From the human T2T-CHM13v2.0 reference genome, Homo sapiens, in assembly GCF_009914755.1 (NCBI RefSeq), contig NC_060931.1: a stretch of DNA of 64,000 nt. One strand, given 5' to 3'. The position numbers were made by a program, and so were the translations under genes. Positions 1-64,000 of the stretch are shown piece by piece. The notes under the pieces are model-generated. The model saw nothing but the letters and a program-made list of their open reading frames with translations, ran no database searches and had not been told where the DNA came from. Position 1 is the stretch's first letter. Each line of letters opens with the position of its first letter.

Positions 1-3000
1 CGCACATTGAGTTGAGTTGACTTTCCTAGTTACTTATGCATGCTATCAATCAGAGAAAATAAGAGACTATAATCCTTTTATGTTTTTGCATCACCATCCA
101 CTTATCCTTCCAACCATATTTTTTGAGGCATTTACTATTAACATTCACAGTTTTACATATTATACTTTTCTAGATATCCAGCCTTTTTTATTTGGTTGGC
201 TGGTTCATTGGTGGGCTGTTTTACGTTTTATTCAATAGCAGAAAAAAAAAATTAAAAAGCAGGCCGTCGAAGCCAAGTGAAACTTTGGAAGAACATCTTT
301 ATAATTCTGGAAGTTTATTCCCAAGAGATTTTATAATACTGTGGGGCAAGTCTGAAAGCAAAACTTTTCCTCAAAAAGTTTTAATATTCTGGACTCCAGA
401 TTTACTCTAGACTGGGAAGTCCCTAAGTATTTTAAAATAAAATAAAAGAGAGTTACAAACATTTCATAATGTTTAAAAAATATTCTAGATGAAAATGAAA
501 TTAAATTTGTCCCCTGGGGACCAGATATGTTTTCTTTTTTCCCAGGTTCATTTTAAAGTCATTTCTGTAAGATCTTCAACAGCCATACATTTTCCCTTCT
601 GAATTTTTACCTGATTTACATTCATAAGAAAACTATGTTCTTGCATGCACTGATTAAATTTCTCAGTTGGCATCTGACATCAGTAAATATTTACAACAAA
701 CTAGCTGAATAAGCTGTATTAACTGAATACACACATATTTTATTTCTGACAAATTACAGATCAGGAGCTGTCCGTAATTCAAGGGCCTAATTGGTATGTT
801 TAAGTGTGTATTAGTATGTGTGTTTATTTGTTGTTTTAGCTTCTTTTAATGAAAATTTACAGTATTGAGAAAAAACACAGCTCTCTATGAAGGGCTATGT
901 ATTTAATATATGTGCTTTTCAGTAATATGAGATTGGGTACATTTTTTAATCAGTAAAATGGACTAATATGGGATAATAATTTAGAACAGTATCTAAAGGG
1001 AGGAGAAAACAAGATTTTCGAATTTACATAATATTTGAGAGAACCGTCTCCCATACTAAGGACATCTTTGTTTAGATAGATTTAATGTTTCTAACTATAC
1101 TTTTTAAAGTATAATCAAATTCATAAATTGTACACCGCAAATACTCTTTGTAAAGGCCCAAGTTTTTCTGCCTTTATTTATCTTGCAAATATTCATCTAC
1201 ACTGAATGTTCTTTTAAAAGTTACATATTACATATTTTTATTTGTAGATCAAAGTGCTGAATAAACAATTATCTCTCTGATACACCAATGACATCCTTTA
1301 AATATAGCTCACTACATTAAAAACCATTCAAGTTCAATGAGAATATCAGCTATCAAATTGAATATCAATAATAGTTATATTCAGATGAGGGGATCAGAAT
1401 GTTAAATTTCAAATGGATTACTAGACTATCAAACTCTTCTCCATCATCCTGGAGATACTGGCACATAATACACTTCTTCTTCTCTGAAAAGTGCAGTAAA
1501 CAAAGTATAGTCATGGTAGGAATTTAAAATGATACATCAAGGAAATATTGATGTTGACCCAAATGTTGCTCTCTTTTTTAAACTTTCTTGAAGACCCAGA
1601 AGAACCAATATTTTATGACTCCCAGCTTAGATTGGCCCCCCACGTCTATTAAAATAGCCTAAAATGGCAAGTAAAGGGGTAGGCAAGTTGGAGATAGGTT
1701 TTATTTAATAGTCAACTTCTACCTAACATTTGGAACATTGATACCTTGTTGGCTGCTGGGATCTTCATAACGAGATAAGTGTGCGCGCACTGATACCAGG
1801 AAGTGTTCCAGCCAGTCTGAAACTATGAGACGAGCAGCTCAGGACAGCTAGAATAAGCCCTCATTCTCTGTGTAAGACTTACACAAGGCAGACATTCTTA
1901 TCTCAGAATTCCTTCTCTGCCACCTGATGCACTTCTTGACTATTTTTTTCTTATCGTTAATTTTACGGCTTTATGAAATGTAAATTAATTTTAGTATCAG
2001 ATTAGGAAAAACTGAAATGAAAACATGGAGTCACATATAGTGCATCAGAGGATCAAATAAGGATACTTTTAGGTAGTTTTTGCCATTGCTTTCTTTCTTG
2101 AGTGAGGAGTTGATTGCATTCATAATTGATTTATGTGTTTCCATTTCACCACTGAAACATTACCAGGTCATCAACGATTCTGCCTTTGGTCAGAAAGCTT
2201 CTCCTGCTGTCACTCTTATCTAATCTTATAATGAAAAAAAATGGCATGTTTTTGGATAAAAGCTGGCTTTCTGACTGCATTGGATGGTTGGCAGGAACTG
2301 GAAATAAAACAAGCTATCCAACAACCACATTACTAAGAAGGCAGGCTCCTTTTACAAGATTTATTCCTAATTCTTTTGGGGTGAGAGAGCAAAATATGAT
2401 AAGAACGAGGATTGCTTCTGATACTAGTTACACTCTGCTCGCCTCTCTCTTGTGCTCTGTCATTATCTCATTAATTCCCTGGGACCCAGCAAACACATTT
2501 ATGTGGATGGTTCTGGCCCAGCTCCTGCTCTGCCCTCCAGATCAGCACTTCAGCCTCACACTTGACACATCCACCTGGATGTTCTGCCAACAATGCTGGC
2601 TCCAAAGTGTGTGCACCTCTGCCCTCTCCCTGCCTCCCTTTCCCTTGCCTTAATAAATCTCCCTTCTCACTTTTCTATTTCTTATTGGCCACCATTATCT
2701 GTCACCCATCACTGAAGTCATGTATGGGTTCTTCTTTCATTGCCTCCCACCTAGATTCTCTATCAGCCTCCCTTCCAAGTGAAGCTCCTGTTTTACTGTG
2801 TACTATTGTCAAAGTCTCCAGGCTGTCCTTGTAGCAATCAGTTCTATGTTCTGTTTTAAGACGTGTCTACCCAGAGCACAGCTGTCACAAGCTACCATTG
2901 CCCCACATGGTGCATTTGTACAAATCAGGAAAGGCATCCCATCTTCAAGACACTTGACTTCCGTGTGTCAAGAAACTTCTCATTATATAGTACACTTATA

Positions 3001-5039
3001 ATGACTAAAATACGGTCCTACGAAATATAGGTATCAACAGGGTCACCAGGTGAATGACACTGTCTAAGATTTTGCAGTGCACAATCTGCATACAAGACTC
3101 CAGGCAGCCCTGTGATCCTGTCATGCCTCAACTCCATACATTAAATGACCCCTCATCACCTGTGAAAATAAATGCAGACCCGTTAGCCTTGTGAGGAGAT
3201 GCACCACACCTGGCTTCAGCCTGCATCTCCAGTAGTAGCTCCTATGCCTCACCTCCTCACATACATCTGCTCCACTCTTCCGGCAAACTTTCTCAGGACT
3301 CACACTTGCCTGTCATCACAGCTTTAATCATCTATCTGCCTGGTACATCCTTTCTCCATTTTTTCAACCTGTAAATATTTCACCCATTTTTCAAATGTCA
3401 TTTCTCCTAAGAAGCCTTATCTTTTCTCCACCCCAAATAGGAAGTGAGCAATTTCTCCTTTGAATCCACTGTACTTTGTTTATACCTCAGTTACAATATG
3501 CATAATGTATTGCCTTTTATTATAGTTCCTGGCTCATTTGACTGATATGTGCCCGATGGTAAACTCTTTAAGGTAAAGGTTGTGTCTCATTTTATGATTT
3601 CTTCAGCACCAAGTTTAGGATTTTATGCAGAATAACTTTTTAATTCACCTAGTTGAACTAAATCAGTAAGTCTTGCTCCCAATAAGTTGATTGATTATAA
3701 GCATTCCTATTCCTTGGGAATCTTATCAAAAAGAAATTTTTTATTTTCTATTCAATTGCCAAAAAATGGAATTATAATTATGTTTCTGGTCTTTATATGT
3801 GCATTGTATTCCATTTGCTTTACTTCTACAATAACTAGGTAACCTTCCTGGTCTTAGATATATAACCCATAAGATATATGTTCACTATTGTATTTTGCTT
3901 AACCAAGCAGGATTGAATATGATTCTTTCTTTTCTTTGTTTTGTAAAGTTAGTCTATCCTTGATTTTATGGGTCTTCATTTCCCAACATCTGTACTGTAT
4001 GAATAAGACAATTCTTATAAGAGGGTGAAAGTGGTTTCTTATTTTTTAAAAAACTGCTATTTTGAGAGCAGCTCACAAGTAATAATATGACAAGAAGTAT
4101 TTTTGGTCTTACACCTGCGGAGACTACTATGCCACTGTGGGTTTTAAAGAGATCAAAATCTCAACTGAGTTAAGAGCTTTTAATTCTTTTTATCACTTTG
4201 CTGTTAAAACTATACTTAGTGGTAAGAAAAATAATAATTATTTTTATTAGATTTGGATTAATTGATAAATATGTGATAAATGCATGGCTTTTAAAGATTA
4301 CAAATGTTTTATGGGACCCATAGATTCCTAGATTCCTAGACCTGTGTCAAAAACTAGACCATGGATGGCAATTAAAGATGGTGATGCTCAATGACACAGA
4401 GATATAAATGCAAATGAAGTTGGCAATATTTATATTCTAAAACCACCTTAAAGCCCCTGCTATGTCATACTTCCTCTAATGAGGGAGCTTAACAGATAAA
4501 CACTGACCTTTGTATTCAATTGCCCTCTGAAATGAAAGCAAAGAAAAAGTTTGCTATTCCTCATAAACTAATTTTCTACCTTTTTATCAAATTCAGAATA
4601 TAGTTTCCCTTTCTGTTTTGGCTTCCAGGGAAATCAGAGTTAACTGAGATTGAGCTCTTATTTTTCAGGCCTGAAAATACATGTAATCCAGATGTTGAGG
4701 AACTAACTCACATCGTGGTAATTTTAAACCACAGGGATTTAAAGGTCACTTGGTCTAACATTCCCACTCAAATCTGAAATCCCTCTACAGCTTCTCTGAC
4801 ACGTGGCCATTTTAGCTGCACTTGAATGTTTCTAGTACACACAGCTCATGATTTCATGAAGGAGTTCTTCCCCCAGGGTTAGTTCTAAAATTCAGAAAGC
4901 TTACAATGTAGTGAAATTTACTTTTGTCCTTAACTTCGCATTAGTTCTGCCCTCCAGAGCCATACTTGATTAAAAAAAAAATCCCCGTTTCATATGACTT
5001 TCCTCTTTGAATATTTAATTTAAACTGCCTTGCCTTTCC

Positions 5040-5222
5040 TTAGATTTCACTCCTAGCTCTGCTACTTGCTAGCTGTGAGATCCTGGGAAACTTACTCAAC
5101 GTCTTTAAGCCTCAGTGTTTCCCTCTGTAACATGGAGATAATAATAGGATCCACTTCATAGGGTTATCTTAAGGAATTTATGAGAAAAAAAACTTGTAAA
5201 AATGCTTAACACATTGTCAGTA
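5040..5222 (+). mobile_element. MIR
   Basis: ctagctctgctacttgctagctgtgag...gcctcagtgtttccctctgtaacatggagataataata (MIR core). Confidence 0.8.
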
Positions 5223-6220
5223 CTCCCTGTGACTATCTTAAAAGATCTTTTTTCCTCAAGTATGTTCTCTCAGTGGCTTATATGGAAAGCCCTCTTTCTC
5301 TCAGTTCATCTGCATTCCTCCATTTTTGTTATTGTTCAAATTGCTCTTTCGCAATGCTTTTTCCACCTCCATGGCAAATAATTAGAATGTGACAGTGATG
5401 CTGCCAGATCTCCATAGTTCTAATGAGCCCTGCTAAACACACTCAAGTGCCACTTGTCTCCCTGTCGAGGTCTACCTTCTCTGCAGGCCAGAGCTCAGCA
5501 CAGTGTCAAAGAAAACCTGTTGGTGATTGCCTACTTCTCTCTTGGAATCTCCTGTTCCTTCATTCTAACCTTCGATCACCATGCAGAGATGTAAAATCTG
5601 GGCTGCCATGTATACCCTTTCTCATTCAGCTTCTCCCAGGTCTCGCCAAAAATAAATAAATAAATAAACTTACCTGTTCTGTGTTCTTTTTCATCAGTGC
5701 CCTCATCTGACCTGGTATTGGTCATCTAGTCTTGCAAACCAGTTGTGCTCTTCAGCTAATAGAAACTCATGGCTTAATTTTTCACCCTTCCAAGAAACAA
5801 AAAAAAAAATGTTAATTTTGGGCCAAGCTTAGCACCTTGACACATCCTTGAAATGACTTTAAGTCTTTGATAACACGTGATTTCTTTTTCCCTTTTTTCC
5901 TTTGCTGTAGGTATCTTAATAAGTGCGTGTGTATGTGTGTGTGCGTGCATGCGTGCACGTGCATGCATACACACAGAGCATTGCAACCTCCTACACCCAT
6001 TAACAATAGGTGGTATCTTCTTTAGGAAGGCAACAGTGTCAATCTCAGGTAATTGGAAGAGGGTGGCATGAGATGGGCCTCTCAATAAGAAATCTTGTGA
6101 CATACCTTAATAAGGGTGTCTTCCCCCAAAATACTTGCATTATCTATGGCTTAGTTCAACCCTAAATACAAATTTATTCATGAGTCCATGCTATGAACAT
6201 ACTTATACATAAGAGATATT

Positions 6221-6280
6221 TCACAAATGCTGTTTGTTGGGGATGAATATTCACAAATGCTGTTTTGGGGGGATGAATAT
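6221..6280. repeat. 30-bp tandem duplication
   Basis: tcacaaatgctgtttgttggggatgaatat followed by tcacaaatgctgttttggggggatgaatat. Confidence 0.9.
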
Positions 6281-8900
6281 TTACTATCAGCCCTTGACTT
6301 TTTAAAAAATTAAGAAATTAACATAAAAGGATAAAGAGAAGATTTTCAAATGCCTTAGGGCTAGATGTTGTGAGATTCTCTTTCCACAGTATTTTCTTAA
6401 TGCTGTCTTAATGCCAGATTTCAAAATGAATCATCCAAGAAAACTAAAAAGACCCTGTAACCTATTTTTCAATCAAAGTCAACAGAAGCATAACTTTCCT
6501 GAATATTTCATGTATCCACCAAAACAGAAAATGGCTGCAATTTCTCTAAAAGTTAGGCTATTCTCTGAACATATCCCCTCAATCTTTCCCATTTAGAAGT
6601 TGTCCACACTAAATATGAGTTCACTCTTTGAGTATGAACTTATAGTTAACATGTTCAAATTGATTGTGCTCACTCTGGTTGCTGGCTTTTCTTAGAAACG
6701 TCTTCTATTGACTTGTTTTCTACTTTCAGAGATGTGGCAAATTTCAGGAAGCCTATATTATAAAAATTGAATTGGAATAAAGTGAAAAAATAAATCAGCG
6801 ACTCAAAGGGTTGTTTCAGCTATTAAACCAGACACTTTAGGTCTTCTGTGCCATTCACCATAAAGTCACCTTCTAAGTTAATCAAGTTGATTAAGAAGTT
6901 GATAATGACTAAGCCGTCAGTAAAGTTCATCTTATATTTTCACAAACATCCAAATTTTTCACTTATAAAACAAGAAATAACAGATTATTTTTCTACAAAA
7001 AGAGTTACAGAAACAACACAGACATGTCATGAACAAAAGACATTAATGAGATTTCTTTTGTAGAAATTGGCAGCTGGGAGGGAAAAGTGGATAGGAAGGC
7101 ATGAGCCAATAATAATATTGAACTGCAGTCAACCAGTTAACTAGTTAACCGGGCTTGCAATCTGATATCCTAGGTTGCAAGAATGTTTCTTACAGTATCC
7201 CCCCGAAAATCACACATCCTTAAATATTTTCATTTTTAAGGAGATTAAAGCACTTTTTGAATCAATATTCTACAAATCCTAAAATGTGCCATCATTTTGA
7301 TGACTATAACAGAGTTTCCCTAAGATATATATTGTCTTGCTCTCTGGAAGCCTCTCTCTACCTCAAGATTTCCTTTCTTTTCTTCTTTGAGACCCGTATC
7401 ATGAGGCTCTGAACAGTCATGCTCCATTCTCTGGGTCAGCCCCAAGCTACTGAGACCTTACCTCTGACAAGAGTTCACATATTGGTAGTGACTTGCACTG
7501 CAGCTATTTTTTTTTTTTAATCCTTGACAGGTAATGTATGGGAAATATCTTTGGACTGAAAGTCAGCTGTCTTGAGAGTAATATGCACTACACCACTTAT
7601 TCACTGTTTGATTCTGGGCAAATCACTGAACTTCACATATCTTCATAAGTGTTTAATGAGAATAACACTTTGCACAAAATCCAGTAAGTAATTATTTAGG
7701 GGCCATTAAAACCAGACATGATCTTGGAGGCTGCACTCCTCTAAACGAGACCTTGTCTCTGCCCTTGAGAGGTTCAGGGTTTAGAAGGAGAGACCGGCAT
7801 TTGAATTGGCAAGGAGAATACGGAGCAATAAGTGCCAAGCAGGGGGAGGCCCCAGTGACCTTCCTGGAAAAATGAACATTTCTCAGCATTACTGATAAAA
7901 GATATCCCTGGCACTGAAGCTTGTAGCAAAACAGATACAAAGATACGTCAGTTAACATAAAGTCAAAATGTACGCAAGGCCAAAAAGTAAGATGAAAATG
8001 GTTTGATTATGGCTGCTAGAAGGGTATCCTAGATACATAGCTGCATTTGAATCAATAAAAATGTATTCAAAATTGTGTGAGTGTGTGAGTGTTCAGTTTT
8101 GGAGCTAGAGTCCTTAACTTTTATAAAATTATAAAAAAAAAAAGTGAATGACCCCGAAATGCTAGGAATCAATGCTTTCTAAGGTAGATACACTTTCTAG
8201 GAATTATAAATGAAATGCTTGGGTGAAAGTGTATGTTTGCGTGTGTGTATGTGTGTATAAATATATGCACAAGTCATCTTCTGCCACCAATTTACATGCT
8301 CCAAAAAATGTTCATGTTTCTGTACTTACTATTATGAGACGTCAAATATGGTAAATGTCTGTGCTTTATGGAGTTGCTGAAAGTGTTTTTTGAGATTTCC
8401 AAGTTAAATAATATGTAGCTCCCTTTCAAAACACACAAAAAAATTTGCTTGTATAATCATTATCTCAATGAGGAAGAGAAGTGAAATCTTATAAATTACT
8501 CACTTAAATGAATATATTATAAGGTGGCTATATTGGAGATGTCACACAACCTTTTATCTTAAAAGGAAATATGCAAAGAAAAAATAGTGTCTTTTTTTCT
8601 ATTACTGATTTAATGTTGTTCTCAAGCCAAACACTGCTGGATATCAAGACGAAAAAATATTAAGTTTTCCAAGTAAAAGTGTTAAGTTTCTTCTGATCTA
8701 AGAGAGTAGTTATACAAGGTCTGCATTTTTTAGAGGGAAGAGTGAAATATATAGAAATTAAAGTGGTATGATACCCAGATTTGCTTTAAAATATTTTCAC
8801 AAGAATGATAAGGTGAGGGGGTGGGGGAGGGAGGGCAGGGCAAGGCAGAATGGGGGAGGGCATAGGAGAAAAAAGAAAAAGAAATAGAAACAAAAAGAGG

Positions 8901-10390
8901 TTTTTCATAACGATTTTTCAGCCAGAACACGAGTGTTGTGAAAATCACCACTAAATCAAAGCCAAAACGAGAAAGAAATGACTCATATCAACATCGTCAT
9001 TACTAGATATATAGATTAGGGCAAGTCCACGACTACTGGCCATCTGACCTACCAGTGTGGGGTGATCAACAAAAGAACCATTGAAAAGTTTGAGAAGGAG
9101 GCTGCTGAGATGGGAGAGAGCTCCTTCAAGTATCTCAGATTTTAGATGAGTGAAACAACGAATTATTGGTGTTAACAAAATGGATTCCACTGAGTCACCC
9201 TACAGCCAGAAAAGACATGAGGGAATCATTAAGGAAGTCAGCATGTACATTACAAAAATTGGCTACAACCCTGACACAGTAGCATGTGCGCCACTTTCTG
9301 GTTGGAATGGTGAGAATGTGCTGGAGTCAAGTGCTAATATGCTTTGGTTCAAGGGACAAAAAGTCACCAGTAAAAATGGCAATGCCAGTGGAACCATGCT
9401 GCTTGAAACTCTGCAATGCATCCTACCAACAACTCATCCAACTGACAAGACCTTAAGTCGGCCTCTCCAGGATGTCTACAGAATTCGTGGTATTGGTACT
9501 GTTTCTGTGGGCTGAGTGGAGACTGGAGTTCCCAAACCCAGCACAGTGCTCACCTTTGCTCCAGTCGACGTTACAACTGAAGTAAAGTCTGTTGAAATGC
9601 ATCATGAAGCTTCGAGTGAAGCTCTTCCTGGGGACAATGTGGGACTCAACGCCAAGAACATATCTGTCAAAAATGTCTGTCATGGCAACGTTGCTGGTGA
9701 CAGCAAAAATGACCCATCAGTGGGAGCAACTAGCTTCACTGGTCAGGTTATTATCCTCCACCATCCAGACCAAATCAATGGTGGCTATGCCGCTATTCTG
9801 GATTGTCACACAGTTCACATTGCTTGCAGTTTTGCTGAGTTGAGGGGAAAGATTGATCACCATTCTGGTAAGAAGCTGGAAGATGGCCCTACATTCTTGA
9901 AATAGGGTGAAGCTGTTGTCACTGAAATTGTTTCTGTCAAGCCCAGGTGGGTCGAGAGCTTCTCTGACTGTCCTTCTTTGGGTCATTTTGCTGTTTGTCA
10001 TATGAAACAGACAATTGCTGTGGGTGTCATCAAAGCAGTAGACAAGAGGGCTGCTGGAGGAAGCGAGGTCACCAAGTCTGCCCAGAAAGCTCAGAAGGCT
10101 AAATAAATATTATCCCTACTGCCTGACACCTCAGTCTTTACCAGTGGTGGAAGAACAGTCTCAGAACTTTCTTTCAACTAGCCATTTAATAGTAAAAGAC
10201 CCGTTAACGATCACGATGCCTCGTAAAATCTTCAGAAGGAGAATGTTTTGCCAACTGTTTTGTTTTGTTTTTTTCATGTGGCAGTTTTCAGTTATTAGTT
10301 TTTAAAATCACTCCATTTTAATAGAAAAAACTTAACCGCAAATCTGTCACAGAATTTTGAGACCCATTAAGGCAAAGTTTAATGAGGACA
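8901..10390 (+). pseudogene. EEF1A1P27: EEF1A1 processed pseudogene (probably EEF1A1P27; number from memory)
   Basis: Intronless EEF1A1 mRNA copy. It has the 5' TOP-like UTR (tttttcataacg...gccagaacac), ATG>ACG at 8967 and a GKSTTTGHL-like motif. ORFs 9150-9515 and 9516-9905 are EF1A-like ([18 protein letters not shown]). C-terminus is [10 protein letters not shown] at 10104, then the 3'UTR. Stops, frameshifts, an internal deletion and a degenerate TSD (gaaacaaaaag/gaaacagaaag) are present. The parent gene is certain; the P-number is not. Confidence 0.95.
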
Positions 10391-10738
10391 AAATGAAACA
10401 GAAAGTTAGGTGATGTGTCCATGGCAGTATCTTGATGATTCTAGAATCAGAATATATGGCAGTTCATTACACTATTTTCTTTAATGTTTTGATGTTTGAA
10501 AACTTTATTAATTTTTCTTTAAAAGAGTCTAAGCAGAAAATAATTTATTTAAAGTAAATGCTCAGTCCTTCACAGTTCTTTCCGCCTCTGGCATCTGGGC
10601 ATATGAGGGAGTTTATGGGAAATTTTTGTGCTGAGGGACAGGGGCTTTCACTCCACACCCTCAGGCCTGTGTGTGCTACCTTCTGGGATTTGGGGATTTC
10701 GCTTATATCCATGGCTAGGTGGCCTACCAGGGTCATAT

Positions 10739-11650
10739 TGTGTTTGGAATTGGTTCCTTCCGGTGGGTTCTTGGTCTCACTGACTTCAAGAATGAAGCCG
10801 TGGACACTCGCAGTGAGTGTTACAGTTCTTAAAGATGGTGTGTCCAGAGTTTGTTCCTTCAGATGTTCAGATGTGTCCGAAGTTCCTTCTTCTGGTGGGA
10901 TCATGGTCTTGCTGACTTCAGGAGTGAAGCCATAGACCTTCACAGTAGGTGTTACAGCTCTTAAAGGTGGTGCACCCAGAGTTGTTCATTCCTCCCTGTG
11001 GGTTCGTGGTCTCGCTGACTTCAGGAGTGAAGCCACAGACCTTCGCAGTGAGTGTTACAGCTCTTAAAGGTGGCACGTCCGGAGTTGTTTGTTCCTCCCG
11101 GTGGTCTCGCAGTCTCGCTGACTTCAAGAGTGAAGCGACAGACCTTCGCAGTGAGTGTCACAGCTCTTAAAGGTGGCGCGTCCAGAGTTGTTCTTTTCCC
11201 CGCCAGTGGGTTCGTGGTCTCGCTGACTTCAGGAGTGAAGCTGCAGACCTTCACGGTGAGTGTCACAGCTCATAAACGTAGTGCAGACCCAAAGAGCGAG
11301 CAGCAGCAAAATTTATTGTGACAAACAAAAGAACAAAGTTTCCACATTGGGAAGGAGACCCTAGCTGGTTGCTGCAGGGGGTGGCCAGCTTTTATTCCCT
11401 GATTTGGCCCCGCCCATGTCCTGCTGATTGGTCCATTTTACAGAGCGCTCATTGGTCCATTTTACAGGGTGCTGATTGGTACATTTTACAGAGTGCTGAT
11501 TGGTGCGTTTTTACAGAGTGCTGATTGGTGTGTTTACAATCGTTTAGCTAGACACAGAGCGCTGATTGGTGCATTTACAATCCTTTAGCTACACACAAAA
11601 GTTCTCCAAGTCCCCACCAGACCCAGAAGCGCAGCCAGCTTCACTTCTCC
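10739..11650 (-). mobile_element. Solo LTR12 (ERV9) LTR with expanded U5 tandem repeats
   Basis: Reverse complement of LTR12: tgtgtttggaattggttccttccggtggg..., repeated gtctcgctgacttcaggagtgaagc..gtgagtgttacagctcttaaaggtgg units, several gctgattgg (CCAAT) boxes at 11420-11575, and the end ccagcttcacttctcc. Confidence 0.93.
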
Positions 11651-13792
11651 ACATCTCAGATGACTTGTTTTGGTGCTGCTAAGTTGTTGCTAGTTGGTCT
11701 GGCTCATTGGGCTCTCATGGTGGCACCTGTTGTCCTCCTCAGCCATTTGCCACCAGAAGGAAAATCTCTCCACTCTTCATCCCGAACTTAGGTCTGAACC
11801 ACTTCACATGCCTTACCATCATCTCTACACCACCATGCCCAACACACACACACACATACACACACACACTCATGGGGGTTGGGATAGCAGAGGGAATCTC
11901 TGAATGCCTTGCATGCCAGGGTTGGCCACGAGGCACCAGGAACCTCAAGTTTATGCCTCAAAAGCTACTTCTGCTAATACTGCATTACAGCTCTAAATCA
12001 TGATGTCTTACTCAAGTAAATGTGTAGGTTGCTCTGGAGGATCTGCCAGGGAAAGCAGACCACCAGCCCTGACACCCTCAGCTTTCCCAATATGCATCTG
12101 GATTTGCTATGGCAGCCCCCTCCCCAGCTCCACTGCCACAATATTCAACCCAAAAAAGCCACAAGCAAAGACACTACCATTCTCTCTACGTCAAATCATT
12201 TATTTAAAAATACATACTGTATTATCTAACTTTGATTCTAAATATGGAAATTTGCAGAACCCAAATATTGCCCCCAATCCTTAGCCCAGGTACATCATTT
12301 TGGATAAGTCAGAACCTGAGTGAAAAGATAACTGCATAATTTTAACTCTTCCAGTCCCAAGTTCATCCTTCTTTCTATAGTACCTTCTTAAGCATGTCTT
12401 TACTAATTTTTTGATCGTACTCCAATCCATATTTAATTAACAATGGAGCTAAATGACATTCACAGGTGTTTTCTATGTCATAGCCACACTGATCTAAGTT
12501 CAGTAACCCTGGAATTAGAGATAGGGATAGGATATTACATCAGCAGTGAGAAGCACCATGAATGAAAATAGATGCTTACTCACTGCAAAGGAATAATGAT
12601 GCCTCTGCACCTCTGCACTCTGAAATAAAAATGGTTACTAGAATAATGTTTTTATTTTGTACTTAAGCAGAGAACAAATTAGATGTAAGTTCTAAATAGA
12701 AGAAGTCACCAAGGATCCTTTGTATTTCAAGTAAGTTCTTTTTTTGTAGGTACATAGTCATGTAAATTATACATAAATATATATTGCTGAATTAATTTTA
12801 TTTGAATTCGAGGTGGGCTGTCTTTGGCTATTTTAAATTATCTTGGAAAACTTTGGAAATAACACTAGATTTGACAAAGGAATTCAACTTCAATGAATTA
12901 TCTTTGTATGTCTTCTCAAATTAGCAAAACTTATTTTTCTCAATGTATCTTAATATATAGTTTAAGGCCTTCAGAACTAAACAATTTCAGCTGTACAAAA
13001 TTCTATGTTTAGTAAATTTGAGTCATGTACCATAAAAATCACTGTAACTTCTGTTTTATCCTTGGTCATGATATATTTTCCACAAAGTTTAGCAACTGAA
13101 AGTAAAAGAAAGCTTATCTGTTGTGTTATTGTTGGTTGTTATTTGGCTCTGTCCACAGATCACGGGTTTGCCAATTTTTCATTTTCTATGAGCCCTATCT
13201 TCCAATGGCCTTCTGAAATTATTTCAAGATCTGTTTTCAAGATACACTCAGGAATGCACTGGTTCAGTATTACAAAGCTCATCACTGAATTCCTAAAGAT
13301 TACAGTATAGTATCTTGAATTCCCTGGGATTTTCTATACCCCACTGAGTTCCATACCTACTGGATTGACTTGCACTCTTATTGTCTTGAAAATATATTAA
13401 TAGGAGTTTTATATTTTTAAGTCCATTAAACATTCAGATGGCTGCACTCATAATCTACACCATCTCTTTTTTGATCACTGGTCCAAGGATATAACTTTTA
13501 TGGGGTCAGCAACTCTCCACAGCTCTTCCTATAGTGTTTCTTACCTCAGAAAATGGCAGTGTTGTTCTCCCAGTAGCTCAGTCTGAAAACCTTAGAGATA
13601 GCCTCCACCTTTCTCCTTCAGTCATACTCCACTTCTGGTCCATCAGTTTTATTTTCAAATATACTTCAAATCTAATAACTGTTTACTACCTTCACTACTC
13701 CCATCTGGGTCTAAGTCAGCATCACTGCCATGTTAGATTAGTTTCCTAATAGATCTTCATGCTTCCACCGTGAATACCCTTCCATCACTCCC

Positions 13793-13826
<34 letters not shown>

Positions 13827-13869
13827 TTACACCACCGTCAAAACGATACTATAAAATACCTTTACTTAT

Positions 13870-14110
13870 TTATGTAGCACACACTTCCATGGCATTAGTT
13901 TGTGCCAGGAACTGCTCAAAACACTTTACAAATATTAACTATTTTAATACTTATTCTAATCCTATGTAGCAGGGACCATGATTATCCCACTTTATAGGAA
14001 AGAAAACAGAGGCACAGAGAAAATAATAATAATTTGCCCAAAGTCACCCAGCTAACAGGTCAGAAAACCAGGACTCAACCCCGGCAGTCTTAGCTCCAGA
14101 CTGCATTCAC
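13870..14110 (-). mobile_element. MIR inside an L2 (L2 pieces at ~13500-13850 and ~14110-14570)
   Basis: attatcccactttatagg...aacagaggcacagaga...tttgcccaaagtcacccagct; flanking L2 3'-end-like sequence (taagctctgtgaggcaagg...cagtgcctagaa). Confidence 0.7.
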
Positions 14111-14894
14111 TCAGAGCATGTCATTGTCCTGCCTGAGAACACCCATCATCTTCACATCTCACAAAGAGTGAAAGCCCGAGTCCCCAAAGGGCTTACTAGA
14201 GTCTACATATCACTGGTCTACCTTAGACAGACCATGCAGTCTCCCATCTCAGGGTCTTTGATCCTTCCCTCTGCCAAGAACTCTCATCTTCCATGCATAC
14301 ATTTGTCTCGCCCTCTCTCTTCCTTCAGATTCCTGAGCAAAGACCAGTGAAGACTTCCTAAATTCACACCTATGCCTTGCCAAACTTCTTTACTCTGCTT
14401 TATTTTTCTCAGGAGCACTTATTACTGCCTAAATATATGCATTTGTCTGTTTGCTTTTGTCTACCTCCTCCCATTGAAGACGTAAGCTCTGTGAGGCAAG
14501 GGCTTTGTCCTTTGTTCCCTGCTGCATCTCCAGTGCCTAGAATGTAGGAGGCCCTCAATTACCAACTGTTGGACAACTTCAGAATTATTGAACGAATCAC
14601 AAAGATCAATGTGTAGAAGAAACATTTGTGAAAGAGGAAGTAGGCAATTTTGACTTCACTCTTTCTACCCTGCCACTTTGACCCCAGTGCTATTTAGCCT
14701 GACATTTTAACCCTGTTGTTTGCTTTTTGCTTCAACAGGACCCACAATAAAGCGATTCAACATATATAGATGATTAGATTTGTAATGCCATAAGCCAACC
14801 CCGGATATAAAGTAATCCTAAAATGTTTGTGGAAGATTATTCCCAGTTTTCTTATGGTTTTGATAAAATTTAAATATAACACTTTAAATCATGT

Positions 14895-15139
14895 ACAACT
14901 ATAGTACAACTCCGATGAAAAGCAATATGGAGAGTTCTCAAAGAACCAAAAATAGAAGTACCATTCAATCCAGAATCCCACCACTGCATATCTATACAAA
15001 AGAAATAAAAAATCATTTCTCCAAAAAGATACCTGCACTCATACGTTTATCACAGCACTACTATTCATAATAGCAAAGATGTGGAATCAACCTAAGTGTC
15101 CATCAAAGAATGACTGGATTAAAAAAAAGTGATATATGT

Positions 15140-15172
<33 letters not shown>

Positions 15173-15525
15173 CATACACATCATGAAATACCACTCAGCC
15201 ATAAAATATGTCTTTTGCAACAACATGGATGGAACTGGAGGCCATTATTCTAAGTGAAATAACTCAAACAAAAAGTCAAATACTACATGTTCTCACTTAT
15301 AAGTGGGAGCTAAACAGCTAAACATGGACATAGACAGTGAAATAGACACGGGAAATTCAGAAGGGTAGGAGGATGGGACAGGGTTTAGGGATGAGAAATT
15401 ACCTAATGGGTACAATGTACACTATTTGGGTGATGGTCACAGTGAAAGCTCAGACTTAACCACTACGCAATATGTCCATGTAACCAAACTGCACTTGTAT
15501 CCCCTAAAATCTATTTAAATAAACA
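14895..15525 (+). mobile_element. L1PB/L1MA 3' end
   Basis: ...ggaatcaacctaagtgtccatc...gggtacaatgtacactatttgggtgatgg...cttgtatcccctaaaatctat, with an internal (CA)n. Confidence 0.85.
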
Positions 15526-15640
15526 AATCACATATAATTAATATTATTAGTAAAAATAATCAACACAAATATTCTACTCATGGGAAATTTTTTTATAGTT
15601 TAAAACTGTCAAAACCTATATTTCATCAATATAATAGATA

Positions 15641-18770
<3,130 letters not shown>

Positions 18771-18831
18771 ATTAAATAATATATATGTGATTTACACCCA
18801 CAAGAGTAGAGCAAGTAATAAGTATACTTTA

Positions 18832-19238
<407 letters not shown>

Positions 19239-19623
19239 CTAGATAGATAGATACATACATACATACATACATACATACATACATAGATTACATAGCTTTT
19301 ATTGTTCCAGGCACTGTTTTAAGAGCTTTTATAAAAAAGTAACTGATTACTCTCATAAAATATTTTGTGAGTTAGATGCTAACGCTAATATGATCCTTTT
19401 TCACAGATGAAAAGGAAACAGAGAAGTTAAGTAACTTGCTCCAAGTGACACGGTAAGCAGTGACAAAGCCAGAGTTAGAACTTATCAATCTCATTCTAGA
19501 GTCTGTTTGATGCTCTGCCTTCTTTCTAATAATCCTTTATTATTGATTAGAAAATTACAAATTTACATCTTCTTATCAGAATTTAGATCTGCAGAGTTTA
19601 GCACAATCAAGTTAAATGTGTTA

Positions 19624-19957
19624 GAATGAGATCATGTTTTCTGCAGGGATGTGGGTGGAGCTGGAGGCCAATATCTTAGCAAACTAACACAGGAGCAGAA
19701 AACCAAACACCACAGGTTCTCACTTTTAGGTGGGAGCTGAATGATGAGAACACATGGACACAGGGAGGGGAACAACACACACTGGGGCCTATGGGAGGAT
19801 AGAGGGTGGAAGGAGAGCGAGAATCAGGAAAAATAACTATTGGGTGCTAGGCTTAGTACCTGGGTGATGAAATAATCCATACAACAAACCCCCATGACAC
19901 AGTTTACCTATGTAACAAACCTGCACTTGTACCCCTGAACTCAAAAGTTTAAAAAAG
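19624..19957 (+). mobile_element. L1PA13-15-like 3' end
   Basis: aatgagatcatg...ggaacaacacacactggggcc...tacctgggtgatgaaataatc...gtacccctgaactcaaaagtttaaaaaa. Confidence 0.85.
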
Positions 19958-21582
19958 AGAAATAATAGCCACAAAAGAAAACTCACAATGGCAAAAGCTC
20001 AATCAGCACAGTTTGATATGAACTATGATTTAATAATTGCCAGAATTTCCAGTAATTTCCACCAAAAAAGTTGATGGCAGTGAAAACAACTTCTGAAAAC
20101 TAAAATTAAAAATTTTTAAAAATTAAGGGACAAAAAGATGCCATGCAAAATAGTTATTAAAGAGTGAAACAGGTTTCATGGAGTTTGCTTTTAGATACCA
20201 GCCAAGATGGACTCAGTAATGGTATGGTAACAGATAGCAACCACACTTTAGTCTTTCTGTGATTTGAAGTGAAAAGCTCATTGATTTTTATTGAAAGTCT
20301 CAACAGAAGGCAATGCGACAGACATGTAGCATGAATGTCATTGTTTGTGGTGTCAAGCATCTCATATTTCACTGGCCACAGCAAGTCACATGACCAGGTC
20401 TCCCTTTAGGTAAGTTGTGCCATGCCCTGAATACTCAGAAATAGGAGAGCCACTTATTAGCAAGCAGTTAGTTCAATCAAAATTCATCAGCATGTGGTTC
20501 CCAGATAAATATACAAAATTAGCGCTTTGATTACAAGGAAGACAGAGCAGCAGGAAACGTCTGTAGGGCAGCCAACCAACATTTTCTGCCACCATAAATG
20601 TTGGCAATAATAAACTTCATGACAAAGCCAGCATTCATTAAGAGCTCAGAAAATGCCAGGCACTGTGCTTCTTATATGTTTTCTTATTTAATTCCCAAGT
20701 CCTACAAGGGAAGCACATTATTGCCTATGTTACAGAAAGGAAAACTGAAGAACGAAGATTAAAATACTTTTGCAGATCTGGTAAATGTTGAAGCTAAGAC
20801 AAGAACCTAAGCAGTCCGATTAATACCCCTCTTAGAACTACTCCCTCATTGTGCTTCCCTTCTGAATTGCACGATTCAGAGCATAAAGCACTTTATCTCT
20901 GGATATTGCAGGCTTTGCAAGAGTATTCATCTGTGGATCTTGAGTGCAAAATAAAATTTGACCCTGGTGGTTTAGCTATAACTGGAAAGGACAACTTCCA
21001 TGACATTTTCTCGTAAAGCCCGTTGCCAACATCATCGAGAACAGCATGTGCTCTTCCAGATTACAGTGATAAGAAGGTTGATGTTGCTGAGAGCCGCAAG
21101 TCCTGATGAAGCAGCACTTCTCTAGGAGAGGGACGTTTCCGCTGGCCTCCGCTGAATCCTGTGCATTGGCTTCTTAGGGAGGAACTGGCTGAAACTGCTG
21201 GAAAACCACATCCATGGGATTCATGCTGTTGGAAAGGCTGTCAACAGGAAATGGTCAACAAATTGCCCTAAACCCGTGGAGCTTGCAGAGGGGCACTGCT
21301 GCCATTCTGTCTGCACATAGCCATGCTGTCTACTCACTTGAAGACTATAAGACCCCTTCCATTCTAAGGCAGGAGTAATTGAAGAAAAAGGGAATCTCTA
21401 CCTAAATAAGTTGTATTCAAATTATTCATCTATACCTGGGAATTTACGCCAATCATACCAAAATAAAATATAGCTAGTACAACGTCTGGTGTCTGCTGAG
21501 CTGTAAATCTCTTCAACAGGTGCTTGTTGTTATGGGCTGGGAGACACTGATGATAATGCCCTTGAACCATCAACCCCCTCCA

Positions 21583-21620
<38 letters not shown>
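21583..21620. repeat. (CA)n microsatellite
   Basis: Read directly from the sequence. Confidence 0.95.
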
Positions 21621-21621
<1 letters not shown>

Positions 21622-22844
21622 GTCTTCCTTATCTTGCCCTAGGTTTTTTTCAAATCAATTGGATCTCTTTCAACACTCTACACCCCCCTTGGATGCTTTT
21701 TTTCATCCTTGGGGTACAAAAGGGCTCTGTGAGGAGGCCCTTGGGGCTTTTAGTCCAGGCTCTTCATCATTCCGTGGCTGGTCTGCTATTCCAACCCCAT
21801 GATAACCAAGGGATTCTAACAGGCTTCTAGTCTCCCCTGGCTATGCAACAGGTAGGATACTCTAGGATACAACACATCCATTCCTTTCTGTTTGGCAAGT
21901 GGGGAGGACAGAGAGGACTGGGCAGGATTTGGGTTTCTCCCACTAACTCTTACATCATCATATGTTGTGTTGATTTGGGCATAATCTCCACGCCGTGCTA
22001 CCTTCAAGATTTTGTATTCTGATATTCAAAGCCAAGCATTTGAACTTTAAAACACGTTATCTGTCTTAAGCACTTGGCTTTTAAGACTTCTGCCTTTGCT
22101 ACGAGTTTTAAAACCCATTCATCAATCCAACTAACGTCCCCTTTCTAAGCAGTACCTGCTCTCCCCTTGAGAGCAATGTACAAAGAAAATTATACAATGG
22201 GAGAAATGTAATGGGTTCAAAGCTGCCCAGTGGAGGAGCAGGAAGGAGGTGTTGAGAACTCTGAATAATGGTTCTCAACATATTTTTTCTTAGATCTACT
22301 TTCTGGAATGCTGTTTCCTCCTATTTTGAGATTATGCTAATTTATGTTGCATTTAGTATATGCCAGCAACTTCCATGACTTTAACCTTCAGTCCTCACAG
22401 AAACATTATGAGTTGAAGCTTTTATCTTCTTTCACTGATAAGAAAAGGGAGTCCTAGAGACATTCATTAACTTGACGAAGTTCACGAAGGTAGTAGGTGG
22501 TGGAACCAGGCACTGTGTTAGTCCGTGAATGTACGTAGATTAACGATACAAAGATGACTGCATCAACTGGTGTAGGCATCAAACATGTAAATGAATCTTG
22601 GTAGCACGTTTGGCTGGGACTATTATTGAGGTTTACACACATAGGATGGCCATTTAACTAAGCGTTATGGAAGACTTCCTACAGAGATTCACACCTGAGT
22701 TGATTCATGAAGGATAAGCAGAAAAGTTAGACAAGTGAAAAAAAAAAAAAAAAGAGGAAGGGAAAGAAAGGGTATTTCAGGGCCTAGGAATAACATGAAC
22801 AAAAGCACAAGGGCAAGCTGAAATAGAATGTTTTGCTCTCTGTT

Positions 22845-23585
22845 TTAGGCTATTTCTCCAGTTACCTACAAGTGACCCAAAATTTCATACCTTATAACAA
22901 TAGTTATCATGCTCCTAAACCTGCAATTTAGCAGGACCTGGTGGGAATAATTCATCTATGCCCTGTCTGGCATCATCTGGGATAGCTCAAAGGCTGGGAC
23001 TGAATCAACTGAAGGCTCATTTACATGTAAGTTGACATTGGCAGCAGGCTGAGACCCAAGCTGGGTCTGTGGGCTGATAATCCTACACAGTCCTGGATGG
23101 CTCATGTGGCTGGGCTTTCTCACAGCATGTCGGCTGGGTTGCAAACATGAGCATCCCGAGAGATATAAACCATGTGGAAGCCATAACACATTTTAAAATT
23201 TATTTTATTTTTATTGATACATAAGATTTGTACATATTTATAGGGTGCATGCAATATTTTGTTACACAAATAAAATGTGTAATGATTAAGTCAGGGTATT
23301 TAGGATATCCATCCCACAAGCATTTATCATTTCTATGCACTGAGAACATTTGAGGTCCTCATTTCTAACTATTTTGAAATGTACAATACATTCATAACAC
23401 ATTTTTGACTTAGCCTTGTAAGTTAGGCGGTATCACTTCCACCATATTCAATTTGTTGAAACAGCTGCAAAATGCACCCAATTTCAAGGATAAGAGAAAA
23501 GCCTTCAATCCTGAGAGGGCATAGCAGTGTTTTGGAAAAGCATGTAGACCTGGAAATATGGCTGTGATCATTTTTCAAATATACA
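22845..23585 (-). mobile_element. MLT1 (F/H-like) MaLR LTR interrupted by an L1MA 3' tip
   Basis: MLT1-like motifs (catgtggctgggctttctcacagcatg; tcacttccaccatattc) on both sides of the insert. Confidence 0.7.
23195..23392 (-). mobile_element. 5'-truncated L1MA 3' end
   Basis: Reverse complement of an L1MA 3' terminus with a perfect 13-bp TSD cataacacatttt at 23182-23194 and 23393-23405. Confidence 0.85.
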
Positions 23586-26069
23586 ATATAGTATAACTCT
23601 AAACATAAAAGAACAATATAAAAAGCAAATAGAGCCACTTTCCATAGCTACTGTGTCTTTCTCGATATAATCACACTATTAGCTGCATGAGATCATTGAT
23701 TGACTCATTGCTTACTAAGAGGGGGTTACTAGCTAAAGGCCAAGAAAAGAATTTAAGTCATATGCCAGGCATCAGCATGAATTATCCATACAGTAGGCTA
23801 AGCACAGGAAATACTGTCATCACTGCACAAAATGCTTGTTGTGTTTTCTTGGCCACATGGCAAATAACCATTCATAAACTTTCTGTAACAAAGACTAATC
23901 TAGAAATTGTGTCAGAAGGCCTTGAATGTATTCTTGCAATTGAAAGACCATTTCAAGCTATTTGTCCCAGCCACCACAGGGACCTCTTTTACTAAAGGCA
24001 GTGTTAATAAATCTTGACGAAAACTTTCTAATGATTTTGCAGAGCCGTTTCAGTAAAGGTCCTTATTATTTGTGGAAATATCTTCAAAATGACTTGAATC
24101 TTTTACTTCATTTCCACGTCCAACAATCATAGCTCCATGCCATTTAATTGTAACAGATTGTAAAATGCTACATCTTACAAGGCCCAAAATGCAAACGGCT
24201 CCATACTGCAGGTCATGTCAATGAACTGTAAAGTTGCTACACCCTGGCAACTTGGAGGGACACTAAAATGATTAGAACCATCTCTTCTACAGTCATTAAT
24301 TCTAAATCCTCAGCTTCTTAGTCACCGCCTCTCCCCTCTGTGGGCTCATCAGAGACCCAACAGAGAAGCAATTGATTCTTCTCTGTCTCCCACAGTGATG
24401 AGAATAGACATGATGGAGAGCATATGAGGACATAAGCCCTTTTACCACAGAATTTACATTCTAGAAGGAGTGACAGATGTTACGCAATTACATAAGTATG
24501 AAATATAAATGAAAAGGGATAAATGCTGTGATGCAGAAGCTCCTGGTTCTATGAGAGTGTATTGTAAAGAAACTGATGCACACAGAGAGACAAGTAAGGG
24601 GAGAAAAGGGGGAGGAAGAGGGGATGGAGACAGAGAACAACTCAGGCGAGAGCCTGAAGCAGGAGGCGCGTGATGAGTTCAGGGAACTGAAAGAAGAAAA
24701 TGGCATAGCACCAGGATGCTTGGACCTGTGGCCCTAGATGACCTGGGGGGCCCTTGTCCTGAGAACAATGAAGGGCCATTCACAAGGTTTAAGTCTCCAG
24801 ATATTTTAATTCCTTCCATTCAGGAGCATGTCTTCCTCAACGAGAGATAGCCATGTCAGGGTAGCCCAGTCATTTTTTTGTGTTCACCTTACTGGTCTTC
24901 TGCTATAGTTTGTTACCTGGACACTGTAGCGGCTGTCCACTTTCTGTAGTGTATGTGTTCTCCCTAATACGACTCTTCCTTTCTCCTGGATCTATACACC
25001 GCTGACACTTCATCTTCCTAAAGTGCAATTTGCATCACATCACTCTCCTCAGAAACTTTCAGAGGCAAATTCAGGATGGAAGGTAAATTCAAGCACTCCT
25101 CTGTTTTTTCTGTTCCTATACCATCTGTCACCCTCACCAGCAGCTCTACTCTTCCCAGAATGAATCTTCTACTTCACCCAAATTGAGTATTTTTTCCCAC
25201 CATCACACAAATGCTCATGGCATGCCTCCTTCTTGAAATGATCTTGCTTTCTTCCTACCCTAGTCTTAATCATCCATTAGAACAGCACCTGAGTCCCACA
25301 TCTCTAGAAGCTTCCACAGCCAGTGCAGTTTACATTTATTTCTCTCTCTGGATCTGAGAGCTCTTGTTACCTCTGTTCTTCATATTTGTAAGTGGTCATA
25401 AATGAATGCACACTCTTGTGATATTCTGTAACTGTTTAGATAGGTTTATCGTGCTTCTATCAAGGACACAAGTTTTTTCTTATCAGAAGCCACATGTTCT
25501 ATATTACTCATAGCTCTTAGTTGAAGGGTAAACTTCAGGGAAGAGGACAGCAGTCATTCAAGGATCTACACATAAACACTGTAGAATGAGCCATTCTATT
25601 TCATGAGCAACAATGACATCTAGTGGCTGACAGGTTGCATAGCTTCTTCTGACTTTAATAATCGGACAAGGCATTCAGAAAGAGAATATTACAGAATAAT
25701 TAATGAACCCAAGTTATTCCCACCAACTACACTGCTTATGAAGGTATTTCAAATATGGATTTATGTGTTCTGGCTGCCCAAATGCTTCCCCCATCCTCCT
25801 GTGGTCCAACGACCCACAAACTACTGGTAAGAGGTCCCTGCCTGTGCTCCTTGCAAACCGCAACTTCCCTTTCCCGTAGGAAGATCACCAGAAATTTTCA
25901 TGGAGATTATGCGATTTTCAACTTTCTGCTTCCTGTGAAGATAGAGGTTTATGTGGATAAATATTTATTTTGGAAAGAAAGTATGTAATTGAGTAGGAAA
26001 CTTGAGATGATAAATATGATAACCAGAGTAGAAACGCACTTGAAAGCCAAATGAGAGAAAGTCAGTGTG

Positions 26070-26280
26070 GCGTAGAGGAAGTCTGTGGGCTTTGGCTTCT
26101 GAGGGACTTGGGATCGGATGCCAGGTCTTCCCATAAAGTCACGTGATCGTTATGACAGACTGACGTCTCTGGGGCGCCATCTTCGCATCCCAAACATTGA
26201 AGGCGACATATATACAGCCTACCGGGCAGCTTTGGGGAGGATTCGATACAATCCTATATAGTAAGATTTCGGCCTGGAGT
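26070..26280. promoter_or_regulatory. Candidate CpG-rich promoter/enhancer
   Basis: About 11 CpGs in 200 bp. AGGAAGT at 26076, GTCACGTGAT at 26138, TGACGTCT at 26161, CGCCATCTT at 26175 and TATATA at 26209. Motif evidence only. Confidence 0.5.
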
Positions 26281-27289
26281 AGGTAGCCCATAAATAATAG
26301 CTATTCCTATGGTTTTACATTTTACTGGAAATAATTGTCCTCCTCTTTCCAATTTGATATTTTTTAAAACCAAAAACCTGTTTTTTTATCTGAAATTGTC
26401 AATAACTCATTCTGATCTTCATTTAAATTACCTCGTTGCTTCTGATTTCAGAAGTTTATGCTGGAAAATAATGAGGTTGAGGAAAATATCTCAAATCTCT
26501 GAAAATGACCCAGGAATTCTAATCTGCCATAGACCTCAAAATCTGAATAATAATGAAGGGTGTAGAAGAACTGGAGCAGACTATAATTATTGTTATATAT
26601 AGCAGTTGAAAAAGTAACCCTTTTAACTCAAGGAACCTGGCTTTGTGGAGGGAGAAAACAGGCCTAGGAATAAATATGTAAACAAATTATCGCAAGAAAA
26701 TATTGTGAAGTCCTGATTTGTGTGGCCTCCCTGTGGGCAGCACGGGAATCCACAATCACCCTTATAAAATGTTTCCTTAGAAAACATCATCTTGGCCTTC
26801 TAAGCTTTACCTGAACCTAAGGTAAAGGAAGAGCTTGTTTCAAAAGTTTACTTTTTTGCTTATTATTTGGAATGTAGCAAACATTTTTCTTATATTAAGT
26901 ATTATTATATACAATGGTTTATTTCACAGCCAATCCCACAGATTAATGCCAAAGACAGGCTTCAATTACATAACTCCACAAATAGGACTGGTATAGGTAG
27001 CAAAAATGGACAGTGATGTTACTTTGGGAATACAGAATAATAGAATTCCTGGGCGGGAAGAAATTTGAGATCTCCATTCTAAATTCTAAGTGAGTAGATA
27101 AAAAACACACCTTCTCCCAGTTTCAGCTCTGATGTGGGAGCAAATAATCCTCTCCCCACTTAAGACAAATTCAACCTTCTTCCTCTCCTTCTCAGTATTG
27201 TAACAGAAACCACAGGAGGGTGGGGGACAGATGGACAGGAAACCTGCCCCTAATTCTCACTCTTCCATTGTCGGTGGGCAGGGGGGCCA

Positions 27290-27678
27290 TTAGGAGCGTT
27301 AGTCATCCCAAAATCTCAAGGGCGAAAACAACCCGGATCTATTTCATGCTCACGTTAATGACCATTGAAGTTTGGCTGCATCTCTATTCTAATAATTCTT
27401 CCTTCTGGGATTCAGGCTGAAGAAGTAGCTACTAATAAGGACATGCTATTCTGATGGCAGAGGGAAAAAAATTAATTGACAGATGAGATGACTCTTGAAG
27501 TTTCTGCTTAGAAATGACACAGGCCTCTTCCACTCACATTCATCAGTCAAAGCAAGTTACAAGGCTAAGCCGAGGTCAATGGGAGAGTAAGTATACTCCT
27601 CGAAATGGAAGGGGCTCCAGAGAGGGTATAGTAAGGAAGGGCAACAAATAATTTGGACAAATAATCAAATATGCCACA
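27290..27678 (-). mobile_element. MLT1 (I/J-like) MaLR LTR
   Basis: cccaaaatctcaag...cttccactcacattcatcagtcaaagcaagttacaagg...aataatcaaatatgccaca. Confidence 0.6.
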
Positions 27679-27909
27679 TTTATCGAATATAAGCAGACTG
27701 CTTAAGATTACTTAGTCCTCAAACTCAACCAAAAATCAGATATAATAATCCTTTCCAGCCTAGTCTCAGGTTTGCTGTAAAGTCAAGCCTATGATTATGT
27801 CAAAGATGACCACTTTCAGAGATTCTGTCCAATAGGTATCATGTGGAACCCTGGTGTCTGTATTGTTTAAATGCTCCAGGATTGAGAGGCATTCTGGTTA
27901 AGTTCTGAT

Positions 27910-28080
27910 CAATGGTTTCCAAACCTAGCCACTCAGAACCAAGAAAGCTCTTAGAAAATGCACACTTCTTGGCCTTATCCCAAAGATTCTGATTCAGTAG
28001 GGCTTGGTTAGAATTCCGGATTCTGTATTTTAAAAAAGATCCTCAGGAGATTCTGATGTAAAACTAGATAGGGACTCCCT
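27910..28080. mobile_element. MER5A (hAT-Charlie)
   Basis: gattctgattcagtagggc...tattttaaaaaagatcctcaggagattctgatg. Confidence 0.7.
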
Positions 28081-28185
28081 ATGCTATAGGATTCTTTTTA
28101 GCAACAAAATTCTGTAACTTATAATCAGTAACTTCCCCCCTCCCTCGCTCTTTTTGTTGTTTTTGGAGGGAGGAAGGGTGTTCTT

Positions 28186-28617
28186 TGGTGAGCAAGTCTA
28201 TGCAAACTTAACCACAAAGTCCACCAAGCTGAGAGGCCAAAGAAAGAGGCTGACATATCTGGTTTCTCAGAAAGAAACATTTAATGGGGGCTTATGAACA
28301 GAGGCCACGTCACAGGCAGCTGAGAGACAAGATGCTGGATTCCCACCCATACTGTTAGCACTGAGACTCAGGGCTTATATAGCATAGCAAAAGAATGTGT
28401 ACGACAATCAAAGTCAATCTCAATTGGCAAGAAACAGAATGGCAAGAATTTGGTTAAGGACAGAATTTATGGTAAGTATGTCTTTAGGATAATATCAAGG
28501 TTGTTTTGACCTAAAGGCATCATTTACAGTAAGTACAGGAAAATAGAAATCTTTAGGCATTCCCAGAAGTCAACATGGTGGATTAGCAGCCAAGATGGAG
28601 TCCCTTTAGCCTCCACA
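28186..28617 (-). mobile_element. LTR47-like ERV LTR
   Basis: Ends ...agtcaacatggtggattagcagccaagatggagtccctttagcctccaca, the reverse complement of the recalled LTR47 5' end. Confidence 0.65.
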
Positions 28618-29454
28618 GAGGGATTTTTGTTGCTTTGCTTGTACAACTTTATATTTGAAACTTTACTATTTGTATCCCAATCTAATACAAATTTAGATGG
28701 CTGATTTTACCAGGGAAAAGGAGTAGGTACTGACTTGCTCGTAAGGAAGCCAAGGACAATTTTCTCCACGAGAGAAAGAGTTAGGTGACAGAAAAGTAAA
28801 GAGCAAATGTGCTTCAAGTGACGATATAGCACTAACTGCAGACAATAATGATGACGGTGGTGATGATTAAGGCTCCCATTTATTCTGTGATCAAAGAGAC
28901 ATTTAACACGAAATATCTCTTTGAATCTTCAGGACAGCCTAATTAAGTAGGAAATGTTGCATCCACCTTAATGATGAAAGATGTAGGTGCCAGAAATGTT
29001 AAATTACACAGCCCAGAAATGATAAAGCAGGATTCATGCTTACATCTGCCTAACTTCAAAGCTCAGGATCTCAGCCACTACACTGTACAGACATCAGTGT
29101 CCCCTAAGCCTTCCAGGAAATTCCATCTGAAAGACCATAGGAAAAGAAAGAGGAAAAGCCAATGATAATAAAAGTGTCAAGGAAGCAATAAATTTCACTT
29201 TGTAACACCTCCCAAGTTGCAAAATGTCAGTGGACACCCCTCATTGCTGTGTCCCAGCCAGCTCTGCCCCACCAGCAGACCTCCCTTTCTGCTATTATCC
29301 CTGCAGAGGCAACACCCTAGATCAATGACCACAAATGTCACCACACTTTATCACTTACTGTGTGCTTTCATAGCAATCTCATTTACTATCCTCAAAAACA
29401 CAAGTATTTCATACAGAAGCCAAGAATAATAAAGATTGAGCTGATTTATCTAAA

Positions 29455-29666
29455 ATAGGATTTCCTAACTCGCATTATTGTGCTGGATAATTCTTTGTTG
29501 TGGGCTCTGTACCGTGCAATGTGGCGTGTTTAGCAGCATCTGTGTATTCTACCCACTGGTGCACCTTCTCCTCAGCACCTGCCAATTGTAACAACTAAAA
29601 ATGTCTCCAGACTTTGCCAGCTATCCTCTGCTGGGGGACAGAGTAACTTCTAGCTAAGAACTGTGG
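29455..29666. mobile_element. MER20 (hAT-Charlie)
   Basis: ggataattctttgttgtggg...tttagcagcatc...acaactaaaaatgtctccagac. Confidence 0.8.
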
Positions 29667-31169
29667 ACATAAAGTGATGCAGCAAACAAGCAGAAAATAT
29701 GTTCTGACCCAGATCTTATGACTAACATGGTGTGTGATCCATTGCACCCCTGAGACTGCAATGGAACATTGAATTTTAGAATTTTATGTCATAGAATTTT
29801 AGAATCATAGAATTTTTAAGGTCCCACTGACATCCAGGCAACTTCCTTATTTTGCTGATGAGCAAACCAAGGCTTAGAGATGTGAGATGACTATCACAAT
29901 TCTATGGCTCAAAATATTTTAAAAATAATTTCAAGCAAACATTCCTAAGATTCTTGGCAAAAGTGATATTACTGATACACATCCACAGGGGGTACATCTT
30001 GTCCTGTGGCTGCACCAATTAGCCATCCTATCTGTCAAGAAAGTCTTCCTAAAACATATAGGTTAACTTCATTTATACCAATGCTAAAACAAGTCATGCC
30101 ATACCTCTGCCGCCCTTCATGTTGGAGACTTTCAGTCACCTATACATGTTTCTGTAGTTCTAGAAGCCAGACTTCCGAGAAGCATAAAATCCATCATAGG
30201 TGTTGGGGGAGGTAAAAGGAAAACCACCATTCTGATCAGATGAGGCCATTTGAAAAATGGGATAATGGCCGTACTCAAAGAGCCTTCCTTCTTAGCATTC
30301 CATTCTCTGACCCCTCCCTCCTCTTTTGTCTGTATCCTGATCCCTTCTACCCAATACCTGGGGCCTCTACGCAGATCCACTTTTCTCAGAGGCTCACTGG
30401 ACAGCATTAGGTCTATGTGGAAAATTATCCTTTTCATCGGGAACCAGTGAGATCTTAGCTAACCTCCTGCTTCCATGCCTGTAGTGGCAACTGTTGAGAT
30501 ACAGTTCTTCATTTATAAATTTTCTCAGGTCTCCACTCACGATATTTGAGTGCTTTGTGTTCCAAAGAAGAAAACCAATTATTACTTCTGTTTGGCCACA
30601 CACAGAATTGCAGAACACGTGGACTTGGATGCCAGATGTTGCCATAGAGTTCAATATTTTCTTGCTCCAAATTAAAAATGCCTTTATAATACTTAGTCTA
30701 TTAAGAATTTAAAGCTGCTAAAGAGTACCTTTTAATTCCTAAAAAAAGTGATAGAATATTAACATATCACATCAGAAGAAAGCTAGTGTATAAGAAACCA
30801 CCAACCCCCAACCCCAGCACACACACACATGCAACAAGTACATCTCATGTATGAATTCAAGCATTTGTCCTGTTTTATAGCAACAGCACAGGAGCTTCCC
30901 CTTGTACTAATCAGGTTTTTATTTTCTGATGCTTCGCTATCTTAGGGCCTTGCTGACCTTAAAAAGTCTGTCCCTCCCAGGATTAGTTAATTCCTAGAGA
31001 TAGAAAACAACTCATTTCCCAGGATATACCTTTTATACGGAAGCCAACAAATCCAGAGCCTGTATTCTCAACCACGTCCTTTATCAGGCTTTCACACTAT
31101 CCCCCTGCCCTAATCACTGCAGGGCCAGGTACCAGGCAACTAGAGACATTATTCAAACTAGCTGATCCT

Positions 31170-31993
31170 TTATATATATATATATTTTTATTATACTTTA
31201 AGTTCTAGCATACATGTGCACAACGTGCAGGTTTGTTACATATGTATACATGTGCCATGTTGGTGTGCTGCACCCATTAACTCGTCATTTACGTTAGGTA
31301 TATCTCCTAATGCTATCCCTCCCCCCTCCCCCCACCACACAACAGGCCCCGGTGTGTGATGTTCCCCTTCCTGTGTCCAAGTGTTCTCACTCACCTATGA
31401 GTGAGAACATGCAGTGTTTGGTTTTTCGTCCTTGCGATAGTTTGCTGAGAATGATGGTTTCCAGCTTCATCCATGTCCCTACAAAGGACATGAATTCATC
31501 ATTTTTTATGGCTGCATAGTATTCCATGCTGTGTATGTGCCACATTTTCTTAATCCAGCCTATCATTGTTGGACATTTGGGTTGGTTCCAAGTCTTTGCT
31601 ATTGCGAGTAGTGCCGCAATGAACATACGTGTGCATGTGTCTTTATAGCAGCATGATTTATATTCCTTTGGGTATATACCTAGTAATGGGATGGCTGGGT
31701 CAAATGGTATTTCCAGTTCTAGATCCCTGAGGAATCACCTCACTGTCTTCCACAATGGTTGAACTAGTTTACAGTCCCACCAACAGTGTAAAAGTGTTCC
31801 TATTTCTCCACATCCTCTCCAGCACCTGTTGTTTCCTGACTTTTTAATGATCGCCATTCTAACTGGTGTGAGATGGTATCTCAATGTGGTTTTGATTTGC
31901 ATTTCTCTGATGGCCAGTGATGGTGAGCATTTTTTCATGTGTCTGTTGGCTGCATAAATGTCTTCTTTTGAGAAGTGTCTGTTCATATCCTTC
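31170..31993 (-). mobile_element. L1PA (approximately L1PA5/6) 3' end, non-inverted arm of a 5'-inverted insertion
   Basis: Poly-T/TA tail then the reverse complement of the L1 3'UTR and ORF2 end, stopping at ...gttcatatccttc. Left TSD aaactagctgatcct at 31155-31169. Confidence 0.92.
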
Positions 31994-33414
31994 ATGGTAC
32001 TGGTACCAAACAGAGACATAGACCAATGGAACAGAACAAAGATCTCAGAAATAATACCACACATCTACAACCATCTGATCTTTGACAAACCTGACAAGAA
32101 CAAGAAATGGGGAAAGGATTCCGTATTTAACAAATGGTGGTGGGGAAACTGGCTAGCCATATGTAGAAAGCTGAAACTGGATCCCTTCCTTCTACCTTAT
32201 ACAAAAATTAATTCAAGATGGATTAAAGACTTAAATGTTAGACCCAAAACCATAAAAACCCTAGAAGAAAACCTAGGCAATACCATTCAGGACATAGGCA
32301 TGGGCAAGGATTTCATGTCTAAAACACCAAAAGCAATGGCAACACAAGCCAAAATTGACAAATGGGATCTAATTAAACTAAAGAGCTTCTGCACAGCAAA
32401 AGAAACTACCATCAGAGTGAACAGACAACCTACAGAATGGGAGAAAATTTTTGCAATCTACTCATCTGACGAAGGGCTAATATCCAGAATCTACAATGAA
32501 CTCAAACAAATTTACAAGAAAAAAACAAACAACCCTATCAACAAGTGGGCGAAGGATATGAACAGACACTTCTCAAAAGAAGACATTTATGCAGCCAACA
32601 GACACATGAAAAAATGCTCATCATCACTGGCCATCAGAGAAATGCAAATCAAAACCACAACGAGATGCCATCTCACACCAGTTAGAATGGCGATCATTAA
32701 AAAGTCAGGAAACAACAGGTGCTGGAGAGGATGTGGAGAAATAGGAACACTTTTACACTGTTGGTGGGACTGTAAACTAGTTCAACCATTGTGGAAGTCA
32801 GTGTGGCCATTCCTCAGGGATCTAAAACTAGAAATACCATTTGACCCAGCCATCCCATTACTGGGTATATACCCAGGGGATTATAAATCATGCTGCTATA
32901 AAGACACATGCACGCGTATGTTTATCGTGGCACTATTCACAATAGCAAAGACTTGGAACCAACCCAAATGTCCAACAATGATAGACTAGATTAAGAAAAT
33001 GTGGCACATATACATCATGGAATACTATGCAGCCATAAAAAGTGATGAGCTCATATCCTTTATAGGGACATGGATGAAGCTGGAAACCATCATTCTCAGC
33101 AAACTATCACAAGGACAAAAAACCAAACACCGCATTTTCTCACTCATAGGTGGGAATTGAACAATGAGAACACATGGACACAGGAAGGGGAACATCATAC
33201 GCCGGGGCCTGTTGTGGGGTCGGGGGAGGAGGGAGGGATAGCATTAGGAGATAGACCTAATGCAAATGACGAGTTAATGGGTGCAGCACACCAACATGGC
33301 ACAGGTATACATATGTAACTAACCTGCACATTGTGCACATGTACCCTAGAACTTAAAGTATAATAAAAAATAAATAAATAAATAGATAAAAACCCATCAA
33401 AAAGTGGGCGAAGG
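31994..33414 (+). mobile_element. L1PA ORF2 3' part, 3'UTR and poly(A), followed by a short L1 ORF2 remnant
   Basis: ORF 31958-32989 is the L1 ORF2 C-terminus (RDIDQWNRT...[18 protein letters not shown]). Poly(A) at ~33360-33390, then aaaacccatcaaaaagtgggcgaagg and right TSD aaactagccaatcct at 33415-33429. Confidence 0.93.
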
Positions 33415-33607
33415 AAACTAGCCAATCCTAAACCTGTTTACCTTGCCCTGCCTTTCCAGAGGAAAGCACAGTAAAGGTTCCTGCTCAAGTTTTCCCCATT
33501 TCCTCTGCCTCCTGACAAACCCCAGTGGTTGCCCATGTGGCCCTACGTGGTGGCCATGCCTTCTGTTTCCAGGGATCTGTGAGTATAAACTTCTTCCTTC
33601 GTGATAG

Positions 33608-33988
<381 letters not shown>

Positions 33989-33994
33989 CAGGGT

Positions 33995-34210
33995 AGACAA
34001 ATTTGGTTCTGCTACTTTAATAGTTGTGTTAACTAGGCAACACTACTTAAGTCATCTAAGCCTCAATTGCCTCTTGTAACAATGGAGCTAATAAATCAAT
34101 GATTAATGAGAGTACTGGCATAATAGTAATAATATTTAATATTGATTGAAGCATCTATAAAATTTTTTCACAGTACATAACTCAGAGTAAGTGCTTCTAG
34201 TGGGAACCAT
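33995..34210 (+). mobile_element. MIR
   Basis: ggttctgctacttt...ctacttaagtcatctaagcctcaattgcctc. Confidence 0.6.
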
Positions 34211-34979
34211 TATTATTATTGTTGACTGTAACAGCAAAGCAATAAATTTTTTCCTAATGTAAACAGATAGCTAATGGATAAATGATTAGTCATCATCATA
34301 CTTGCTTACTTTATTAAGAAACAGAGTAAACATGAAGAGACTACGTAGCTAGGTTCAGGTCACAAAATGACTCTGTGGCAGAGTTGGATTTCTGCCCTGT
34401 CCAAGACCCAACCCTTCTCCAGAGATCACTATGATTCTTTCATTTCACGTAAAATAAAAAACTTTCATTTGGGGAATTCCCTTGCAGAGTTTCATGGTTT
34501 TGTCCCAGATTCTCTTGAGTCTGGAAAATTACTTTGTGTTCTTATGTTTAATATTCTGCACTTCTGTTAAAGATGGATTTTTGCTGAGTTAAAGGCTCAC
34601 ACAGTTCTTATAGGTTCCAATTTAGAAACAACCCTAAATCTGTTGTGGCTTTGAGTTAGTCTTGGCAGAACACTTCAGGGTGGGTGGGAGGGTTTTTAAT
34701 GGGTTTCTTTAAAGGGATTCTTTAAAGAGTTTATTTAGGCTCAAACCAAAGTAAACTGACTATCCTATTCCCATAGATTTTTAGCAAGACAAGGGTTAGA
34801 ATTCAGAGGAAATGTGGTAGGCAGAGTCTACTGAGAATTTGGTTGATATCGTGGGCCATAAAGTGGTAGCAAGACTATGGTGACATTAAAAGAAACTTTC
34901 TCACAAAGACATTTTAAAAACTTTTTACTCCTTTATGTTCCCATAATATTAGAGTTGTTTTGAATATATTAATACATGG

Positions 34980-35410
34980 ATAGTTTATATCTATATATAC
35001 ACATATACATACACACCCATACATTCAAAGTGTTTATATACACACACACTTTGAATGTATTTATATATATATGCTTTGTATAATGTATATACTACATATA
35101 CTTTGTATAAAGTATATACTATATATACATTCAAAGTATATATAGTATAGCATATGCTTCAAATATATAGTGTGTATATATATACTTCAAAATACATATA
35201 ATGTATATATACTATATACACACAAAATAGTATATATAAAGTATATATACATATGCACTATATAAAGTATGTGCGTATATATACTTTCAATGTATAGTGT
35301 ATACTTTATACGAAGTATGTTTTATATATATACACTTTGTGTGTATATATATACTTTGTATGTGTGTGCATATATATACTTTGTATGTGTATATATACAT
35401 ACTTTGTATC
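34980..35410. repeat. Degenerate (TA)/(TATACA)-rich low-complexity tract
   Basis: About 430 bp of tatatac/gtatatat variants. Confidence 0.9.
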
Positions 35411-35989
35411 AATGCCAAAATACTGTATGATAAAATAGATGTTTTGCTGAATATCAAACCATAAAATGAGCTTTCAGTATCAAAGAGTATCTACATATTG
35501 TTATTGACAGGGTAGTAAAAATTTAAAAGTCTAATATAAAGTGAACAATCACAATTTTCAAACACTGCCAGCTGCTAATAGCTCCTGCAGTCAGTATACA
35601 ACGTATCTGCTTTATTAAACAGATATTTATCTGAGATAAGTGGAAGACAAAAACTTGTTTCTCTAATACTTTCTTATTTTCTTCATAGCTTTTCTATTTT
35701 TATTACATCTAAAAATATATATGATTTGGGGATTTATAATCTTCAGTAATATATTTTAGGTCACAAGCATACCCTGCTCTTAATTCTTTTTCATGCATTG
35801 TGAAGAATTCCAAGTGGGACATTTTCTTGAATGAAGTCATGGCCCAAATATAGTTTAAAACTTAAAAGTTCAGTATGTTCTATAATAACGATGTTAACAT
35901 TCTTAATTTTATATTCAATAACTTTATAAAATTTAAAAGAAGAATACCCTTTTGTTTGTATTTTACTGTATCTTTCAATCAAGTAACAA

Positions 35990-36097
35990 TTTTTTTTTTT
36001 TTTCAGATGGAGTTTTGCTCTGTCGCCCAGGCTGGAGTGCAGTCGTGTGATCTCAGCTCACTGCAGCCTCTGCCTCCTGGATTCAAGTGATTCTCCT
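35990..36097 (-). mobile_element. Truncated Alu right arm
   Basis: Poly-T followed by agatggagttttgctctgtcgcccaggctgg...gattctcct, then an abrupt switch to L1M sequence. Confidence 0.85.
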
Positions 36098-39000
36098 CAT
36101 AGTACAAGTCACCAATGTTAGAAATAAAAAAGTGTTCTTTATACATTAAAAAGATAAAAACAGGATATTATAAATAATTTAAAAGATAAAATTCAAAATT
36201 TGGAGAAATTCCTTTTGAAATGCATCTCACCAAAAACGGACACAAGAAGAAACAGAAAATCTGAATAACTAAATTCTTACTAAAAAGCTGAAATCCAGTG
36301 TTAAAAACTTCCACAAAACAACTCCAGACCCACAGGACCTCATTACTACACTCTTCCAAATATTTAAGAAAGAAATAACACTGTTTTTCCTATAAACTTT
36401 TTCAGGGAATAAAAAGGGAATATTTCCCAACTCTTTTTATGAAAACATTATAATTAGATAAAAACATCACCAAAAAAAATTTACAGACAAATTTCCCTTA
36501 AGCATAGGTGCAAAAATCATAAACAAAATAACAGCATATGAAACATAACCACATATAAAGAAAATACAAAGAAAACATATGTAAAGAAAATATTTAAAAA
36601 TTAACCATATATAAAAAGGATAAATATCTTGGCCAAGCATGGTTTATTCCGGAAATGCAGAGATGTTTAACATTCAAAAATCAACTGCTCTAATGTAAGA
36701 TGTTAATAATAGTGGGGTGGAGAAAAAGGAACACCTGTACACTGTTGGTGGTAATGCAAATTAGTACAACCATTATGGAAAATGGTATGATTAAAACAAA
36801 AACTAATGACAGAATTACCACATGATCCAGCAATTTCACTGTTGGAGATATATCCCAAGGACTTGAAATCAGTATGTCAGATATTTGCACTCCCATGTAC
36901 GTTGCAGCATTATTCACAATAGCCAAATGATGAAATCAACCTAAATATCCATCATCAGATGAATGGATAAGGAATATGTGGTATGTATACAAGGGAATAC
37001 TATTCAGTCTTTTTAAAAAAGAAATTCTGTCATTTAAAACAACAAAACAACATGGAGAAACCTGGAGGACATTATGCAAAGTAAAATAGGCCAGGCACAG
37101 AAAGACAAAAACCTTACATGAGGAATCTCATGTGAATTATAAAACAACCAAACTCATAGAACCAAAGAGTAGAATGGTGGTTATCAGAGGCTACGGGGAT
37201 AAGGAGAAATGGGGAGATATTCATCAAAGGATGCAAAGTTGCAGTTAGATAGGAGGAATAAATGACAAGTATTTAAGGTGATGGCTATGTTAATTAGCTT
37301 GCTTCAATCACTCCACACCGTATACATACATCATAACATCACTGTGTACCCCACAATTATATACAGTTACAATTTGCCAAAAAAATTAAAATTTTTTCAA
37401 AAAATAAAATTTGTAAAAAGTAAGGATGAGATTGGAAAACAATGCTAAAAATAATAATGGAAAATTGTGTGCATGTGGGGAAAGGGGTATATAAGAATTC
37501 TGTATCCTATAGGAACTCTCTGTCCTATCTTCACAATTTCTTTTGTAAATCTAAACATATCATAAAATAAAAAGGATATTTTAAAAATCAGTTGTTGTAA
37601 TCTACCACATCGAAAGAATAAAGCAGAAAAATAATATGTGGTTATTTCCATAGAGGCAGAAAAACAATTGGATGAATTTTACCATACAATTATAATTTAA
37701 AACTCTCAGCAAATTAGAAATGAAAGGAAACTTTCTTAATCTGGGAAAGGATAGTTCCCAAAAGTTATAGTAAAAATTGCATTTAATTATAAAATATTAT
37801 AAGCTATCTCTCTGAGAAAAAGGTTGAGACAAGATACTTGCTATAATCTGTTCTATTAAAAATTAAACAGAATGACCTACCAAATGTAATAATGCAAAAA
37901 AATCAAAACAAGATTCTATAATTAATAAATAAAATTAGCATCATAGAAAATAAAAAAAAAAACAGCAAACCATTAGATTCAGTAACCCAATTACTAGATG
38001 CAAGGTTAACATAAAAATCAATTTTAAAATGTTCTGTATTATAGAAATCAATTAGTTCTGAGTGCCAACCACAAACAGAAAACAATTTTTCAAAAAACCA
38101 TATATACTAACATCAAAGAATATCAAATACCTATGGGAAAATCTAATGATGTATGTGTAAGACAGCTATAGTCAAAACTATAAAGCATTACTTAGAAAAA
38201 CTACAGAAGACCTAAATAAATGAAAAGATACATTACGTTTATGGATTGAAAAATGCTATATTATACATATATCAATTTTTTAAACATATCTACAAGTTTA
38301 AATCAGTTAAAATGCCAGAAGTAATTCATTTGTGGAAAAGGAGTGTTTCATCTTAAAATTTATATTGAAAACAAAGAGACCAAGCATAATCAAGGCAACC
38401 GAAAGAACAAAACTGTAGGACTTAAACAGCAGAAGGAAAGACCTATTACAAAGCTATAGTAATGAAGACAGGACAAGGACATAGAAATAGAGCAATAGAA
38501 CAAAGCCGACCCACACATATGTATCATTTGTAACAAAGATGACATATTGAGATAGTTAAGAAAGAAGAACCTCTGTCATAAAAGGTGTTGGGTCAACTGA
38601 ATATTCTTATTGGGGAAAAAAGTGTATCTACCTCACACAAAAATTAATTTCAGATGGATTTTAGATCAAAATGTGAATGCTCAAATGTGAACTTATACAA
38701 GAAAATGTAAGATAACATCTTTGTGACCTTGGAATAAACAAAGATTTCTTTAACAGGAAAAAAAAAAGGCTAACTGTAAGGGAAAAAATAACATATAGCA
38801 CTATATTGTTGGAGAATATACATTCATCAAGATAAAAACATCAAGAGAAAAATAGTGTACCCCACAGAATTGGAAAAACATTTGCAATTCATATTCCCAA
38901 CAAAGAAATCATATAGGGTCCACTTAAAATACTCCTACAAATCAATAAGAAAATTTCAAATAGCACAATATAGTAATGAGCAGAAGACTGACTTGAACAG

Positions 39001-39107
39001 GCACTGCACAAAAAGATATCCAAGTAGCCAATAAAAAATATATGAAAGAGCGCTTAGCTTTATAAATTACCAAAGAAAAGCAACAAAACCTCAATGTAAA
39101 TACCACT

Positions 39108-39480
39108 TGTGTTAGTACATTTTCACACTGCTATAAAGAGCTACCTGAGACTGGGTAATTTATCAAGGAAAGAGGTTTAATTGACTTACAGTTCTACCTG
39201 GCTGGGGAACCCTCAGGAAACTTACAATCATGGTGGAAGGGGAAGCAGGCACCCTCACAGGGTGGCAGGAGAGAGAGAAGGATGAAGTAGGAACTTCCAA
39301 ACAGTTGTAAAACCATCAGTTCTCATGAGGACTCACTATCACGAGAACAGCATGGGGGAACCTCCCCCATGATCCCATCACCTCCCTCCCTCGATATGTT
39401 GGGATTACAGGTCCCTCCCTTGACACATGGGGATTACAATTCAAGATGAGATTTGGGTGGGGACACAGCAAAACCATACA
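39108..39480 (-). mobile_element. THE1 (THE1D-like) MaLR solo LTR
   Basis: tgtgttagtacattttcacactgctataaag...gagatttgggtggggacacagcaaaaccataca, with a perfect 5-bp TSD ccact at 39103-39107 and 39481-39485. Confidence 0.9.
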
Positions 39481-40228
39481 CCACTGCACCCACCATAATG
39501 ACTATTGAAAAGAATCATTATGCCAAACATTGTTGAGAATATGGAGCAAGTGGACCTCTCATGCACTGCTGGTGAGCACACAGAGGGTGCAAGCACTTTG
39601 ACAAACTATTTGGCTCCTTCAGCTAAAGTTAAACACATACATATCCTATGACCTAGCAATTTCACCTTTGTATATATCCAACAAAGATAATATGTTTACC
39701 AAAAAACATGCATGATAGTATTCATAATAGCACTCTTCCTAATACTCCAAGCCCAGAAATGAGCCAAATGTCCACCAACAGTAGTAGAATGAAAAATTAA
39801 ATGGTGGTATATTCACAAGATGAAATATTATTCAACAATTACAATGAACAAACTACAACTACACATAAATCCACATGTAAATGATCAACTGATCTTTAAC
39901 AAGATGCCAGAAATACACAGTGGAGGAAAGATAATCTCTTCAATACATGGTCTTGAGAAAACAGATATTCACATGCAAAATAATGAAATTAGACCCCAAT
40001 TTCACACCACTCACAGAAACTAACTCAAAATGAATTAAGACTTAAATGTAAAACCTAAAACTATAAAGGTCCTAGGAGAAAACATAGAGAAAACCTCCCT
40101 GACATTGATCTTGGCAGTGATATTTTGAACATAACACCAAAAGCACAGGCAACAAAGGCAAAAAAGTGGCACTACATCAAACTTAAAACCTCTGCACAGC
40201 AAAGAAAACAAGCAACAAAATGAAAAAG

Positions 40229-40410
40229 GGCCAGTCGTGGTGGCTCACACCTGTAATTCCAGTACTTTGGGAGACTGAGGCAGGCGGATTACATGAGGTC
40301 AGGAGCTCGAGACCATCCTGGCCAACATGGTGAAACCCCATCCCTACAGAGTGAGACATTCTGCCTGGGCAACAGAGCAAGACTCCATTTCAAGAAAATA
40401 AAATAAAAGA
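40229..40410 (+). mobile_element. Internally deleted Alu
   Basis: Left arm up to aaaccccatccctac is joined to the 3' end gcctgggcaacagagcaagactcc and an A tail. Confidence 0.85.
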
Positions 40411-41454
40411 CAATCTACACAATGGAAGAAAATATTTGCAAACCACATTTTGAATAATGCGTTAACACCCAAAGTATATAAGAAACTCATACAACTCAAT
40501 AACAAAAAGACAAATAACCCCATTTAAAAGTAGGCAAAGACCCAAATAGATACTTTTTCCCAAATAAGACATACAAACAGCCAACAGGTACATGAAAAGG
40601 TGCTCAACATCAGTAATCATCAGAGAAATACAAATAAAAAACACAATGGGATATCACCTTCTAGCTTTAGAATGGCTATTATAAAAAAGATAAGAGGTAA
40701 CAGGGGTATGGAAAAAGGGAACCTTGTGCACTTTTGGTGGGAATGTCAATTGGTACTGCCATTATGGAAAAGAGCATCAAGTTTCCTAAAAAAATTAAAA
40801 ACAGAATTGCTATCTGATCCAGCAATCTCACTTCTAGGTATATACCCCAAGGAAATGAAATCAGTATTTCAAAGAGGTATCTGCACTCCCCTGTCCATTG
40901 CGGCATTATTCTCACCAGCCAATATATGGAAACAACCAAAGTGTCCATTGACACATGAATCGATAAAGAAAAGCAATATTATTCAGTCATAAAAAAGAAG
41001 GGAACTTTGTCATTTGTGACAACGTGGATGGAACTGGAAGACATTATGTTGTGTGAAATAAGCCAGAGATATGTGTGAAATCCAAAAAAAGTCAAACTCC
41101 TAGAAGCAGACAGTAGCATGGTGGTTACCAGAGACTAGGAGGTGGAGGAAATGGGGAGATGTTGGTCAAAGGGTACAAACTTCCAGTTATAAGATGGGTA
41201 CAGGATGGTGACTACAGTTAATAATTCTGTATTGTATATTTGAAATTTGCTAAGAGAGTAGATCTTAAGCGTTCTCACCAGACACGCACACACACAAACA
41301 CGTAAATATGTGAAGTGATGGATGTGCTCATTGCAGTAATCATTTCACAATGTATATGTATATCACATCATCATGTTGTAAACCTTAAATATAGACAATA
41401 GTATTTGTCAATTATACATATTAAAGCTGAATAAATAAAATAAATTAATTAAAA

Positions 41455-41595
41455 TTATATAAAACTCAAAATTCAGCTCCCTCACTAGGCACATTAAAAG
41501 CGCTCAATAGCCACATATGTGTAGCGGCTAGGATATTGGATGTGTGGAGAATATCTCAATTATTGCAGAAAGTTCTGTTGGATGGCTCTGCTCTA
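41455..41595. mobile_element. MER3/MER33 fragment
   Basis: gctcaatagccacat...gcagaaagttctgttggatgg. Confidence 0.65.
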
Positions 41596-42467
41596 GAAGT
41601 AACACTTTTAGCTACATTACACCACTTCTGTGCATTTAGATGACATCATGAGATTTTTAAAGCAAAATTAATTATTCCTTCTGTGCATATGACAATTGCA
41701 AGTTTATCTCTAGGTTGGCAATTTTCCTAATTATTAGTGCCACATTTACATCTGTTTGCCAGATATTTTCACTTGGACACCAATATCAACCCAAATTTGC
41801 ATATTTAAACTGAATGTTACCATTTCCCCAAAACCAATTCTGTCTCATAACTTCTCTATTACCATCTTTACTACTCTTTTGTTACAACTTTTAAAAGTTT
41901 GATCGCTGAACTTATATTTTTTTTATTTCTTCTTCCTTGTCCTCTTTACCTACCTACCGCCTTAAAAATACCTCTCAAATAGTCTTACTTACTGCTATCA
42001 AACTAGATTTTAATGAGTCTACTTAAATCTTGTGTTTCCCCAAGTCCTTCCAGTATATCCATGGCTGTAATGTCAAATAATCAGGTTAATTGTACCAAAT
42101 ACCAATGGCTTTGTCTCTTTCATTCCAGAAAATTATAAAAGTTGTCCTAAAAATTGGTTCAGTGCCTTTTACAATCGTATGTACCTTATCTCTCTCTCCA
42201 TTTCTGCATGAACAGTCCATCCTATCCAAACCGTTCTCATTTCTCTACCATGAGATAATTCACCTTGCATTCCTAAAACTATGCCCTTGTTCCTCCTCCA
42301 CATTTTTCTACTTACTGAAACCTTAGCCTTCCTCCAGAAACTAACCTCAGGGCCATCCTCATCTGTGGGCGAAACCATTTTAGATCACAATGTTCTTCCT
42401 CAGTCTTCTTAGATACTAGAATAGTCACTCTTTGTACTATTCATCACATAACGTCTGTCTTGCCAGG

Positions 42468-42503
42468 TATATTAGGTTCCCCTAGAGAAATAGAATCAAT
42501 AGG

Positions 42504-42545
<42 letters not shown>

Positions 42546-42745
42546 AGAGAGAGAAAGAGAAAACAGGCTCATGTAATTGTGGTGACTGGCACTTCCAAAA
42601 TCCACAAGCCAGACTAGAAGGCTGGAAATTCTGGCAAAAAATTGATACCTTGTATCTGAAAGCTTTATCCTATCCTCTTCAGAAGACTTCAGTCTTTTCT
42701 CTTAAGGACTTCAACTGACTGGATGGGGCCCACTCAAAACAGCAT
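42468..42745 (-). mobile_element. MLT2 (ERVL) LTR fragment with internal (TG)n, overlapping putative ABCB5 exon 1
   Basis: tatattaggttcccctagagaaatagaatcaatagg...(TG)n...ggctcatgtaattgtgg...cttaaggacttcaactgactggatggggcccac matches the reverse complement of the MLT2 consensus. Confidence 0.8.
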
Positions 42746-42758
42746 CTAAGGAATTAAA
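42588..42758 (+). other. ABCB5: Putative non-coding exon 1 (5'UTR) of full-length ABCB5; start approximate
   Basis: Strong donor AAA|gtaagt at 42759 about 7.4 kb upstream of the coding exon, which begins with an acceptor and so needs an upstream exon. Matches my recollection of the ABCB5 gene structure. The TSS cannot be read from the sequence. Confidence 0.6.
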
Positions 42759-42935
42759 GTAAGTCAAAGCAAAAGTATTAGAGATTATGAAAACAATTGA
42801 AGCTTGTGAAGAATATAAAACACTTCTCCATCTTAGAAAGAATAGTTTGTGGTAAAGATGGAAACAAAAATGTGTGTGTATGAAACTTTTTCATAGTCAG
42901 AAATGATCATCCTACTATTATTTTGGTCATTTTAA

Positions 42936-43256
<321 letters not shown>

Positions 43257-44596
43257 ATATCTTCTTTCATCTAACCAAAGATCCCATGTTTTCCATCCAA
43301 CCAGTATATCTTAGCTATTTGTCAGATTATTCTTACCAAGGATGCTTGAACGTTAAGTGCATCTCATGATTTCTTCTCACATGGGTATTTTGTCCTATGA
43401 TTTCCATCTTGGTACATGAACCTAGAAATATTTTTTAAGGCAAAAGTCCTTATAAATAAAATATTCTGTCTATTTTTACATTTTCTTGTATGTTCCATAG
43501 TACTTGCCATGATAGCATCCACACAGCTGTCAATAAGTAAGAATTGGCTGACTGATAGATTTTGTGTAGAGCAATTAAGATGTTCAGAGTTCTTCTCTCA
43601 TGTTATCTACTTAGTGCTGGATATTACTACCTGATTATCTCACAAATATCTCAAACTTGACAAGTTTCAAGTTAAATTTATCTTCCTTTTGAAACATTGG
43701 GTAACAGAGAGGAACATGGGGGCAGCCATCATAGTCAACCTGTAGCTTTCCATACAGTGAGGACCTGCCAACTGGCTCACAAATTGCTTTGACCTTGTGT
43801 CGCTTTGTCTCAGTGCACTTTTCTCTACTATCTAAATAGTATTCCTTCTGCCTGGGATAGTCTTTTTGATCTTTATATAGCAACCTCCTTTTATAATTCA
43901 GATTGCAGCTTAAACATTATCTTCTACAAGGGGCTTTCTCTGACCAGATGTATATAAATACCACATTACTCTTCATAAAATTACCCTGTTTTAATTATAT
44001 ACCAAAAACTGACCACTCTCTAATTTTCCTTATTTATGTATGCCTTTTTTTAAAATTGTGACTCTCCCTGTAATGGAGTCTAAGCTCTATGACAGCAAAG
44101 ATGTCTAGGCTGTTCAGTGCTTAAAACAGTACCTGGCACAGTATATATCTATAGAATGAGTAAATTTTTTTAAAAAATCATCTAATGAGCTTGTTTAAAA
44201 TGTAGATTTTTTTCCAGTGCATTTCTTTAGATTATCATTCAGTACATGTGGGGCAAGGCCTAGGTAGGTGTCTGATATCTTTAACATGCACTCCAGGTGA
44301 TTCTGATGCCAGAGGTCCTTTGACAATACTTTAAAACTGTGCTATTAACAGCAGATAAAAACAATATGTTGTCAGCACTAAGGTGTATTTTAAACTTTAT
44401 TTTTATAATCTTGGATTTAGGAAGATAAAATTTCCTCTAGATAAGTAGTGCCTTCTGTTTCTCAAGGCTTTGTGCTAGATACTATATAGTCATGTTTCTC
44501 AAAATTTGATATGCATTACAAACCACTTCGACAATCTTGTTAAAATGCAGATTCTATTCAGAAGTTTTAGAGTGAGACCCAAAAATCGCATTTTTA

Positions 44597-48345
<3,749 letters not shown>

Positions 48346-50207
48346 AGTTCTGCATTTTTAATCATGTCTAGGCTGGTGCCTATGCTGCTGCTCTTGGGAC
48401 CATTCTGAGTAGTAAGACTACGGTCTAGAGTAAAGAAAAAAACATGGGGTTCCTCAGGAAAAGGAAACATATCTTTTGATTCTACAAACTAGTAGCTGGC
48501 ACATCATATAAGCTCAATACTTTTTTCAATTCTTCATGAGGAAAGAGAGAAAAATATATGATCTAATAGGGTAACTAGGATTTGCAATATAATGCAGAAT
48601 GTGTCACGAATATAATACAGACACAAGCAAAGAGCAAAAGGAAATCAGAGAAGGAGGTGATTTTTAGGGAGCAATAATAAAGTAATAAAATCAACGCCTT
48701 GCGTAAAGTATTACTCAATAAATATTTCTTGTGCAAATGTGCTGTTGACTTGTTAAAATTTTACCTATTATAATTAAGAATTCAACCAACTAACCAAAAA
48801 GATATGGGACTGTGCAATAGAAAACCAGGTATACAGACACTATGGCTCTTTTTAAAAAGAGTGTTTATTTGGCTCAGTGGACTTCCTTTGCTCATACTGT
48901 TTCCCAAGTGCAGTATGACATGAAGAACACAACGTGCTTTACCTGGATACTAACCAGTGTTCTAATCAGTTACAGCATGATCAGAAGATAAGCTTGGTAA
49001 AGCACAGTTATGAAAGTGCAGCTCATTATTTATTGAGAATAGAACGCATACATGATTTTGGTTTAAATGGACAGATCATGCACTTACCAAGGCGAGGCTT
49101 AATTGTTTTGATTTCTTTCTATGGATGGATGCATTTCATTACATAATTGTTAATTTCTATAAAATGCAAATGTTTGAGATTTGTCAATCATTTTATTTTT
49201 CTTACATACATGTCAGATTACTGGAGATGGTGTAAAGTCAGTTTAGCAGTTGTAAATATCTCCCATATGAAGTATGACCATTTACTTCTGTAAAAGGAAG
49301 AATAAGCCAACAGATGGCTGTATTTGTATTATGCCTTCCTCCTTGGTGCTAAAAGCAGTTCTGATCCACTTTCAATGAGAAGTTTACTATTTGAAAGCTT
49401 ATTAGCTTTTTCAGATGCTTAGGTACTCTTTAATTAATTTGTAATTCCACTTTAAAGTTTAAAGCCATATCTTTATAATTGTCTTTATATAGGGTAATAT
49501 GTTATAGGGCCTAACAACTGAGACTGAGTCACAACCATCTCTATAGATCCATAATAAAATGATAATTTATAATTTATGAACATAACTGTGATCTTAAGAC
49601 AAGGTAAGATCCTCAAGTATCATCCCAAGGAAGAGTAAATTATGCTTAATACAATTTTAATGATGAATGGATTTTCAAAATATTCTAATTTTTTGTAACT
49701 GTTAATCCAGTTTGTGAAAGCTCCAAACTTTGTTTGTTTCGTAAACTAGAAAACCCTATTCCCTCAAACTGCTGGCTAATAAAAACTACTGCATCAGTTT
49801 TTTAAAGAGAAAACAGCATGAGATAGATTAAAAATTTTCACCAATTCCAGTCAAATGAATGGCAAAGTAGGAATATCTAATATCCTGACAAACAGTGCAT
49901 TTTCCGTGGAATCTGACTTTCCTTCTTTTATTCCAATTCTAACACTTTCATTAGCTCCAAATCTAAGCCTAGAATGAAGCAAGGAAGTTATAAATTCAAT
50001 GACAAAATTTGAATCTATGAACTGCCTAGCCAGAAACTTCAATTGGAGTGGGGGGCTGGGCAGGGCGAAATTCTGAGATGCTTCCTTTTTCAAACTGTGA
50101 GAGATGTGGGATGTAAAGAATGCTGTATATCAACTAAGTGATAAAAGTCACATAGCCATAATACATTTGTTAAAATTGTATTTCAGAAGAAGTAAATTGT
50201 AAATAAG

Positions 50208-50260
50208 ATGGAAAATTCAGAAAGAGCTGAAGAAATGCAAGAAAATTATCAGAGAAATGG
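50208..50260 (+). CDS. ABCB5: ABCB5 first coding exon (exon 2; exon spans 50187-50260 with 21 nt of 5'UTR)
   Basis: Acceptor tttcAG at 50185-86; ATG at 50208; encodes MENSERAEEMQENYQRN(G), the N-terminus of full-length ABCB5; donor GG|gtaagc at 50261 (phase 2). Confidence 0.96.
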
Positions 50261-51599
50261 GTAAGCTCTCACTAAGTTCTGTAAGTATGCTTCCACAACT
50301 TCAAATATAACTCATCCTTTCCACACCTATAGCAAAAATGTTTATAATTTTTTCCCAAAAATAGCAACACTATTTGCATTTTGCTGAACTTGAACATAAG
50401 CAGTCTTATAATTAATTTAATAGTGATTTTAGGAACTGCAATAGGATTAATTGTAATAGGATTTATTTATCCAGGATTTATTGATTTAGTGCTTCAGATA
50501 TCTCCTCTTCTGAATTTCTCATCGTTAATTTCTTGTCCACCATTATACAGAAGAAAGGCACCTGCAAATTTTAATTTCAATTCTCTGTGGACCCTTCATT
50601 CCATGTGGTACCTTTAATAAAAGAAAATATTCGATTCCGATTATTTTCTCTCTGAATAGATGTCTCTGTGAATATGTATGTTATACAAGTTTCTACACGT
50701 GGAATTCATTAATTGAGAGTTTTTAAATGGAAATAGTTTTACATCTATTTTATTTCCACTTTTACCATAATAATTGTGTTATATTTGGACATACAATCTA
50801 TAAAACTGGAGAAGATCCCTCCAGGTCATGTAGTTTATTAATTCAGAAAATAGCCAGAGAGGGCATTCCAGCGATACCATTTTCTTGTGAGTCAGAATCA
50901 GAAACTTCCTTAGGCTAAAGCAAATTCCATTTAGGAACATTTTGAAAATCAAAAGAACTGCATTCCAAACTTCTCCTTTAATGTTTTTGTTGTTATTTTC
51001 CCAAAGTAAATGTTCTCCTTTCTAAGCACCTTTTCCTCATAAATTCAAAACATTATCTAAAGATGCCCCAGCATCCTGGTGTAAGGGGATGCTGAGGGGA
51101 CAGGTTTATTTTAGAATACATTTGTGCTCTTAAGCATTACCTGTGGACTGACTAAATCATGTGTTCGGCATATATTCCACAGGAAGCATTGTAACTGTAC
51201 AGTTAAGAGTTTGGGTTCTGGCGTCAGACTGAAGTTCAATCACTAGCTACATAAACTTGGGTTGTTTTACCCTGTGACTGTTTCTTCATCTTTAAAGTGG
51301 TCATGATAATAATACACTACAGACCTCATTGGTGAACCAAAAAAAATAACAGGTCAGTAGCAATACCAACAGCAAACTGCATCTATATGCTATCGCACAG
51401 AAAATTAGAATGGGGAGGTGGTTGATTTTTCTAGTTTCCATGACTGGAGAGAATAGGAGAAAACAATATGAAAGAAAATAGCAACAGGAATTGAAGGTAG
51501 GGGTTGGATGGGCCCTGAAAAGTGAAATTAGTGAGATATAGGTGTGGGGTCTGGCCATGAAATACAGGAAGGATTCCTATTAGGTGGAGGTGACACAAC

Positions 51600-51950
51600 T
51601 GGAGCTAAGAGCAGAATCTTCGCTGCTCTGGGCCATGCTGATTTGCGCTAATGAAAGTACTGGGCCACCAACATCGCTAAGATCCCCTCCAGCTTGAAAA
51701 CCAGCAACGGGCACGCTAGGACTAGGAGCTAGTGCGGCTGTGACCCGCACAATGGAATCAGTTTCCTCTGGGCGCCTCAGGCTCCGCCCTTGGCCTTTGC
51801 CAAAGGACACTTGGCCCCAAGAGCTGTGTAGAGGGAGGAGACCCCCAAACCCGCCCACCTGCCCACATGTTGCTTTCTTATGTCAACGCTGATAAAGAGA
51901 CTTTCACAAAACGACCCAAGCCCTCCTTCGAAACCTTTCCATGAAGGTCA
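51600..51950. promoter_or_regulatory. Candidate intronic enhancer (GC/CpG-rich island in ABCB5 intron 2)
   Basis: Locally GC-rich and not a recognisable repeat. SOX CACAATGG at 51748, GC boxes at 51782 and 51850, E-box CACATG at 51864. Confidence 0.35.
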
Positions 51951-52519
51951 ATCGGAGTTAGAAATTATTTCCCTGAAACAACTTTTATCAAGAGAAGAGG
52001 GTTTACTGGGTGTTAAGCTTCAAAATCCGCATCTAGAGGTGAGGAAAGGGATTGTAGGGTTTTGCAATGGTAAAGCATTCTTTTGTCATCTCATGCCTCA
52101 GCCCAGAGCAAATTGACCGGAACTCAAGTAAATTATTAACCTCATGTGGAATAAAATTAAGTGAATTGTCATTTATCAAAGCTGACAGAACAATGCGTTA
52201 TAAAGCAGGAGAGGAGCCGGATGTTTGTCTTCCTGTTGTGTCTGTATAGAAAACTTAAACTGTTCCCTACAGTCTTCTCTTAATGTTTCAGAATTTTGCG
52301 CGTGCATGTGTGTGTGTGTGTAACTGACAGATTGCTGTGAAATCAGTGGATACAATGTACAGCTTTCATTTGGACCTCCTTGAAATGTGAGCATACAAAG
52401 CTAAGAAATGAAATTTTCAAAAAGGGAGACAAAATTAAGAGTACACTTGCTTAATGTGTACCTAATAGAACTCATTTCATTTAAAGCTCAGATTTTGTTA
52501 CTAAAGGTTAAAAATTGCA

Positions 52520-53265
52520 ATCCACCACTTCATACTCATTATGATGGCTAATACTAAGAAAAGAAAAAGGAATGAACAAGTGTTGGTGAGGATATAGAGA
52601 AACTGGAATCCTTGTTCTGGCAGGAATGTAAAATGGTGCAGTTGCTATGGTGCAGTGTGAATGTTCCTCAAAAAATCAATAATAGGTTTAACATGTAACC
52701 CAGCAATTCTACTTCCGGGTATATACTCAAAAGAATTAAAACCAGTGAGTTGAAGAGATATTTGTACACTCATATTCCTAACAGCGTTACTAGGAATAGC
52801 CAAAATGTGGAAGCAGTCTAAGTGCTCAACAAAACGTGGCAAAAACATATAATGGAATACTATACAGCCTTAAAGAGTAGAAAAATTCCAACACCTACTA
52901 CAATGTGGATGAAACATGAAGACTTTATGCTAAGTGAATAATTCAAGGATGAACTTTGAAGACAGCCAGACGAAACAGACACAGAAGGAGAAATGCTATA
53001 TGATTCTATTTTTCTGAGGTGCCCAGAGCAGTCAGATTCATAGAGGCAAAATAGAACCGCGGTTGCCAGGGGCTGGGAGATGGGGACAATGGGAAAATGT
53101 TTAATGTGTACAGAGGCTTAGTTTTGCAAAGTAAAGAGTTCTGTGGGTAAATCAAAATAAATGGTGGCACAACAATGTGACTGTACTTAGTACCTTGGTT
53201 ATACAATTAAAATTATTCAAGAAGATAAAGTCTACATTATATCTATTTTACCACAACTTTAAAAA
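52520..53265 (+). mobile_element. L1MB/MC 3' fragment in ABCB5 intron 2
   Basis: aacaagtgttggtgaggatatagagaaactgg...ggttgccaggggctggg...tttaccacaactttaaaaa. Confidence 0.75.
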
Positions 53266-53478
53266 ATTCTCCTCCAGACACGTCTTCAAGTTGCTACCCT
53301 AACAAGTTTACAGACAACCAGTGACAACTGTCTATCATTAAGTTTATTTTTAAAATTTCAGTGTTGGTATAAATTTGCTACCAAGGTGATATCTGACACT
53401 TCTGCAAACTATTAATGGAAAAATTTTGCAAATTATATTCACATTGTAACTGCTGCATTTTGAACTTTTATTTTCCAG

Positions 53479-53533
53479 AACTGCAGAAGAACAGCCAAAA
53501 CTGAGAAAGGAAGCAGTTGGATCTATTGAGATA
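53479..53533 (+). CDS. ABCB5: ABCB5 exon 3 (55 nt); donor is non-canonical CT in this sequence
   Basis: Acceptor ttttccAG at 53477-78; encodes (G)TAEEQPKLRKEAVGSIEI in frame with exons 2 and 4; followed by ctaagtg instead of gtaagtg. Confidence 0.93.
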
Positions 53534-53778
53534 CTAAGTGAAATCAGTTAGAAAGTACATGCATTAGAAGATTTTAGAGACTTGTCAGTAGTGCATAGAA
53601 GATTGTGTTTATTAGATTGCATCCACTATTTGTGGGAAAGAGGGAACTAAAATAATTCATTAAAGTATGATTTTCGATAGAAAAAATATAAACAATCTCA
53701 AAATTTTACAATAAAGGATAGGGAAAAATAGCATAACATCCACATAATGACTCAGTGTTTTAAAAGTGTTTTTGGGGT

Positions 53779-53780
<2 letters not shown>

Positions 53781-53816
<36 letters not shown>
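53781..53816. repeat. (TG)n microsatellite in ABCB5 intron 3
   Basis: Read directly from the sequence. Confidence 0.95.
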
Positions 53817-53818
<2 letters not shown>

Positions 53819-54930
53819 CATACATAAATGTTACCAAAGGATATTTCTGAGTGGTGGGAAATTATCAGTGACTTTTACTATCTATGTTTACATTTCAGTA
53901 TATTCCAATGATTCTGCATTGTTATGTGTTGTTATTATTTTTATAGTGTTACAAATCCTTTTAAATCAAAAATAATTATCTAAGAATTTTTTAAAGCCTA
54001 TGTATCAGATAATGTGTCTGTACACTTCTTTGAAATCATGTTTAAGGAGCGTTTCATGCATGTGTTCCCAGACATGGTCTTCACCCACTCTAATCTCTGT
54101 GTCAGCCTGGCTGTCAATGTTATGTCCCTACAAATATACATGAAACAGCCTGCTTTTTCAAAAGTCAATTTAAAAAAAACTGAATAGTAGCAGAACATGA
54201 CAAACTTTATCAAGGAGATAACATTATTCTGGAGGAAGGTAGAGGAGCAGATACTCTCTTAATGTCCGTAATGCTGAATGCAATGCTGTGGAAGTAACAC
54301 TATAAATATTTATTAGCTATTGCAACGATGAATGGAAAAATAATATTTTGGTCTCCATTCATAAAATATGCAGTAAGTTCCTCTTGCTGTTATTAAAATC
54401 TAATTACATTTTAATACCATTTAAATTTTATTTTGGCCTCTCTCGGTAATATAAACAATCCATATTTTCAATTTTGCTCATGATTTGGTTTTGGACAGAT
54501 GCTATGGGGACCTACTACAGAATAGAATATAAAGCATTCAATAGATGGCTTTCAGGCATTTCTTTCTTATTCAAAACAGCCCTTAAAATTATCATTGACC
54601 CCCTTAAATATCCTTATTTACAGGATAGGCATTGTTCTGTGTAGAAAAAAAAATCTAAGGAATTTAAAATAATCACAAATATAATTCATTACATTTTTAC
54701 TAGTTAGCTCTGGTCACTGCACTTAGCCATGACATTGCCATGATGCCGGTGAGCCAGAGCGTTGAAAATGTGCAGATCAGCTTTCCATAAACTAAGATAT
54801 TGTTGTTGCAGTCTTCAGAATATCTTAACTTATTCCAAAATCAACCAAATGGAATAAAGTTTCTGATTCATACCCACATCTGACCTGACTTGTGTCAGGT
54901 ATCTACAATTTGTACTGATTTAGCTGCTTT

Positions 54931-55377
54931 ATTTATTTTTATTATTACTATACTTTAAGTTCTAGGGTACATGTTCACAACGTGCAGGTTTGTTACATAT
55001 GTATACATGTGCCATGTTGGTTTGCTGCACCTATCAACTTGACATTTACATTAGGTATTTCTCCTAATACTATCCCTCCCCCAGCCTCCCACCCCACAAC
55101 AGGCCCCGGTGTGTGATGTTCCCCACCCTGTGTCCATGTGTTCTCATTGTTCAACTCCCACCTATGAGTGAGAACATGCGGTGTTTGGTTTTCTGTCCTT
55201 GTAATAGTTTGCTGAGTATGATGGTTTCCAGCTTCATCCATGTCCCTGCAAAGGACATGAACTCATCCATTTTTATGGCTGCATAGTAGTCCATGGTGTA
55301 TATGTGCCATATTTTCTTAATCCAGTCTATCATTGATAGATATTTGGGTTGGTTCCAAGTCTGCTATTGTGAATAGT
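54931..55377 (-). mobile_element. L1PA6/7-like 3' end in ABCB5 intron 3
   Basis: Reverse-complement L1 3'UTR with TSD agctgcttt at 54922-54930 and 55379-55387. Confidence 0.92.
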
Positions 55378-55612
55378 CAGCTGCTTTGTTTTTTAATGCC
55401 TTTAAAGGAGATGGTAAATTCTTAATTTTGGTATTTGTTTTTACTTTAGATATAAATACATATCTATGATTTTATGCACTTATTTACCATCTTAATGTAT
55501 AAAGTCATGTTTACTAGGTGGCAAAGGCTGTAGGCTGTTGTGTGTGTGTGTGTGTGCTTGGTGTGTTTGTTTGTTTTACAGTTGTGGTGCTACCGTGCTT
55601 TGTTTTCCTCAG

Positions 55613-55763
55613 TTCCGCTTTGCTGATGGACTGGACATCACACTCATGATCCTGGGTATACTGGCATCACTGGTCAATGGAGCCTGCCTTCCTTTAATGC
55701 CACTGGTTTTAGGAGAAATGAGTGATAACCTTATTAGTGGATGTCTAGTCCAAACTAACACAA
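55613..55763 (+). CDS. ABCB5: ABCB5 exon 4 (151 nt), includes TM helix 1
   Basis: Acceptor ttttcctcAG at 55611-12; encodes FRFADGLDITLMILGILASLVNGACLPLMPLVLGEMSDNLISGCLVQTNT, homologous to the P-glycoprotein/ABCB1 TM1 region; donor A|gtgagt at 55764. Confidence 0.97.
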
Positions 55764-55997
55764 GTGAGTATACGATTATTTTTCTGTATCACTTAAGACA
55801 CAAAAGCATTGAATAAAGCAAACAAACGTTAAGCTAGCAAGGCAGATTATTGTATTGTAAAACAGTATCTGTATAATATGTATTTAAGTCATTTATTCTG
55901 CCATATTGCTGGGCACTAAAGAAACAAAATCTTCATGACCACAGAGGTCTATAATTGAATTAAAATAAATAAATAAATAAATAAGAAACAAAATCCC

Positions 55998-56067
55998 CTA
56001 TTAGTCAGGGTTCTCCAGAGAAACAGCATGGATAGGATGTGCGTTAGAAACAAAGAGAGAGAGAGAC

Positions 56068-56115
<48 letters not shown>

Positions 56116-56245
56116 GAGTGAGATTTTAAAGAATTGGCTGGCTCACATGGTTATAGAGGCTGGTGAGTTCAAGAGGGTGGGCTGGCATGCTGGGGACTCA
56201 GCAGAGAGCCAATGTTGCAGTTCAAATCAGAAAGCCATTTGCTGA
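55998..56245 (-). mobile_element. MLT2 LTR fragment in ABCB5 intron 4
   Basis: tattagtcagggttctccagagaaacag...(TG)n...aagaattggctggctcacatggttatagaggctgg. Confidence 0.8.
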
Positions 56246-56407
56246 CGTTACGTAGGAATCATCTGAAGCCCACAATAGTTCAGCTTGTCTCTCTAAGAAT
56301 TCAAATAACTTTTTATCAGAAGTGGTGATTACATCAGGATTTAATCAAACGCTTGGGCCATCCCAGGCCACTAGGATGTAACACATCCTTTAAAAAGAAG
56401 AAATCAA

Positions 56408-56745
<338 letters not shown>

Positions 56746-58985
56746 TCAAATCTTTCAGTTTAGTAGCTACTTAGGTTTTTGGGGGTTTTTTGGTAGTAGT
56801 TTTTAGCCATGCATGGCACTATATAACATAATGCAGAAGAGAAGCAGAAAATTATACAACTAGAGACAGATACCCTGAATTGGTGGTGAGAGGAACTAGC
56901 AATTAGGTGTGGAAAAGGTGTTTTCATATTGCTCTTATCTGTAGGCATCTTTCGTGTATCGTTTGTAGCCTCCTATTTCAGGGTCATGTCTTTCAAGGTG
57001 ACATTATTCTTTAGGTTAAATTCCAGTGATTTTCCTATGCACTGATGTAATGACTATGCAGTATTTTTTATCTGGTGGATATTATAAATATTAGTAATTT
57101 CCTGATTTTATATGCTTTTCCCCAAATTCCACACTGGAAGTATTGTTATAAATACTTATTATAACTGGGAAAAATAACTCATTACAACCCAGACTGTCTT
57201 TTCATCAACATTAGCCTTTCTTTGTTCAGTCTACTTCCCTCTGTGCTCTATTTGACTTTAAATTCTAATTTATACCTAAATTATACCTTCTTGTTTTCCA
57301 AAAAGCAAATCTTTAAAGCAAAAAAAAAAATCTTTAAAGCAAAAAAAAATCTTTAAACTCAAAAGTAAATCTTTTACGTGTGCTAATCTTGAGTGGGATA
57401 AACCCATTGCTTCCATCTCTGTCTTTCCATGATCTCCTGCTTAAACAGTTATGATTTTTTAAATATTTTAATAATATGAACAAAATTAAGGATATAAGTG
57501 AAAATCTGATATATTAATGATGTAAATTGATGCATATGCTAAATAATTTGTTGTTAAACAAATGGAGCCAATTCACTGAGTAAACATTTATTGATTGTCT
57601 ACTACATCTCCATGAACAAATGAATGAATGAATGTGTGACTAAATGGGCAACCTGGCAACCTAAGGCCATCTGCTTGGGCGTATGCTTTTTGTTAAGTTT
57701 ATTCTGTAATTGAATGCCTTACCTGTTTTGGATAGGCTAGGCACTACATATCTAATTGCTATTGCTGTGAATTCTAATTTTTCTTGTTGTTCAAGGCTTC
57801 GCCAGTTTCCTGGTTTTATTGAATGTGGTAAACATATAGAGAAGTTCAATAATGATTTACATAAATTCATGGATATTACTGGTATATTATAACACATTGT
57901 TAAAGAGAAGTAGGGATATTAAGAGGCAAATCTTCAACCTTCTAACATTGGTTTTCCGGAGGATAATAGAGCAGGATTATTCGTTCCTATAAATAAAAAT
58001 ATGAATAATAGCTATCATTAGTTGGGGATCCATTTTTGTGTGAGTCCTGAACTTTCCAAAATATTACCTCTATCAATATAATCTACACACTGAGATTATG
58101 CCATTTTTATAAGACTGCAGGAACCATTTTTAGAAACAATGTTTATTTCCTTTATTTGCTCAGTTAAATCTCATTGAAATCTCCATTTCTGCCACATGAA
58201 TTTTGGTATTTTTTCCTACCACAATTCCATAAATAGAATAAGGGAGAAATGATTGTTTGCATATAAATAAAGATCATAAGCATTGTAATATGTGATGATG
58301 TTATGGTTATAACAGATGAAGAGTCATGATGTCTGCAGTTATTTCAAATGTTGATTATAGAAGTTTAAGGAATAAAATTATAATCATGGATATCAACCAT
58401 GGTTTTGTGTTATTGGTGAAATCAGGACTTTGGTATATTAATCAGTGTACAATATTTTTTTCTACTAGAAGATATATAGAAAAGTTTACAGAGAAAACTT
58501 ATAACCTTTAAACATTGTTATTTATACTCAACATGTTTCACTGAGCTTTCCATTTTTCCCATGGCTAATTCTTCTAGAACTTTCACACATGTTCTTGCTT
58601 TTTTTGGACTTCTGAAATCATTCCCTGGAGTGTTTCAAACTTAATTTAAAGTGTATAATCTCAGGCAGAAGCAGGGAATTTTATAACTATTACTTTCCTG
58701 ATTGTTGTCTGATCAGAGATGTCCCAAATAATTCTTTCCAGTTATGAGCTACATGGTTAATGCTTCCTTACATTTTTCCAAGCCGCATGAGTACTTCTTG
58801 AGAGCAGAGATAATTATTTCCAGTTCTAGGTTAAAGAATAGAAAATGAGATGATAATAAACTGCGTGTGGGCAGTAAATCTGTTGTCTTAAGAGTGCACT
58901 ATATTTGGTTTGGAGGGCTATCTGTGTAACAGTGTGACCAATTATAAATTAATTTCCTCTATATTTTAAATAACCTTTTTTACAG

Positions 58986-59040
58986 CAAATTATCAGAACT
59001 GTACTCAGTCTCAAGAGAAGCTGAATGAAGATATGACTCT
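58986..59040 (+). CDS. ABCB5: ABCB5 exon 5 (55 nt), extracellular loop 1
   Basis: Acceptor tttttacAG at 58984-85; encodes (T)NYQNCTQSQEKLNEDMT(L) in frame (phase 1 to 2), with N-glycosylation sequon NCT; donor gtaagt at 59041. The gene continues beyond the window. Confidence 0.95.
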
Positions 59041-59408
59041 GTAAGTCCAAATGAAACGTTAATATCACATTCGTTGAATGATGCTTTATTTAAAGCTTAC
59101 AAGAAAAAAGCAACTGAAATTTTGTATGACCATTAATATTACATAACAAATGATTAAAGCAAACATTTCCTCTTCTTTCATTAGGTATATAAAATACAAT
59201 TAGTACATATTTTTTCTTCTACTTGAAAGGTGTATAGGTCATATGCTTTGAGTTGTAGTTGACAGAGTTGTCATCAATTTTAAAATTGTAAGGATTTGCA
59301 TTTTTGTAGCAATTTTGCCTCCTAGTAATATCCTGGGAAAGAAAGGACTTGATTTTCCTTCTAAAAAATTATATTTCTTATGAGCCTCATTGAAAATTCT
59401 ATTTCCTT

Positions 59409-59965
59409 ACCATTTGACCCAGCCATCCCATTACTGGGTATATACCCAAAGGACTATAAATCATGCTGCTATAAAAACACATGCACACGTATGTTTATTG
59501 CAGCACTATTCACAATAGCAAAGACTTGGAACCAACCCAAATGTCCAACAATGATAGACTGGATTAAGAGAATGTGGCACATACACACCATGGAATACTA
59601 TGCAGCCATAAAAAATGATGAGTTCATGTCCTTTGTAGGGACATGCATGAAATTGGAAATCATCATTCTCAGTAAACTATCGCAAGAGCAAAAAAACAAA
59701 CACCGCATATTCTCACTCATAGGTGGGAATGGAACAATGAGAACACATGGACACAGGAAGGGGAACATCACACTCTGGGGACTGTTGTGGGGTTGGGGGA
59801 GGGGGGAGGGATAGCATTGGGAGATATACCTAATGCTAGATGACGAGTTAGTGGGTGCAGCGCACCAGCATGGCACATGTATACATATGTAACTAACCTG
59901 CACATTGTGCACATGTACCCTAAAACTTAAAGTATAATAATAATAAATAAATAAATAAATAAAAA
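59409..59965 (+). mobile_element. Young L1PA2/3 3' end, sense orientation in ABCB5 intron 5
   Basis: gacgagttagtgggtgcagcgcaccagc motif, (AAAT)n tail, and a 17-bp TSD gaaaattctatttc(c/t)tt at 59392-59408 and 59966-59982. Confidence 0.95.
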
Positions 59966-60389
59966 GAAAATTCTATTTCTTTAAACATTAAAAATCAACA
60001 AATAGTAAAAATAATAAAATACTTCTTAACATAAAAATAGTAAGGTTTTACTCACACTAAATTTGGAGACTAATTATTCAGACTATTATGGTAAAGTTGT
60101 ATCCAAACAAAAAATTGTAAAGTATGAATAATAAATAATTTATAAGGATGTTCTGTTTTGTAATTTTAGGTATTAAACAGTGTGATTTATTTACTCAACA
60201 TGTTCTGAGTTTCCTAGGTAGACACTACCTTTCTCAGTATATTGACTGGATTTCTGTACTGCCTCACTAAAGCTTTCTGGGTCTTTACTCTAAACCTAAG
60301 TGATTCCTATTCTTTTCCCCCCAAAATGAAGACACCATCTTGTCAAGGGACACCCATCACATTGCAGTGACATCTTCTGGGCCTTAATT

Positions 60390-60740
60390 CTTTTTTTAAT
60401 TAAAAAAATTATAATTGACACACAATAATTATACATATTTATGAGGTACCTAGTGATGCTGTAATACATATAACGTATAGTGATCAGATCCGATTAATTA
60501 GCATATTCATTATCTCAAACATTTGTCGTTTCTTCGTATTGGGAATGTTCAGTATCTTTCTTCTAGCTATTTGAAATCATGTAATATATTATTGTTAAGT
60601 ATAGTCATAGTTAACTATAGCACTATAGGACATTAGAACTTATTTCTCCTATCTACCTATAACTTTAGCATTAACAAATATCTCCTTATCCCTTCCTTCT
60701 CTCTACCTTTCCCAGTCTCTAGTATCCTCTGTTCTTCTTT
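60390..60740 (-). mobile_element. L1MA 3' end
   Basis: ataattgacacacaataattatacatatttatgaggtac...ttctagctatttgaaa. Confidence 0.75.
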
Positions 60741-60805
60741 AGTTTTAATTCCTAATATGCCCTGTCCAATATTTTAGCCATGGCCATTTGTGGCTATATA
60801 ATTTT

Positions 60806-61165
60806 GTTTATAGATTTAGGGGGTACAAGGGCAGTTGTGTTACATGGATATATTGCATAGTGGTGAAGTCTGGGCTTTTTGTGTAGCCATGACCCAAATA
60901 GTGAAACTTGTAGCCATTAAGTAATTTCTCATCTCTTACACCCCCTTTTACCCTTTCAGCCTCTGAGTCTCCAATGTCTATTATTCCACTCTCTATGTCC
61001 ATATGTACACATTATTTAGCTCCCACTTATAAGTGAGAACTTGTGGTATTTGACTGTTTCTGAGTTATTTCATTTAAGATAATGGCCTCTTGATCCATCC
61101 ATGTTGCTGCAAAAAAAAAAACAAACCATGATCTCATTATTTTTATGGCTGACTAGTATTCCATG

Positions 61166-61202
<37 letters not shown>

Positions 61203-62850
61203 CATTTTCTTTATCCATTCATTCACTGATGAACACTTAGGTTGAGTCCATATCTTTGCTATTGTGAATAGGGCTACAATAAACATACAAGTGCAGGTAT
61301 CTTTCTGGCACAATGATTTCTTTTCCTTTGGGTACATACTCAGTATTAACACTGCCAAATTGAATGGTATTTCAATTTTTAGTTCTTTGAGAAATCTCTA
61401 TACTGTTTTCCATGGAGGCTGTACTAATTTACGTTACCCCCAATAGTGTATAAGTGTTCTCCTTTCTCTGCATTCTCACCAACATCTGTTATTATTTGGC
61501 TCTTTAATAGTAGACATTCTGATTGGTGTACGACAGTGTTTCACTGTGGTTTTATTTGCATTTCTCTGATGATTACTGAGGTTGAGCATTTTTTCATATG
61601 CTTTTTGGACATTTGTATGGCTCCTTTTGAAAAGTGTCTGCTCATGTCTTTTGCCCACTTTTTAATGGAGTTATTAAGGTTTATTTTATTGTCATTGTTG
61701 AGGTGTTTGGGTTCCTTGTAGATTCTAGATATTAGTTTTTTGTTGGTTGCATAGTTGGCAAATATTTTCTCCCATTCTGCAGGTTGTCTTTTCACTCTGT
61801 TGATTATTTCTTTTGCTGTGCAGAAGCTTTTTAATTAATTTCCATTTGTCTATTTTCGGTTTTGTTGCATTTGTTTTTGAAGTCTTAGTCATGAATACTT
61901 TGTCAAGGCCAATGTCCGGAAGAGTTTGTCCTAAGTTTTCTTCTAGTATTCTTATCACTTCAGGTGTTAAATTTAAGTCTTTAATCCATCTTTAGTTGAT
62001 GTTTGTATATGGTGAGAGATAAGGGTCCAGTTTTATTCTTTTGCTTACAGATTTCCAATTTTCCCAGCACCACTTATTAAATAGGATGTCCTTTTCCCAG
62101 TGTATGTTTTTGTTGGCTTTGTTGAAGGTCAATTAGTTGTAGGTATGTGGCTTTATTTCTGGGTTCTCTATTCTTTTTCCTTGATCTATGTGTCTATTAT
62201 TATACCAGTACCATGATATTTTCGTTACTATAGCCTTGTAGTACAATTTGAAATCAGGTAGTGTGATACATCCAGCTTTGTTCTTTCTGCTTATAGTTGT
62301 TTTGGTTATAAAGGCTTTTTTTTTTTTTTGGTTGCATATGAATTTTAGGACTGTCTTTTCTAATTCTGTGAAAAATGACATTGGCATTTTGATAGAAATT
62401 GCATTGAATGTATAGATTGCTTTGTCCAGTAAAGTCATTTTAATGATATTGATTCTTCAGATCCATGAGCATGGAATGTTTTCCCATTTGTTTGTATCAT
62501 CTGCAATTCCTCTCATTGATGTTTTGTAGTTTTCCTTGTAAAGATCTTTTAATTCCTTAGTTAAATATATTCTTAGATATTTTTTGTAGCTATTGTAAAT
62601 GGGATTGATTTCTTGATTTGATTCTCATTTTGATCATTATTGGTGTATAGAAATGTTACAGATTTTTGCACATTGATTTTATAACCTGAGTCTTGACTGA
62701 ATTTGTTAGCAAATCTAGGAGTATTTTGGTGGAATTGTTATGGTTTTCTAGGTATAAGACCATATCATCAGCAAATAAATAATTTGACTTTCTCTTTTCC
62801 AATTTGGATGCCTTTTATTTCTTTCTGTTGCTTGATTGCTCTGACTATAA
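60806..62850 (-). mobile_element. L1PB/L1MA 3' 2 kb, splitting a MER3/MER33 DNA transposon (60755-60805 and 62850-63005)
   Basis: Minus-strand ORFs 61541-61795, 61725-61958 and 62133-62438 are L1 ORF2-like. MER3/33 ends (ccctgtccaata; gaaagttctattggatag) flank the insert. Confidence 0.85.
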
Positions 62851-63431
62851 ATATGAATTGATTAAAATTAAAATTTAAAATTCAGTTTCTCATTCTCAAT
62901 CACATGTCAAGCATTAATAATTATATCTGGCTGGCTGCCATACAGTACAGCATAGATACTGAACATTTTTTTCATCATGGAAAGTTCTATTGGATAGTGT
63001 TGTTCTGGGCTACAATGTGAATGATGCTCCCTTGAATTGAGTTTTGCTGCAGCCTCAACTTTCTTTGGCTTAAAGTTCTTTTCTTAGCTAATTTTACATA
63101 AAATTTATTTATATTGGATCTTTTGAAAATTCTTGATTAGGATCTAGGGTAGTGTTTCATACTGAATTTTTGGTCTTACAGTATTAAAGCAGGGCTCTGA
63201 TGTACAGTCACGAAGGATACTTTTTTTTACAAAAAGTTTAAAATTTTTTTAATAGGAGCATCCATTTAAAAGTAGACAATAAAAGGGACAATAAGATGAA
63301 AAGATATGTCTATGTACAGTTATGTAAGGGCTACTAAATTTATAAGGAAACATACTTACCTTTTATAGTACTTGTTATACCATTATTTCTTTTTTTAAGA
63401 CTCATTTAAATAATAAGAAATTTATTACTGA

Positions 63432-63732
63432 GACCAGCTGCAATGGCTCACTCCTGTAATCCCAACATTTTAGGAGGCTGAGGCAGGCAGATCACTTGAG
63501 GTCAGGAATTCAAGACCATCCTGGCTAACATGGTGAAACTCCGTCTCTATTAAGAATACAAAAATTAGCTGGGCATGGTGGTGGGCACCTGTAGTCCCAG
63601 CTACTCGGAAAGTTGAGGCAGGAGAATCACCTGAACCTGGGAGTTAGAGGTTGCAGTGAGCTGAGATCACACCACTGCACTCAAGCCTCGGCAACAGAGC
63701 AAGACTCCATCAAAAAAAAAAAAAAAAAAAAA
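63432..63732 (+). mobile_element. AluS
   Basis: Dimeric Alu with a poly(A) tail. Confidence 0.95.
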
Positions 63733-64000
63733 GGAAGGAAGGAATTACCTATAATATTCAGTACATTATTATTAATTATAACTATTAATGTATTCAGTAT
63801 GTTAATATTTTTGAAATATTTGAGATACATATTAAAGAAGACTCTTCAGTCAAATTGGTTTGGAAAACATTATCTATGACAGCCTTCTATCCGATACATA
63901 GGATACATACATGACAAATACGGATAGTAAAGGCTTCATTTAGTTAGCTTGATTTAATCCAAGTTTTCCAAACCTACCAATATTTGATTGTGGAACATAA

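What the first reader, a model, noticed from the sequence alone, without database searches (positions are those of the whole stretch)
53531..53551. ABCB5 exon-3 splice donor is CT, not GT: predicted loss-of-function allele of full-length ABCB5
Seen: the exon reads ...ATT GAG ATA|ctaagtg. Positions +2 to +6 (taagt) are perfect donor consensus but +1 (53534) is C, equivalent to c.108+1G>C. All other ABCB5 junctions here are GT-AG. Established: +1G is essentially invariant in U2 introns. Inferred: intron read-through stops after five codons (TAG at 53549-51). Skipping the 55-nt exon shifts the frame and stops at TGA 55647-49. So this haplotype probably cannot make the canonical full transporter, while isoforms starting further downstream would be unaffected. 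It may be a known human polymorphism; I cannot confirm an identifier.
Basis: partly seen in the sequence, partly recalled or inferred. Interest (0 to 1): 0.85.

Follow-up and report, generated by a model that had tools for sequence, protein, structure and literature searches.

The report
Known common ABCB5 splice-donor polymorphism
The odd CT splice donor after ABCB5 exon 3 is real, but it is the catalogued human polymorphism rs17143187, a very common allele that probably prevents the full-length testis and prostate form of this transporter from being made.

Summary
ABCB5 exon 3 (53479-53533) is followed by CTAAGT, with C at 53534. It is the only non-GT donor among the gene's 27 donors in this assembly.

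It is not new. It is dbSNP rs17143187, published as ABCB5 IVS3+1G>C on NM_001163941 at GRCh38 chr7:20626612, with reference G and alternative C, and labelled a splicing variant. The GRCh38 position lies on the window at the same offset as the three preceding SNPs.

The C allele is common. It was 281 of 590 chromosomes (47.6%) in a Hong Kong cohort, with 69 of 295 CC homozygotes. Summed loss-of-function allele frequency for ABCB5 in gnomAD populations is 0.12 to 0.53.

The assembly also carries the partner allele 784A (Gln262Lys, rs2074000) 19 kb downstream. This argues for a real haplotype, not an assembly error.

The rest of the full-length reading frame is intact at 1257 aa. Read-through, exon skipping and the best-scoring downstream GT sites all give early stops.

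I found no RNA evidence for the allele in print, so loss of function remains a prediction.

The parts
50208..50260 (+). ABCB5 exon 2 coding part (ATG at 50208), c.1-53, donor TGG|gtaagc
53479..53533 (+). ABCB5 exon 3, 55 nt, c.54-108, ends on a codon boundary (Ile36)
   Evidence: Its peptide sits directly before the exon-4 homologue in 109 of 113 mammalian ABCB5 entries.
53534..53534 (+). C at intron 3 position +1: the alternative allele of rs17143187 (IVS3+1G>C, GRCh38 chr7:20626612)
53531..53539 (+). Disabled donor ATA|ctaagt. Positions +2 to +6 match the donor consensus; +1 does not.
   Evidence: score 2.2 on a matrix built from the gene's own 26 GT donors (their range 3.7-12.3). It would score 7.9 with G.
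53549..53551 (+). In-frame TAG met after five codons if intron 3 is retained or any donor further downstream is used
53538..53539 (+). Nearest downstream GT (TAA|gtgaaa). Using it adds 4 nt and shifts the frame.
   Evidence: It is not among the eight best-scoring GT sites.
55613..55763 (+). ABCB5 exon 4, c.109-259, acceptor ttttcctcag
55646..55649 (+). ATGA: the TGA that ends the shifted frame of an exon-3-skipped mRNA overlaps the in-frame ATG of Met48

Best explanation
The window, from the T2T-CHM13 assembly, carries the C allele of the common human polymorphism rs17143187 (ABCB5 IVS3+1G>C, equal to c.108+1G>C) at 53534. The allele sits on a real haplotype that also carries rs2074000 784A (Gln262Lys). 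Shown: the base, its identity with the catalogued variant, its high population frequency, the linked allele, and an otherwise intact 1257-aa frame. Inferred: without G at +1, U1/U2-type splicing cannot use this donor. Transcripts from the upstream (full-length) promoter would therefore skip the 55-nt exon 3, retain intron 3 or use a poor downstream GT. Each of these gives a stop within exon 3's extension or in exon 4, and so decay of the mRNA or a peptide of 29 to 41 residues. The 812-aa beta isoform, made from a separate downstream promoter, is not touched. Carriers of two C alleles, about a quarter of the Hong Kong cohort, would thus lack canonical full-length ABCB5 with no evident severe effect.
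For: Sequence. Identity: in Table 1 of PMC7521249, rs17143187 is IVS3+1G>C on NM_001163941, reference G, 'splicing variant'. Supplementary Table 1 places it at GRCh38 chr7:20626612. That position minus the window position is 20573078, the same as for the three SNPs before it. All 39 of 39 single-base sites of that table that I mapped onto this assembly show one of the two published alleles (10 of 10, 29 of 29). The eight 3'UTR SNPs and three of the four indels were not mapped. Frequency: GG 83, GC 143, CC 69 of 295 patients, so C is 281 of 590. The pilot gave 30% in 20 patients. Summed ABCB5 loss-of-function allele frequency is 0.12 AFR, 0.25 AJ, 0.53 EAS, 0.22 EUR, 0.39 FIN, 0.33 LAT and 0.30 SAS. 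The observed/expected loss-of-function ratio is 0.91 and pLI is 0. Haplotype: rs2074000 has nearly the same genotype counts (85/140/70), and this assembly has the A allele there, giving Lys262 where orang-utan has Gln. Consequences: read-through, exon skipping and the +4 GT all give early stops. The three best downstream GT sites (scores 5.6-5.8) lie beyond the TAG. Conservation: 109 of 113 mammalian ABCB5 entries keep the exon-3 peptide directly before the exon-4 homologue, 92 of them ending Ile-Glu-Ile, so the junction is used in other species. Separate promoters for the FL and beta forms, and FL expression in testis and prostate: review PMC11391348 (passages).
Against: No RNA data for the allele were seen. 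Four papers name rs17143187 and none of the passages read reports a splicing assay. The donor matrix rests on only 26 sites and is crude. MaxEntScan and SpliceAI were not available. The pilot frequency (30%) and the cohort frequency (48%) in the same paper differ. The cohort is of liver-cancer patients, and control genotypes for this SNP were not in the files I could read. The summed gnomAD figures cover all ABCB5 loss-of-function variants, so they are upper bounds for this one.
Confidence: 0.88

Rival explanations
1. The C is an error of the assembly and the donor genome really has G.
For: None found. It is a single base, which is the commonest kind of assembly error.
Against: The base equals the published alternative allele of a very common SNP. 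The assembly also carries the alternative allele of rs2074000, which has nearly the same genotype distribution, 19 kb away.
Confidence: 0.02
2. The C allele is leaky. Some normal exon 3-exon 4 splicing persists through non-canonical CT-AG use, so carriers still make some full-length protein.
For: Positions +2 to +6 still match the donor consensus, so U1 could still pair with five intron bases. The high allele frequency shows only tolerance, which fits either view.
Against: From established knowledge (recalled, not tested here), +1G takes part in the chemistry of the first splicing step, and CT-AG introns are almost absent from human annotations. The site scores 2.2, below all 26 GT donors of the gene. 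ABCB5 tolerates loss of function in general (o/e 0.91), so no rescue is needed to explain the frequency.
Confidence: 0.05
3. The allele is rescued at the protein level in one of two ways. An exon-3-skipped mRNA re-initiates at Met48, whose ATG overlaps the stop of the shifted 29-codon frame (ATGA at 55646-55649). Or the in-exon GT at 53516 is used, removing six codons in frame.
For: The ATGA overlap and the 29-codon length of the upstream frame are in the sequence. A GT lies at 53516, 18 nt before the exon end.
Against: Met48 has a pyrimidine at -3. The product would lack residues 1-47, which end just before the first membrane helix. The GT at 53516 (GCA|gttgga) is not among the eight best-scoring GT sites. 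Nothing in the papers read reports such products.
Confidence: 0.05

Closest known systems
dbSNP rs17143187 (ABCB5 IVS3+1G>C), as reported in PMC7521249 and PMC6466653
   Same: Same gene, same intron, same +1 position, same G-to-C change, and a GRCh38 coordinate collinear with the window.
   Different: Nothing differs. The window is simply one haplotype that carries the alternative allele.
DPYD rs3918290 (splice-donor variant listed in PMC8549571)
   Same: It is also a +1 donor change in a drug-handling gene, listed as 'Splice donor'. From recall, it causes skipping of the preceding exon and loss of enzyme activity.
   Different: It is rare (at most 0.008 in the populations) and clinically important. 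The ABCB5 allele is near 48% in one cohort and has no established phenotype.
CYP3A5*3 rs776746 (listed in PMC8549571)
   Same: It is a splice-altering allele that is the majority allele in several populations (0.17 to 0.94), so many people lack the functional protein without disease.
   Different: From recall, it creates a cryptic site inside an intron and does not destroy a canonical +1 base. Its RNA effect has been shown; for rs17143187 I found no such data.

Membership tests
dbSNP rs17143187 alternative allele | Lies at position +1 of intron 3 of NM_001163941 | tested here: met
   Exon 3 ends at 53533, which is c.108. The paper numbers introns on NM_001163941.
dbSNP rs17143187 alternative allele | Alleles are G (reference) and C (alternative); the window has C | tested here: met
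dbSNP rs17143187 alternative allele | GRCh38 chr7:20626612 is collinear with window 53534 | tested here: met
   The offset is 20573078, identical to that of rs57228312, rs111872870 and rs75494098 upstream.
dbSNP rs17143187 alternative allele | Direct look-up in dbSNP or gnomAD, and alignment to GRCh38 | not testable with these tools
   No such database is held. Identity rests on the paper's tables.
Canonical U2-type GT-AG intron | GT at the 5' end | tested here: not met
   CT at 53534-53535
Canonical U2-type GT-AG intron | AG at the 3' end, preceded by a pyrimidine tract | tested here: met
   ctttgttttcctcag before 55613
GC-AG or U12-type (AT-AC) intron | GC or AT at the 5' end. U12 type also needs a donor of the form RTATCCTT (motif recalled). 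| tested here: not met
   The intron starts ctaagtga.
Loss-of-function allele of full-length ABCB5 | No normal exon 3-exon 4 junction in RNA of carriers | not testable with these tools
   No RNA data are held. No paper with such data was found.
Loss-of-function allele of full-length ABCB5 | All plausible aberrant products carry an early stop | tested here: met
   Read-through, exon skipping and the +4 GT do. The best downstream GT sites lie beyond the TAG. The one in-frame option, the GT at 53516, is not among the eight best-scoring GT sites.

The most novel reading that the evidence does not exclude
The C allele marks a loss of the ancestral full transporter that is under way in humans, while the beta half-transporter is kept. 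On this allele, exon-3-skipped mRNA might still yield a transporter lacking residues 1-47 by re-initiation at the ATGA stop-start overlap in exon 4. If so, the 'knockout' would be an N-terminal isoform switch. Only the sequence facts are shown here; the re-initiation is speculation.
Probability: 0.04. Interest if true: 0.45.

Novelty: already known. Interest (0 to 1): 0.12.

Why it matters
It matters little as a discovery. The variant has an rs number, appears in at least four papers and is counted among gnomAD loss-of-function variants.

Two practical points follow.

First, this reference assembly carries a predicted null allele of full-length ABCB5. Gene models or variant calls made against it will treat the defective donor as the reference state.

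Second, about a quarter of one East Asian cohort is homozygous for the allele (69 of 295). These people are natural candidates for asking what full-length ABCB5 does in testis and prostate. In the library searched I found no report that tested the RNA effect.

Tried and rejected

Paper searches:
- 'ABCB5' with 'splice' and 'loss-of-function' led to three papers that concern other ABCB5 SNPs, not this site.
- Moitra et al. 2011 (PMC3029322) has no passage on exon 3, intron 3 or this rs number.
- 'ABCB5' with 'CHM13' gave one unrelated paper.
- The search was set too loosely (any 2 of 6 terms). Its only ABCB5 hit is about expression in muscle.
- A search for c.108+1G and two guessed coordinates found nothing beyond the four papers already known.

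My first splice-junction routine placed several junctions wrongly and gave a false stop at residue 811. I replaced it with the anchored routine, whose exon map was then checked against 29 published SNP positions.

The donor matrix is built from only 26 sites. Of 566 GT dinucleotides in a 10-kb intron control, 29 reach a score of 5, so the 'best' cryptic sites (5.6-5.8) are no better than chance GTs.

The 92-aa protein P0001 is only an open frame read across exon 4 and its intron flanks, so I dropped it.

Full report
**What is in the sequence**

ABCB5 exon 3 (53479-53533) ends ...GAG ATA, and the intron begins ctaagt, so the base at +1 (53534) is C.

- The other four donors in the window are GT and the four acceptors are AG.
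- Exon 2 holds c.1-53 and exon 3 holds c.54-108, so the exon ends on a codon boundary and the site is c.108+1.
- Reading into the intron gives five codons and then TAG at 53549-53551.
- Leaving out the 55-nt exon shifts the frame and stops at TGA 55647-55649.
- Using the next GT (53538) adds 4 nt and also shifts the frame.

**What it is**

A search for ABCB5 with 'splice donor' led to PMC6466653, which names rs17143187 as a high-impact splice-donor variant of ABCB5 (passages). Four papers in the library hold that rs number.

PMC7521249 gives the details (sections 14 and 15 and the supplementary file read):
- All 28 exons and their boundaries were sequenced in Hong Kong liver-cancer patients.
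- rs17143187 is listed as IVS3+1G>C, 'Splicing variant', numbered on NM_001163941, with G as the reference-assembly allele.
- Its Supplementary Table 1 places the variant at GRCh38 chr7:20626612.

That coordinate minus the window coordinate is 20573078. The three SNPs before it (IVS1-33, IVS2+108, IVS2+135) give exactly the same offset. The offsets drift by only a few bases along the gene, as small indels would cause.

As a check on the mapping, I placed every single-base variant of that table outside the 3'UTR on this assembly. All 39 of 39 sites show one of the two published alleles (10 of 10, 29 of 29). The eight 3'UTR SNPs were not mapped. Of the four indels, I looked only at the context of IVS3-75_-74insTG, which falls in a TG run, and at 3042delT, which is absent because the frame is open.

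**How common it is**

- The pilot of 20 patients gave 30% C.
- The cohort tables give GG 83, GC 143, CC 69 of 295, so C is 281 of 590 chromosomes (47.6%) and 23% are CC homozygotes. A second table with 292 typed patients gives 279 of 584.
- These are patients. Control genotypes for this SNP were not in the files held.
- An independent survey of gnomAD (PMC7170817, supplementary sheet) gives summed loss-of-function allele frequencies for ABCB5: 0.12 AFR, 0.25 AJ, 0.53 EAS, 0.22 EUR, 0.39 FIN, 0.33 LAT and 0.30 SAS. These are orders of magnitude above those of most ABC genes. They are upper bounds for this one variant.
- The same paper's constraint table gives ABCB5 a loss-of-function observed/expected ratio of 0.91 and pLI 0.

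**Is the base real in this genome?**

I fetched the rest of the gene from the same assembly and mapped the exons against orang-utan ABCB5 (P0008).

- If spliced at the annotated junctions, the gene gives an open frame of 1257 aa with 37 differences from orang-utan.
- 26 of 27 donors are GT, and the acceptors of all 27 coding exons are AG.
- The donor change is therefore the only disabling lesion on this haplotype.
- The assembly also has A at c.784 (Lys262, where orang-utan has Gln). This is the alternative allele of rs2074000.
- In the Hong Kong cohort, rs2074000 has almost the same genotype counts as rs17143187 (85/140/70 against 83/143/69), which implies that the two travel together.

Finding both on one assembled haplotype, 19 kb apart, makes an assembly error very unlikely.

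**How it most likely works**

Shown:
- The donor lacks +1G.
- On a crude matrix built from the gene's own 26 GT donors it scores 2.2. Those donors range from 3.7 to 12.3. With G it would score 7.9, which is mid-range.
- The three best GT sites in the exon or the next 400 nt score 5.6-5.8, no better than 29 of 566 GT dinucleotides in a 10-kb intron control. All three lie beyond the in-frame TAG.

Inferred, from the established need for G at +1 in U2-type splicing (recalled):
- Transcripts from the full-length promoter skip exon 3 or retain intron sequence.
- They then meet an early stop and are degraded, or encode 29 to 41 residues.

Other species use this junction. Of 113 mammalian ABCB5 entries, 109 have the exon-3 peptide directly before the exon-4 homologue: 95 with at least 9 of 18 identities and 14 with 7 or 8. 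The remaining four are partial or divergent models. G is thus very probably ancestral, although no primate DNA was available to test this.

A review (PMC11391348, passages) states two things:
- The 1257-aa and 812-aa forms come from different promoters.
- The full-length form is found in testis and prostate.

The beta form should therefore be unaffected.

**What is not shown**

I found no RNA or protein data for the allele. The searches were made, and one search was poorly targeted. Supplements of bioRxiv preprints are closed, and GTEx tables are not held. The step from 'no +1G' to 'no full-length protein' therefore remains a prediction, though a strong one.

One oddity could soften that prediction. 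In an exon-3-skipped mRNA, the stop of the shifted 29-codon frame overlaps the in-frame ATG of Met48 (ATGA, 55646-55649). Re-initiation there is conceivable but unsupported.

**Verdict**

However, this is the known, very common polymorphism rs17143187 carried by the reference haplotype. Novelty: already known. Interest: low.

Noticed in passing
window 55646-55649: In an exon-3-skipped mRNA the shifted 29-codon frame ends at a TGA that overlaps the in-frame ATG of Met48 (ATGA). Re-initiation there would give a protein lacking residues 1-47.
   Followed up: partly
window about 55540-55560: A (TG)n run lies in intron 3 at the place where the published indel rs3033483 (IVS3-75_-74insTG) is located. 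The GRCh38-to-window offset changes by a few bases across this intron.
   Followed up: partly
L003 6352-6354 (window-style coordinate 78352-78354, outside the window): Residue 446 would be the first residue of the 812-aa beta isoform, by the arithmetic 1257-812+1. It is Met in this assembly but Thr in orang-utan P0008. The human SNP rs34603556 (1337T>C, Met to Thr) hits the same codon.
   Followed up: no
L002 2809-2815 (window-style coordinate 72809-72815, outside the window): The exon 8 donor AAG|gtcttt matches the consensus poorly at +3 to +6. The common SNP rs11983326 (IVS8+5T>G) lies in it, and this assembly has T.
   Followed up: no
L002 2790 (window-style coordinate 72790, outside the window): This assembly carries rs2074000 784A (Gln262Lys; SIFT score 0.00 in the paper's table), apparently on the same haplotype as the donor variant. 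Any published association of one SNP therefore cannot be separated from the other.
   Followed up: partly
window 53777-53860: A GT-rich run (gtgtgt...) lies in intron 3 a few hundred bases after exon 3. It supplies several of the 'cryptic donor' candidates.
   Followed up: no
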